Positions 1 through 53,003 are shown, counted from the first letter of the stretch. The stretch is 53,003 nucleotides of DNA from Kiloniellales bacterium (GCA_050330055.1 JBHJOF010000004.1:1-53003); one strand, 5' to 3'. Translations and numbers: made by a program. The notes: generated by a model not told the origin, from the sequence alone.

Positions 1-202
1 CCTGGGCATAGAAGCGCTGGTCGAAGCCGATGGAGGGATTGATGCGCGCCATGACCTCGGCCGGGCCCGCGGCGAAGCGGCCGCCCCACATGACGTTGAC
101 CGCCGATGACGACCGGCCGGCCTCGGGCTTGCCAAGGGCAGGCTCGCCGAGTGGCCGCTTTTCGGCCGCCACGGCATGTCTATCCTTGGGCTTCGTGTTC
201 AT
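1..202 (-). CDS. argH: argininosuccinate lyase, N-terminal fragment running off the window start
   Basis: Hand translation of the minus strand from the ATG at 202 gives [67 protein letters not shown]. The MWGGRF...IN.SI.FD block is the conserved ArgH N-terminus. It is absent from the ORF track because it is truncated. The start could be 202, the GTG at 172, or 91. Confidence 0.7.
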
Positions 203-259
203 GCTCAACTGGCGGGGCCCGTATCCGATGCTCCCCCACTTCCGGTGTACAGGGGACTG

Positions 260-892
<633 letters not shown>

Positions 893-910
893 GACTGCGA
901 GGTGCCGCCC

Positions 911-1819
911 CTACCGCGTCGGCACCGGCGTGTCGGTCGAGTAGTCGTAGAAGCCGCGGCCGGCCTTGCGGCCGAGCCAGCCGGCCTCGACGTACTTCAC
1001 CAAAAGCGGGCAGGGCCGATACTTGCTGTCGGCCAGGCCCTCGTAGAGCACGTACATGACGGCGAGGCAGGTATCGAGCCCGATGAAGTCGGCCAGCTCG
1101 AGCGGGCCCATGGGGTGGTTGGCGCCGAGCCGCATGGCCACGTCGATCGATTCGACCGAGCCGACGCCCTCGTAGAGCGTGTAGACCGCCTCGTTGATCA
1201 TCGGCAGCAGGATGCGGTTGACGATGAAGGCCGGGAAGTCCTCGGCCATGGCCGGCGTCTTGCCGAGCTTCACCGCCAGGTCCTTGATGGTCTGGAAGGT
1301 GCCTTCCTCGGTCGCGATGCCGCGGATCAGCTCGACCAGCTTCATCACCGGCACCGGGTTCATGAAGTGCATGCCCATGAAGCGGCCGGGCCGGTCGGTC
1401 ACGGCGGCGAGGCGCGTGATCGAAATCGACGAAGTGTTGGTGCAGACGATGGCCTCGGGCTTCAGCACTGGGCAGAGGCGCTTGAGGATCTCCTTCTTGA
1501 CGCTCTCGTCCTCGGTCGCCGATTCGATCACCACGTCGCAGCCGTCGAACAGCGCCATGTCGGTGCCGGTCGCAACCCGCTTGAGCGCCGCCGACATGTC
1601 GTCGCTGCTGATCTTGCCGCGCGCGACCTGACGCTCCAAGTTCTGCTGCATGACCTGAAGGGAGTGCTCGAGGTGCTCCTGATCGACGTCGGAAAGACGC
1701 ACGTCGAAGCCGGCCAGCGCGCAGACGTGGGCGATGCCGTTGCCCATCTGGCCGGCGCCGATCACGCCGATGCGGCTGATCTCGGGGAGCGTGTTGTGGC
1801 CGCTTGTCGCTGGTGCCAT
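911..1819 (-). CDS. 3-hydroxyacyl/3-hydroxybutyryl-CoA dehydrogenase, NAD-binding
   Basis: The ORF has IGVIGAGQMGNGIAHV (Rossmann GxGxxG) and the C-terminal dimerisation region GPLELADFIGLD, typical of Hbd/PaaH. I chose the ATG at 1819 (MAPATSG) rather than the ORF-track start at 1846. Confidence 0.85.
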   Translation of the reverse strand: MAPATSGHNTLPEISRIGVIGAGQMGNGIAHVCALAGFDVRLSDVDQEHLEHSLQVMQQNLERQVARGKISSDDMSAALKRVATGTDMALFDGCDVVIESATEDESVKKEILKRLCPVLKPEAIVCTNTSSISITRLAAVTDRPGRFMGMHFMNPVPVMKLVELIRGIATEEGTFQTIKDLAVKLGKTPAMAEDFPAFIVNRILLPMINEAVYTLYEGVGSVESIDVAMRLGANHPMGPLELADFIGLDTCLAVMYVLYEGLADSKYRPCPLLVKYVEAGWLGRKAGRGFYDYSTDTPVPTR

Positions 1820-1849
1820 GGGGCCCGTCCGAAGGTGGTTGCGCAACGC

Positions 1850-2788
1850 CTAGAGCGCCTTTTCCAGGTCGGGTATGGCCTGGAACAGATCGGCGACCAG
1901 GCCGTAGTCGGCGACCTGGAAGATCGGCGCCTCCTCGTCCTTGTTGATCGCCACGATGACCTTGGAGTCCTTCATGCCGGCCAGGTGCTGGATCGCGCCG
2001 GAGATGCCGACCGCGATGTAGAGGTCGGGCGCCACCACCTTGCCGGTCTGGCCGACCTGGTAGTCGTTCGGCACGAAGCCGGCGTCGACCGCGGCGCGCG
2101 AGGCGCCGACCGCGGCGCCCAGCTTGTCGGCGACCCGCTCCAGCATGGCGAAGTTCTCGCCGCTCTGCATGCCGCGGCCGCCCGAGATGACGATGCGCGC
2201 GCTGGTCAGCTCCGGGCGCTCGGATTCGGTGAGCGCGGCGCCGACGAAGCTCGAGAGGCCCGACTCGCCGGCCGGCTCGACGCTCTCGACCGCGGCCGTG
2301 CCGCCCTCGGCCGGCGCTAGCTCGAAGGCCGTGGTGCGCACGGTGATGAGCTTGAGCGCGTCGCTCGACTGCACGGTGGCCATGGCGTTGCCGGCATAGA
2401 TCGGACGCACGAAGGTGTCGGGCGATTCGACGCCGCTGATGTCGGAGATCTGCTGCACGTCGAGCAGCGCCGCGGTGCGCGGCATGATGTTCTTGCCCGA
2501 GGTGGTGGCGGCCGCCAGCACGTGGCTGTAGTTCGGCGCCAGCTTGACGATCAGCGGCGCCACGTCCTCGGCGATGCGATGCTCGTAGGCCGGCGCCTCG
2601 GCCAGCAGCACCTTGGCGATGCCGGCGATCCTGGCGGCTTCCTCGGCCGCGGGCTTGCAGCCCTGACCGGCCACAAGAATATGAATCTCGCCGCCCGCCC
2701 CGGCAATCGCCTGGGCCGCAGTGACGGTGTGCAGGGTGGCGGGCCGGAGGCTCGCGTTCTCGTGCTCGGCGACGACCAGGACAGCCAT
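1850..2788 (-). CDS. etfA: electron transfer flavoprotein alpha subunit
   Basis: The C-terminal 312 aa of ORF 1850..3739, starting [20 protein letters not shown] and containing [19 protein letters not shown] (EtfA FAD motif). The ATG at 2786-2788 overlaps the etfB stop at 2788-2790. Confidence 0.9.
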
Positions 2789-3540
2789 CAGATCACCTTC
2801 GCTTCGTTCTTCAGCTTGTCGACCAGCTCGGCCACGCTCGCCACCTTGACGCCGGCCTTGCGCGCCGGCGGCTCGACCACCTTCAGCACCTTGAGGCGCG
2901 GCGTGACGTCGACGCCCAGGTCGGCCGGGGTCAGGGTCTCGATCGGCTTCTTCTTGGCCTTCATGATGTTGGGCAGCGAGGCGTAGCGCGGCTCGTTGAG
3001 GCGCAGGTCGACGGTCACGATGCAGGGCATCTTGAGCGCCATGGTCTCGAGCCCGCCGTCGACTTCGCGGGTCACGGTCAGGGTGCCGTCGGCCGGCTTC
3101 TCGATCTTGGAGACGAAGGTGCCCTGGGCCCAGCCGAGCAGGCCGGCCAGCATCTGGCCGGTCTGGTTGTTGTCGCCGTCGATCGCCTGCTTGCCCATGA
3201 GGACCATGCCGGGCTGCTCTTTGTCGACCAGCGCCTTCAGCAGCTTGGCGACGCCGAGCGGCTGCACCTCCTCGTCGCTCTGCACCAGGATGCCGCGGTC
3301 GGCGCCCATGGCGAGCGCGGTGCGGATGGTCTCCTGCGACGACTGGGCGCCGACGGAAACCGCGACGATCTCGCTCGCCGTGCCGGCTTCCTTCATGCGC
3401 ACCGCTTCCTCGACCGCGATCTCGCAGAAGGGATTCATCGCCATCTTGACGTTGGTCAGCTCGACGCCGCTCTGGTCCGCCTTGACGCGCACCTTGACGT
3501 TGGCGTCGATGACGCGCTTGACCGGTATGAGAATCTTCAT
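2788..3540 (-). CDS. etfB: electron transfer flavoprotein beta subunit
   Basis: The protein starts [20 protein letters not shown], the canonical EtfB N-terminus, from the ATG at 3540 inside ORF 2788..3600. Confidence 0.9.
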
Positions 3541-3744
3541 CGCCGTCCCAGTTTTCATTGAGGCCGCGAACGCCCCCCGGCGCCCGCTGCGGATTTGCAA
3601 GCGCCGGGTTTGCCAAGGTCAGTTTGGCACGGCCCAGCTCTGCCAAGACACGTCGCCCGGCAGGCGCCGGGCTATTTCGCGGGTGCACAATAGGTGCAGG
3701 GAAATGGGCTGTCAACGCTCTGTAACCCGCCAAAACCAAGGCTT

Positions 3745-4308
3745 TCAGCGGTTGGCGCCGGGCCTCCAGAGGACGTCCTTGGCGCCCTTTTCGTTGGCCT
3801 GGCGGGCCAGCACGAAGAGCAGGTCGGAGAGCCGGTTGAGATAGCGCAGAGCCTCCTGGTTGACCGGCTCGTCCTGCATCAGGCGGGTCACGTCGCGCTC
3901 GGCCCGGCGGGCCACGGTGCGGGCCAGGTGCAGCATGGCGGCGAGCGCCGTGCCGCCCGGCAGCACGAAGCTCTCGAGCGGCGCCAGCTCGGCGTTGGCG
4001 CGGTCGATCTCGCTCTCCAGGCGCTGGACCTGGGCGGCCGTCACCCTGAGCGGCGGGTGCGGCGGATTCTCGCGCTCGGGCGTCGCCAGGTCGGCGCCGA
4101 GGTCGAAGAGGTCGTTCTGGACGCGGCCGAGCAGCGCGTCGAGCTCGCCTGTCGCGTGCAGGCGGGCCAGGCCGATGCAGGCATTGGCTTCATCGACCGT
4201 GCCATAGGCGGCGACCCTCAGGTCGTGCTTGGCAACTCGCCGCCCGTCGCCGAGCGAGGTCTCGCCTTTGTCGCCGCCGCGCGTATAGATGCGGGTCAGG
4301 CGAACCAA
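3745..4308 (-). CDS. PduO-type ATP:cob(I)alamin adenosyltransferase
   Basis: MVRLTRIYTRGGDKGETSLGDG...VDEANA is the PduO/MMAB-family N-terminus, and the 187-aa length fits. Confidence 0.85.
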   Translation of the reverse strand: MVRLTRIYTRGGDKGETSLGDGRRVAKHDLRVAAYGTVDEANACIGLARLHATGELDALLGRVQNDLFDLGADLATPERENPPHPPLRVTAAQVQRLESEIDRANAELAPLESFVLPGGTALAAMLHLARTVARRAERDVTRLMQDEPVNQEALRYLNRLSDLLFVLARQANEKGAKDVLWRPGANR

Positions 4309-4327
4309 GCCGGGCCCCCGCGGACGC

Positions 4328-4525
4328 CTAGGCCTGGGACAGCAGCATGGCGATGGCGAATATCACGATCGCCGTGAGCTGCGCCGCGACCCGCAAGCGC
4401 ATCAGCCTGTTGCCGTATTTGCGATTGAAGTCCCCGCCGCGCGCCATGGAGAACAAACCGGCGAAGAGCACGCCCAGCGTGGTCAGCAGGGCGATGATCA
4501 GCAGGACCGTGGCAAACTGGTGCAT
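4328..4525 (-). CDS. twin transmembrane helix small protein (HIG1-like)
   Basis: 65 aa with two hydrophobic helices flanking ARGGDFNRKYGNRLMRLRV, resembling the alphaproteobacterial HIG1-type small protein family. Confidence 0.6.
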   Translation of the reverse strand: MHQFATVLLIIALLTTLGVLFAGLFSMARGGDFNRKYGNRLMRLRVAAQLTAIVIFAIAMLLSQA

Positions 4526-4592
4526 GCCTTGATATAGCGCCGCCCGGCTTCCGCTACCAGCCGGAAGTGCCTACCCTCCAGCGAGTGCGAGG

Positions 4593-4982
4593 TCAGGGGC
4601 AGAGCGCCGAGCCTGGGACCGCCGTCGCCAGGTAGGCGATCAGGTCGGCGCGCTGCTGCGCGTCCTTGACGCCGTCATAGCCCATCGTGGTACCCGGCAC
4701 CAGGGCGCGCGGATCGGCGATAAAGGCATCGAGTGCCGCCCTGTCCCAGACGATGCCCGAGTCCCGCAGCGCCGGTGAATAGGCGAATCCGGCGACGCTG
4801 CCTGCCCTGCGGCCGAGCAGGCCGCAGTGCTTTGGCCCGGTGCGGTTGCGCGCCAGCGAGTGACAGGCTTGGCAGCGCTCGTAGACCACTGCGCCGCGCG
4901 CCGCATCGCCATCCGCCGCAGACGACGGCCAGGCGAGTACCAGGAACCCAAGCAGGACCGAGAGCAGTCGCATATTCGGCAA
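4593..4982 (-). CDS. class I c-type cytochrome, secreted
   Basis: Signal peptide LLSVLLGFLVLAWPSSAA, haem motif CQACH, and a distal Met region TTMGY. Confidence 0.75.
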   Translation of the reverse strand: MPNMRLLSVLLGFLVLAWPSSAADGDAARGAVVYERCQACHSLARNRTGPKHCGLLGRRAGSVAGFAYSPALRDSGIVWDRAALDAFIADPRALVPGTTMGYDGVKDAQQRADLIAYLATAVPGSALCP

Positions 4983-5084
4983 ACCGCGAGCAGGGGTCGG
5001 GGTAAAGGGAAGGCCGTGCCCCGCCGGTGGGCATGCCGCCGGCGGGGCACCGCGTTCGCGCCCAGGTCTTTGGGGGATCAGCGA

Positions 5085-5687
5085 TCAGGACACGAACGCG
5101 CTCGGCACCGGGTCCTCGCCCAGCACGCTGCGCAGCACGGCCCAGTGCATGGCCTCGTCGCCCAGGATGCTGGCGGCCGCCTTGGCCAGCGCGCGATCCT
5201 CGAACAACGGCACCGCGCCGAGGTAGGCGCTGACCGCGCCCTTCTCCAGCCCGGCGGCGAAACGCAGCACGTCCTCCTGGGTCTTCAGGCTTTCGACCGG
5301 GAAGTCGTACATGGATTTCGGCTCGACGGCGGTGCCGCCGAGCTGGCGCACGGTGTCGGCCAAGAGGTCGGCGTGCTCCTTGTGGTGGCCCTGGAACTGC
5401 ACCGCGACCTTCAGCACGTCGCTCTGCAGCAGCCCGCTCTCGGCGCCCACCTGGTAAGCGGCGATCGCTTCCAGCTCAGCGCCGAGAGCGGTGTTGAGAA
5501 TGCTGAGGTCGCCCTGGGCGGCGGCATCGGCAAGCTTGCTGAAGCCGCTGCCGCCGGCGCCGGCGAGCAGCATGACCGTGCCCGCGGACAAGCTGGCCTG
5601 GCCGGCGCGCGCGAAGAACGAGCGGCGCGGCAGCAGAAGCTCCGCCGTCTGTTGGCGGAATGCTGACTTGATGTTGCGGTCCGACAT
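5085..5687 (-). CDS. Tat-exported ferritin-like domain protein
   Basis: The ATG at 5687 (MSDRNIK) is followed by the twin-arginine motif PRRSFFARAG. Paired E/H helices (LGAELEAIAAY, GHHKEHADLL, GLEKGAVSAY, GDEAMHWAVL) are typical of the ferritin-like superfamily. Confidence 0.65.
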   Translation of the reverse strand: MSDRNIKSAFRQQTAELLLPRRSFFARAGQASLSAGTVMLLAGAGGSGFSKLADAAAQGDLSILNTALGAELEAIAAYQVGAESGLLQSDVLKVAVQFQGHHKEHADLLADTVRQLGGTAVEPKSMYDFPVESLKTQEDVLRFAAGLEKGAVSAYLGAVPLFEDRALAKAAASILGDEAMHWAVLRSVLGEDPVPSAFVS

Positions 5688-5829
5688 GGCGATCTCTCCT
5701 GGTTCGTGGTTCTGCTGGTCGTCCTGGGCAGCGCACAAAGCCTGCCCCTTGCCAGGTGGCGCCCTGCCACCTCGCCGCTTGCCGGCGTCCGCCGGACGCC
5801 GCGCGTTTCCGGAATCTTTTGTCGGCGCT

Positions 5830-6594
5830 TTAGCCGCTCGGCCGCTCTGGCAGTCCGCTGCTGGTCAGCCCGCTGCGCCGCAGTGCGCCGGCCACGATGC
5901 GGTCGCAGCGCGCGCCGGCGAAGGGGAAAGTATCGAGCAGCGCCGTCGCCACCTCGTCACTCAGCAGGCGGCGCAGCGCGCGTCTGGCGCGATGGAAGCG
6001 CGTCTTGACCGTCTCCTGCGGGATGCCGAGGCAGAGTGCCGTCTCGGCAACGCTGAACTCCTCGACGGCGCGCAGCACGAAGACCGCACGCTGCGCCTGC
6101 GGCAGCGCGTCGATCGCCTGCTCCAGCAGCCGCCGGATCTCGTCGCGCGCTGCGCGCGATTCCGGATCGGCGTACGCCGGGCGCGCCGCCAGGCCGAGCG
6201 GCAGAACCTGATCGTCCGTCATTCTTGACTCCGCCAGGTCGTCGAGCGGGCCATCCAGGCCACGGGCCGGCATCCGGCGGCGCAGCCGGCCGAGCGATTC
6301 GTTGACGGCAATGCGCACCAGCCAGGTCGAAAGGCGGGACGACTGCGCGAAGCGGCCGAGGTGGGCGTAGGCCCTGACGTAGGTCTCCTGCACCACGTCC
6401 TCGGCTTCGCTATCGTCCTTCAGGATGCTGCGCGCGGTGCGGAACAGCAGCCGGTTGTTGCTCCGCATGATGACCTCGAATGCGGCCCCGTCGCCGTCGC
6501 GTGCGGCGGCGATCAGCTCCGCCTCGCTCCAGCTCGCCACTGGAACCGCGCTCCGCTGCAGGCGGTCCGGCCGGTCGTGCGTTAGGACGTTCAT
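5830..6594 (-). CDS. ECF-type RNA polymerase sigma-70 family factor with a C-terminal extension
   Basis: Region 2 (DVVQETYVRAYAHLGRF, STWLVRIAVNE) and region 4 (LPQAQRAVFVLRAVEEFSVAETALCLGIPQETVKTRFHRARRALR) are present. About 50 further residues follow (DTFPFAGARCDRIVAGAL...). Confidence 0.85.
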   Translation of the reverse strand: MNVLTHDRPDRLQRSAVPVASWSEAELIAAARDGDGAAFEVIMRSNNRLLFRTARSILKDDSEAEDVVQETYVRAYAHLGRFAQSSRLSTWLVRIAVNESLGRLRRRMPARGLDGPLDDLAESRMTDDQVLPLGLAARPAYADPESRAARDEIRRLLEQAIDALPQAQRAVFVLRAVEEFSVAETALCLGIPQETVKTRFHRARRALRRLLSDEVATALLDTFPFAGARCDRIVAGALRRSGLTSSGLPERPSG

Positions 6595-6795
6595 GGCCCC
6601 TCGTTCATAGCCCAGATACCCATCATGATCATTAGATGGCGATCGGCCGGAAAGGTTCCCATGCTGCGCGGCCTTTTTTGCGCCGCGGCCCGCAGGGCTG
6701 GCCCTGTCCGGCCAAAGCCGCTAGACATCGCCCCCCTGGAGAAAAGAGGGGCGCGCGGCCCAGCCGGCCGCGCGATCCCGGCAAAACGGAGAGCG

Positions 6796-8214
6796 ATGCC
6801 GGATTTCACGACATTCGGGGGACGCGTTCTGCTGCTCGGCTTCGGCACCGTGGGCAAGCCGGCGCTTGCCCTGCTGTTCGAGATGCTGGGACTGCCGCCG
6901 GAGCGGGTCACCCTGCTCGATCAGGTCGAGAGCCGCCACGACCTGCCGCCGGGCGCCGATGCGGTCACCTGCTGCACCGCGCAGATCACGCCCGGCAACC
7001 TGGCCGAGGTGATCGGCGCCTTCGTCGGGCCCGGCGACTTGCTGCTCAACCTCTCGGTCGGCGTCTGCTCGATCGCGCTCTCGGACTGGTGCCAGGGCAA
7101 CGGCGTGCTCTACGTCGACACCGCGCTCGAGCCCTGGGAGGAGATCCTGAGCGACCCGCGCGTGCTGGCCCCGGAGGCGCGCACCGAGTACGCCCTCCAT
7201 GAGAAGGCACGCAGGCAAGGCGACGGCTGGCAGCCGGGCGGACCGACCGCGGTCTTCACCCACGGCGCCAACCCCGGGCTGGTCAGCCACTTCGCCAAGG
7301 CGGCGCTGCTCGAGGTGGCGGAAGCCATGGGACTGGAGGCCGCCGTGCCGGCGTCGCGCGGCGACTGGGCGCGGCTGGCGCGGGCGACCGGCACCAAGGT
7401 GATCCACATCAGCGAGCGCGACACGCAGGTCTCCAGCCTGCCGCGGCAGCCCGGCGAGTTCGTCAACACCTGGTCGATCCCCGGCTTCGTCGAGGAGGCC
7501 ATGATGCCGATCGAGCTCGGCTGGGGCACACATGAGAAGCACCTGCCCGACGGCGCCCGCCGCCACGCCGAGGGGCCGAACAACACGATCTACCTGCCGC
7601 GCGCGGCGGCCGGCTTCCTGCTGCGCTCCTGGGTGCCGCTCGGCGGACGCATCGCCGGCATCGCCCTGCCGCACAGCGAGTCGATCACCATCAGCCAGTT
7701 CCTGACCCTGCACGAAGGCGGCGTGCCGGTCTATCGGCCGACCGTGGCCTTCGTCTACCTGCCCTGCGACGCGGCGCTGGCCAGCCTGCACGAGACCCTG
7801 ATGCGCGACTGGGAGATCCCACAGGCGCAGCGCATCATGAACGACGACATCACGGCCGGCATGGACGAGCTCGGCGTACTGCTGCTCGGCCACGGCCTGA
7901 ACGGCTGGTGGTACGGCTCGCAGCTCGACATCGCGGAGGCGCGCCGCCTGGTGCCGGGCAGCAACCCGACGGCGATCCAGGTGGCGGCCGGCGCCGTGGC
8001 CGCCGCCGCCTGGGCCATGGCCAATCCGGCGCGCGGCTACTGCGAGCCCGAGGACCTGCCGCACGAGCAGATCCTGCGCCTGGCGCGGCCCTGGCTCGGC
8101 AGCATCGCCAGCCTGCCGACCGACTGGACCCCGCTCGAGACCAACTTCGGCCTGTTCGACGAGCCCTGGCGCGACCCCGACGACCCCTGGCAGTTCGCGA
8201 ATTTCCTGCCCTAA
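6796..8214 (+). CDS. hss: homospermidine synthase-like (saccharopine dehydrogenase NAD-binding fold)
   Basis: From the ATG at 6796 (MPDFTTFGGRVLLLGFGTVGK, Rossmann). HGANPGLVSHFAK and ISERDTQ resemble bacterial homospermidine synthase as I recall it. The 472-aa length fits. Confidence 0.7.
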   Translation: MPDFTTFGGRVLLLGFGTVGKPALALLFEMLGLPPERVTLLDQVESRHDLPPGADAVTCCTAQITPGNLAEVIGAFVGPGDLLLNLSVGVCSIALSDWCQGNGVLYVDTALEPWEEILSDPRVLAPEARTEYALHEKARRQGDGWQPGGPTAVFTHGANPGLVSHFAKAALLEVAEAMGLEAAVPASRGDWARLARATGTKVIHISERDTQVSSLPRQPGEFVNTWSIPGFVEEAMMPIELGWGTHEKHLPDGARRHAEGPNNTIYLPRAAAGFLLRSWVPLGGRIAGIALPHSESITISQFLTLHEGGVPVYRPTVAFVYLPCDAALASLHETLMRDWEIPQAQRIMNDDITAGMDELGVLLLGHGLNGWWYGSQLDIAEARRLVPGSNPTAIQVAAGAVAAAAWAMANPARGYCEPEDLPHEQILRLARPWLGSIASLPTDWTPLETNFGLFDEPWRDPDDPWQFANFLP

Positions 8215-8220
8215 GTCTCT

Positions 8221-8329
8221 TCTGCGAAGCGTGCGCTCGTCCTTCGACAGGCTCAGGACGAGGGTGCTTGCGTGCGATCTTTGCCTCATCCTGAGCCTGT
8301 CGAAGGATGAGCGCTCCGACCTTCGCAGA
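8221..8329. repeat. MITE/REP-like imperfect inverted repeat (family A, core tccttcgacaggctcagga)
   Basis: The arms at 8221-8264 and 8285-8329 are imperfect reverse complements. The core is shared with 29456-29537. The spurious ORFs crossing it translate to LSLSKDE / SFDRLRT. Confidence 0.65.
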
Positions 8330-8347
8330 CCGAGCGCAGCGGCGCGT

Positions 8348-8548
8348 TCAGCGATTGAGGAACCAGAGGATCGCCGACAGCACCACGCTGATCACCAGCG
8401 AGGTGCCGATCGGCAGATAGAGGCGGAAGCCCTCGCGCTCGATCACGATGTCGCCCGGCAGCCGTCCGAGGCCGAGTTTCTGGAAAAGCGGCCAGAGCAG
8501 GCCAGCGGCGACCAGCACGATCCCCAGGATGATCAGGAAGCGGGACAT
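8348..8548 (-). CDS. DUF2905-like small membrane protein
   Basis: MSRFLIILGIVLVAAGLLWP...LGRLPGDIVIEREGFRLYLPIGTSLVISVVLS matches the DUF2905 pattern from memory. The ATG is at 8548. Confidence 0.6.
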   Translation of the reverse strand: MSRFLIILGIVLVAAGLLWPLFQKLGLGRLPGDIVIEREGFRLYLPIGTSLVISVVLSAILWFLNR

Positions 8549-8569
8549 GGAACCCAAATTTTGGTGCGC

Positions 8570-10270
8570 CTAGTTCCGCCCGCTGAGCAGCCCCCTTGCG
8601 ATCACCTGGGCCTGGATCTCGGCGGCGCCTTCGAAAATGTTGAGGATGCGGGCGTCGCACAGCACGCGGCTGATCTTGTACTCCTGGGCGTAGCCGTTGC
8701 CGCCGTGCACCTGCAGCGCGTTGTCGGCGTTGGCCCAGGCGACGCGGGCGGCCAGCAGCTTGGCCATGCCGGCCTCGATGTCGCAGCGCCGGTCGGAGTC
8801 CTTCTCGCGCGCGGCGAAGTAGGAAAGCTGGCGCGCCACCATGGTCTCGACCGCCATCCAGGCGAGCTTGCCGCCGACGCGCGGGAACTGCACGATCGGT
8901 TTGCCGAACTGCACGCGCTCGAAGGCGTAGCGCAGGCCGAGCTCGAGCGCCGACTGGGCGACGCCCACGGCGCGCGCCGCGGTCTGCACGCGGGCCGACT
9001 CGAAGGTCGCCATGAGCTGCTTGAAGCCCTCGCCCTCGATGCCGCCCAGCAGGTTCTCGGCCTCGACCTCGAAGTTGTCGAAGGCTAGCTCGTACTCCTT
9101 CATGCCGCGGTAGCCGAGCACCGGGATCTCACCGCCGCTCATGCCCGTTGCCGGGAAAGGGTTCTCATCGGTACCGCGCGGCTTCTCAGCCAGGAACATG
9201 GAGAGGCCCTTGTAGCCGCCCTCGTTCGGGTCGGTGCGGGCGAGCAACGTCATGACGTCGCTGCGCGCGGCGTGGGTGATCCAGGTCTTGTTGCCGGTGA
9301 TGCGGTAGACCTCGCCATCACGCACCGCGCGGGTCTTGAGCGCGCCCAGGTCGGAGCCTGTGCCAGGCTCGGTGAAGACCGCGGTCGGCAGGATCGCGCC
9401 CGCGGCGATGCCGGGCAGCCAGCGCTGCTTCTGCTCCTCCGTGCCACCGAGGCGGATCAGCTCGGCGGCGATCTCCGAGCGGGTGCCGAGCGAGCCCAAG
9501 CCGATGTAGCCGCGCGACAGCTCCTCGGTCACCACGCACATGGCAGTCTTGCCCATGCCGAGGCCGCCCCAGTCCTCCGGCACGGTGAGGCCGAAGACGC
9601 CGAGCTCGGCCAGCTGCTCGATCACCTCGATCGGGATCAACTCGTCCTTGAGGTGCCAGTCGTGCGCCGTCTCCCTGTGGTCCTCGGCGATTTTGCGGAA
9701 CTGCTCGCGCACCAGGTCCAGCGTCTCGTCGCCCAGCGCCGGGTCGCCAAAGTCGCCCGAGTCCAGGCCCTCGGCCAAAAGCGCCGCGATGCACTGGCGC
9801 ACCGCCGCCGTGTTGCCGCCGGCGATCAGCGCTTCGACCGCCGGCGTAGCAAAGGCCTGCACCGCCTCGGGCGGCAGGCCGAGGTCGGCCGGACGCACGA
9901 TCTCGCCCTGGCTGAGCGCGATGCCGCCGCGCAGCTGCGACAGGTACTCGCCGAAGGCGGCCTGCAGCAGCAGTCGCTCCAGCTCGCGCAGACGCCCGGC
10001 CTGATCGAGCCGCTCGGCCCAATGCAGTATTTCGCGCAGCGCCGTCACGTAGGTGGCGAGCCAGGCCAGGCCGTGCGCCGCGAACTGCTCCTGGTCCAAC
10101 AGCGCCGCGTCGGGCTGCCCGCCCGGCGCCACTAGCGCCCCCACCGCGCGCCGCGCCATGGCCTGAAAGCTCTCCGCCGTCTTCAGCGCGTCGGCGCAGC
10201 TCGGCAGCAGGTCGGGCACGACCAGAGTCGTTCCGGCGGAAGATTTATCAGCGACGGCGGTTTCAACCAT
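8570..10270 (-). CDS. mcd: acyl-CoA dehydrogenase with a long N-terminal extension; probable (2S)-methylsuccinyl-CoA dehydrogenase
   Basis: 566 aa. The C-terminal ACAD core has FEGAAEIQAQVIAR (catalytic Glu present), preceded by an extension of about 170 aa. Its position next to ccr and ecm is the EMC pathway context. Confidence 0.7.
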   Translation of the reverse strand: MVETAVADKSSAGTTLVVPDLLPSCADALKTAESFQAMARRAVGALVAPGGQPDAALLDQEQFAAHGLAWLATYVTALREILHWAERLDQAGRLRELERLLLQAAFGEYLSQLRGGIALSQGEIVRPADLGLPPEAVQAFATPAVEALIAGGNTAAVRQCIAALLAEGLDSGDFGDPALGDETLDLVREQFRKIAEDHRETAHDWHLKDELIPIEVIEQLAELGVFGLTVPEDWGGLGMGKTAMCVVTEELSRGYIGLGSLGTRSEIAAELIRLGGTEEQKQRWLPGIAAGAILPTAVFTEPGTGSDLGALKTRAVRDGEVYRITGNKTWITHAARSDVMTLLARTDPNEGGYKGLSMFLAEKPRGTDENPFPATGMSGGEIPVLGYRGMKEYELAFDNFEVEAENLLGGIEGEGFKQLMATFESARVQTAARAVGVAQSALELGLRYAFERVQFGKPIVQFPRVGGKLAWMAVETMVARQLSYFAAREKDSDRRCDIEAGMAKLLAARVAWANADNALQVHGGNGYAQEYKISRVLCDARILNIFEGAAEIQAQVIARGLLSGRN

Positions 10271-10323
10271 ACCTGCTTGCTCTCAAAGCCGGACTACCGA
10301 CTCTTCACACAACACCAAGAGTT

Positions 10324-10436
10324 TTTGACACGGATGAACACAGATGAACACAAACTTGAAGCCACCCGATTGCCTAGATGGTCGCCATCTAGATGCCGGC
10401 CGCTATTCGTGTTTATCCGTGTTCATCTGTGTCAAA
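10324..10436. repeat. nested palindromic MITE/REP-like element (family B, gatgaacac units)
   Basis: The outer arms are tttgacacggatgaacacagatgaacac (10324-10351) and gtgtttatccgtgttcatctgtgtcaaa (10409-10436). The inner perfect palindrome is ctagatggtcgccatctag (10374-10392). Confidence 0.65.
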
Positions 10437-10451
10437 TAATCCTCCTTTGTT

Positions 10452-10530
10452 GTCATGCCCCGGCTTGACCCGAGCATCCAGGGTTGGTTGAGGCAATACC
10501 CTGGATTGCCGGGTCAAGCTCGGCAATGAC
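10452..10530. repeat. palindromic MITE/REP-like element (family C, gtcat..ccgg..atccaggg)
   Basis: gtcatgccccggcttgacccgagcatccaggg ... ccctggattgccgggtcaagctcggcaatgac forms an imperfect hairpin. The architecture is shared with 24364-24476. Confidence 0.6.
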
Positions 10531-10550
10531 AAAGGAGCAGTTCTCTTACA

Positions 10551-11840
10551 TCACGCGTAAATCGCGTCTTCCAGGGTGCGCAGGCCGGGGCGCTTGGACT
10601 GCACCAGGACGGCCATGTTGCCGGGCTTGTGCTGGTTCTTCCACATCTTCATGTGGGCGCGCGGGATGTCGTGCCAGGCGAAGACCTCGCTCATGCAGGG
10701 ATCGATGCGGCGCTCGACCACCAGGCGGTTGGCCTGCGCCGCCTGCATCAGGTTGGCGAAGTGGCTGCCCTGGATGCGCTTCTGCCGCATCCACACGAAG
10801 CGCGCGTCGAAGGTGATGTTGTAGCCGGTGGTGCCGGCGCAGAAGACGACCATGCCGCCGCGCTTGACCACGAAGCAGGAGACCGGGAAGGTCTGCTCGC
10901 CCGGATGCTCGAACACGAAGTCGACGTCGTTGCCCTTGCCGGTGACGCCCCAGATCGCCTTGCCGAACTCGCGGCACTTCTTCATGTAGGCGCCGTAGGC
11001 CTCCTGGTCGCTCACGTCGGGCAGGCGGCCCCAGCAGTCGAAGTTCTTGCGGTTGATCACGCCCTTGGCGCCGAGCGACAGCACGAAATCGCGCTTGTCG
11101 TCGTCGGAGATCACGCCGATCGCGTTGGCGCCGGCCGTGGCGATGAGCTGGATCGCCATCGAGCCGAGGCCGCCCGAGGCGCCCCAGACCAGCACGTTGT
11201 GGCCCGGCCTCAGGATGTGCGGGCGGTGGCCGAACAGCATGCGATAGGCCGTGGCCAGCGTCAGCACGTAGCAGCCGCTCTCCTCCCAGGTCAGGTGGCG
11301 CGGCCGCTCCATGAGCTGGCGGTCCTGCACGCGGCAGAACTGGGCGAAGGAGCCATCCGGCGTCTCGTAGCCCCAGATGCGCTGCGACGGCGAGAACATG
11401 GGATCGCCGCCGTTGCATTCCTCGTCGTCGCCGTCGTCCTGGTTACAGTGCACCACGACCTCGTCGCCGACCTTCCAGCGCGTCACCTTGGAGCCGACGG
11501 CGTAGACGATGCCGGCGGCATCCGACCCGGCGACGTGATACTCGGCTTTGTGCACGTCGAAGGGCGAGATCGGCTTTCCGAGCGCGGCCCAGACGCCGTT
11601 GTAGTTGACGCCCGCGGCCATCACCATGACCAGGACGTCGTGGCTGTCGAGCACCGGAACGTCGACCACCTCGACCTGCATCGACTTGTCCGGATCGCCG
11701 TGGCGCTCGCGGCGGATCGCCCAGGCATACATCTGCTTCGGCACATGCCCGACCGGCGGGATCTCGCCGACCTCGTAGAGGTCCTTGACCTCCTGTCCCG
11801 GATGCAGTTCCGGCGTGGTGGCTTCGACCGTCTCAACCAT
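10551..11840 (-). CDS. ccr: crotonyl-CoA carboxylase/reductase
   Basis: MDR-family enzyme with the Ccr-specific blocks IWGYETPDGSFAQF, LVWGASGGLGS, VFEHPGEQTF and KRIQGSHFAN. The ATG at 11840 (MVETVEATTPE) follows GGCAGGAACG. Confidence 0.9.
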   Translation of the reverse strand: MVETVEATTPELHPGQEVKDLYEVGEIPPVGHVPKQMYAWAIRRERHGDPDKSMQVEVVDVPVLDSHDVLVMVMAAGVNYNGVWAALGKPISPFDVHKAEYHVAGSDAAGIVYAVGSKVTRWKVGDEVVVHCNQDDGDDEECNGGDPMFSPSQRIWGYETPDGSFAQFCRVQDRQLMERPRHLTWEESGCYVLTLATAYRMLFGHRPHILRPGHNVLVWGASGGLGSMAIQLIATAGANAIGVISDDDKRDFVLSLGAKGVINRKNFDCWGRLPDVSDQEAYGAYMKKCREFGKAIWGVTGKGNDVDFVFEHPGEQTFPVSCFVVKRGGMVVFCAGTTGYNITFDARFVWMRQKRIQGSHFANLMQAAQANRLVVERRIDPCMSEVFAWHDIPRAHMKMWKNQHKPGNMAVLVQSKRPGLRTLEDAIYA

Positions 11841-12110
11841 CGTTCCTGCCTCTCGCACAAGGCCCTGCACCATAACGCGCGACTGGGCCATTTGTTGCGG
11901 CGCCGCTCCGTCCCGGCCTCACTTGGCGGCCCGCTCAGCCATGGCGATCGGCCATTGGCAGGCGACGGCGCTTCTGCTTGACTCATACCGAGGCATGCTG
12001 TTTTTTGCAATGCACAAATGGTTTTGTTTCGTTAACCATTGCGCGATTATAATATTGTTTTGAATACACGGCATGAGTTGTAATGAAACGTCGCTTTCGA
12101 GGACTCGGGT
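11841..12110. promoter_or_regulatory. divergent ccr/ecm control region
   Basis: A 270-bp gap with a markedly AT-rich core (about 11995-12075). Candidate + strand promoter: ttgttt (12024-12029) N18 tataat (12048-12053), 58 nt upstream of ecm. Short inverted repeat aatggtt (12017-12023) N10 aaccatt (12034-12040). Confidence 0.35.
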
Positions 12111-14171
12111 ATGAGCGAGCGGTCAGGAGCGGACAAGGCGGCAGCGCCTCATGCTGCAGCGCCACAGGACGGCCAAAGCAGGTGCGACCCGGGCCAGCGT
12201 GATCGGCCCTGGCTGTTCCGCACCTATGCCGGCCATTCCACGGCCGCCGCCTCGAACGCGCTCTATCGCACCAACCTGGCGCGCGGCCAGACCGGGCTCT
12301 CGGTCGCCTTCGACCTGCCGACCCAGACCGGCTACGACTCCGACCATCCGCTGGCTGCGGGCGAGGTCGGCAAGGTCGGCGTGCCGATCACCTCGCTCGA
12401 CGACATGGAGGTCCTGTTCAAGGACATCCCGCTCGATCGCATGAACACCTCCATGACGATCAACGCGACGGCGCCCTGGCTGCTGGCGCTCTACGTCGCC
12501 GCAGCCGAGCGCCAGGGCGTGACGCGCGACCGGCTCTCGGGCACGACGCAGAACGACATCCTGAAGGAGTATCTTTCGCGCGGCACCTACATCTTCCCGC
12601 CGCAGCCTTCGATGAAGCTGACCAGCGACGTGATCGCCTTCACCTACCGCGAGATCCCCAAGTGGAACCCGGTCAACGTCTGCTCCTATCACCTGCAGGA
12701 AGCGGGCGCCACGCCGGTGCAGGAGCTGGCCTTCGCGCTGGCCAACGCGATCGCGCTCCTGGACGCGGTGCGCGCGACCGGGCAGGTGCCGGCGGAAGAC
12801 TTCCCCCAGGTGGTCGGGCGCATCTCCTTCTTCGTCAACGCCGGCGTGCGCTTCATCACCGAGCTCTGCAAGATGCGCGCCTTCACGGCGCTGTGGGACC
12901 GCATCTGCCTGGAGCGCTACAGCGTGCAGGAGGAGAAGTACCGCCGCTTCCGCTACGGCGTGCAGGTCAACTCGCTCGGCCTGACCGAGCAGCAGCCGGA
13001 GAACAACGTCTATCGCATCCTCTTGGAGATGCTGGCCGTGGTGCTGTCGAAGGACGCCCGCGCGCGGGCCGTGCAGCTGCCGGCCTGGAACGAGGCGCTC
13101 GGCCTGCCGCGGCCCTGGGACCAGCAGTGGTCGCTGCGCCTGCAGCAGATCGTCGCCTACGAGACCGATCTTCTGGAGTACGGCGACATCTTCGAAGGCT
13201 CGACCGTGATCGAGGCCAAGGTCGCGGCGCTGATCGCCGAGGCCGAGGCCGAACTGCAGCGCATAGAGCGCCTGGGCGGCGCCGTGGCCGCGGTCGAGAG
13301 CGCCTACATGAAGGAGCGCCTGGTCGAGAGCAACGCCAGGCGCCTGGGGGCCATAGAGGCCGGAACGCAGACCGTGATCGGTGTCAATGCCTATACCGAC
13401 AGCGAGGTCTCGCCGCTGACAACCGGGGCCGACGGCGGCTTCCTCGCCGTCGACCCTGCGGTCGAGCAAAAGCAGATCGAGCGCCTCGCGGCCTGGCGCG
13501 CAGACCGCGACGGCAAGGCCGCCGAGGCGGCGCTGGCCGAGCTGGCGCGCGCCGCCGCCCAGGGCCGCAACATCATGGAGCCCTCGATCGCCTGCGCCCA
13601 TGCCGGCGTCACCACCGGCGAGTGGGCCGGCGCGCTGCGCACGATCTACGGCGAGTACCGGGCGCCGACCGGCGTCGGCCGGGCCAGCGCCGCCGGCGCC
13701 GACCCCAAGGCGCTGGCCGAAGTGCGCGCCCGGGTCGAGCAGGTCTCGGCCCGGCTCGGCCGCCGGCTCAAGATGCTGGTCGGCAAGCCAGGCCTGGACG
13801 GCCACTCGAACGGCGCCGAGCAGATCGCGGTGCGCGCCCGCGACTGCGGCTTCGAGGTGGTCTACGAGGGCATCCGCCTGACCCCGGTGCAGATCGCCAA
13901 TGCCGCGCTCGAGGAGGGCGTGCACGTGGTCGGCCTGTCGGTGCTGTCCGGCTCGCACGTGCCGCTGGTGAGCGAGGTGCTGCGCCGCCTCGAGGCCGCC
14001 GGCCTGGGCGATCTGCCGGTGGTGGCCGGCGGCATCATCCCGCCCGAGGACGCCACCAGGCTGAAGGCCGCCGGAGTCGCCGCGGTCTACACCCCCAAGG
14101 ACTACGACCTGACCGCCATCATGGCCGATATCGTCGAGATCGTGGACCGGGGGACCAGGGAGGCGGCTTAG
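12111..14171 (+). CDS. ecm: ethylmalonyl-CoA mutase (MeaA-type fused B12-dependent mutase)
   Basis: 686 aa. The mutase barrel ([31 protein letters not shown]) is fused to a C-terminal B12-binding domain ([16 protein letters not shown], the DxHxxG motif). It is divergent from ccr. Confidence 0.9.
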
Positions 14172-14181
14172 ACGGCGCCCC

Positions 14182-14706
14182 CTATTCCGGCACGACCACG
14201 CTGAAATAGGGCAGCGGGGCGGGCTGGCCGGGGCCGACCGGCTCGGGCACCTGGAAGCGCAGCGCCGGCAGCGACTTGAGGAAGGCGGCAAGCGCCGCCG
14301 CGTCCTCGTCGGTGAGGACGCCGTAGGAGGGCCAGGGCATGATCGGCACCAGCTGGCGCCCGTCGGGCCGCTCGCCGCTGCGCACCGCCGCGATGATCTG
14401 CTCGGCCGTCCAGTCGCCCAGGCCGGTCTCCGCATCGGAGGTCAGGTTCGGTGGGTAGAAGATGCCGAGATCGGGGATCTCGAAGCCGACGTCCGAACCG
14501 GCCAGATACCGCGCCGGGTCGGGCTGGCCGCGCAGGGCCCCGGTGGTGTGGCAGCCGGTGCAATCCATGATGCTGGCCAGATACTGGCCGCGCGCCAGCA
14601 GAGCGGCGTCGCTCGCCGCCGAAGCCGCTTGGGGCCAGGCCACCGAGCCGGCGCCCAGGCACAAAAAAACGGCCGCCAGCGCAGCCGACCGCGTCACGCT
14701 TAACAT
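14182..14706 (-). CDS. secreted c-type cytochrome
   Basis: Signal peptide [23 protein letters not shown] and the haem motif CTGCH. Confidence 0.7.
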
Positions 14707-14895
14707 CTGGTTCTGTCCTGACTACTTAAGCTTCACCTGCCTTGCCTCCCGCAGGCGGCGGCGACCCTAGCACCGGTCTTGGTCCGGCACCAAGGTAATT
14801 CTTTTGCCACAGGAGTTTAGCTTGCGACACAAGAAGATTGCGTGCTCAATGGCAACTGCAGGCATCGAACGGAGACAGAGAGGGAAGAGCCGCCC

Positions 14896-16020
14896 ATGAA
14901 GCTAAGGATCGCTCTAGGGCTGGCAATGGCCGCCTTGCTCGCCGTCGGCGGGCCGGCGGGCGCGGCTGAGCTGGCGCTCAATCCCTGGCCGGCGCCCGAA
15001 GTGGTCGCCAAGGTCCAGGGCCGGAGCGTGACCTTTCCCAGCACCAACCCCTTCACCATTGCCGATCTCGAGGGCGATGGACAGGTCGCTGCGCCTGGCG
15101 GTCCCGCGGCCAACGCAGGGGTCAGGTCGGCGCAGGCCGCGACCAACCACGAGGCGAAGGGCACGCTGTTCCTGCCGGACGAGGCCAGCGCCGCGATGCC
15201 CGTGCCGGCCGTGGTGCTGCTGCACGGCGCCCGCGGCCTGTCCGACGCGCGCGAGTTCACCTACGCGCGGCAGTTCACCGAAATGGGCGTGGCGGCCATG
15301 GTGGTCGACGTCTTCGGCTCGCGCCGCGAGCTGGCGACCAGCTTCAACGAGCGGCTGATCAACATCACCGAGGCCATGGTGATGGCCGATGCCTTCGCCG
15401 CGCTGCGCTACCTGCGCGACCGGCCGGAGATCGACGAGACGCGCATCGCGCTGATCGGCTTCTCCTACGGCGGCATGGCCACGCTCTATGCGGCGCACCG
15501 CCAGGTCGCCGACCTCTTTGCCAGGCACTTCGGGCTGGGTGAGCTGCGTTTCGCGGCGCACGCCGCCTACTACGCGCCCTGCATCGCCACCTTCGAGGAC
15601 GAGCGGGCGACCGGCGCGCCGGTCCTGATGCAGTGGGGCGGCCAGGACCAGCTGGTCGACGGCGAGCGCTGTCGGGCCGCCGCTGAGGAGCTGCGCGCCG
15701 GCGGCGCGACGGTCGAGACCATTGTCTACGACGAGGCCTACCACCAGTGGGACGGCAGCCTGGAGACGCCCTGGCGCGCTCCGCGCGGCCTGGCCGGCTG
15801 CGACTTCCTGGTGACCGAGCGCGGCCTGATCCGCGGCCGCATGCCGGGCACGCCATTCTATCTCTCGATGACCGACGCCCTGTCGCGCAAGATCCTGCTC
15901 GGGCTCTGCAGCGACAGCGTGGGCTATCTCATCGCCGAGAACGACAGCGTGCGCAAGCGCTCCAACGCCGCCCTCGGACACTTCCTGATGGATGCCTTCA
16001 ACGGACGCGCTACGCCTTAG
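14896..16020 (+). CDS. secreted dienelactone hydrolase-family alpha/beta hydrolase
   Basis: The ATG at 14896 (MKLRIALGLAMAALLAVGGPAGA) gives a signal peptide. It has the nucleophile elbow GFSYGG and the VVLLHGARG oxyanion region. Confidence 0.7.
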   Translation: MKLRIALGLAMAALLAVGGPAGAAELALNPWPAPEVVAKVQGRSVTFPSTNPFTIADLEGDGQVAAPGGPAANAGVRSAQAATNHEAKGTLFLPDEASAAMPVPAVVLLHGARGLSDAREFTYARQFTEMGVAAMVVDVFGSRRELATSFNERLINITEAMVMADAFAALRYLRDRPEIDETRIALIGFSYGGMATLYAAHRQVADLFARHFGLGELRFAAHAAYYAPCIATFEDERATGAPVLMQWGGQDQLVDGERCRAAAEELRAGGATVETIVYDEAYHQWDGSLETPWRAPRGLAGCDFLVTERGLIRGRMPGTPFYLSMTDALSRKILLGLCSDSVGYLIAENDSVRKRSNAALGHFLMDAFNGRATP

Positions 16021-16943
16021 GCGCCGTCCCCGTCCTGTCCGAGAATGCGCGGCAGGACCGACTGAAGCGGCGTAGGCGTGATGCCGAGTGCCGCCAGCCC
16101 CGGCAGATCGCCGGCCGCCACATTGTCCGCCTTCATGAGCTCCACCTGGGCGTCCGTTATCGGCGGGCGCGGCAGGACACTGCCTAGTCTTGCCAGCAGA
16201 TCCCACAAGACAAAGGGCAGCGGCAGCAGGGCACGGCGCCGCCCGACATGCCGCAGCGTCAGGTCCAGCAGGGCGCGGTAGCTGTAGATATCGGGTCCGC
16301 CGAGCTCGAAGACCTTGCCTCGCGCCGCCTCGTCCTGCAGCGCCCGAGCGGCGGCCTCGGCCACGTCCCCGACGTAGACCGGCTGCAGCCGCGTTTCACC
16401 GCGCCCGAAGAGCGGCATCACCGGCGCGACGCGCAGGATCGCCGCCAGGCTGGTGAAAAAGGCGTCGCCCGGGCCGAAGAGAACGCTGGGCCGCAGGATG
16501 GTCGCGTCGGGGAATGCGGCGCGAACCGCCGCCTCACCCTTGGCGCGCGCCCGCACATAACCGGAGGGTGAGTCCCGCGCAGCGCCGATGCCGGAGACAT
16601 GTACCAGCCTGGCAACGTCCTCGGCCGCGCAGCTCTGCGCCACCTGCGCGGCGCCATCGACGTGCACGGCCTCGAAGGTCGCCCCGCCCGTCTCGAGGTA
16701 GAGGCCGACGGCGTTGACAGCCGCCCTGCAGCCGGCCACGGCGCGGCGCACTGCGGCCGTATCGCGCACATCGGCCTTAATCGGTTCGATGGTTCCGGCA
16801 ACCTCCGCAGGCAGCTTGGGCGCACGCTCGGGATGGCGCACCGCGACCCGCACCCTGAAGCCGCGGGCAGCCAGGCACTCGACGATCGCGCTGCCGAGAA
16901 AGCCGGTGCCGCCGAACACCGCAACAAGTGGCTCACGATCCAT
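16017..16943 (-). CDS. NAD(P)H-binding SDR, complex I NDUFA9-like family
   Basis: VAVFGGTGFLGSAIVECL (atypical SDR Rossmann). The 308-aa length and overall pattern resemble NDUFA9-like proteins of alphaproteobacteria. Confidence 0.7.
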   Translation of the reverse strand: MDREPLVAVFGGTGFLGSAIVECLAARGFRVRVAVRHPERAPKLPAEVAGTIEPIKADVRDTAAVRRAVAGCRAAVNAVGLYLETGGATFEAVHVDGAAQVAQSCAAEDVARLVHVSGIGAARDSPSGYVRARAKGEAAVRAAFPDATILRPSVLFGPGDAFFTSLAAILRVAPVMPLFGRGETRLQPVYVGDVAEAAARALQDEAARGKVFELGGPDIYSYRALLDLTLRHVGRRRALLPLPFVLWDLLARLGSVLPRPPITDAQVELMKADNVAAGDLPGLAALGITPTPLQSVLPRILGQDGDGA

Positions 16944-17035
16944 GCTTCACGCCTCCAGGAGACCCAGCCTGCAGTACTGGAGTCGACGCAGCAGACCGGC
17001 GCAGGTTCCCGGCTGCCTGCGACCCCGACGGCCGA

Positions 17036-17674
17036 TCAGCCGCGCCGCGCCAGCGCCAGGCCGAGGCCGGCGCCGATCAGGAAGCTGCCGGTCAAGCGGC
17101 TGCGCAGACGGGCCCGGCGCGGATTGCTCAGGAGATCGCGCAGCCGGCCGCCGAGCAGCGCGTAGGACCCATCGAGCAGCGTGGCGATCGCAAGAAAGGT
17201 GACGCTGAGCAGCAGGAGCTGCGGCAGCGCCGGCCCCGCCGGGTCGATGAACTGCGGGAAAAAGGCGGCATAGAAGACCAGCGTCTTGGGATTGGTCGCG
17301 TTGACCAGGAAGCCCTGCCAGTAGAGCCGCTGCCCCGACACGCTGCACGCCGGCGCCGGCGCGGACCCGGCCGCGCCCAAGCGGGCGGCGGCACGCCAGT
17401 GCTGAATGCCGAGATAGACCAGATAGGCGACGCCGAGCCAGCGCAAGACCTCGAACCATTCGGCCAACAGCAACAGCATCGAGGTCATGCCCAGCGCCAG
17501 GATAGTCAGGTGCAGCACGATCGCCGAGCTGGTGCCGGCGACCGTGACCAGGGCGCGGCGCCCGCCATGGGCGATCGAGTTGGCGACGATCAGCGACACC
17601 GCCGGCCCCGGGATCAGGATCAGCACGGCGGTGGCCAGGCAGAAGGCCAGATAGAGCTCCAGAACCATGGTCAT
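17036..17674 (-). CDS. LysE/RhtB family amino-acid exporter
   Basis: 212 aa with about 6 TM segments. The N-terminal LILIPGPAVSLIVANS is typical of LysE-family translocators. Confidence 0.8.
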   Translation of the reverse strand: MTMVLELYLAFCLATAVLILIPGPAVSLIVANSIAHGGRRALVTVAGTSSAIVLHLTILALGMTSMLLLLAEWFEVLRWLGVAYLVYLGIQHWRAAARLGAAGSAPAPACSVSGQRLYWQGFLVNATNPKTLVFYAAFFPQFIDPAGPALPQLLLLSVTFLAIATLLDGSYALLGGRLRDLLSNPRRARLRSRLTGSFLIGAGLGLALARRG

Positions 17675-17862
17675 GCTCCCGCCTGCGCGGCCGCTGCCGC
17701 CGCTTGGTCCCCCTTGGTCCTCACTTTGGTCCTCCTGGGGGGCGCGGCGAAGGCCCAGGCGAGCTTGGCCGGCCCGGCCGGCCCGTCTCGCAGTGCGCTA
17801 GAGTCCCGCAAAGCGGGGCCCGGCGCAATGGGATGTGGCGATAGGACGAGGTGATGGGCGGG

Positions 17863-17900
17863 CAAAGCAAAACCCCGCCGGGAACGGCGGGGTTGCTTTG
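17863..17900 (-). terminator. GC-rich hairpin downstream of the mlaC-like gene
   Basis: caaagcaaaaccccgccg ggaa cggcggggttgctttg forms a stem with a 2-nt bulge and a GGAA loop. The U-rich run lies within the 3-prime side on the minus strand. Confidence 0.5.
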
Positions 17901-17923
17901 CTGCTTCGCGTTGTTCGAGGCGG

Positions 17924-18541
17924 CTAGGCCGCGTTGGCGCTGCGGACCTGCGTGCGGCTGCGCAGAGCCTGGAGCAGGCCGTCGAGCCCCTGGTTGGCGG
18001 CAACGGAGCCGAACTCGGACCGGTAGGTCGCCGCCATGCTGACGCCGTCCTGCTGCAGGTCGACGACGCGCAGTTCGCCGCCGACGTCGCGGATCCGCCA
18101 GGCCCATTCCAGGGGCTTGCCGTTGGCAATGAGCAGGCGACTCTGCACAATCACGTCACCGCCCTCAGCCCGGTTGGCGGCGATCACGGTCAGGCCCTTC
18201 ACCTCGTGCCGGTTCATCAGGCGGGTGGTGGTGCCGAGCAGATAGGCAGTGAACAATGTCTGGTACTCGTCGATCTGCTCTTCCGTCGCGTCGCTCCAGT
18301 GGCGGCCCAGAACGAAGCGCCCGATGCCGGCAAGATCCAGTCCGCGCTCGAACAGACCGCGCAGCTTGGCATCGCGCTGCTCGGCAGTCAGCTTGTCGCC
18401 CTGCACGGTCTGCAGGACCTCGCTGCTCAAGCTCTGGACGAAGGCGACTGCGCCGTCGGAGGCCTCGTCGGCGAAGCTGGTCGACGCCGTCGGGGCGGCT
18501 GCGAAGAATAGGCAGGCTAAGGCAAACAGGAAAGGTCTCAT
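17924..18541 (-). CDS. MlaC/Ttg2D-family periplasmic phospholipid-binding protein
   Basis: The ATG at 18541 (MRPFLFALACLFFAAAPTAS) gives a signal peptide. GIGRFVLGRHW and YRSEF are characteristic of the MlaC family. Confidence 0.7.
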   Translation of the reverse strand: MRPFLFALACLFFAAAPTASTSFADEASDGAVAFVQSLSSEVLQTVQGDKLTAEQRDAKLRGLFERGLDLAGIGRFVLGRHWSDATEEQIDEYQTLFTAYLLGTTTRLMNRHEVKGLTVIAANRAEGGDVIVQSRLLIANGKPLEWAWRIRDVGGELRVVDLQQDGVSMAATYRSEFGSVAANQGLDGLLQALRSRTQVRSANAA

Positions 18542-18866
18542 GAGAATGGTCCTCCGGGCGTTAATGCCTATAGCCTGCACGGACAGGCTTTACGAAGCCC
18601 TAAGAGACCTGCGCTCAGGGACGATTTTCCCGGTGAAAGGCCGTGATAAAGCTGTGGCAAGATGAGCGGCCGGCCGGCAGTCCCTTGTGGCCTAGGCCGA
18701 TAACGACCAAACTTCTTCTTGCACAGTTTTGGTCTTTATTTGTAGCAAATGGGCTTGGCGCCATTCACTAGGCCGGTTGACGGATTCTAAACTGTGGTCT
18801 AGTTAGGGTTCACTTATTGGTTCTGGTACGGTTTCTCGCCCCGCAAATTTTGAATGCGATAAAGCC

Positions 18867-19445
18867 ATGTATCGTTTGTGTACTCTTTTCATCGCTCTTC
18901 TGCTGCTCGCGGCCTGTGGCTCGCAGGGCAGCCGTGACCGCTATGCGACGAACCCGGCCGTCGGCACCGCAGGCACGCCTGCGAGCGCGTCCCAGCTTGC
19001 CCTCGGCCCGCGCATCATCCCGGTGGACGCGCCCTTGCAGTGCGTTCCTTACGCGCGCGCCGCATCGGGCATCGCCATCCGCGGCGACGCCTGGACCTGG
19101 TGGCACGAGGCCGAGGGGCGCTATCGGCGCAGCAACCAGCCGGGCGTCGGCGCGGTGCTGGTGCTGAAGCGGACCGAGCAGCTGCGCTATGGCCACCTGG
19201 CGGTGGTGACCGCCGTCCTCAGCAGCCGCGAGATCCTGGTGCGGCACGCCAACTGGCTGAACCGCGGCGAGGTGCACGAGAACACGCCGGTCGTCGACGT
19301 CTCCCGCAACAACGACTGGTCGCTGCTGCGCTTCTGGTACACACCGGGCGCGACCTTCGGCAAGCGGATCTATCCGGCCAACGGCTTCATCCATCCCAAC
19401 CGCCTGCCCGACTCCGTGCCTGACCCTATGCAGGCGGCGCTCTAG
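18867..19445 (+). CDS. CHAP-domain lipoprotein (peptidoglycan amidase/peptidase family)
   Basis: Lipobox LLLLAACGS. CHAP Cys in LQCVPYARAASG and His in YGHLAVVTAV. Confidence 0.75.
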   Translation: MYRLCTLFIALLLLAACGSQGSRDRYATNPAVGTAGTPASASQLALGPRIIPVDAPLQCVPYARAASGIAIRGDAWTWWHEAEGRYRRSNQPGVGAVLVLKRTEQLRYGHLAVVTAVLSSREILVRHANWLNRGEVHENTPVVDVSRNNDWSLLRFWYTPGATFGKRIYPANGFIHPNRLPDSVPDPMQAAL

Positions 19446-19608
19446 CGCTGTGACCGATCACGTTGCCGTTATCGGGCCGCGGCCCGGGCCGCCCGGCCTT
19501 TTGCAATTCCGTCAGCCGGCCCTATTTAGATGCGGATAGTCTGACGTGAATGGTCCGCGCGGCGCCTGCTGCGCGTTCGGGAAACCAGCAGGGGGGCGAA
19601 GCGGGTGC

Positions 19609-20160
19609 ATGCAGCTCCGCAACGATGACAGCCGCTACGGGGCCTTCGCCCAATCTCTGCACTGGCTGATCGCCGCCCTGGTCGTGGCCCTCTTCACGAT
19701 CGGCTGGTTCATGCAGGGCCTGCCGCTCGGTCCCGACAAGATCAAGGTCTTCAATCTGCACAAGTCGATCGGCGTCACGGTCCTGGCGCTGATGCTGCTG
19801 CGCCTGGCCTGGCGCCTGATCTCGCCGCCGCCGCCGCTGCCCGCCAGCATGACCGGCCTGGAGCGCCTGGCCGCCAAGCTGAACCACCTGGCGCTCTATC
19901 TGCTGCTGATCGCCCAGCCGGTCATCGGCCTGCTGCACTCCGGCGCCGCCAACTTTCCGGTCGTGGTTTTCGGCCTTGTCACGCTGCCGGCGCTGGGCAG
20001 CCCGGACGAGGCGCTGAAGCGGCAGCTCGAAGGCCTGCACGGCCTGGTCGCCTGGGCGATCCTGGCGCTGATCGCGCTGCACGTCGCCGCCGCGTTGCGC
20101 CATCACCTGTTGTTGAAGGACGGCGTGCTGCGCCGCATGCTGCCGGGGCGTGCCGCGTGA
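19609..20160 (+). CDS. cytochrome b561 family protein
   Basis: From the ATG at 19609 (MQLRNDDSRYGAFAQSLHWLIA). Four TM segments with conserved His residues (LHW, LHKS, HGL, LHVAAALRHH). Confidence 0.8.
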   Translation: MQLRNDDSRYGAFAQSLHWLIAALVVALFTIGWFMQGLPLGPDKIKVFNLHKSIGVTVLALMLLRLAWRLISPPPPLPASMTGLERLAAKLNHLALYLLLIAQPVIGLLHSGAANFPVVVFGLVTLPALGSPDEALKRQLEGLHGLVAWAILALIALHVAAALRHHLLLKDGVLRRMLPGRAA

Positions 20161-20774
20161 CCCTCGCGCCGCTCGCCCGCCTTGCACTACGGCTGTCGCC
20201 TGCCCTGCTGCTGGCGGCGCTGCTGCCGGCCGCAGTGGCAACCGCAGCCGAGGCGCCGCAATGGCGCGTCGAGGACGGCAGCCGGGTCGGCTTCGTCGCC
20301 CGGCAGGCCGGCGCCGCGATCACCGGCCGCTTCGAACGCTTCGACGCCGAGATCCGCTTCGACCCCGACAATCTGGACGGCAGCCACGTCGCCGTCGACA
20401 TCGACGTGGCCAGCGTCGACACCCAGAGCAGCGACCGCGACCAGGTGATCCGCTCGGCCGACCTCTTCAACGTGGCTCGCTGGCCGAGCGCGCGCTTCGA
20501 GGCTGCGCGCTTTGAGCCAAACGGCAACGGGCACTACAAGGCGCTCGGCCAGCTCACCCTGCGCGAGGCGACGCAGGACGTCGTGCTGCCGTTCGAGATT
20601 ACGATCAGCGAGCAACCCGACGATCCCGCCACCCTGCAGGCCAGGGCGGTCGGCGAGCTGCCGATCATGCGGCTCGATTACGGCGTCGGACAGGGCCAGT
20701 GGCGCGACACCTCGGTGGTCGCCAACGAGGTGGTGATCCAGATCGAGATCCTGGCCACGCGCCCGAAGGACTAG
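20157..20774 (+). CDS. YceI family periplasmic protein (copy 1)
   Basis: The GTG at 20157 overlaps the b561 stop. Signal peptide, then VGFVARQAGAAITGRFERF...LTLREATQDVVLPFEI, typical of YceI. Confidence 0.8.
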   Translation: MTLAPLARLALRLSPALLLAALLPAAVATAAEAPQWRVEDGSRVGFVARQAGAAITGRFERFDAEIRFDPDNLDGSHVAVDIDVASVDTQSSDRDQVIRSADLFNVARWPSARFEAARFEPNGNGHYKALGQLTLREATQDVVLPFEITISEQPDDPATLQARAVGELPIMRLDYGVGQGQWRDTSVVANEVVIQIEILATRPKD

Positions 20775-20820
20775 ATCGCAATCGACCTACAGCCATGACA
20801 AGCAAACAGGAGGTGACAGG

Positions 20821-21429
20821 ATGACTCGGATGGGCCAGACATTTGCCGGCGCGCTCTTCGCGCTCTCGCTGTCGGCATCGGGCGCGGCGCTCGCGGCCGA
20901 GACCTACGGCTTCGACGTGGGACACACCGAGATCAGGTTCGTGTGGAACCACGCCGGCATCTCGACCCAGTCGGGCGAGTTTCGCGCGTTCGACGGCAGC
21001 GTGACCTGGGACCGCGAGAACCTGGCCAACAGCAAGGTCGAGGTCACCATCCCCGCCTCCAGCATCGATACGGGCGTAAGCGCCCTCGACGATCATCTGA
21101 AGGCCGGCGACTTCTTCGACGTGGAGAATCATCCCGAGATCACCTTCACGAGCACCGAGGTCAGGCAGAGCGGAGTCGACCGCGGCATCGTCACCGGCGA
21201 CCTGACCATCCGCGGCGTTACCAAGCCGGTCACGCTCGACGTCGCCCTGGTGTTCGACGACGAGCATCCCTTCGCTGCCTTCATGCCGAACTACGAGGGC
21301 GCCCACTATGCCGGATTCTCGGCGCGAGGCCGGGTGCTGCGCAGCGACTTCGGCCTCGACCGCGGCGTTCCGCTGGTCTCGGACTGGATCGACATCGTGA
21401 TCGAGACCGAGATGCGGCGACAGGACTAG
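20821..21429 (+). CDS. YceI family periplasmic protein (copy 2)
   Basis: Signal peptide ALFALSLSASGAALA, then HTEIRFVWNHAGISTQSGEFRAFDG...GDLTIRGVTKPVTLDV. Confidence 0.85.
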   Translation: MTRMGQTFAGALFALSLSASGAALAAETYGFDVGHTEIRFVWNHAGISTQSGEFRAFDGSVTWDRENLANSKVEVTIPASSIDTGVSALDDHLKAGDFFDVENHPEITFTSTEVRQSGVDRGIVTGDLTIRGVTKPVTLDVALVFDDEHPFAAFMPNYEGAHYAGFSARGRVLRSDFGLDRGVPLVSDWIDIVIETEMRRQD

Positions 21430-21483
21430 ACTGACGGAAAGGGGTTCTCCAATCTGGGCCCAAAATCGTGGGGAGGAACGTCC

Positions 21484-21924
21484 ATGTTGCGCGGTGCGAT
21501 GTCGGTCTTCGCCGCCGGCTGCCTTGGCGGCCTGGCAACCATTCTGACCGTCTGGCTCTGCGGAGCGCTCGGCATAACCGGCGCCCTAGGTGTCGCCATC
21601 GCGCCGCCCTTGACGCCCGACCTGCTCTACCGGCCGATCGTCTGGGGTGGGATCTGGGGTTTCCTCTTCCTGCTACCGCTGCTGCCGGGCAAGCCCTGGC
21701 TGAGGGGCCTGCTGTTCGGCCTGGGCCCATCGCTGGGTCAGCTCCTGATCGTGTTTCCGGTCAAGACCGACGCCGGCGCGCTCGGCCTCGGCCTCGGCGC
21801 TCTGACGCCGCTCTTCGTGCTGCTGTTCAACTCGGTCTGGGGCCTGGTCACCGCCGGTCTGCTGGAGGCGGCCGGTCGGGCTGCCGCGCCGGGCGCCACG
21901 CGACGGCCGCGCGCTGCGCAGTGA
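21484..21924 (+). CDS. uncharacterised 4-TM membrane protein (paralogue 1)
   Basis: 146 aa and hydrophobic, with the blocks GITGALGVAIAPPLTP, VWGGIWGFLFLLPLL and FGLGPSLGQLLIVFPVKT. I cannot assign a family. Confidence 0.6.
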   Translation: MLRGAMSVFAAGCLGGLATILTVWLCGALGITGALGVAIAPPLTPDLLYRPIVWGGIWGFLFLLPLLPGKPWLRGLLFGLGPSLGQLLIVFPVKTDAGALGLGLGALTPLFVLLFNSVWGLVTAGLLEAAGRAAAPGATRRPRAAQ

Positions 21925-22000
21925 CTTCTGCCTGGTGCAAGGCGTGCTGCCGGTCTCGGACGGGATCGAGATCGAGACGGAGATGAGGCGGCAGGTCTAG
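21923..22000 (+). pseudogene. relic of a yceI 3-prime end carried by a tandem duplication
   Basis: gacttctgcctggtgcaaggcgtgctgccggtctcggacgggatcgagatcgagacggagatgaggcggcaggtctag aligns with the last 28 codons of yceI copy 2 (21346-21429, SDFGLDRGVPLVSDWIDIVIETEMRRQD*) with a 2-codon gap. There is no upstream reading frame. Confidence 0.6.
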
Positions 22001-22046
22001 ACTGCCGCGAACGGCCCGCGACCACGGGCCCAAAGCGGGGGGAGAA

Positions 22047-22469
22047 ATGTCCTTGCTGTCCCGCGCCATGCTGGCCTTCGCGGCCGGCTGCGGCGGCGCT
22101 CTCGTCAACAGCCTTGCCGCCTGGCTGTTCGGCCTGCTCGGCATAACCGCCGCTCTGGGCGTGGCCATCGCGCCGGCCCTGACGCCCGAATGGCTTTATC
22201 CGCGCCTGGTCTGGGGCGGGCTCTGGGGCTTCCTCTTCCTGTTGCCGCTGCTGCGCGGCAGGCCCTGGCCGGCCGGCCTGCTGTTCGGCCTCGGGCCCGC
22301 GCTGGTGCAGCTCCTGGTCGTCTTCCCGGTCAAGACCGAGGCCGGCATCCTGGGGCTCGGCCTCGGTTCGCTGACACCGCTCTTCGTGCTGCTGCTCGCC
22401 GCGATCTGGGGCCTGGCGACCGCCGCCCTGCTGGCGCGGACGGAGTGGTCAGCCCGCTCGGCCCCCTGA
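22047..22469 (+). CDS. uncharacterised 4-TM membrane protein (paralogue 2)
   Basis: 140 aa and collinear with paralogue 1 (GITAALGVAIAPALTP, VWGGLWGFLFLLPLL, FGLGPALVQLLVVFPVKT). The ATG at 22047 follows GGGGGGAG. Confidence 0.6.
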   Translation: MSLLSRAMLAFAAGCGGALVNSLAAWLFGLLGITAALGVAIAPALTPEWLYPRLVWGGLWGFLFLLPLLRGRPWPAGLLFGLGPALVQLLVVFPVKTEAGILGLGLGSLTPLFVLLLAAIWGLATAALLARTEWSARSAP

Positions 22470-22623
22470 CCCCCTGCTTGACCCTGGGGCCGGGCGGCCG
22501 GTAAGGTCGGCCGCATGATGCGTCCCCTGTTCGCCAAGAGCCTGCGAATTAGCGACCCGGCGCCCTTCGGGCTGCCGGGAACCGCCGTTTCGCCGCTCTT
22601 TGCCGAACAGGAGGCCGCGTGCC

Positions 22624-22971
22624 ATGACTGCTGCTAGTCCGACTCAGCCACAAGTCGTCCCTCGATCAAGCCTCGCCGCACGTTCCGCTGCGCCGCCGCC
22701 CCTTGTTGCCCCGCAGACTCGCGTGTTCTGCTTCTCGATCCTGGCCGAGGCCGATCCCGGCGTGCTGCCGCGCGTCCTGGCGCTTTTCGCCAAGCGCGGA
22801 CAGGTGCCGCGGCGCTGGGTCAGCGACCGGGTCGGGCCGGGCGGCCGCGAGCTGGCGGTCGACCTGCAGGTCGAGGGCCTGACGGCGCCGCTCGCCGACT
22901 ACATCGCCCGTTGCCTGCGCCAGGTGCCCTGCGTCACCCTGGTGCTGACGTCCGAGAAGCTGACCGCATGA
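22624..22971 (+). CDS. small hypothetical protein with an ACT-like C-terminal half
   Basis: The ATG at 22624 lies 9 nt after AGGAGG. FCFSILAEADPGVLPRVLALFAKRG resembles the first beta-alpha unit of ACT domains (AHAS small subunit type). The stop overlaps the next start (ATGA). Confidence 0.45.
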   Translation: MTAASPTQPQVVPRSSLAARSAAPPPLVAPQTRVFCFSILAEADPGVLPRVLALFAKRGQVPRRWVSDRVGPGGRELAVDLQVEGLTAPLADYIARCLRQVPCVTLVLTSEKLTA

Positions 22972-23819
22972 GCCTGCTCGACCGCGTCCGCGCCTGCCAC
23001 GGCTGGGACCCGGAGGCCTATCGGCCCTTCCTGGTCGCCGGCCGGCCGGTGGGCCGGGTGCGGCACGAGTTCACCGAGCGCCTGGCCGACTTCGGCCGCA
23101 CCTTCGCGGTCGAGAACGGCGCGGTCAGCCTCGACCCGGCGCTGGGCAGCTTCGAGGAGCGCAGCGCCGCCCTGGCCGAGGTGCTGGCGAGGCTGCGCGC
23201 CGAAGGCGGCGTGCCGGGCTGGCGCGGCGAGCCCTATCCGGTGGTCCGGTCCTGGGGCGAGACGCCGCTCATGCAGATCGAGCGCGCCGCCGTGCCGCTG
23301 TTCGGCGTGCGCGGCTTCGGCGTGCACCTGAACGGCTTCGTCGAGACGCCGAACGGCCTCGAGATGTGGATCGGCAAGCGCGCCATGAGCAAGCCGACCG
23401 GTCCCGGCAAGCTCGACCACCTGGCCGCCGGCGGGCAGCCGCACGGCCTCGGCATCCGCGAGAACATGATCAAGGAGTGCCAGGAGGAGGCCGGCATGGC
23501 GCCAAAGCTGGCCGCGCGCGTCGTGCCGGTCGGCACCGTCTCCTACCGCTGCGCGCGGCGCGAGGGCCTGCGCGACGACGTGCTCTTCTGCTTCGACCTG
23601 GAAGTGCCGCCCGACTTCGAGCCGCGCAACACAGACGGCGAGGTCGAGGCCTTCTACCGCTGGCCGATCGCCCGCGTGATCGAGACCCTGAAGGAAGGCG
23701 ACGCCTTCAAGTTCAACGTCGCCCTCGTCATCATCGACTTCCTGGTGCGCCGCGGCCTGCTCGACCCCGACGATCCCGACTACAGCGCGATCGTGGAGGG
23801 GTTGAGGTTGGGACGCTAA
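22968..23819 (+). CDS. NUDIX hydrolase family protein
   Basis: From the ATG at 22968 (MSLLDRVRACHG). The Nudix box region is GGQPHGLGIRENMIKECQEEAG (GX5EX7REUXEEXGU pattern). Confidence 0.75.
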   Translation: MSLLDRVRACHGWDPEAYRPFLVAGRPVGRVRHEFTERLADFGRTFAVENGAVSLDPALGSFEERSAALAEVLARLRAEGGVPGWRGEPYPVVRSWGETPLMQIERAAVPLFGVRGFGVHLNGFVETPNGLEMWIGKRAMSKPTGPGKLDHLAAGGQPHGLGIRENMIKECQEEAGMAPKLAARVVPVGTVSYRCARREGLRDDVLFCFDLEVPPDFEPRNTDGEVEAFYRWPIARVIETLKEGDAFKFNVALVIIDFLVRRGLLDPDDPDYSAIVEGLRLGR

Positions 23820-23838
23820 GCGGGCACCAAGGTGCACC

Positions 23839-24324
23839 ATGATCGAAGTTGTCGAGCATGCGGCGGACAAGCGATTCATCTGTCGCGACATCCTGGACGA
23901 TCTGCCCGAATGGTTCGGCATTGCTGAAGCCAAGGACGCATTTGTCGAGGCCGTGGCTGCGCTGCCCATGCTTGCCTGCCGACGCGATGGGCAAGTGGTC
24001 GGCTTCCTTTCGATCAAGCAACACACCGCCTCAGCCGCGGAAGTCTATGTCATAGGAGTGAAGCGGCGCTGGCACAGGCGAGGCTGCGGACGGGGCCTCC
24101 TTGTGGAATGCGAGCGATGGGCGCTGGACCGCGACATCGCCCTCCTTACTGTCAAGACGCTCGCGCCGGCCAATCCCGATCCAAACTACGCTGCGACGCG
24201 CAAGTTCTATGAAGCTTTCGGCTTCCTCCCGATTGAGGTGTTCCCCACCCTATGGGACTCTCGGAACCCTTGTCTCCTCATGGTCAAGCCGCTGCGGGCT
24301 GTGGAGACAAACAGCAAGGGATGA
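23839..24324 (+). CDS. GNAT family N-acetyltransferase
   Basis: The acetyl-CoA motif is VIGVKRRWHRRGCGRGLL (Q/RxxGxG/A), and FYEAFGF lies near the C-terminus. Confidence 0.75.
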   Translation: MIEVVEHAADKRFICRDILDDLPEWFGIAEAKDAFVEAVAALPMLACRRDGQVVGFLSIKQHTASAAEVYVIGVKRRWHRRGCGRGLLVECERWALDRDIALLTVKTLAPANPDPNYAATRKFYEAFGFLPIEVFPTLWDSRNPCLLMVKPLRAVETNSKG

Positions 24325-24363
24325 TGTCCGGCCGCCGAGCTCCCCGCGTCGGTCAATCCTCTT

Positions 24364-24476
24364 CATTGTCATCCTCGGGCGCAGCGAAGCGGAGACCCGA
24401 GGATCCATGGCGCAACAAACCCTGGATCCTCGGATCGGCGTACTGCTTACGCGGCGCTTGTCCGAGGATGACAAGG
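24364..24476. repeat. nested palindromic MITE/REP-like element (family C relative)
   Basis: The outer arms are cattgtcatcctcgg / ccgaggatgacaagg. The inner arms are ccgaggatccatgg / cctggatcctcgg. Confidence 0.55.
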
Positions 24477-24501
24477 GGTGCAGGGGCCAGCCATAGCAAC
24501 G

Positions 24502-25341
24502 TTAGTCGGAAAACCCCGCCATCGCCCACACCTCGGCCGGCGACTTGCCGGCCTGGTGCAGGGCGCGGATCGAGAGAGCGTCGTGGCGCTTGGCGAGGCG
24601 CTGGCCGCGTTCGTCGGTCAGCAGGTCGTGGTGGTGCCAGTCGGGGACCGGCAGGCCGAGCAGGGCCTGCAGCAGGCGGTGGACGTGGGTGGCGTGGAAC
24701 AGGTCGCGGCCGCGCGTAACCAACGTGACGCCCTGCAGCGCGTCGTCGACCGTAACCGCCAGATGATAGCTGGTCGGCGTCTCCTTGCGCGCCAGCACCA
24801 CGTCGCCGAGCGATTGCGGGTCAGCCGTAATCTCACCCTCCCCCAAATCGCGCCACGTCAATGGCCCAGCGATCTCCATGGCACGCGCCACGTCGAGGCG
24901 CAGGGCGTGCGTGTCGCCGGCGGCGATGCGCGACTCGCGCTGATCGGTCGTCAGCCCGTGGCAGGTCCTGGGATAGAGCGGGCCGTCGGGGCCGTGCGGC
25001 GCCTGGCCGGCGCGGGCGATCTCGGCCTGGATGTCGGCGCGGGTGCAGAAGCAGGGATAGATCACGCCCAGAGCTGCCAGCTTGTCGAGCGCTTCGCGGT
25101 AGCCAGCGAAGTGGTCCGACTGGCGCCGCACCGGCTCCTCCCAGGCGAGGCCGAGCCAGGCCAGGTCTTCGAGGATCGCCGCCTCGAACGCGGGACGGCT
25201 GCGGCCTTGGTCGATGTCCTCGATGCGCAGCAGGAAGCGGCCCTCCGCGCCCGCCGCGCGCGCGGCGAAGAGCGCCGAATGGGCGTGGCCCAGGTGCAGG
25301 TAGCCCGAGGGCGACGGCGCGAATCGCGTGACGATGGTCAT
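24502..25341 (-). CDS. gluQ: tRNA glutamyl-Q(34) synthetase
   Basis: MTIVTRFAPSPSGYLHLGHAHSALF carries the class I HIGH motif. The 279-aa truncated GluRS-like length is typical of GluQRS. Confidence 0.85.
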   Translation of the reverse strand: MTIVTRFAPSPSGYLHLGHAHSALFAARAAGAEGRFLLRIEDIDQGRSRPAFEAAILEDLAWLGLAWEEPVRRQSDHFAGYREALDKLAALGVIYPCFCTRADIQAEIARAGQAPHGPDGPLYPRTCHGLTTDQRESRIAAGDTHALRLDVARAMEIAGPLTWRDLGEGEITADPQSLGDVVLARKETPTSYHLAVTVDDALQGVTLVTRGRDLFHATHVHRLLQALLGLPVPDWHHHDLLTDERGQRLAKRHDALSIRALHQAGKSPAEVWAMAGFSD

Positions 25342-25684
25342 GGCGCTGGCACTACGGCAAGCTCGCGCCGAAGTCCACTGCTCTGATGCCGAGGGGGCGC
25401 GTATCGCTCTGTGGAGCCACTGCGTTCACACATCTCGCGCGGCGGTCTCGCTACGCCTATACGCGCAACACTGTCGTCCCGGGGCTTGTCCCCGGGACCC
25501 AATGACGCTAGTGCAGAGCGATGGTCCACCACGTGCATTTCCTCGCCACCCGCAAGCACGGCGCGCTCCGTATCGGCGCCGATTGAACGGCCAGGCCATT
25601 GGGTCCCGGCAACAAGTGCCGGGACGACAGCCTCGGGACACCACCATCCGCGTCAGTTTGGAGGGAAATGGGTACCATCCAGCC

Positions 25685-26323
25685 ATGACCACTGCCCCGC
25701 CCGACCTGAGCCTGCGCCCGGCGCTGGAGGCGCTGGCGGCGCGCGATGCGGATTTCGCGCGCGCCTATGCGAGCTGCGGCCTGCCGCCGGTCAGGCGCCA
25801 GGTGCCGGGCTTCGCCGGGCTGCTCAAGATCATCACGGCGCAGCAGGTCTCGGCCGCCTCGGCGCGCGCCATCATCGGCCGGCTCGACCAGGCGGTACGG
25901 CGCCTGACGCCGCGCAGCTTTCTCAAGCTCAGCGACGACGACCTGCGCGCCATCGGCTTCAGCCGGGCCAAGATGCGTTACGGCCGCGCGCTGGCCGAGG
26001 CGGTGCTGAAGAAGGAGATCGACTTTGCCGAAGTCGAACGGCTCGACGACGAGGACGCCATCGCGCACCTGACCGGCGCCGTCGGGGTCGGCCGCTGGAG
26101 CGCCGAGGTTTATCTGCTGTTCGCGCTGCAGCGGCCAGACATCTGGCCGGTCGGCGACCTGGCGGTGCGGGTCGCGGCCCAGCGCCTGAAAGCGCTGCCG
26201 GCGCAGCCGTCACCCGGGGAGATGCTGGACCTCGGCGAGCCCTGGCGGCCCTACCGCAGCGCCGCCGCCCGCTTCCTCTGGCACTTCTACCGCCACCCTG
26301 GCGTGCCCCTGGGGGACAACTGA
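25685..26323 (+). CDS. DNA-3-methyladenine glycosylase II family (HhH-GPD)
   Basis: From the ATG at 25685 (MTTAPPDLSLRP). HhH region LRAIGFSRAKMRYGRALA and GVGRWSAEVYLLFAL..PDIWPVGDLA containing the catalytic Asp. Confidence 0.8.
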   Translation: MTTAPPDLSLRPALEALAARDADFARAYASCGLPPVRRQVPGFAGLLKIITAQQVSAASARAIIGRLDQAVRRLTPRSFLKLSDDDLRAIGFSRAKMRYGRALAEAVLKKEIDFAEVERLDDEDAIAHLTGAVGVGRWSAEVYLLFALQRPDIWPVGDLAVRVAAQRLKALPAQPSPGEMLDLGEPWRPYRSAAARFLWHFYRHPGVPLGDN

Positions 26324-26356
26324 GGAGGGGATGGCTGACAGCTTCCATATCTGCTA

Positions 26357-27184
26357 ATGGTGCATGAAATTGCAACGAATCCGCAGCGCTGGCCAAAGGT
26401 CGGGATGGTCGAGATACCCTTCTACTACCGCCTGGGAGCACCCGCGGTTGCTCCCGGCACGGAGCTGTCGCCGGCCCTTACCCTGGCCCTGCCGCTGCTC
26501 TTTGTCGCCGCGCCGATCGCCACATTCCTTGCCGCACCGGACTATGAGATCTATGCGCGCTGGTTCGTCGGCGAGCACGCCTTTATCGAGATCGTGACCG
26601 TGCTCGTCGCTCTCTGGGGCCTGTGCCATGCGGTTCGAGCGCTGCGGCAAAGGGCGCTGTTCCCGAGACGGTTTCTTGCGGTGTGGATGGGCCTTTTCGC
26701 CGTCGGCTTCATCTATATCGCCGGCGAAGAAGCAAGCTGGGGTCAGCATTGGCTGGGCTTCGCGACGCCGGACTGGCTGGAGTCCCTCAATCGACAGGGC
26801 GAAGTCAACATACACAACCTAACGAAGGCCGGGGATCGCCTGCCCAAGACACTGATAGGCGCCGCCCTCGTGGTCGGCGGCCTGCTCGGACCGCTTTTCT
26901 TCCGCTGGCGTGGCATTCGCTTCGGCGGGCCGGACGACTGGCGCTGGTGGATCTGGCCGACGGCGGGAATCACGCCGCTCGCGGCGATCTTCCTGGTGGT
27001 CTGGATATGTGACAGGACCGCGGTCCAGCTCGAAATCCCGCCCGAGAGGGGAGGCGACCTCGGCGATCAGGAGATCAGGGAACTGCTGCTCGCCTACTTC
27101 CTCATGCTCTATTGTTTCTCGATCGATCGGCGGCTGTCGCTCCTACGCGGGGTGGACAAGGCGAGGAAGAGCCTGGCCGTCTAG
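26357..27184 (+). CDS. hypothetical multi-pass membrane protein
   Basis: Several hydrophobic segments and the motif IAGEEASWGQHWLG. I recognise no family, and the start codon is uncertain (26357 or 26405). Confidence 0.45.
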   Translation: MVHEIATNPQRWPKVGMVEIPFYYRLGAPAVAPGTELSPALTLALPLLFVAAPIATFLAAPDYEIYARWFVGEHAFIEIVTVLVALWGLCHAVRALRQRALFPRRFLAVWMGLFAVGFIYIAGEEASWGQHWLGFATPDWLESLNRQGEVNIHNLTKAGDRLPKTLIGAALVVGGLLGPLFFRWRGIRFGGPDDWRWWIWPTAGITPLAAIFLVVWICDRTAVQLEIPPERGGDLGDQEIRELLLAYFLMLYCFSIDRRLSLLRGVDKARKSLAV

Positions 27185-27197
27185 CGGGGGCGCCGCT

Positions 27198-27683
27198 CTA
27201 GGCCAGCCGCTCCTCCAGCGTCGTCAGGTAGGTCCAGTAGACCGGGTCGGAATCGCGCGTGCCGTAGCGGTCGTAGAAGGCCTGGGCCGCACTGTTCTGC
27301 TGCATGACCTGCCAGGCGATCCAGGCCGCGTCGTGATCGCGTGCGGCCCGCGCCAGGGCGGCCAGGAGGGCACGGCCGGCGCCGGCGCGGCGCGCCTGCG
27401 GCTCGACGTAGAGGTCGTCCATCCAGAGCCCGGCGGTCGCCGTCTCGCTGTCGAAGGCACGGTGGAAGAGGATATAGCCGACCGCCTGGCCGCCCGACTC
27501 GGCGATCAGCGCGTGGATCAGCGGCGCGGCGCAGAAGCAGTAGCGCGCCAGGTGCGCCTCGGTCAGCGCGCTTCGGCGGCTGACGTCGCCGACCAGATCG
27601 GCCTCGAAGGCGGTCAGGGCCGCCGCCATCTCGACCAGCTGGGCGGCGTCGCGCGCTTCGGCGGGGCGGACAATGACAGGCAC
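27198..27683 (-). CDS. GNAT family N-acetyltransferase
   Basis: The C-terminal 161 aa of ORF 27198..28031: VPVIVRPAEARDAAQLVEM...LYVEPQARRAGAGRALL...FYDRYG. The GTG at 27683 is a tentative start. Confidence 0.65.
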   Translation of the reverse strand: MPVIVRPAEARDAAQLVEMAAALTAFEADLVGDVSRRSALTEAHLARYCFCAAPLIHALIAESGGQAVGYILFHRAFDSETATAGLWMDDLYVEPQARRAGAGRALLAALARAARDHDAAWIAWQVMQQNSAAQAFYDRYGTRDSDPVYWTYLTTLEERLA

Positions 27684-27726
27684 GATCTGATCCGGAACTG
27701 GCAAGGATAGGTCGCAGGCGCGCCCC

Positions 27727-27768
27727 GTGACGAGGCCTGAGTGACGAGGACTGAGTGACGAGGGCTGA
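27727..27768. repeat. three tandem copies of a 14-bp unit gtgacgagg(c/a/g)ctga
   Basis: Read directly: gtgacgaggcctga gtgacgaggactga gtgacgagggctga. They lie in the divergent gap between the GNAT and carboxylesterase genes. Confidence 0.85.
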
Positions 27769-27834
27769 CGGCCGGCAGCCGATCCTATAAGAGAGTGGGC
27801 CTGCTTTGGAAGCGACCGTGAAACGGGAGACGCC

Positions 27835-28503
27835 ATGGCGATCGCCGACCTCTTTCGGCTCCAGGGACCACGCCTCGGGCCGGCGGCCGGCGGACAGCCG
27901 CGCGAGCTGGTAGTGCTGCTGCACGGCCTGGGCGCCGACGGCAACGACCTGATCGAGCTGGCGCCGCACCTGGCGCGCAGCCTGCCGCACGCCGCCTTCG
28001 TCTCGCCCGACGCGCCCTTTCCCTGCGACATGGCGCCCTATGGCCGGCAGTGGTTCTCGCTGCAGGAGCGCCACCCCGAGGCCATGCTGGGCGGCGCCCG
28101 CATGGCAGCGCCGATCCTGGACGGCTTCCTGGACGACGAGCTGGCGCGCCACAAGCTGGGCGACGAGCGCCTGGCCCTGGTCGGCTTCTCCCAGGGCACC
28201 ATGATGGCGCTGCACGTCGCCCTGCGCCGGGCCCGGCCCTGCGCCCGGCTGGTCGGCTTCTCCGGCCTGCTGATCGGTGCCGATGTGCTGGGCGAGGAGA
28301 TCAGGAGCCGGCCGCCGGTGCTGCTGGTCCATGGCGACGCCGACGAGATCGTGCCGGTCCAGGCCCTGCCGGCGGCGGTCAAAGCCCTGGAGGCCAACCA
28401 GGTGCCGGTCACCGCCGAAGTGCGACCCGGCCTGGGCCACGGCATCGACCCGCAGGGCCTGGCCCTGGCGGTACAGGCCCTGGAGGCGGCTTTCGCGCCC
28501 TGA
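27835..28503 (+). CDS. phospholipase/carboxylesterase family alpha/beta hydrolase
   Basis: LVVLLHGLGADGNDL, the nucleophile elbow GFSQGTMMAL, and the distal VLLVHGDADEIVP and GLGHGI. Confidence 0.8.
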   Translation: MAIADLFRLQGPRLGPAAGGQPRELVVLLHGLGADGNDLIELAPHLARSLPHAAFVSPDAPFPCDMAPYGRQWFSLQERHPEAMLGGARMAAPILDGFLDDELARHKLGDERLALVGFSQGTMMALHVALRRARPCARLVGFSGLLIGADVLGEEIRSRPPVLLVHGDADEIVPVQALPAAVKALEANQVPVTAEVRPGLGHGIDPQGLALAVQALEAAFAP

Positions 28504-28562
28504 TTCGCCGCTAGCCTGGGACCTCTTGCGAGACTGCCCTTGCGTCGCGGACGCTCCGCTGT

Positions 28563-28678
28563 GCGGCCTTCGAGACGGCCGCGTCGCGGCCTCCTCAGGC
28601 TGAGGATAAACCTTTGATGCCAAACACGGTCTCGCCTCCCCCTGAGGAGCGGGCGAAGCCCGCGTCCCGAAGGGCGCA
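28563..28678. repeat. MITE/REP-like imperfect inverted repeat (family D)
   Basis: The left arm gcggccttcgagacggccgcgtcgcggcctcctcagg matches the reverse complement of the right arm, gcgccttcgggacgcgggcttcgcccgctcctcagg. Confidence 0.5.
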
Positions 28679-28797
28679 GGATGGCCGTGCAGCCCACTCT
28701 CGGGCTTGAATGCCCTCCGTGACAGGCCGGTTAAGTTTGCTGCGGCGCAAATTCAAGATGTTGTGTTTGCCGGGCCGCTCAAGTATCACATGGCTGG

Positions 28798-29412
28798 GTG
28801 TTGCGCGACGCCCGCGGCACCACTGGCTTGACTGAGAGCGAGGTGCTGCGCTTGACCGCATCCGCAGAAGCCTATCCTGCCCTTGTCCTCAATGCGGACT
28901 TCCGTCCGCTGAGCTACTTCCCGTTGTCGCTCTGGTCCTGGCAAGACTCGGTCAAGGCGGTCTTTCTCGAACGGGTCAACATCATCTCGGAGTACGAGCG
29001 CGTCGTGCGCTCGCCGAGCTTCGAGATGCGCCTGCCCAGCGTCATCTCGCTCAAGGAATACGTCCACCTGGACCGGCGCCCGGCCTTCACGCGATTCAAC
29101 GTCTTCCTGCGCGACCGCTTTACCTGCCAGTACTGCGGCGACGACCTGCCGTCGGAGGACCTGACCTTCGACCATCTGGTGCCGCGCTCGCGCGGCGGCC
29201 GCACGACCTGGACGAACGTCATCACCGCCTGCCAGATCTGCAACCTGCGCAAGGGCGACCGCATGCCCCGGGAGTGCGGCATGCATCCGCTCAAGCCGGC
29301 GAGCCAGCCCTCGACCTACCAGCTGCAGGAAAATGGCCGCGCCTTTCCGCCCAACTTCCTGCACGAGAGCTGGAACGACTTCCTCTACTGGGATACCGAG
29401 CTGGAAGACTAG
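28798..29412 (+). CDS. HNH endonuclease family protein
   Basis: CQYCGDDLPSEDLTFDHLVPRSRGGRTTWTNVITACQICNLRKG gives the HNH motif with two CxxC zinc pairs. Confidence 0.8.
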   Translation: MLRDARGTTGLTESEVLRLTASAEAYPALVLNADFRPLSYFPLSLWSWQDSVKAVFLERVNIISEYERVVRSPSFEMRLPSVISLKEYVHLDRRPAFTRFNVFLRDRFTCQYCGDDLPSEDLTFDHLVPRSRGGRTTWTNVITACQICNLRKGDRMPRECGMHPLKPASQPSTYQLQENGRAFPPNFLHESWNDFLYWDTELED

Positions 29413-29455
29413 GCGCCGCACGAAGCAATTCTCCGCCGCCGCTTGATCGCGTGTT

Positions 29456-29537
29456 CCTCATCCTTCGACAGGCTCAGGATGAGGCTTGGAGAGGCCGACA
29501 CAGAGGCCCTCATGCTGAGCTTGTCGAAGTATGAGGG
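29456..29537. repeat. MITE/REP-like inverted repeat (family A, second copy)
   Basis: cctcatccttcgacaggctcaggatgagg (29456-29484) pairs with ccctcatgctgagcttgtcgaagtatgaggg (29507-29537). It shares the tccttcgacaggctcagga core with 8221-8329. Confidence 0.65.
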
Positions 29538-29579
29538 CCGGAACGACCGCTCGCTACTCAGCAAGAAAACTCTGCCGCT

Positions 29580-30179
29580 CTAGATCCGCTCCGACAGCCA
29601 GATCGCCAGGCGCGAGCCGGCCTTGATGGCGCCGGACAGCAGCCCATAGGCCGGCGCCTGCTCGGCGCCCGCGGCGAGCGCCGTGTCGCGGTGCTCGAGC
29701 TCCTCGCGGCGGAACTCCTCGATGGTCTCCTGCAGCGGCGCCTCGTCGGGCCCGAACTTTTCCGCCTGCCTAGCATAATGCTCGTTGATCACCTCCTCGA
29801 CCGCCACGGTGCAGGCCATGGCCGCCTTCTCGCCGAGCAGCGCGGTGCCGGCGCCGAGCGCAAAGCCGGCGACGTGCCAGAGCGGCTGCAGCAGGGTGGG
29901 ACGCACGCGGCGCTCGACCATCAGCTTCTCGAAGGTCTGCAGGTGGCGCAGCTCCTGGGCGTGCATATGCAGCAGCGTCGGCGCGCTGCGGCCGCGGCCG
30001 AGCACCGCGAGCTGGCCCTCGTAGATGCGCCGGGCGCCGTATTCGCCGGCGTGATCGACGCGGATCGTGCGCTCGACCAGGGCGCGCGGGCCAAGGTCGC
30101 CGGGCAGGCGTGGCCGGCGCCGGCGCTTTGCCTTCGCCGGCGTCTCGTCGTCGCTGGTCGCTCGTCCAGGCTCGGTCAT
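29580..30179 (-). CDS. coq7: demethoxyubiquinone hydroxylase (di-iron Coq7 family)
   Basis: The C-terminal 199 aa of ORF 29580..31046, from the ATG at 30179 (MTEPGRATSDD). It has VDHAGEYGARRIY, EELRHL, EEVINEHY and EELEHRD, the di-iron ExxH repeats. Confidence 0.85.
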   Translation of the reverse strand: MTEPGRATSDDETPAKAKRRRRPRLPGDLGPRALVERTIRVDHAGEYGARRIYEGQLAVLGRGRSAPTLLHMHAQELRHLQTFEKLMVERRVRPTLLQPLWHVAGFALGAGTALLGEKAAMACTVAVEEVINEHYARQAEKFGPDEAPLQETIEEFRREELEHRDTALAAGAEQAPAYGLLSGAIKAGSRLAIWLSERI

Positions 30180-30742
30180 GCGTGCAGCTCTCGTCGCCCT
30201 TTCCGCCCCCCTCTCCACCCCCCATGCCGCCGGGGACTCACGGCCAGCCACAGGCTCGCGGCGGCCAGGAGCAGGGAGGCGATGACATTGTAGGCGGCCA
30301 TGGAGAGACCGAACAGCGACCACTGCACCTCGTCGCAGGGCACAAAGGATTGGCTCAGCATCTGCTCGCGCAGCTGGTCGATCGAGAGACTGGGATCGAA
30401 GACCGGTGCGTGACATTCCGCCGTGCCGCGCCACCAGTGCTGCTCGACGCCGACGTGGAAGGCGGCGATGCCGGCGCCGGCCAGGAAGCTGAGGCCGGCC
30501 AGCGCCAGGCAGGCGCGCAGCACGGTCGGCCAGCCGGCAAGCAGGACGCCGATCAGGCCGAAGCCGAAGGCCACGCCATAGGCGTAGCGCTGGTAGTAGC
30601 ACAGGATGCAGGGCTGCAGCCCGCCCCAGACCTCCGAGGCGTAGGCGATGGCGAGCGCGGCCAGCGCCGCTGCCATGATCAGGGTCGGCGCGAGCCGCGG
30701 CCTTGCGTAGAAGCGCTGCAACATGACACCAGGTATAGCCAT
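30176..30742 (-). CDS. DsbB-family disulfide bond formation protein
   Basis: It has a CxxC in GGLQPCILCYYQRYAYG and a second Cys pair (ECHAP...VPCDEVQW), with four TM segments. The stop overlaps the coq7 start (ATGA at 30176-30179). The start could be 30742 or 30724. Confidence 0.75.
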   Translation of the reverse strand: MAIPGVMLQRFYARPRLAPTLIMAAALAALAIAYASEVWGGLQPCILCYYQRYAYGVAFGFGLIGVLLAGWPTVLRACLALAGLSFLAGAGIAAFHVGVEQHWWRGTAECHAPVFDPSLSIDQLREQMLSQSFVPCDEVQWSLFGLSMAAYNVIASLLLAAASLWLAVSPRRHGGWRGGRKGRRELHA

Positions 30743-30775
30743 CGCGTCGCCGGCGCGCCAGACCGCCCCGATCAA

Positions 30776-31357
30776 CTAAAAGAGATAGCGCACGGCGACG
30801 AAGCCGCCGAACAGCAGGATGAAGAAGAGGGTCGCGAGCAGCGGCAGGTTGTTCTCGATGAAGCGGCGGATCGGCGGGCCGAAGTACCACAGCAAGGCCG
30901 CCAGTAGGAAGAAGCGCGCGCCGCGCGAGACCACCGAGGCCAGCGTGAAGGTGGCGAGGTCGAGGTCCATGACGCCGCTGGCGATGGTGATGACCTTGTA
31001 GGGGAAGGGCGTGAAGCCGGCCCCGGCGACGATCCACCAGCCCCACTCGCTGTAGATTTCCTGGAAGGCGGCGAAGCGCTCGCCGTAGCCGTAGAACTGC
31101 AGGATCGGCCGGCCGACCGCCTCGAACAGGCCGGCGCCGATGGCGTAGCCGAGGAAGCCGCCCAGCACCGAGGCGACGGTGGCGATCAGCGCGATGCGCC
31201 AGGCCCGGTCGCGGGCCGCCAACACCATGGGGATCATGATTACGTCGGGGGGGATCGGGAAGACCGAGCTCTCGACGAAGGAGATCAGCGCCAGGGCGGC
31301 CAGCGCATGGCGGTGCGCGGCCAGGCCCATGGTCCAGTCGTAAAGGGAACGCAGCAC
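30776..31357 (-). CDS. YqaA/DedA-superfamily (VTT domain) membrane protein
   Basis: LRSLYDWTMGLAAHRHALAALALISFVESSVFPIPPDV matches the YqaA N-terminal pattern. The GTG at 31357 is a tentative start. Confidence 0.7.
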   Translation of the reverse strand: MLRSLYDWTMGLAAHRHALAALALISFVESSVFPIPPDVIMIPMVLAARDRAWRIALIATVASVLGGFLGYAIGAGLFEAVGRPILQFYGYGERFAAFQEIYSEWGWWIVAGAGFTPFPYKVITIASGVMDLDLATFTLASVVSRGARFFLLAALLWYFGPPIRRFIENNLPLLATLFFILLFGGFVAVRYLF

Positions 31358-31494
31358 GGATCGCCGTCGAGCCGGTGAGGGAGCGCGAGCTTTAGCAGGC
31401 GGCGGCCAGGGCGGCAATCGTTCGGGTGCCGGCCGGTGCATTCTGCTAGGCTCGCACCAGAGCGCCGAGCCATTCTGTTCCAGGGGAGCTGCCG

Positions 31495-31902
31495 ATGCGC
31501 GACGAGGCTAGCGTGCTCTTCGCCAACGATGCCTTCTACGAGGCCTTCCGCCAGCGCGACCTGGAGACCATGGACAAGCTCTGGGCGCGCCGTCGGCCGG
31601 TCGCCTGCACCCACCCCGGCTGGCGCACCCTGATCGGCCGCGAGGAAGTCATGGAGAGCTGGGCCGGTATCCTGGGCAACCCGGGCTCGCCGGCCATCAC
31701 CTGCCGCAACGCCATCGCCTTCGTCGAGGGCGACAGCGCGTTCGTCACCTGCTACGAGGCGGTCGGAGGCAACGTGCTGGCCGCCACCAACATCTTCACC
31801 CTGGAGGACGGCCAGTGGCGCCTGGTGCATCACCAGGCCGGCCCCAGCGAGCTGCCGCTCTCCGCCCTCGACGACGCGCCCGAGCCGGGGCCGGTGCAGT
31901 AG
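31495..31902 (+). CDS. SnoaL-like / NTF2-fold protein
   Basis: 135 aa. ANDAFYEAFRQRDLETMDKLWA...ACTHPGW...TNIFTLEDGQWRLVHHQA is typical of the DUF4440/SnoaL fold. Confidence 0.6.
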   Translation: MRDEASVLFANDAFYEAFRQRDLETMDKLWARRRPVACTHPGWRTLIGREEVMESWAGILGNPGSPAITCRNAIAFVEGDSAFVTCYEAVGGNVLAATNIFTLEDGQWRLVHHQAGPSELPLSALDDAPEPGPVQ

Positions 31903-31963
31903 TCAGATGTCAGAAGTCAGGACACTGACAGCCGTCTCCAAGCCCTTGTTTCTGACATCTGAC
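31902..31963. repeat. 14-bp perfect inverted repeat with a 34-nt spacer
   Basis: gtcagatgtcagaa (31902-31915) pairs with ttctgacatctgac (31950-31963). gtcag / tgacatc units recur inside. It starts in the stop codon of the NTF2-like gene. Confidence 0.7.
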
Positions 31964-31989
31964 ATCCTGCTCCTGGCCGCACTGCCAAA

Positions 31990-32048
31990 TTGCCATGGCG
32001 TCCGGCTCGTCTATAAGGACGTGCTGGTTCGAGTCCGGCCAGGGGCAC
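31990..32048 (+). pseudogene. internally deleted copy of the tRNA-Leu(CAA) locus (upstream leader plus 3-prime 34 nt only)
   Basis: 31990-32014 (ttgccatggcgtccggctcgtctat) matches 38167-38191 at 22 of 25 positions. 32015-32048 (aaggacgtgctggttcgagtccggccaggggcac) is identical to 38256-38289. The intervening 64 nt, including the acceptor 5-prime strand, D-arm and anticodon arm, are absent. Confidence 0.8.
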
Positions 32049-32070
32049 AACGACCCGCTCGCCGGCCCGC

Positions 32071-33218
32071 CTAGAGGCCGAGCCAACCGGCGACGATGTT
32101 GCGCTGGATCTCCGAGGTGCCGGAGTAGAGGCGGCTGCCCACCGCATCGCGCAGCGCCCGCTCGACCTCGTACTCGGTCAGGAAACCGTAGCCGCCGAAC
32201 AGCTGGATCGTGTCGAGCGCCGCGCGGAGCAGGGACTCGCTCACGAACAGCTTCGAGATCGAGGCATCGAGAGACACGCTCTTCGAGCGCTCGAGGTTCC
32301 ACGCTGCCTTGTAGGTCAAGAGGCGCGCCGCCTCGAGTTGCACCTTCATGTCGGCGATCTTGTGCGCTACCGCCTGAAAGGTGGCGATCGTCTTTCCGGA
32401 CTGCCGCCGGGTGCGGGCATAGTCGATCGCCCTTTCGATCAGCCGTTCGATAGTCCCGACGTGGGTGGCGAAGAGACAGCTGCGCTCCCATTCCATGGAA
32501 TGGACGAACAGTGGTGCGCCCGCCCCGACGCCGCCCAGCACGGCCGCGGCCGGCACGCGCACCTCCTCGAACAGCAGCTCGCTGAAAGGCGAGGTGCGCA
32601 GGCCCATCTTCTCGAACTTCTGGCCCACCCGGTAGCCGAGCGTGTCGCGCTCGACGATGAAGGCGGTGATGCCGCCATGGAAGCCCCGCTCAGGGTCGGT
32701 GACCGCAAACACGAGGGCAAGGTCGGCGACCGGCCCGTTGCTGATGAAGGTCTTCGTGCCGGTGATGCGAAAGCCGTCGCCGTCGGGCTCGGCGCGGGTA
32801 CGGAGCGCAAAGGCATCGGAGCCGGAGCCCGGCTCCGTCATGGCATTGGCGGCGATCAGGCGGCCGTCACACAGACCAGGCAGATAGCGCTGCTTCTGTT
32901 CCTCGCTTCCGAACTTCCAGATCGGCACGACGCAGGACAGCAGGTGCGCCGCGACCGAGAAAACGAGACCGGAGTCCTCGCAGCCATAGCCGAAGGACTC
33001 GAGGGCGATCGCCGTCGACAGGGAATCGAGGCCCGCGCCGCCGTACTCCGCCGGCACCGGCAGGCCGGTCAGACCCATCTCGGCACAGGCCTGCCACAGT
33101 TCGCGCTGGAACAGCTGGCCGCGATCGCGCTCGATCATCCCGTCGTTCAGCTTGGCCCGGGCGAAGCGCGTAATCTCGGCGCGCAGGATTCGCTGCTCCT
33201 CGCTCAACGCGAAATCCA

Positions 33219-33219
<1 letters not shown>
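32071..33219 (-). CDS. acyl-CoA dehydrogenase family flavoenzyme (probably acts on a carrier-protein thioester)
   Basis: 382 aa with the full ACAD fold blocks (AMTEPGSGSD, FISNGPVADL, GYGFLTEY). The MCAD-type catalytic Glu position reads YSGTSE (Ser366). A Glu is present at the IVD-type position (MEWERS, Glu245). The start overlaps the ligase stop (TGATG). Confidence 0.85.
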
Positions 33220-34783
<1,564 letters not shown>

Positions 34784-34787
<4 letters not shown>

Positions 34788-35056
34788 GGCCTTGGCCCGC
34801 CCCAGCCCCGCTTCGATGCCACAAAGTCGGCAATATGCGCGATCGTGTTCAAGTTATCCGCGTCCAGCTCATGCGGCTGGACATTGATGCCGTAAGTTTC
34901 CTCGAGAAAGGCGACGAGCTTGAGCGTAGCCAGCGAGTCGAGGATACCGGAGCTGATCAGCTCTATAGTGTCCTGCAGGCTGTCGGCGCTCTCGCCGGGC
35001 AGGAACTCCTTCAGGATGTACTGTCTGACCTCGTCCTTGATTGCTGGCATGTCCAT
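34784..35056 (-). CDS. acyl/aminoacyl carrier protein (DltC-like)
   Basis: 90 aa from the ATG at 35056, preceded by AGGAG. The phosphopantetheine motif is GILDSLATLKLV (Ser41, codon 34934-34936). Confidence 0.8.
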
Positions 35057-35103
35057 CCCTTGACTCCTAGCTGTCAGGTAATCCTGGGCATTGTGTTGAC
35101 TTT

Positions 35104-37701
35104 CTATCGGGGAAAAGTCGACGCTATATGATCGTCCGTTTGGCGCAGGAGGTCGTAGAGTCGATCTGCGATCAGCTGATGACCGAGCACGTTCGGGTGG
35201 TGATCCCAGCGTGCGACCCACAACGACGATAGGTCATGCCCCTCGTAGACGCCTGTGAGATCGATCACGGCAAAGCCCGCCTCGCGCGCAAGACGCGCCT
35301 CTAGCTCCGGCATGCTGCCCTCGTCCGACTTTTCCGGCCGTGGCAGAAAGGCCCAAACCACCGGGACGCCTTGCTCCAGGCTGACATCCGCCATCCGCTG
35401 ATAGACAACAGACAGGATCCCCTCTTCGTAGGGTGCGAGCTTGCGTTCCAACACGTAGGGATCCGTCGTCCTGTCGATATCGCTTTCCCTGACGGCTGCT
35501 TTGGCAAGTATTTCATGGCGGACGTCGTAGGGCTGGTTGATTCCCTTCTGCAGGACCTCCGCAATCGTGCTGATCACGGTCCTGGCCACATCGGCATGCT
35601 CAACGTAGAGGATCAGGTCAGGAGAGAAGTCGAGCACCTTGCTTTCTAGCTGCACGAGGCGCTGAAGGGGACTGTAGGCGCCTACGCCGAAGTTCAGGAC
35701 TTCGTATCGAGCATAGTTGCTGCCGGAAACTGCGCTGTTAAGTCGCTCCTCCAGAATGGCGCCGAAGGTCTCGTCGTTCTCGACGCCATTGCCAAAAACG
35801 AAGGAGGCGCCGAGCAGCGCAATGCGGAACGTTGCTGGCGGCGGAGTCTTCTCATAGTCTCGGTCGCGCATCCCCCAGCGGTTTGTGCGCACGAGCGCTC
35901 CCGCATGCCGCATCTCAAGCGACGGCCGCAGAGCGAACAGCATCAAGTTTGGTGTTTCCTGGACGAGGTCCGACTCGCGCAGTCGGCCCCACTCCTCCGG
36001 TCGCGTTCGGTAGACCTCCCAAAGCTCGGCATTGAACACGCCGACATCGAGAAGGCTTTCGTAGTATCCCCCTTCGAACTTGGCGAAGTCGCGCCGATTG
36101 AGCTCGGAGTCCCTCAGGCTGGCCATCAGCTGGCGCGCCGTCGAGCCCAAGGGCTCGTAGACGGCCGGAAGCGAAACGATGAGCAGCAATGTGGCAGCCA
36201 CGGTCATCCGCGCCGCCGATTGCACAAAGTTGAATTTCCAGTCGGCCTGGCCGCGCGCGAGCAGGGCCGCCGGCACGGCCACGCCAAGCGCGGCCGCGAG
36301 CAGCATTGCCACGGCCTCCGGGTAAAGCTCCTGCGCCTGCCACAGCACCGCCCAAATGGAGAGCCACTCGCCAACCGAGCTGGCACTCCAGAACGACCAG
36401 AGTAGCGCGATGGAAAGGAACACGCCTAGCGTGCGCAGCGCCGTCGTCGCCGTTTCGCGCAGGGACAAGGCCTCTCCCGCCAGCCTCCGTCTGCGGCCCT
36501 TTTTTGTTTCATAAACCGCGTTGACGACGACCAGCAGGCCCAGAAATCCCCAAAAGAGGCTGTCGTTCCAACTCACCAGCGCCGCACCGCGAATCCAGAA
36601 CCACTGATAGGAGTGCAACAGCCATGTCATGAAAAATGCGCAAAGCGTCGCGATCACCAGTGCCGCGGTTTCGCCATGCCCGCGTATTCTGAAGAACACC
36701 GGATAGAACACCACTTTCATTATGAAGTCTTTCCAGTAGATGTTTATCCGCCGCCAGAAATCGGTGAAGCTCGATGACAGGAAGTAGAGCTTGTGCGTTT
36801 CCGGGAGATTGAATCCAAAGAGGTGTAGTAGCCCCGTGATGATGTGAAAAGTGCCGGAGACGCGCAGATAGAGAAGGAACGGCCACAGGAAGTACTGCAC
36901 GGCGTCACGGCTGTTTGCGACGTCAGCCGCGTCGATGACGAAGTTGTGATAAATCAATCGGTAGAGAATGAGGTGCAGGACTCCGCGGAAAAGCCAGTGG
37001 ATTCCCGTCTGATAGATCTCATGCCGGTCAGGCTGGTTGTAGTAGGTCCGCCGAAACGTCTGGAAATCGACGACCGGAAACAGCGGAAAACAGACGTTCG
37101 GCAGCATGAAGAAATAGGCGAGCGTCTGCGAAAGACTTGCCGGTTTGCTTTCGTGCCGCAGGTGATGGAGATAGAGGATCATCCGGAACATGACCATCGA
37201 GGCAACGATCGGCCAAATGGCGTTCGACCAAGGCACCGGGATCAGGTCCGCCCGGGCGAGCGCAAGAACGCCGCCCACCGCGACTAGCAGGGCAACCCGC
37301 AGGGCAAAGCGCACTGGCAGATGGCACAGCACGATGAGCCCGAGGACGATGGCGATGATCCAGGCGCCCTGCGCGAGGCCTTGCAGCGACCACTGTTCTT
37401 CCTGAAATCCGAAAACCAGCTCGATGCCGACCAGCGATAGGAAGACGAAGAATGGCAAGCGAAAGCGGAACGGCAGGAGGTAGTGAATGGACCAGCCGAC
37501 AAAGATCAGAATCGAGAGGTGCAGGAAGGCCCGGCTCTCCAGCCTGAACTGATAAACCAGAAGAATAAAGAGGCCGAGCTGAAATCCAATGGCAACATAG
37601 TGTCCGAGGCTAAATCCCTGCCCCTTGGCTAGGGTCAAGACCTTGGTCGCGTGCGACGCCGCCGTGCCAAACGTGGGTATAGTCAAAGCAATGCCCCCCA
37701 T
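35104..37701 (-). CDS. MBOAT (DltB/AlgI-like) membrane acyltransferase fused to a C-terminal SGNH/DltD-like domain
   Basis: 865 aa. The polytopic N-terminal half has the MBOAT signature GFNLPETHKLYFLSSSFTDFWRRINIYW and invariant-type His363 (TWLLHSYQ). The C-terminal soluble domain, from about residue 520, has FRIALLGASFVFG (Ser633) and RWDHHPNVLGH (Asp833/His835). Confidence 0.8.
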   Translation of the reverse strand: MGGIALTIPTFGTAASHATKVLTLAKGQGFSLGHYVAIGFQLGLFILLVYQFRLESRAFLHLSILIFVGWSIHYLLPFRFRLPFFVFLSLVGIELVFGFQEEQWSLQGLAQGAWIIAIVLGLIVLCHLPVRFALRVALLVAVGGVLALARADLIPVPWSNAIWPIVASMVMFRMILYLHHLRHESKPASLSQTLAYFFMLPNVCFPLFPVVDFQTFRRTYYNQPDRHEIYQTGIHWLFRGVLHLILYRLIYHNFVIDAADVANSRDAVQYFLWPFLLYLRVSGTFHIITGLLHLFGFNLPETHKLYFLSSSFTDFWRRINIYWKDFIMKVVFYPVFFRIRGHGETAALVIATLCAFFMTWLLHSYQWFWIRGAALVSWNDSLFWGFLGLLVVVNAVYETKKGRRRRLAGEALSLRETATTALRTLGVFLSIALLWSFWSASSVGEWLSIWAVLWQAQELYPEAVAMLLAAALGVAVPAALLARGQADWKFNFVQSAARMTVAATLLLIVSLPAVYEPLGSTARQLMASLRDSELNRRDFAKFEGGYYESLLDVGVFNAELWEVYRTRPEEWGRLRESDLVQETPNLMLFALRPSLEMRHAGALVRTNRWGMRDRDYEKTPPPATFRIALLGASFVFGNGVENDETFGAILEERLNSAVSGSNYARYEVLNFGVGAYSPLQRLVQLESKVLDFSPDLILYVEHADVARTVISTIAEVLQKGINQPYDVRHEILAKAAVRESDIDRTTDPYVLERKLAPYEEGILSVVYQRMADVSLEQGVPVVWAFLPRPEKSDEGSMPELEARLAREAGFAVIDLTGVYEGHDLSSLWVARWDHHPNVLGHQLIADRLYDLLRQTDDHIASTFPR

Positions 37702-38204
37702 GCACGCGGGTGCAGCTATGCGGTCCTGAACCAGCCCCGATTAGGCACCGGACCAGCATCCAGAGCATGCTCGGGATGCTTCGGCTCCTCCCGCGCGGTG
37801 GCGCTCGCTCCCGGCATTTATTGCCGCCCGTTTGAGGCGCCAGGGCCCTTCTATGGGCCGACGGACGCAGAAGTCCGCCGCCAGCCTGGGCGCTTCGCCG
37901 AGCCTCTCCCTTTTATCAGCTTTTGCCCATTCCGCAATCACTTGAGCGCGACCGATTCTGCAAGTGCCTAAAGCACCGGACCTTTTTTGGCGAGCACCAG
38001 AGGACCCTGCGTCAGCACGGCGTTGGACCGGCGACACCGGACCTGGCCGGGACAGGAGGAGCAGGGACAGGGCAACCCGCCGGGCGCTCGCCCCATGCCG
38101 TGCCGCGCGACTGCGCCGCCGACGAGCTTGATGTGCGGGGAGCCCGGCTTCTGGCCGCTTGCCCGGTTGCCATGGTGCACGGCTCGTCTATGATGCCGGC
38201 CCGT

Positions 38205-38291
38205 GCCCCTGTGGCGGAATTGGTAGACGCGACAGACTCAAAATCTGTTGTCCGCAAGGACGTGCTGGTTCGAGTCCGGCCAGGGGCACCA
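38205..38291 (+). tRNA. tRNA-Leu, anticodon CAA, CCA encoded
   Basis: Hand-folded cloverleaf: acceptor gcccctg/caggggc, anticodon stem acaga/tctgt with loop ctCAAaa, a long variable arm (class II), T-arm gctgg ttcgagt ccggc, discriminator A, then CCA. Confidence 0.9.
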
Positions 38292-38572
38292 TTATCTTGT
38301 GAAGCAGGAACAGAATCTGCCATCGGCCACCGCGTTGATGGACGCTCGGAATCCGATCCATGGCCGAAACCGTGCCCGTCGCCTGCACCGGATCGACCCG
38401 AGGTTGGGGGATACACGCAGTGGTAATATCCGGACGCTAGGCTGCGGTTGCCATGATAAGCGACGGCAGCCGCAGCATCCCGTCGCCACGCCAAGCCTTT
38501 AGGGGGTTTGAACCGCAAATGAACGGGCCGAGGCAGAACCGCGAGGAAGTGGCGGGCGAGGCGCGCGGGGTC

Positions 38573-39589
38573 ATGCGCCCGCGCGGGCGGCCAATACTCT
38601 CGGCCCTGGCGCTTGGGCTGGCCCTGCTGCTGAGCCCGCGCGCGGCGCTTGCCGCCGAGAGCCTGGTGGCGGATGCCACCGAATATCCCTGGAGCGCGAT
38701 CGGCCGTGTCAACACCGCCGGCCAGGGCTTCTGCACTGGCTTCCTGGTCGGCCCGCGCAGCGTCTTGACCGCGGCCCATTGCCTCTACAACGCGCGCGAC
38801 GGCTACTGGTATCACCCCGAAGACGTCCACTTCGTCGCCGGCTATCAACGCGATCGTCATCTGGCCCACGCTCGGGCCGCGTCCTACGTGAGGGCGGGCG
38901 GCTATCGCCTGAACGGCGAGCCGGAGCTGGGCGACAGTCTCAACGACTGGGCGGTGATCACGCTGACCGAGCCGATCGGCCGCGCCGTCGGCTGGCTCGG
39001 CCTGCAGCGCTTCGACGCCAGTCTGCTGGCGGAGCTGCGCAGCGGCGGCGCCCGGCTGCTGCAGGCCGGCTACCGGCGCGAGCGCAGCCATGCGCTGTCG
39101 CTCGGCTTCGGCTGCAGGATCCCCGGGCTCTTCGCCGGTGGCCTCGGGATCCTGCATGACTGCGACGTGGTGGAAGGCGGCTCCGGCTCGCCGCTTCTGG
39201 TCTTCAGCGGCGAGCGGCTGCGCGTCCTCGGCTTGCACACCCAGCGGCTGGACAGCGACCAGCACGAGCCCTACGCCGCCGTGCTGGCCGCCACCATCTT
39301 CGACCCGGCGCAGGGCACGGCCGAGGCAACTGCGGCGGGCCGTGTCGCCGGCCTGACCTGGGGGCCCGGCATGCCGCCGCAGGCCGGTGGCCAGGCGCGT
39401 GGCGAGCCCGGCAACACGGTGGCGCAGTTGCTGGCGCGTCTGGGCTTCCTCGATGGCCCCAGCGACGCAGGTCCCACTGCCGCGGACCGCCAAGCGGCGA
39501 TCCGCGCCTTCGAGCAGGCCAACGGCCTGCCGGTCACCGGCGAGCCCTCGATCGCGCTGCTGGCCCGCTTGGCCGCCGCGCTGCGCTGA
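38573..39589 (+). CDS. secreted trypsin-like (V8/Glu-endopeptidase-like) serine protease with a C-terminal peptidoglycan-binding domain
   Basis: The ATG at 38573 gives the signal peptide MRPRGRPILSALALGLALLLSPRAALA. His motif LTAAHCLY and Ser motif GGSGSPLL. The C-terminal LGFLDGP...AIRAFEQANGLPVTG is PG_binding_1-like. Confidence 0.75.
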   Translation: MRPRGRPILSALALGLALLLSPRAALAAESLVADATEYPWSAIGRVNTAGQGFCTGFLVGPRSVLTAAHCLYNARDGYWYHPEDVHFVAGYQRDRHLAHARAASYVRAGGYRLNGEPELGDSLNDWAVITLTEPIGRAVGWLGLQRFDASLLAELRSGGARLLQAGYRRERSHALSLGFGCRIPGLFAGGLGILHDCDVVEGGSGSPLLVFSGERLRVLGLHTQRLDSDQHEPYAAVLAATIFDPAQGTAEATAAGRVAGLTWGPGMPPQAGGQARGEPGNTVAQLLARLGFLDGPSDAGPTAADRQAAIRAFEQANGLPVTGEPSIALLARLAAALR

Positions 39590-39726
39590 CACGGCCGATC
39601 CCGCCGCCAACGCCGGAGACGGCGGCGGTCTTCGAACGGCACAGTCTCAGGATGACCGGGCGGCACGCTGCTCACCAGCAAGCAGGCCCGCTCGTCCCCC
39701 CGGCAGTCCTCAGGGCAGTCCCCCGC

Positions 39727-40230
39727 CTACAGCAGCTCCAGGCTCTCCGCCATCGGCCCCTTGTGCCCCATGCGGATCTGCAGGCGCACCCGCTGGTTCG
39801 GCTCGACCATGTTCAGACCGACGCGTTCCAGCGTACGGGCGGAGATGAAGATGTCCTTGCCGCCGTCGTCCGGAATGACGAAGCCGAATCCCTTCGAGGC
39901 ATTGAAGAACTTCACCGTGCCTTCCATCACCTCGGTCGGCCCGTCGAGCTCGATCCCCGGTCTGTCGTCTTCCGGCATGTCCTCGATGCTGCTGATCGAG
40001 GCCACCTGCGGACCGCGCCGTCCTTCGGCGATGTCGCAGATGATCGTGGTGCCTCCCGGCAGTCTTGCTTGCCCGACCTGTTGAACGACCGAAATGTGCA
40101 AAAACGCGTCCGGTGATCCGTCGCTGCGCTGGACGAAACCGAACCCCTTCACTGGATTGAACCACTTGACGGTGGCCGTGACGTCCCGCTGCGAAACCAC
40201 AGGACGGTCATCGTCGTGATTTCGTGACAT
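39727..40230 (-). CDS. cold-shock family protein with two CSD domains
   Basis: It has two copies of the RNP1-like motif (VKWFNPVKGFGFV and VKFFNASKGFGFV). The ATG is at 40230. Confidence 0.85.
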   Translation of the reverse strand: MSRNHDDDRPVVSQRDVTATVKWFNPVKGFGFVQRSDGSPDAFLHISVVQQVGQARLPGGTTIICDIAEGRRGPQVASISSIEDMPEDDRPGIELDGPTEVMEGTVKFFNASKGFGFVIPDDGGKDIFISARTLERVGLNMVEPNQRVRLQIRMGHKGPMAESLELL

Positions 40231-40448
40231 GCAACCTAGCTCCAATACGAACCCCCAAGACCACTGATATCGCAGAGTCGGTTCGGGGGGTAGAAAAAAT
40301 GTCACAGATGAGGGAGCGAAAGGGCACGCCGCAGCGCGTAAAGCAGGCTGAACTCGGCAATGAGCCCTAACTCATACGTAGGCATATGTAATCTGTGCTA
40401 TCGCGCCCTAGCTTGCCTGTCCGGCCGGGCAGATGGTGCGAAGGGCGC

Positions 40449-40475
40449 AAAAAGGGGGCGGGAAATCCCGCCCCC
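40449..40475 (-). terminator. rho-independent terminator after the ABC substrate-binding gene
   Basis: On the minus strand: gggggcggg attt cccgccccc followed by ttttt. It lies 44 nt after the stop at 40519. Confidence 0.75.
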
Positions 40476-40518
40476 AGGTTGCATGAGCCAAAGGCCTGTT
40501 TGGATCGGCAGCCCTACT

Positions 40519-42282
<1,764 letters not shown>

Positions 42283-42359
42283 CGGACTCCTCCCACGGTT
42301 TTCGTTGCAACACCCGGGGGCAGCTGCCGGTCCGCGGCTGCTCCCTCCCTCGATTGGCC

Positions 42360-42641
42360 TCACACCCATTTGAACACCGCTATGGCAAAGAGGATGGAGA
42401 GGCCGAGAGCCCACCACAGGCTCGGCCCGACGAGGCCGAGCCATGCGAGATGAATGTAAGCGCTGCCGAGCAGCGATATGAAAAGCCGGTCGCCGCGCGT
42501 GGTATCGAGCCCGAGGACGCCGCGCCGCATGCCGCCTCCGGGCGAAAGCCACTCCCATAGGGTCATCGCGACCAGCAGAAGCGCGATGCAGGTGAAGAAG
42601 GCCGCGGTCTGCCAGGTCCATGCCATCCACGAGAGGTCCAT
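42360..42641 (-). CDS. DUF2160-like small membrane protein
   Basis: 93 aa with 2-3 TM segments. It lies between the permease and SBP genes, as in the rhizobial glycerol ABC loci that I recall. Confidence 0.65.
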   Translation of the reverse strand: MDLSWMAWTWQTAAFFTCIALLLVAMTLWEWLSPGGGMRRGVLGLDTTRGDRLFISLLGSAYIHLAWLGLVGPSLWWALGLSILFAIAVFKWV

Positions 42642-42651
42642 AGCCTCCTCC

Positions 42652-43527
42652 TTACACCCGACCGAGAGCGAAGCCGCGCGCGATGTAGTTGCGCACGAAG
42701 TAGATGACGACGGCGCCGGGAATGATGGTCAGCACGGCCGCCGCGGCGAGCAGCGACACCTCGTAGCCCGATATGCTTGACGTACGGGTCATGATCGACG
42801 CGATTGGCCGGGCGGCGGCCGACGTCAGGTTCTTGGCGAGCAACAGCTCGACCCACGAGAACATGAAGCAGAAGAAGGCGGCCACGCCGATCCCCGTGGC
42901 GACCAACGGCATGAAGATCTTCACGAAGAAGTGGGGGAAGGAGTAGCCGTCGATATAGGCCGTCTCGTCGATCTCGCGCGGCACGCCCGACATGAATCCC
43001 TCGAGAATCCACACGGCGAGCGGAATGTTGAACAGGCAGTGCGCCAGTGCCACCGCGATGTGCGTATCGAACAGCCCGACCGAAGAATAGAGCTGGACGA
43101 AGGGCAGCACGAAGATGGCCGGCGGCGCCATCCTGTTGGTCAGGAGCCAGAAGAACAGGTGCTTGTCGCCGACGAAGCGATAGCGCGAGAAAGCATAGGC
43201 GGCGGGCAGCGCCACCAAGAGCGAGAGAACGGTGTTTATGGTGACGTAGATGATCGAGTTGATGTAGCCGTTGTACCAGCTCGGGTCCGTGAATATGCGC
43301 TGGTAGTTCTGCAGCGTGAAGTTGTGCGGCCACAGCGTAAAGTCCCCCAGGACCTCGCCGGTGGTCTTGAACGACATGTTCAGGAGCCAGTAGATCGGCA
43401 CCATCAGAAAGATGATGTAGAGGGTGGGCACGAGCCACGCGTAGCTCACGCGGGCCCGCACGCGCACAGGCGCCGCGCCGGCCTTTGGAGCCGCCCTTGC
43501 CTGTGCTGTCGCCGCGCTGTCGGTCAT
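42652..43527 (-). CDS. ABC transporter permease (carbohydrate uptake type)
   Basis: It has six TM segments and the EAA-like loop EIDETAYIDGYSFPHFFVKIFMP. Confidence 0.85.
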   Translation of the reverse strand: MTDSAATAQARAAPKAGAAPVRVRARVSYAWLVPTLYIIFLMVPIYWLLNMSFKTTGEVLGDFTLWPHNFTLQNYQRIFTDPSWYNGYINSIIYVTINTVLSLLVALPAAYAFSRYRFVGDKHLFFWLLTNRMAPPAIFVLPFVQLYSSVGLFDTHIAVALAHCLFNIPLAVWILEGFMSGVPREIDETAYIDGYSFPHFFVKIFMPLVATGIGVAAFFCFMFSWVELLLAKNLTSAAARPIASIMTRTSSISGYEVSLLAAAAVLTIIPGAVVIYFVRNYIARGFALGRV

Positions 43528-43552
43528 CGCTGCTTGCTCCCCGGCGGCATCG

Positions 43553-44419
43553 TCACCACCGTTCCTCGTTACGCATCATCAAGGTGTAGAAGATCCAGCT
43601 GATCGCCAGGACGATCAGGAAGTAGATGATGGACATCGCCGCCGCAGGGCCGACGTCGAACTGGCCGAGCGCGATCTTGACCAGGTCGATCGACAGAAGC
43701 GTCGTCGAGTTCCCCGGTCCGCCGCCGGTCAGCACGAAGAGCTCGGTATAGATGATGAACGAGTCCATGAAACGCAACAGGACGGCGATGGTCAGCACGC
43801 GCTTCATCTTCGGCAGCTGGATGTAGCGGAACACCGCCCAGCGCGAGGCGCCGTCGATGCGCGCCGCCTGGTAGTAGGCATCCGGGATCGCCATCAGCCC
43901 GGCATAGGCGAGCAGCACGACGAGCGACGTCCAGTGCCAGACGTCCATGAGGATGAGGGTGAACCAGGCGTCTCCGTGCTGCCTCGTGAAGTTGTAGTTG
44001 AACCCCAGGTCGTTGAGCACGCGGCCGAGAAGACCGATCTCGGGAAGCGCGAAGATGTTCCAGATCGCGCCCACCACGTGCCACGGAATGAGCAGCGGTA
44101 GGGCCATCAGGACGAGGCATACCGAGACCCAAGGGCCTTTCCGCGGCATCGCCAGCGCAATGGCGACACCGAGCGGGATCTCGATCAGGAGGATGGTTCC
44201 GGTGAACGCGAACTGGCGCATCAGTGCTGCATGGAAGCGCTCGGACCTCAGCACCTGCTCGAACCACTTCGCGCCCTCGAAGAAATACACGCCGGCGCCG
44301 AAGGTTTCCTGGACCGAGTAGCTGACTACGGTCATCAGCGGGATAACGGCGTTGAAACCGACCAGCACCAGCACCGGCAGAACGAGAAACCAGGCCAAGT
44401 TGTTTTCGACTTTGCCCAT
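43553..44419 (-). CDS. ABC transporter permease (carbohydrate uptake type)
   Basis: The ATG is at 44419 (MGKVENNLAWFLVLP). The EAA loop is YYQAARIDGASRWAVFRYIQLP. Confidence 0.85.
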   Translation of the reverse strand: MGKVENNLAWFLVLPVLVLVGFNAVIPLMTVVSYSVQETFGAGVYFFEGAKWFEQVLRSERFHAALMRQFAFTGTILLIEIPLGVAIALAMPRKGPWVSVCLVLMALPLLIPWHVVGAIWNIFALPEIGLLGRVLNDLGFNYNFTRQHGDAWFTLILMDVWHWTSLVVLLAYAGLMAIPDAYYQAARIDGASRWAVFRYIQLPKMKRVLTIAVLLRFMDSFIIYTELFVLTGGGPGNSTTLLSIDLVKIALGQFDVGPAAAMSIIYFLIVLAISWIFYTLMMRNEERW

Positions 44420-44430
44420 GGCGCGTTCCG

Positions 44431-45522
<1,092 letters not shown>

Positions 45523-45531
45523 CGCGTCCTC

Positions 45532-46652
<1,121 letters not shown>

Positions 46653-46656
<4 letters not shown>

Positions 46657-48200
46657 TGCGCCACGCTCCTCTCGCTGCGGTCCGTTCCCTGGGCGAGGCC
46701 GTCGCTCGCGCCGAAGCGCGCGGCCAGCCGCTCCCTGGTCGCCGGCGTGACGTGCAGGCCGAGCTTGGAGCGGCGCCAGAGGATGTCGTCAGCGCTGCGC
46801 GCCCATTCGCTCTGCACCAGGTAGTCGACCTCGGCTTCGTAGAGCCCGTCGCCCAGCGCCTGGCCGAGGCCGTCTAGGCCCTTGGCGCCGCCGATCAGGC
46901 GCTCGGCCCGGGTGCCGTAGGCGCGCAGATAGCGCCACGCCAAGTCGGCCGGCAGCCAGGGATGGCGGCGCTGGAAATCGGCCAGCCCGCGCTCGAAGTC
47001 GGCGCCCGGCAGGTCGCCGCCGGGCAGCACCGAATCGCGCGTCCAGGCCGGCGCGCTGCGCCCGAGCAGCGGCAGCAACCGCTCGAGGGCGTGCTCGGCC
47101 AGCTTGCGGTAGGTGGTGATCTTGCCGCCGAAGACCGACAGCAGGGGCGGCGCCCCGCCCGCCGTGTCGAGGTCGAAGACGTAGTCGCGCGTAACCGCCG
47201 AGACGTTCTGGCTGGCGTCGTCGTACAGCGGCCGCACGCCGGCGTAGCTCCAGACCGCGTCCGACGGCGCCACCGGCTTCGCCAGATAGCGGTTCACCGC
47301 GGCGCAAAGATAAGCGCGCTCGGCCTCGTCGATCGCCACCTGGGCCGGATCGCCCTCATAGGCGACGTCGGTGGTGCCGATCAGCGTGTAGTCGCCCTCG
47401 TAGGGGATGGCGAAGATGACCCGGCGGTCCTCGTTCTGAAACAGATAGGCCTGCGGGCCGTCGTAGAGGCGCGGCACCACCAGGTGGCTGCCCTTGACCA
47501 GCCGCAGGCGGCGCTCCCGATTGACACCGGTGACCTGGCCGAGCACCTCGGTGACCCAGGGCCCGGCGGCGTTGACCAGCGCGCGGGCGCGCAGGTTGCG
47601 AACCGCTCCGTTCGCCGTCGACTCGAGGCGCGCTTGCCAGAGGCCGCCGTCGCGGCGCGCCGCGACGCAGCGCGTGCGGGTCAGGATTTCGGTGCCGCGC
47701 TCCTGCGCGTCGAGCGCGTTCAGCACCACCAGGCGCGAATCCTCGACCCAGCAGTCGGCGTAGCTGAAGCCCTTGGTGAAGCGCCCCTGCAACGGCCCGC
47801 CGAGCGGGCTGCGGCGCAGGTCGAGGCCGCGCGAGGCCGGCAGTCTCTCGCGCCCGCCCAGGTGATCGTAAAGCAACAGACCGAGTCGGATCAGCCAGGC
47901 GGGGCGCTGCTCGGGGCTGTGCGGCAGCACGAAGGTCAAGGGCCAGATGATGTGCGGCGCGGCGCGCAGCAGCACCTCGCGCTCGATCAGCGCCTCGCGC
48001 ACCAGCCGGAACTCGTAGTACTCGAGATAGCGCAGGCCACCGTGGATCAGCTTGGTGCTGGCCGAGGAGGTGGCGCCGGCCAGGTCGCTCTGCTCGCAGA
48101 GCACGACCGAGAGACCACGCCCGGCCGCGTCGCGGGCGATGCCGGCGCCATTGATTCCACCGCCGATGACAAGAAGATCGATCGGGTCTTCGCCCGCCAC
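46653..48200 (-). CDS. glpD: FAD-dependent glycerol-3-phosphate dehydrogenase
   Basis: DLLVIGGGINGAGIARDAAGRG (FAD Rossmann) and TSSASTKLIHGGLRYLE are GlpD hallmarks. I prefer the GTG at 48200, 7 nt after GGGGAGG, over the ORF-track ATG at 48302. Confidence 0.85.
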
Positions 48201-48333
48201 GAGCACGCCTCCCCACTGCTTCGCGCCAGGGCCCTGCGAAGCCACAGCGCAACTTTGGCGCCTGCACAGGCGCCGCCGGTGCATCCTTTGAGCGATCGGC
48301 ACCGTTCGAGTTCGACAATAGAAGCCCTTTATA

Positions 48334-48351
48334 ATTTTCGCAAACGAAAAT
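48334..48351. promoter_or_regulatory. candidate DeoR/GlpR operator
   Basis: attttcg caaa cgaaaat is a 7-bp inverted repeat in the glpR-glpD gap. Related half-sites are tgaaaat at 48375-48381 and cgaaaat at 49308-49314, upstream of glpR. Confidence 0.35.
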
Positions 48352-48412
48352 GGAAGGGCCGAGAAGTTGGATTATGAAAATGCGGTAAGCCGCTGGTCGA
48401 ACAGACTGAAGG

Positions 48413-49249
48413 CTATTCGGCGGCGCGCCGGGCTTCCGCCACGTGCAGGGCAACGTTGGCGTCGGCCAGCAGCTTGCGGATCACCGCCGGCGGCGGCGCG
48501 TCGGTGAAGAAGGCGCTGAGCTGGGACAGGTGGCCGAGCCGCACCATGGGGCTGCGCCCGAACTTGGTGTGGTCGGCGACCAGGAAGACCTGGCGCGAGT
48601 TGGCCATGATGGCCTGCGCCACCCGCACCTCGCGGTAATCGAAATCGAGCAGCGTGCCGTCGTTGTCGATGCCGCTGATGCCGATGATGCCGAAATCGAC
48701 CTTGAACTGATGGATGGTGTCGATCGCCGCCTCGCCGACGATGCCCTGGTCGCGGCTGCGCACCAGGCCGCCGGCGATGATCACCTCGAACTCCGGGTTG
48801 CGGCTGGTGATGCTGGCGACGTTGAGGTTGTTGGTGATGATGCGCAGGCCGGCGTGGTCCATCAGGGCCTGGGCCACGGCCTCGGTGGTGGTGCCGATGT
48901 TGATGAACAGCGAGGCGTGGTCGGGAATCTCCTGCGCCACGGCGCGGGCGATGCGGGCCTTCTCCTCCAGGCACAGCACCTGGCGCGTGCTGTAGGCGAG
49001 ATTCTCGACCGAGGACGGCAGGCCGGCGCCGCCGTGAAAGCGCTGTAGCTGGGCCGAGCGGCAGAGCTCGTTGATGTCGCGCCGGATGGTCTGCGGCGTG
49101 ACGCCGAGCTGCTGCGCAAGGGCCTCGATCGAAACGAAGCCATGGCGCCTGACCAGGGCCAGGATGTGCTCCCTGCGCTCGTCCTGCGAGGCCACGCGGC
49201 CGTTCTCCCGTTGCAGCAGCGCCGGCCCCCATGGCCGGCTCGCGCCCAT
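48413..49249 (-). CDS. glpR: DeoR family transcriptional repressor
   Basis: The HTH is VSIEALAQQLGVTPQTIRRDINEL, followed by a DeoR C-terminal sugar-phosphate sensor domain. It lies directly upstream of glpD. The start is uncertain (49249 or the GTG at 49195). Confidence 0.8.
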   Translation of the reverse strand: MGASRPWGPALLQRENGRVASQDERREHILALVRRHGFVSIEALAQQLGVTPQTIRRDINELCRSAQLQRFHGGAGLPSSVENLAYSTRQVLCLEEKARIARAVAQEIPDHASLFINIGTTTEAVAQALMDHAGLRIITNNLNVASITSRNPEFEVIIAGGLVRSRDQGIVGEAAIDTIHQFKVDFGIIGISGIDNDGTLLDFDYREVRVAQAIMANSRQVFLVADHTKFGRSPMVRLGHLSQLSAFFTDAPPPAVIRKLLADANVALHVAEARRAAE

Positions 49250-49366
49250 TGTCGCGCCAAAGAGCGGGAATGCGCGATTTAGATCACGGAACGGCGATGT
49301 TCGAAAGCGAAAATTGGCCCATTGGAGAGCCGCTTACGGCCGCACCGCGGTAATTGCCGCTGCTGT

Positions 49367-51793
49367 TCAGGCGGCCTTGCTCGACGCGCTCGCCGACTCG
49401 CGCAGGCGGACCACTAGGCCCTCGAGCTGCTCGGCCAGGGCGACCGACTGCTCGGCCAGCCCGGCCGAGGCCTGCAGCACGCTGGCGGCTGAGCGGTCGG
49501 TCTTGTCAGCCGCTTCCGAGACGCTGTCGATGCTGTCGGTGACCTGCTCGGTGCCGTGGCAGGCTTGCTGCACGTTGCGGGCGATCTCCTGGGTCGCCCC
49601 CGCCTGCTGCTCGACGGTGGAAAGGATCGCGGACGCGATCTCGTTCATCTGATCGATGGTCTTGCCGATGCCGCCGATGACGCTCGCCGCGCTCGTCGTG
49701 GCGTTCTGCATGGCGGTAATCTGCTGCGCGATCTCTTCAGTCGCCTTGCCGGTCTGGGTCGCCAGGTTCTTCACTTCGCTCGCGACCACGGCGAAGCCCT
49801 TGCCGGCTTCGCCGGCCCGCGCCGCCTCGATGGTGGCGTTGAGCGCCAAGAGATTGGTCTGCTCGGCGATGTCCTGGATCAGGTTGACCACCTCGCCGAT
49901 GCGCTGTGCGGCGGCAACCAACCCCTCTACCTCCTCGTTGGTGCGGCGCGCTTCCTCGGTCGCCTTCTTGGCGATCTCATTCGAGCTGGCGACGTTGCGG
50001 TTGATCTCGGCGATCGACGACGAGAGTTCCTCGGCCGAAGCGGCGACCGTCTGCACGTTCTGCGAGGCCTCGGCCGAGGCGTCGCGCACGGCGGCGGACT
50101 GCTCCTTGGTCTGGTCGGCCAGCTTCGACATGGACTGGGCGTTGTGGGTCATGTCGTCGGAGGCGCTGCGCACGGCATCGACGATGGCCTTGACCTTGAC
50201 GTCGAGGGTGTCGGCCAGCTCCAGCATGAGCTTGTCGCGCTCGGCCTGGGCCCGCCGCTCGGCCTCCTGCTGCTCGGCGCGCAGCCGCTCGACCTCCTGG
50301 CCGTTGTCCTTGAAGACCTGCACCGCAAGCGCCATGGCGCCGAGCTCGTCGCGCCGCTCGCGGTCCGGCACCTCGACCGAGAAATCGTTGGCGACCAGAC
50401 GCTGCATCACCGCGGTCAGGCGCGAGACGGGACGCGAGATGCCGCGTCCGATGACGAAAGCAAGCACGATGCCGATCGCAAGCGCACCCAGGGTTCCGGC
50501 CACCATGAGGGTCTGGCTGAGCACGCGCTGATCATCCATCGCCGCGCCCAGCGTCTGATCAGCGCCGCGCACCAGTCCGAGCACCGCATCCTGCGCCGCG
50601 CGCATGGTCTGCTCGGCCTCGGCCTGCAGGTCGAGGGCCTCGGCCATCTGCTCGAGCGCGGCGCGGTAGGCCTTGATCGCCTGATCGATCTGCTCGACCA
50701 AGGCGAACTGATCATCGCCGTCGACGAACTTGCGCAGCTTGATCGGCAGCAAGCCGATGCTGCGCAGCTGCTGCTGCATCGGCTCCAGCGCCTGCTCGCC
50801 GCCGCCCTGCTGCACGAACTCGCGCTCGGCGAGCTGCAGGCCGCGGGTGAAGGCCACCAGGCGCAGGGCGTCGGCCTGGGCAACGACGGCGCGATCGACC
50901 AGCTTGCGCGCCTCGGCGGTGCCGGCCGCCACCTCGTTGTAAGCTTCGCGCTGGCGCTTCTCGATGGCGCCCGTAAAGGCATTGATGCGGGTCGAGGACT
51001 TGGCCAGCTCCGCCTCGACCGCGCTGACACCCTCGCCGGCTTCATAGGCCTTGGCCAGATCGGCGAAGGATTTGCGGTAGGCGTTGACTTCTTTCGACAC
51101 CTTGGCGACGGCCGCCTCGTCGGCCGTGCCGGCCGACAGCTTGCGCAGCGCGACGGCGGCCAGGAACATCTGCTTGATCGATTCCATGGCGACGTCCGCG
51201 TCGGCCTCGGCGCGGGTGAGCCGGAACACCGCTTCGCCCTCGCGCGCCTTCAGGGTGGCGCGGATCAGGTCATCGGCCGCCTGGGCGAGGTCGAGGCGCC
51301 GGGCCTGCTCGGTCTCTGCCACTTCCAAGCCCTCGACCAGCCGGCTGTATTCCGCTTGCTGCGCGTCGCGGATCGCCACCGCCCGTGATTCGAGCTCGGT
51401 GGTGCGCGCCAGCATGTCCTGCAGGCGCTGAGCGTTCTGGCGGTCCAGGGTAGCGTAGTTGGCCAAGGCGGCCTGGTAGGAGGCGATCGCACCGGCGACC
51501 GAGTCCATGGTCTCGCGCGCCGTGTCGCTCTCGTCGCGCAGCTCCGCTGCCCTGGCGCCGACCTCCCCGATCCCGGCCGAGGCGGCCTCCAGGTCGGCTG
51601 GATCGCCGCTCTGCCGGTAGGCGCCGACCGAAGCCGTGGCCTCGTTCAAACGCTGTACCAGCCCGGACATTCGGTCCTTGGCACTAACGCCGTCTGAGTA
51701 ATTGATAAGGCTAGTCCAGCCAATCGTGCCGACAAACGCGGTAAGCAGCAGGACTGCGGCAAAACCTATGGAAATCCTGAAGCTTATTGGCAC
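49367..51793 (-). CDS. methyl-accepting chemotaxis protein with a large helical periplasmic domain
   Basis: TM1 is IGFAAVLLLTAFVGTIGW. About 400 aa of Ala/Glu-rich periplasmic region follows, then TM2, HAMP (RPVSRLTAVMQRL...) and the conserved signalling hairpin IAEQTNLLALNATIEAARAGEAGKGFAVVASEVKNLA. Confidence 0.9.
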   Translation of the reverse strand: MPISFRISIGFAAVLLLTAFVGTIGWTSLINYSDGVSAKDRMSGLVQRLNEATASVGAYRQSGDPADLEAASAGIGEVGARAAELRDESDTARETMDSVAGAIASYQAALANYATLDRQNAQRLQDMLARTTELESRAVAIRDAQQAEYSRLVEGLEVAETEQARRLDLAQAADDLIRATLKAREGEAVFRLTRAEADADVAMESIKQMFLAAVALRKLSAGTADEAAVAKVSKEVNAYRKSFADLAKAYEAGEGVSAVEAELAKSSTRINAFTGAIEKRQREAYNEVAAGTAEARKLVDRAVVAQADALRLVAFTRGLQLAEREFVQQGGGEQALEPMQQQLRSIGLLPIKLRKFVDGDDQFALVEQIDQAIKAYRAALEQMAEALDLQAEAEQTMRAAQDAVLGLVRGADQTLGAAMDDQRVLSQTLMVAGTLGALAIGIVLAFVIGRGISRPVSRLTAVMQRLVANDFSVEVPDRERRDELGAMALAVQVFKDNGQEVERLRAEQQEAERRAQAERDKLMLELADTLDVKVKAIVDAVRSASDDMTHNAQSMSKLADQTKEQSAAVRDASAEASQNVQTVAASAEELSSSIAEINRNVASSNEIAKKATEEARRTNEEVEGLVAAAQRIGEVVNLIQDIAEQTNLLALNATIEAARAGEAGKGFAVVASEVKNLATQTGKATEEIAQQITAMQNATTSAASVIGGIGKTIDQMNEIASAILSTVEQQAGATQEIARNVQQACHGTEQVTDSIDSVSEAADKTDRSAASVLQASAGLAEQSVALAEQLEGLVVRLRESASASSKAA

Positions 51794-52052
51794 GGCAGGG
51801 GCTCCTCTCCGGCAGTCAGCTCTGGCAACTGACCGGGAGTTTTGCGCGCAATAGCTTTGAGAATTGTTAATTTGTTCGTCCTAGTTCTATCCCCGCGGCG
51901 AGGGAGGCCAGGACATGGCAGGCCCGCAACTGTTCCCCTGGAATGGTTGCAAGTCGATCATGTCCGGCCCGCGAGTCGTCAGCCCGCCGCCGCCCGACTT
52001 GGTGGGACGGTGAGGTGCCATTGCTAGCCCTGAGAAACGGAGTATTCCCGCG

Positions 52053-52640
52053 ATGAAGTCTAAGCTTTGCACGGCCCTGGCGGCCGCGGCGCTGGTCCTT
52101 TCCGGTCTTGCCGCCAGCGCCTCGGCCAACGACTACGAGCCGCAGATCCGCGCGGCCTTCGAAACCAAGATCAAGCCTTGGCTCAGCGACCCGAAGGTGG
52201 TCGAGGCCATCAAGGCGCAGAACCAGAAGCACGTCGGCCTGAGCGAGGCCGAGATCGACACCCTGGACAAGCAGTGGCGCGCCGAGGCCAAGGCCGGCGG
52301 CGGCCCGCTGATCGACGAGGTGATGGCCAACGCGCTCTCGAGCTTCCTGAAGAGCAAGAAGAGCGAGATCGGCGGCTTGGTCACCGAGATGTTCGTGATG
52401 GACAACCTCGGCCTCAACGTCGGCCAGAGCGACGTAACCACCGACTACATGCAGGGCGACGAGGCCAAGTGGCAGAAGACCTACCCGGCCGGCCCCGGCG
52501 CGGTCTTTGTCGACGACGTCGAGTTCGACGATAGCACCGAGAGCTTCCAGTCGCAGATCAGCGTCACGATCGTCGATCCGGCGACCGGCGAGCCGATCGG
52601 CGCCATCACCGTCGGCGTCAACGTCGAAGAGCTATCCTGA
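52053..52640 (+). CDS. secreted hypothetical protein, possibly a Cache/PDC-like fold
   Basis: The signal peptide is MKSKLCTALAAAALVLSGLAASASA. The pattern MFVMDNLGLNVGQSDVTTDYMQGDEAKW...GEPIGAITVGVNVE resembles single-Cache sensor domains. I cannot make a firm family call. Confidence 0.5.
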   Translation: MKSKLCTALAAAALVLSGLAASASANDYEPQIRAAFETKIKPWLSDPKVVEAIKAQNQKHVGLSEAEIDTLDKQWRAEAKAGGGPLIDEVMANALSSFLKSKKSEIGGLVTEMFVMDNLGLNVGQSDVTTDYMQGDEAKWQKTYPAGPGAVFVDDVEFDDSTESFQSQISVTIVDPATGEPIGAITVGVNVEELS

Positions 52641-52664
52641 GCCCTTCCCGGCCGACGCCTGTCG

Positions 52665-52691
52665 CAGGGCCGCCCCCTTCGGGCGGCCCTG
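52665..52691 (+). terminator. GC-rich hairpin after the secreted-protein gene
   Basis: cagggccgccc ccttc gggcggccctg gives an 11-bp stem and a 5-nt loop. No clear T-tract follows. Confidence 0.5.
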
Positions 52692-52716
52692 ACTCATTCC
52701 GGGTTGGCGATCCGTC

Positions 52717-52803
52717 AGGGGAAATAAGGGGACAGTATACCTAATTATATTGCGCAAACAGTCTGCGCAATATAATTAGGTATACTGTCCCCTTATTTCC
52801 CCT
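52717..52803. repeat. 87-bp perfect palindrome (40-bp arms, 7-nt spacer), AT-rich
   Basis: I checked it base by base: 52717-52756 is the exact reverse complement of 52764-52803, with the spacer aacagtc. The arm is aggggaaataaggggacagtatacctaattatattgcgca. Confidence 0.95.
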
Positions 52804-53003
52804 TACTTCGGCGGAAGCTGCCATCGGCCCTGACCTCGACCCCATAGTCGCGGAGCGCCGCCGCGCGGCTGACGAAGCCGTTGGCGACGTCGGCGGCGAC
52901 CAACTCGGCCGGCCGCTCGCGCGGGTCGCCGAGCCCGCCGCCGCCCGGCATCTCCAGGATCAGGCGGTCGCCGGCCGGGATCGGCTGGCGGCCCTTGGCG
53001 CGC
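52793..53003 (-). CDS. hydantoinase B/oxoprolinase family protein, C-terminal fragment (5-prime end beyond the window)
   Basis: Hand translation gives RAKGRQPIPAGDRLILEMPGGGGLGDPRERPAELVAADVANGFVSRAAALRDYGVEVRADGSFRRSKGK*. GGGG.GDP...V..DV..G.VS...A...YGV is the conserved HyuB C-terminus. The stop TAA (52793-52795) lies inside the palindrome arm. Confidence 0.65.
   Translation of the reverse strand, partial: RAKGRQPIPAGDRLILEMPGGGGLGDPRERPAELVAADVANGFVSRAAALRDYGVEVRADGSFRRSKGK

Follow-up and report, generated by a model that had tools for sequence, protein, structure and literature searches.

A putative prolyl-carrier-protein dehydrogenase with an isovaleryl-CoA dehydrogenase-type glutamate in a Dlt-like membrane acylation cassette

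Results

An acyl-CoA dehydrogenase homologue of the prolyl oxidase type

The best explanation as a whole for the acyl-CoA dehydrogenase (ACAD) homologue encoded at positions 32071–33219 of the window (the entire 53,003-nucleotide stretch of Kiloniellales DNA that we analysed) is that it is a prolyl-carrier dehydrogenase in a Dlt-like cassette, a reading to which we assign a probability of roughly 0.8. The enzyme itself is a fresh member of an already known family: judged from its sequence, it is very probably an FAD-dependent prolyl-S-carrier-protein dehydrogenase/oxidase of the AnaB/PigA/RedW/PltE/Bmp3 family and not a free acyl-CoA dehydrogenase. The unusual point lies in the company it keeps, as a Dlt-type membrane acyltransferase is here paired with a prolyl oxidase and no assembly-line partner. 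The gene and its two active-site positions are as follows.

32071–33219, minus strand: ACAD homologue, predicted prolyl-carrier-protein dehydrogenase/oxidase, 382 amino acids (Pfam, NCBIfam, solved relatives, trees, AU test)
32485–32487, minus strand: codon of Glu245, predicted catalytic base at the helix-G or isovaleryl-CoA dehydrogenase (IVD)-type position (alignments to AnaB, PigA, Bmp3 and the IVD of the same genome; conservation in the clade)
32122–32124, minus strand: codon of Ser366, at the position of the medium-chain acyl-CoA dehydrogenase (MCAD)-type catalytic Glu, Y-E-G-T having become Y-S-G-T (alignments; conservation in the clade)

The Pfam domains Acyl-CoA_dh_N, _M and _1 were all found at full length, spanning residues 6–379, and the start codon agrees with the N-termini of PigA and AnaB in the alignment. 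Translation of the reading frame places Glu at residue 245, in the context S-M-E-W-E-R-S-C, and Ser at residue 366, in the context R-L-Y-S-G-T-S-E. The three positions on either side of Ser366 are free of acidic residues in the translated frame, and the nearby Glu370 is the G-T-S-E glutamate that is common to ordinary ACADs too.

To place these residues we compared the protein with the genome's own ACADs. The assembly (4.8 Mb in 416 contigs) encodes about 14 ACAD paralogues elsewhere, all of them at most 39% identical to the protein, and 12 were aligned with it using MAFFT. Most of the 12 read [YWLF]-E-G-T, their Glu standing opposite Ser366, and these show Gly, Thr, Ser or Ala opposite Glu245. 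A single paralogue, on contig C15 (16369–17541), instead combines L-D-Y-E-R with G-A-G-T-S-E and has its Glu in the Glu245 column. With 690 bits against 4o5m and 547 bits against human 1ivh, it is by sequence a true isovaleryl-CoA dehydrogenase, and its Glu250 aligns gap-free with Glu254 of 1ivh (L-D-L-E-R-L); by the same alignment chain, Ser366 corresponds to Ala375 of IVD. The initial annotation had proposed that the protein lacks the MCAD-type catalytic Glu and carries an IVD-type Glu in MEWERS instead. Translation and paralogue alignment agree on the first part, with Ser in the Y-S-G-T motif and no acidic residue of the protein in the Ser366 column when checked by sequence alignment with the 12 paralogues, and the second part is correct because Glu250 of the genome's own IVD equals 1ivh Glu254 and shares the column of Glu245. 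A second ACAD paralogue lies inside the window itself (8570–10270, minus strand, 566 amino acids); it carries F-E-G-A with an MCAD-type Glu, is 33% identical to the protein and is unrelated to it.

The two residues are the hallmark of a known family

The closest solved relatives of the ACAD homologue were AnaB (4irn, 392 bits), PigA (5zw0, 320 bits) and Bmp3 (6cxt, 317 bits), the last of these entries being the Bmp3–Bmp1 complex (PMC8857579). The best ordinary ACAD among the solved structures scored 277 bits, the IVD entries 229–260 bits and MCAD about 229 bits. AnaB, PigA and Bmp3 each align a Glu to Glu245 without gaps and a Ser to Ser366, and identity to AnaB around both active-site positions is about 50%, also gap-free. 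The helix-G Glu is Glu244 in PigA and, by count along the tagged 4irn chain, also Glu244 in AnaB; when the PigA mutant 6af6 (E244A) is set against the wild type, the Ala falls exactly at the Glu that aligns with Glu245. Moncoq et al. in 2013 are said to have superimposed AnaB Glu244 on the IVD base, and Mann et al. in 2011 reportedly found that oxidation by AnaB stops after two electrons. The helix-G Glu is a conserved catalytic residue, essential in AnaB and Bmp3, and has been proposed to deprotonate C2 of the prolyl thioester (PMC10849742). That carrier-dependent prolyl oxidases place their base here had been put forward in the initial annotation and is now borne out by the three alignments, the 6af6 mutant and the published work.

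The top NCBIfam matches of the protein were the PigA model (NF053553, 458 bits) and the RedW model (NF045652, 431 bits). Both scores stay below the respective equivalogue cut-offs of 500 and 650 bits, so that the protein does not count as an orthologue of either PigA or RedW; it outscores Bmp3-like and AnaB-like cluster representatives on both models. Neither RedW nor PigA was found in 14 control genomes. Four residues of Bmp3 have been reported as carrier contacts (PMC8857579), and alignment indicates that Thr274 is kept, Tyr178 is replaced by Phe, and Leu179 and Arg277 are not conserved in the ACAD homologue. Read from sequence, the combination of the helix-G Glu with Ser366 is the hallmark of the known prolyl-carrier-protein dehydrogenase family (AnaB, PigA, RedW, Bmp3); the residue pattern is thus diagnostic and not surprising, which the initial annotation had understated.

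Phylogeny places the protein with prolyl oxidases and away from IVD

The tree set of 212 sequences was drawn from three sources, namely 150 representatives of an exhaustive search, 77 ACADs encoded at related loci and the paralogues of this genome; Glu and Ser occupy both columns in 132 of the 212. The protein from 32071–33219 sits deep inside a 147-row clade with support of 100 (FastTree), in which Glu245 is present in 99% and Ser366 in 90% of the rows, and IVD-type and MCAD-type enzymes fall on its opposite side. No column of the protein sets the clade apart more sharply than Ser366, which was found in 0% of the sequences outside the clade in this sample. At 22 of the 25 most discriminating columns, the top 14 all included, the protein carries the clade consensus; M242, W42, D82, F238 and W244 are among the top columns.

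In a smaller tree (IQ-TREE PMSF, 65 rows) the protein belongs to a 41-row clade with support of 99 that also contains P0037, a RedW equivalogue (696 bits, cut-off 650), as well as P0067 and P0043, which are labelled Bmp3-like and AnaB-like, respectively, from short motifs only. Within it, the protein's own 21-row clade is sister to the clade with the AnaB-like P0043, at weak support of 81. A clade of the ACAD group with IVD orthologues was rejected by the AU test (delta lnL 172, p 0.000175). Firm clustering with IVD orthologues or other free acyl-CoA dehydrogenases, named at the outset as the outcome that would speak against a carrier-bound substrate, is hence not what the trees and the AU test return: the protein groups with the RedW equivalogue at 99–100% support.

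Several other lineages in these trees deserve mention in their own right. Four sequences (P0032, P0074, P0119 and L031:5094-6227) branch just outside the Glu/Ser clade with a helix-G W-E-R and a G-A-G-T or G-G-G-T motif; they are IVD-like at both positions, yet nearer to the prolyl oxidases in the tree. Seven high-scoring representatives (P0003, P0006, P0007, P0017, P0020, P0021 and P0023) are 610–800 amino acids long with two ACAD-like stretches each and, judging by these stretches, are fused or tandem double ACADs related to the prolyl-oxidase family. P0113 and P0045 lie inside the prolyl-oxidase clade without the Glu, having Gln or Asp at column 245 and Ala at column 366. They may catalyse a different reaction, by analogy with ChmG, which bears Met and carries out a different reaction (PMC10849742). 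Finally, distant Glu/Ser ACADs at eight loci (L035, L037, L038, L040, L062 and L069 from Streptomyces, L032 and L033) adjoin an adenylating enzyme and a carrier; the adenylation code at these loci is DLLQVTVDSK/R, unlike that of PltF, and L038 (Streptomyces anulatus) may correspond to the chalkophomycin chmG-J region.

The neighbouring genes encode a putative proline-adenylating enzyme and a carrier protein

Two genes that precede the ACAD gene on the same strand were assigned as follows.

33219–34787, minus strand: stand-alone adenylating enzyme, predicted to be L-proline specific, 522 amino acids (AMP-binding and AMP-binding_C domains, PltF match, specificity code)
34784–35056, minus strand: carrier protein, 90 amino acids, with a predicted phosphopantetheine site at Ser41 in L-D-S-L, codon 34934–34936 (PP-binding domain, start codon and ribosome-binding site as read, solved relatives)

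The stop codon of the adenylating-enzyme gene (TGA, 33221–33219) overlaps the ATG of the ACAD gene (33219–33217) by one base as TGATG, and the carrier stop and the ATG of the adenylating enzyme overlap as ATGA; the coupling of the three genes that had been noted from the sequence is therefore present at both junctions. Almost every related locus has the overlap between the adenylating-enzyme and ACAD genes at the same position.

The best single-domain solved relative of the adenylating enzyme was PltF (6o6e, 354 bits). Its ten specificity positions, read off the conserved core motifs, give the code DLLYLALVCK, which does not vary among 21 orthologues from cassettes in several phyla and had no match in a full-text literature search. 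By direct alignment with 6o6e, all nine readable positions (DLLYLALVC) are identical to those of PltF, whereas the code differs from that of DltA (3dhv) at six of the nine and shares three. We therefore predict that the enzyme is specific for proline. Among the solved relatives of the carrier are the carrier domain of Bmp1 at 35 bits, PltL at 31 bits and DltC at 26 bits, and Ser41 of the carrier aligns with the Ser/Ala difference that separates 2my5 from 2my6. Its best NCBIfam match was a model named 'ACP for OlsHI', at 91 bits against a cut-off of 130. The enzymes of the OlsHI pathway are GH3-like and of the alpha/beta hydrolase type (PMC12493201), both unrelated to the four-gene cassette, and an assignment as an OlsHI-type carrier was dropped. 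Overall, the aligned prolyl oxidases, the tree placement, the PltF code of the partner enzyme and the likeness of the carrier support the proposal of the initial annotation that the substrate is probably tethered to a carrier and is not a free CoA thioester.

The first gene encodes a predicted DltB-like MBOAT fused to an SGNH domain

35104–37701, minus strand: polytopic protein of 865 amino acids, MBOAT (DltB-like fold) with a C-terminal SGNH/GDSL fusion (AlphaFold2, Foldseek, weak Pfam GDSL matches)

The N-terminal 600 residues of this protein gave no match in Pfam (E up to 1) or in a sequence search of the PDB, and its assignment as an MBOAT therefore needed a structure model. An AlphaFold2 model built on 18 orthologues had a mean pLDDT of 75.5, with values below 50 in the region of the conserved W-R-R-I-N motif. 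Its best Foldseek match was DltB (8jem and 6bug, TM-target 0.62–0.65), followed by HHAT and PORCN, and its C-terminal part matched SGNH/GDSL esterases. N320, H363, S633, N670 and H835 are invariant in the 18 orthologues. A positive-inside count puts residues 520–865 outside the cytoplasm, and the SGNH domain is accordingly predicted to be periplasmic. The protein would thus be a DltB-type MBOAT by fold only, the model being of medium confidence and Pfam MBOAT unmatched.

The four-gene cassette recurs across phyla

The gene order MBOAT-SGNH, carrier, adenylating enzyme, ACAD recurs in about 20 genomes of alpha-, beta- and gamma-proteobacteria, Acidobacteriota and Gemmatimonadota, Mesorhizobium species among them. 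The cassette was found wherever the ACAD was at least 59% identical and the contig long enough, with the exception of three loci, one of which has no MBOAT-SGNH match in its 8-kb flanks and two of which are arranged differently. Clustering of all open reading frames at 18 loci revealed no further gene conserved beside the four. The cassette itself encodes no condensation, ketosynthase or thioesterase partner, and no acceptor, phosphopantetheinyl transferase or electron acceptor either.

In the window, the cassette is bracketed by two tRNA sequences.

38205–38291, plus strand: tRNA-Leu(CAA), right border of the cassette (ARAGORN)
32015–32048, plus strand: partial direct copy of the tRNA-Leu 3' end, left border, 23 nucleotides past the ACAD stop codon (alignment, 34 identical bases)

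The cassette so bracketed looks like a small horizontally acquired islet. The tRNA bracket fits horizontal acquisition, as do the G+C content, which drops to 0.56–0.63 over 35000–38000, the stretch that holds the MBOAT gene, compared with 0.68 overall, and the failure to find the 865-residue protein in 60 sampled relatives from the same family and order. No integrase was found at the bracketed cassette, and the layout, with the partial copy upstream of the intact tRNA-Leu, is unusual. No tRNA genes adjoin the cassette in 15 other genomes, and the tRNA-Leu site is therefore particular to this genome. Just past the left border, a run of genes (29580–31441, minus strand) encodes a DedA/VTT-domain protein, DsbB and a COQ7-like protein, and a convergent SnoaL-like gene (31495–31902, plus strand) lies between this run and the cassette; none of these neighbours is conserved beside the cassette in other genomes.

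Discussion

We considered whether the ACAD homologue could instead be a free acyl-CoA dehydrogenase of the IVD or LCAD type, using the helix-G base in branched-chain or fatty-acid catabolism, with an adenylating enzyme and a carrier next to it only by chance. The alignment of Glu245 with IVD Glu254, an ACAD fold that is intact overall and the 229–260 bits of the IVD entries would all suit such an enzyme, but the genome already has its true IVD on contig C15, at 690 bits to 4o5m and only 38% identical to the ACAD homologue, and a clade that joins the homologue to IVD orthologues fails the AU test. Furthermore, Ser366 never occurs outside the prolyl-oxidase clade in our sample, the one-base stop/start overlap with the adenylating-enzyme gene is kept across phyla, and catabolic neighbours are absent, and we regard this explanation as highly improbable. 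A carrier-dependent enzyme acting on something other than proline, for example on another aminoacyl or acyl thioester that is desaturated as by the acyl-ACP dehydrogenases FkbI or MbtN, is also improbable, albeit to a lesser degree. The adenylating enzyme does reach 273 bits on DltA models, only the proline ligases stand ahead of DltA among the solved matches of the pocket region, and the ACAD homologue falls short of the PigA and RedW equivalogue cut-offs; against this, the pocket is identical to that of PltF at nine of nine positions and to that of DltA at only three of nine, the code does not vary across phyla, the MbtN model reaches only 59 bits against a cut-off of 700, and FkbI-type entries are absent among the best 60 solved relatives.

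The alternative that comes closest to our reading stays within the same family and differs in the outcome, with a single two-electron oxidation, as in AnaB, yielding a pyrroline-carboxyl thioester (a cyclic imine) that would then be transferred by the MBOAT-SGNH protein. Among the solved relatives AnaB comes first, with 392 bits compared with 320 for PigA and 317 for Bmp3, and the 21-row clade of the ACAD homologue is the weakly supported sister of the clade with the AnaB-like P0043, whereas chemical stability would favour a pyrrole ester as the end product. To our knowledge, no residue separates two-electron from four-electron prolyl oxidases, and similarity to AnaB alone can therefore not decide the outcome. 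Overall, we consider the pyrroline outcome unlikely, although well ahead of the two explanations above.

Under the preferred reading of a prolyl-carrier dehydrogenase in a Dlt-like cassette, the four proteins could act in sequence. The PltF-like enzyme would, according to its specificity code, adenylate L-proline and load it onto the phosphopantetheine of Ser41 of the carrier. Judging from the characterised members of its family, the ACAD homologue would then use Glu245 to take the C2 proton of the prolyl thioester while the hydride passes to FAD, and one round of oxidation (as in AnaB) would give a pyrroline-carboxyl thioester or two rounds (as in PigA, RedW and Bmp3) pyrrole-2-carboxyl-S-carrier. 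As there is no condensation, ketosynthase or thioesterase partner, the DltB-like MBOAT is the most likely recipient of the acyl group; the conserved gene association and the folds suggest that it could take the acyl group across the membrane and that the fused periplasmic SGNH domain could place it on an envelope or extracellular acceptor. The complete hand-off from proline to carrier, oxidation, MBOAT-SGNH and acceptor is tentative, at slightly under even odds. The cassette has the look of a Dlt-like 'pyrrole-acyl' transfer system not described so far, and we propose, with a little less confidence still, a Dlt-like envelope modification in which the acyl group is remodelled on the carrier before export and a pyrrole- (or pyrroline-) 2-carboxyl group, which would be aromatic and without charge, goes through the MBOAT and is esterified by the SGNH domain onto an envelope glycan or lipid, the four-gene unit having spread horizontally. 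A 'pyrroloylation'-type surface decoration was absent from the literature searched, and nothing relevant turned up there on a system that combines MBOAT, SGNH, carrier and ACAD or on a Dlt system of the proline type, which does not by itself show that none has been described.

The helix-G Glu together with the Y-S-G-T Ser offers a cheap and reliable marker that tells carrier-dependent proline oxidases from look-alike acyl-CoA dehydrogenases, which annotation pipelines lump together, and here the marker points to a Dlt-like membrane acylation cassette that handles oxidised proline and not a plain amino acid. If the hand-off is true, thiotemplated pyrrole chemistry would extend beyond antibiotic and pigment pathways to decoration of the envelope or matrix in soil and wastewater bacteria (Mesorhizobium, Accumulibacter, Nitrosospira, Acidobacteriota).

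Comparison with known systems

With AnaB, PigA, RedW, PltE and Bmp3, the ACAD homologue shares the ACAD fold, the Glu of M-x-W-E-R, the Ser of Y/F-S-G-T and a common clade, as well as two partners, a stand-alone adenylating enzyme of the proline type and a small carrier. It differs from PigA and RedW by its sub-cut-off scores and by forming its own subclade, the members of which are 59–75% identical, and from all five in that it has no NRPS, PKS, ketosynthase, halogenase or thioesterase partner and is linked to an MBOAT-SGNH membrane protein instead. IVD (human 1ivh and the bacterial LiuA-type 4o5m) likewise has the helix-G Glu, at the Glu254 position, and no Glu at the position of MCAD Glu376; however, it has Ala in G-A-G-T where the ACAD homologue has Ser in Y-S-G-T, the genome's true IVD is only about 38% identical, and IVD acts on a free CoA thioester, unlike our reading of the enzyme described here. 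MCAD (3mdd) has in common with it the overall fold and the FAD-dependent chemistry of alpha-proton abstraction, but its base is Glu376 in Y-E-G-T, where the homologue has Ser366.

The cassette as a whole shares its logic with the Dlt pathway of teichoic-acid D-alanylation (DltA, DltC, DltB, DltD and DltX), in which an adenylating enzyme charges a small carrier, an MBOAT moves the acyl group through the membrane and an SGNH-like extracytoplasmic partner comes last. In contrast to Dlt, the pocket of the adenylating enzyme is of the proline type and not of the D-alanine type, the carrier-bound acyl group would be remodelled by an oxidising enzyme, MBOAT and SGNH domain form one fused protein, and most hosts belong to Gram-negative phyla that lack teichoic acids. 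The aminocoumarin pathways (CloN1-N7 and CouN1-N7) esterify a carrier-bound pyrrole-2-carboxyl group made from proline to a sugar hydroxyl; this transfer is cytoplasmic, uses soluble acyltransferases and forms part of an antibiotic pathway. The proposed proline-derived, carrier-bound pyrrole acyl group would be common to these pathways and the cassette, which instead has a membrane MBOAT-SGNH protein.
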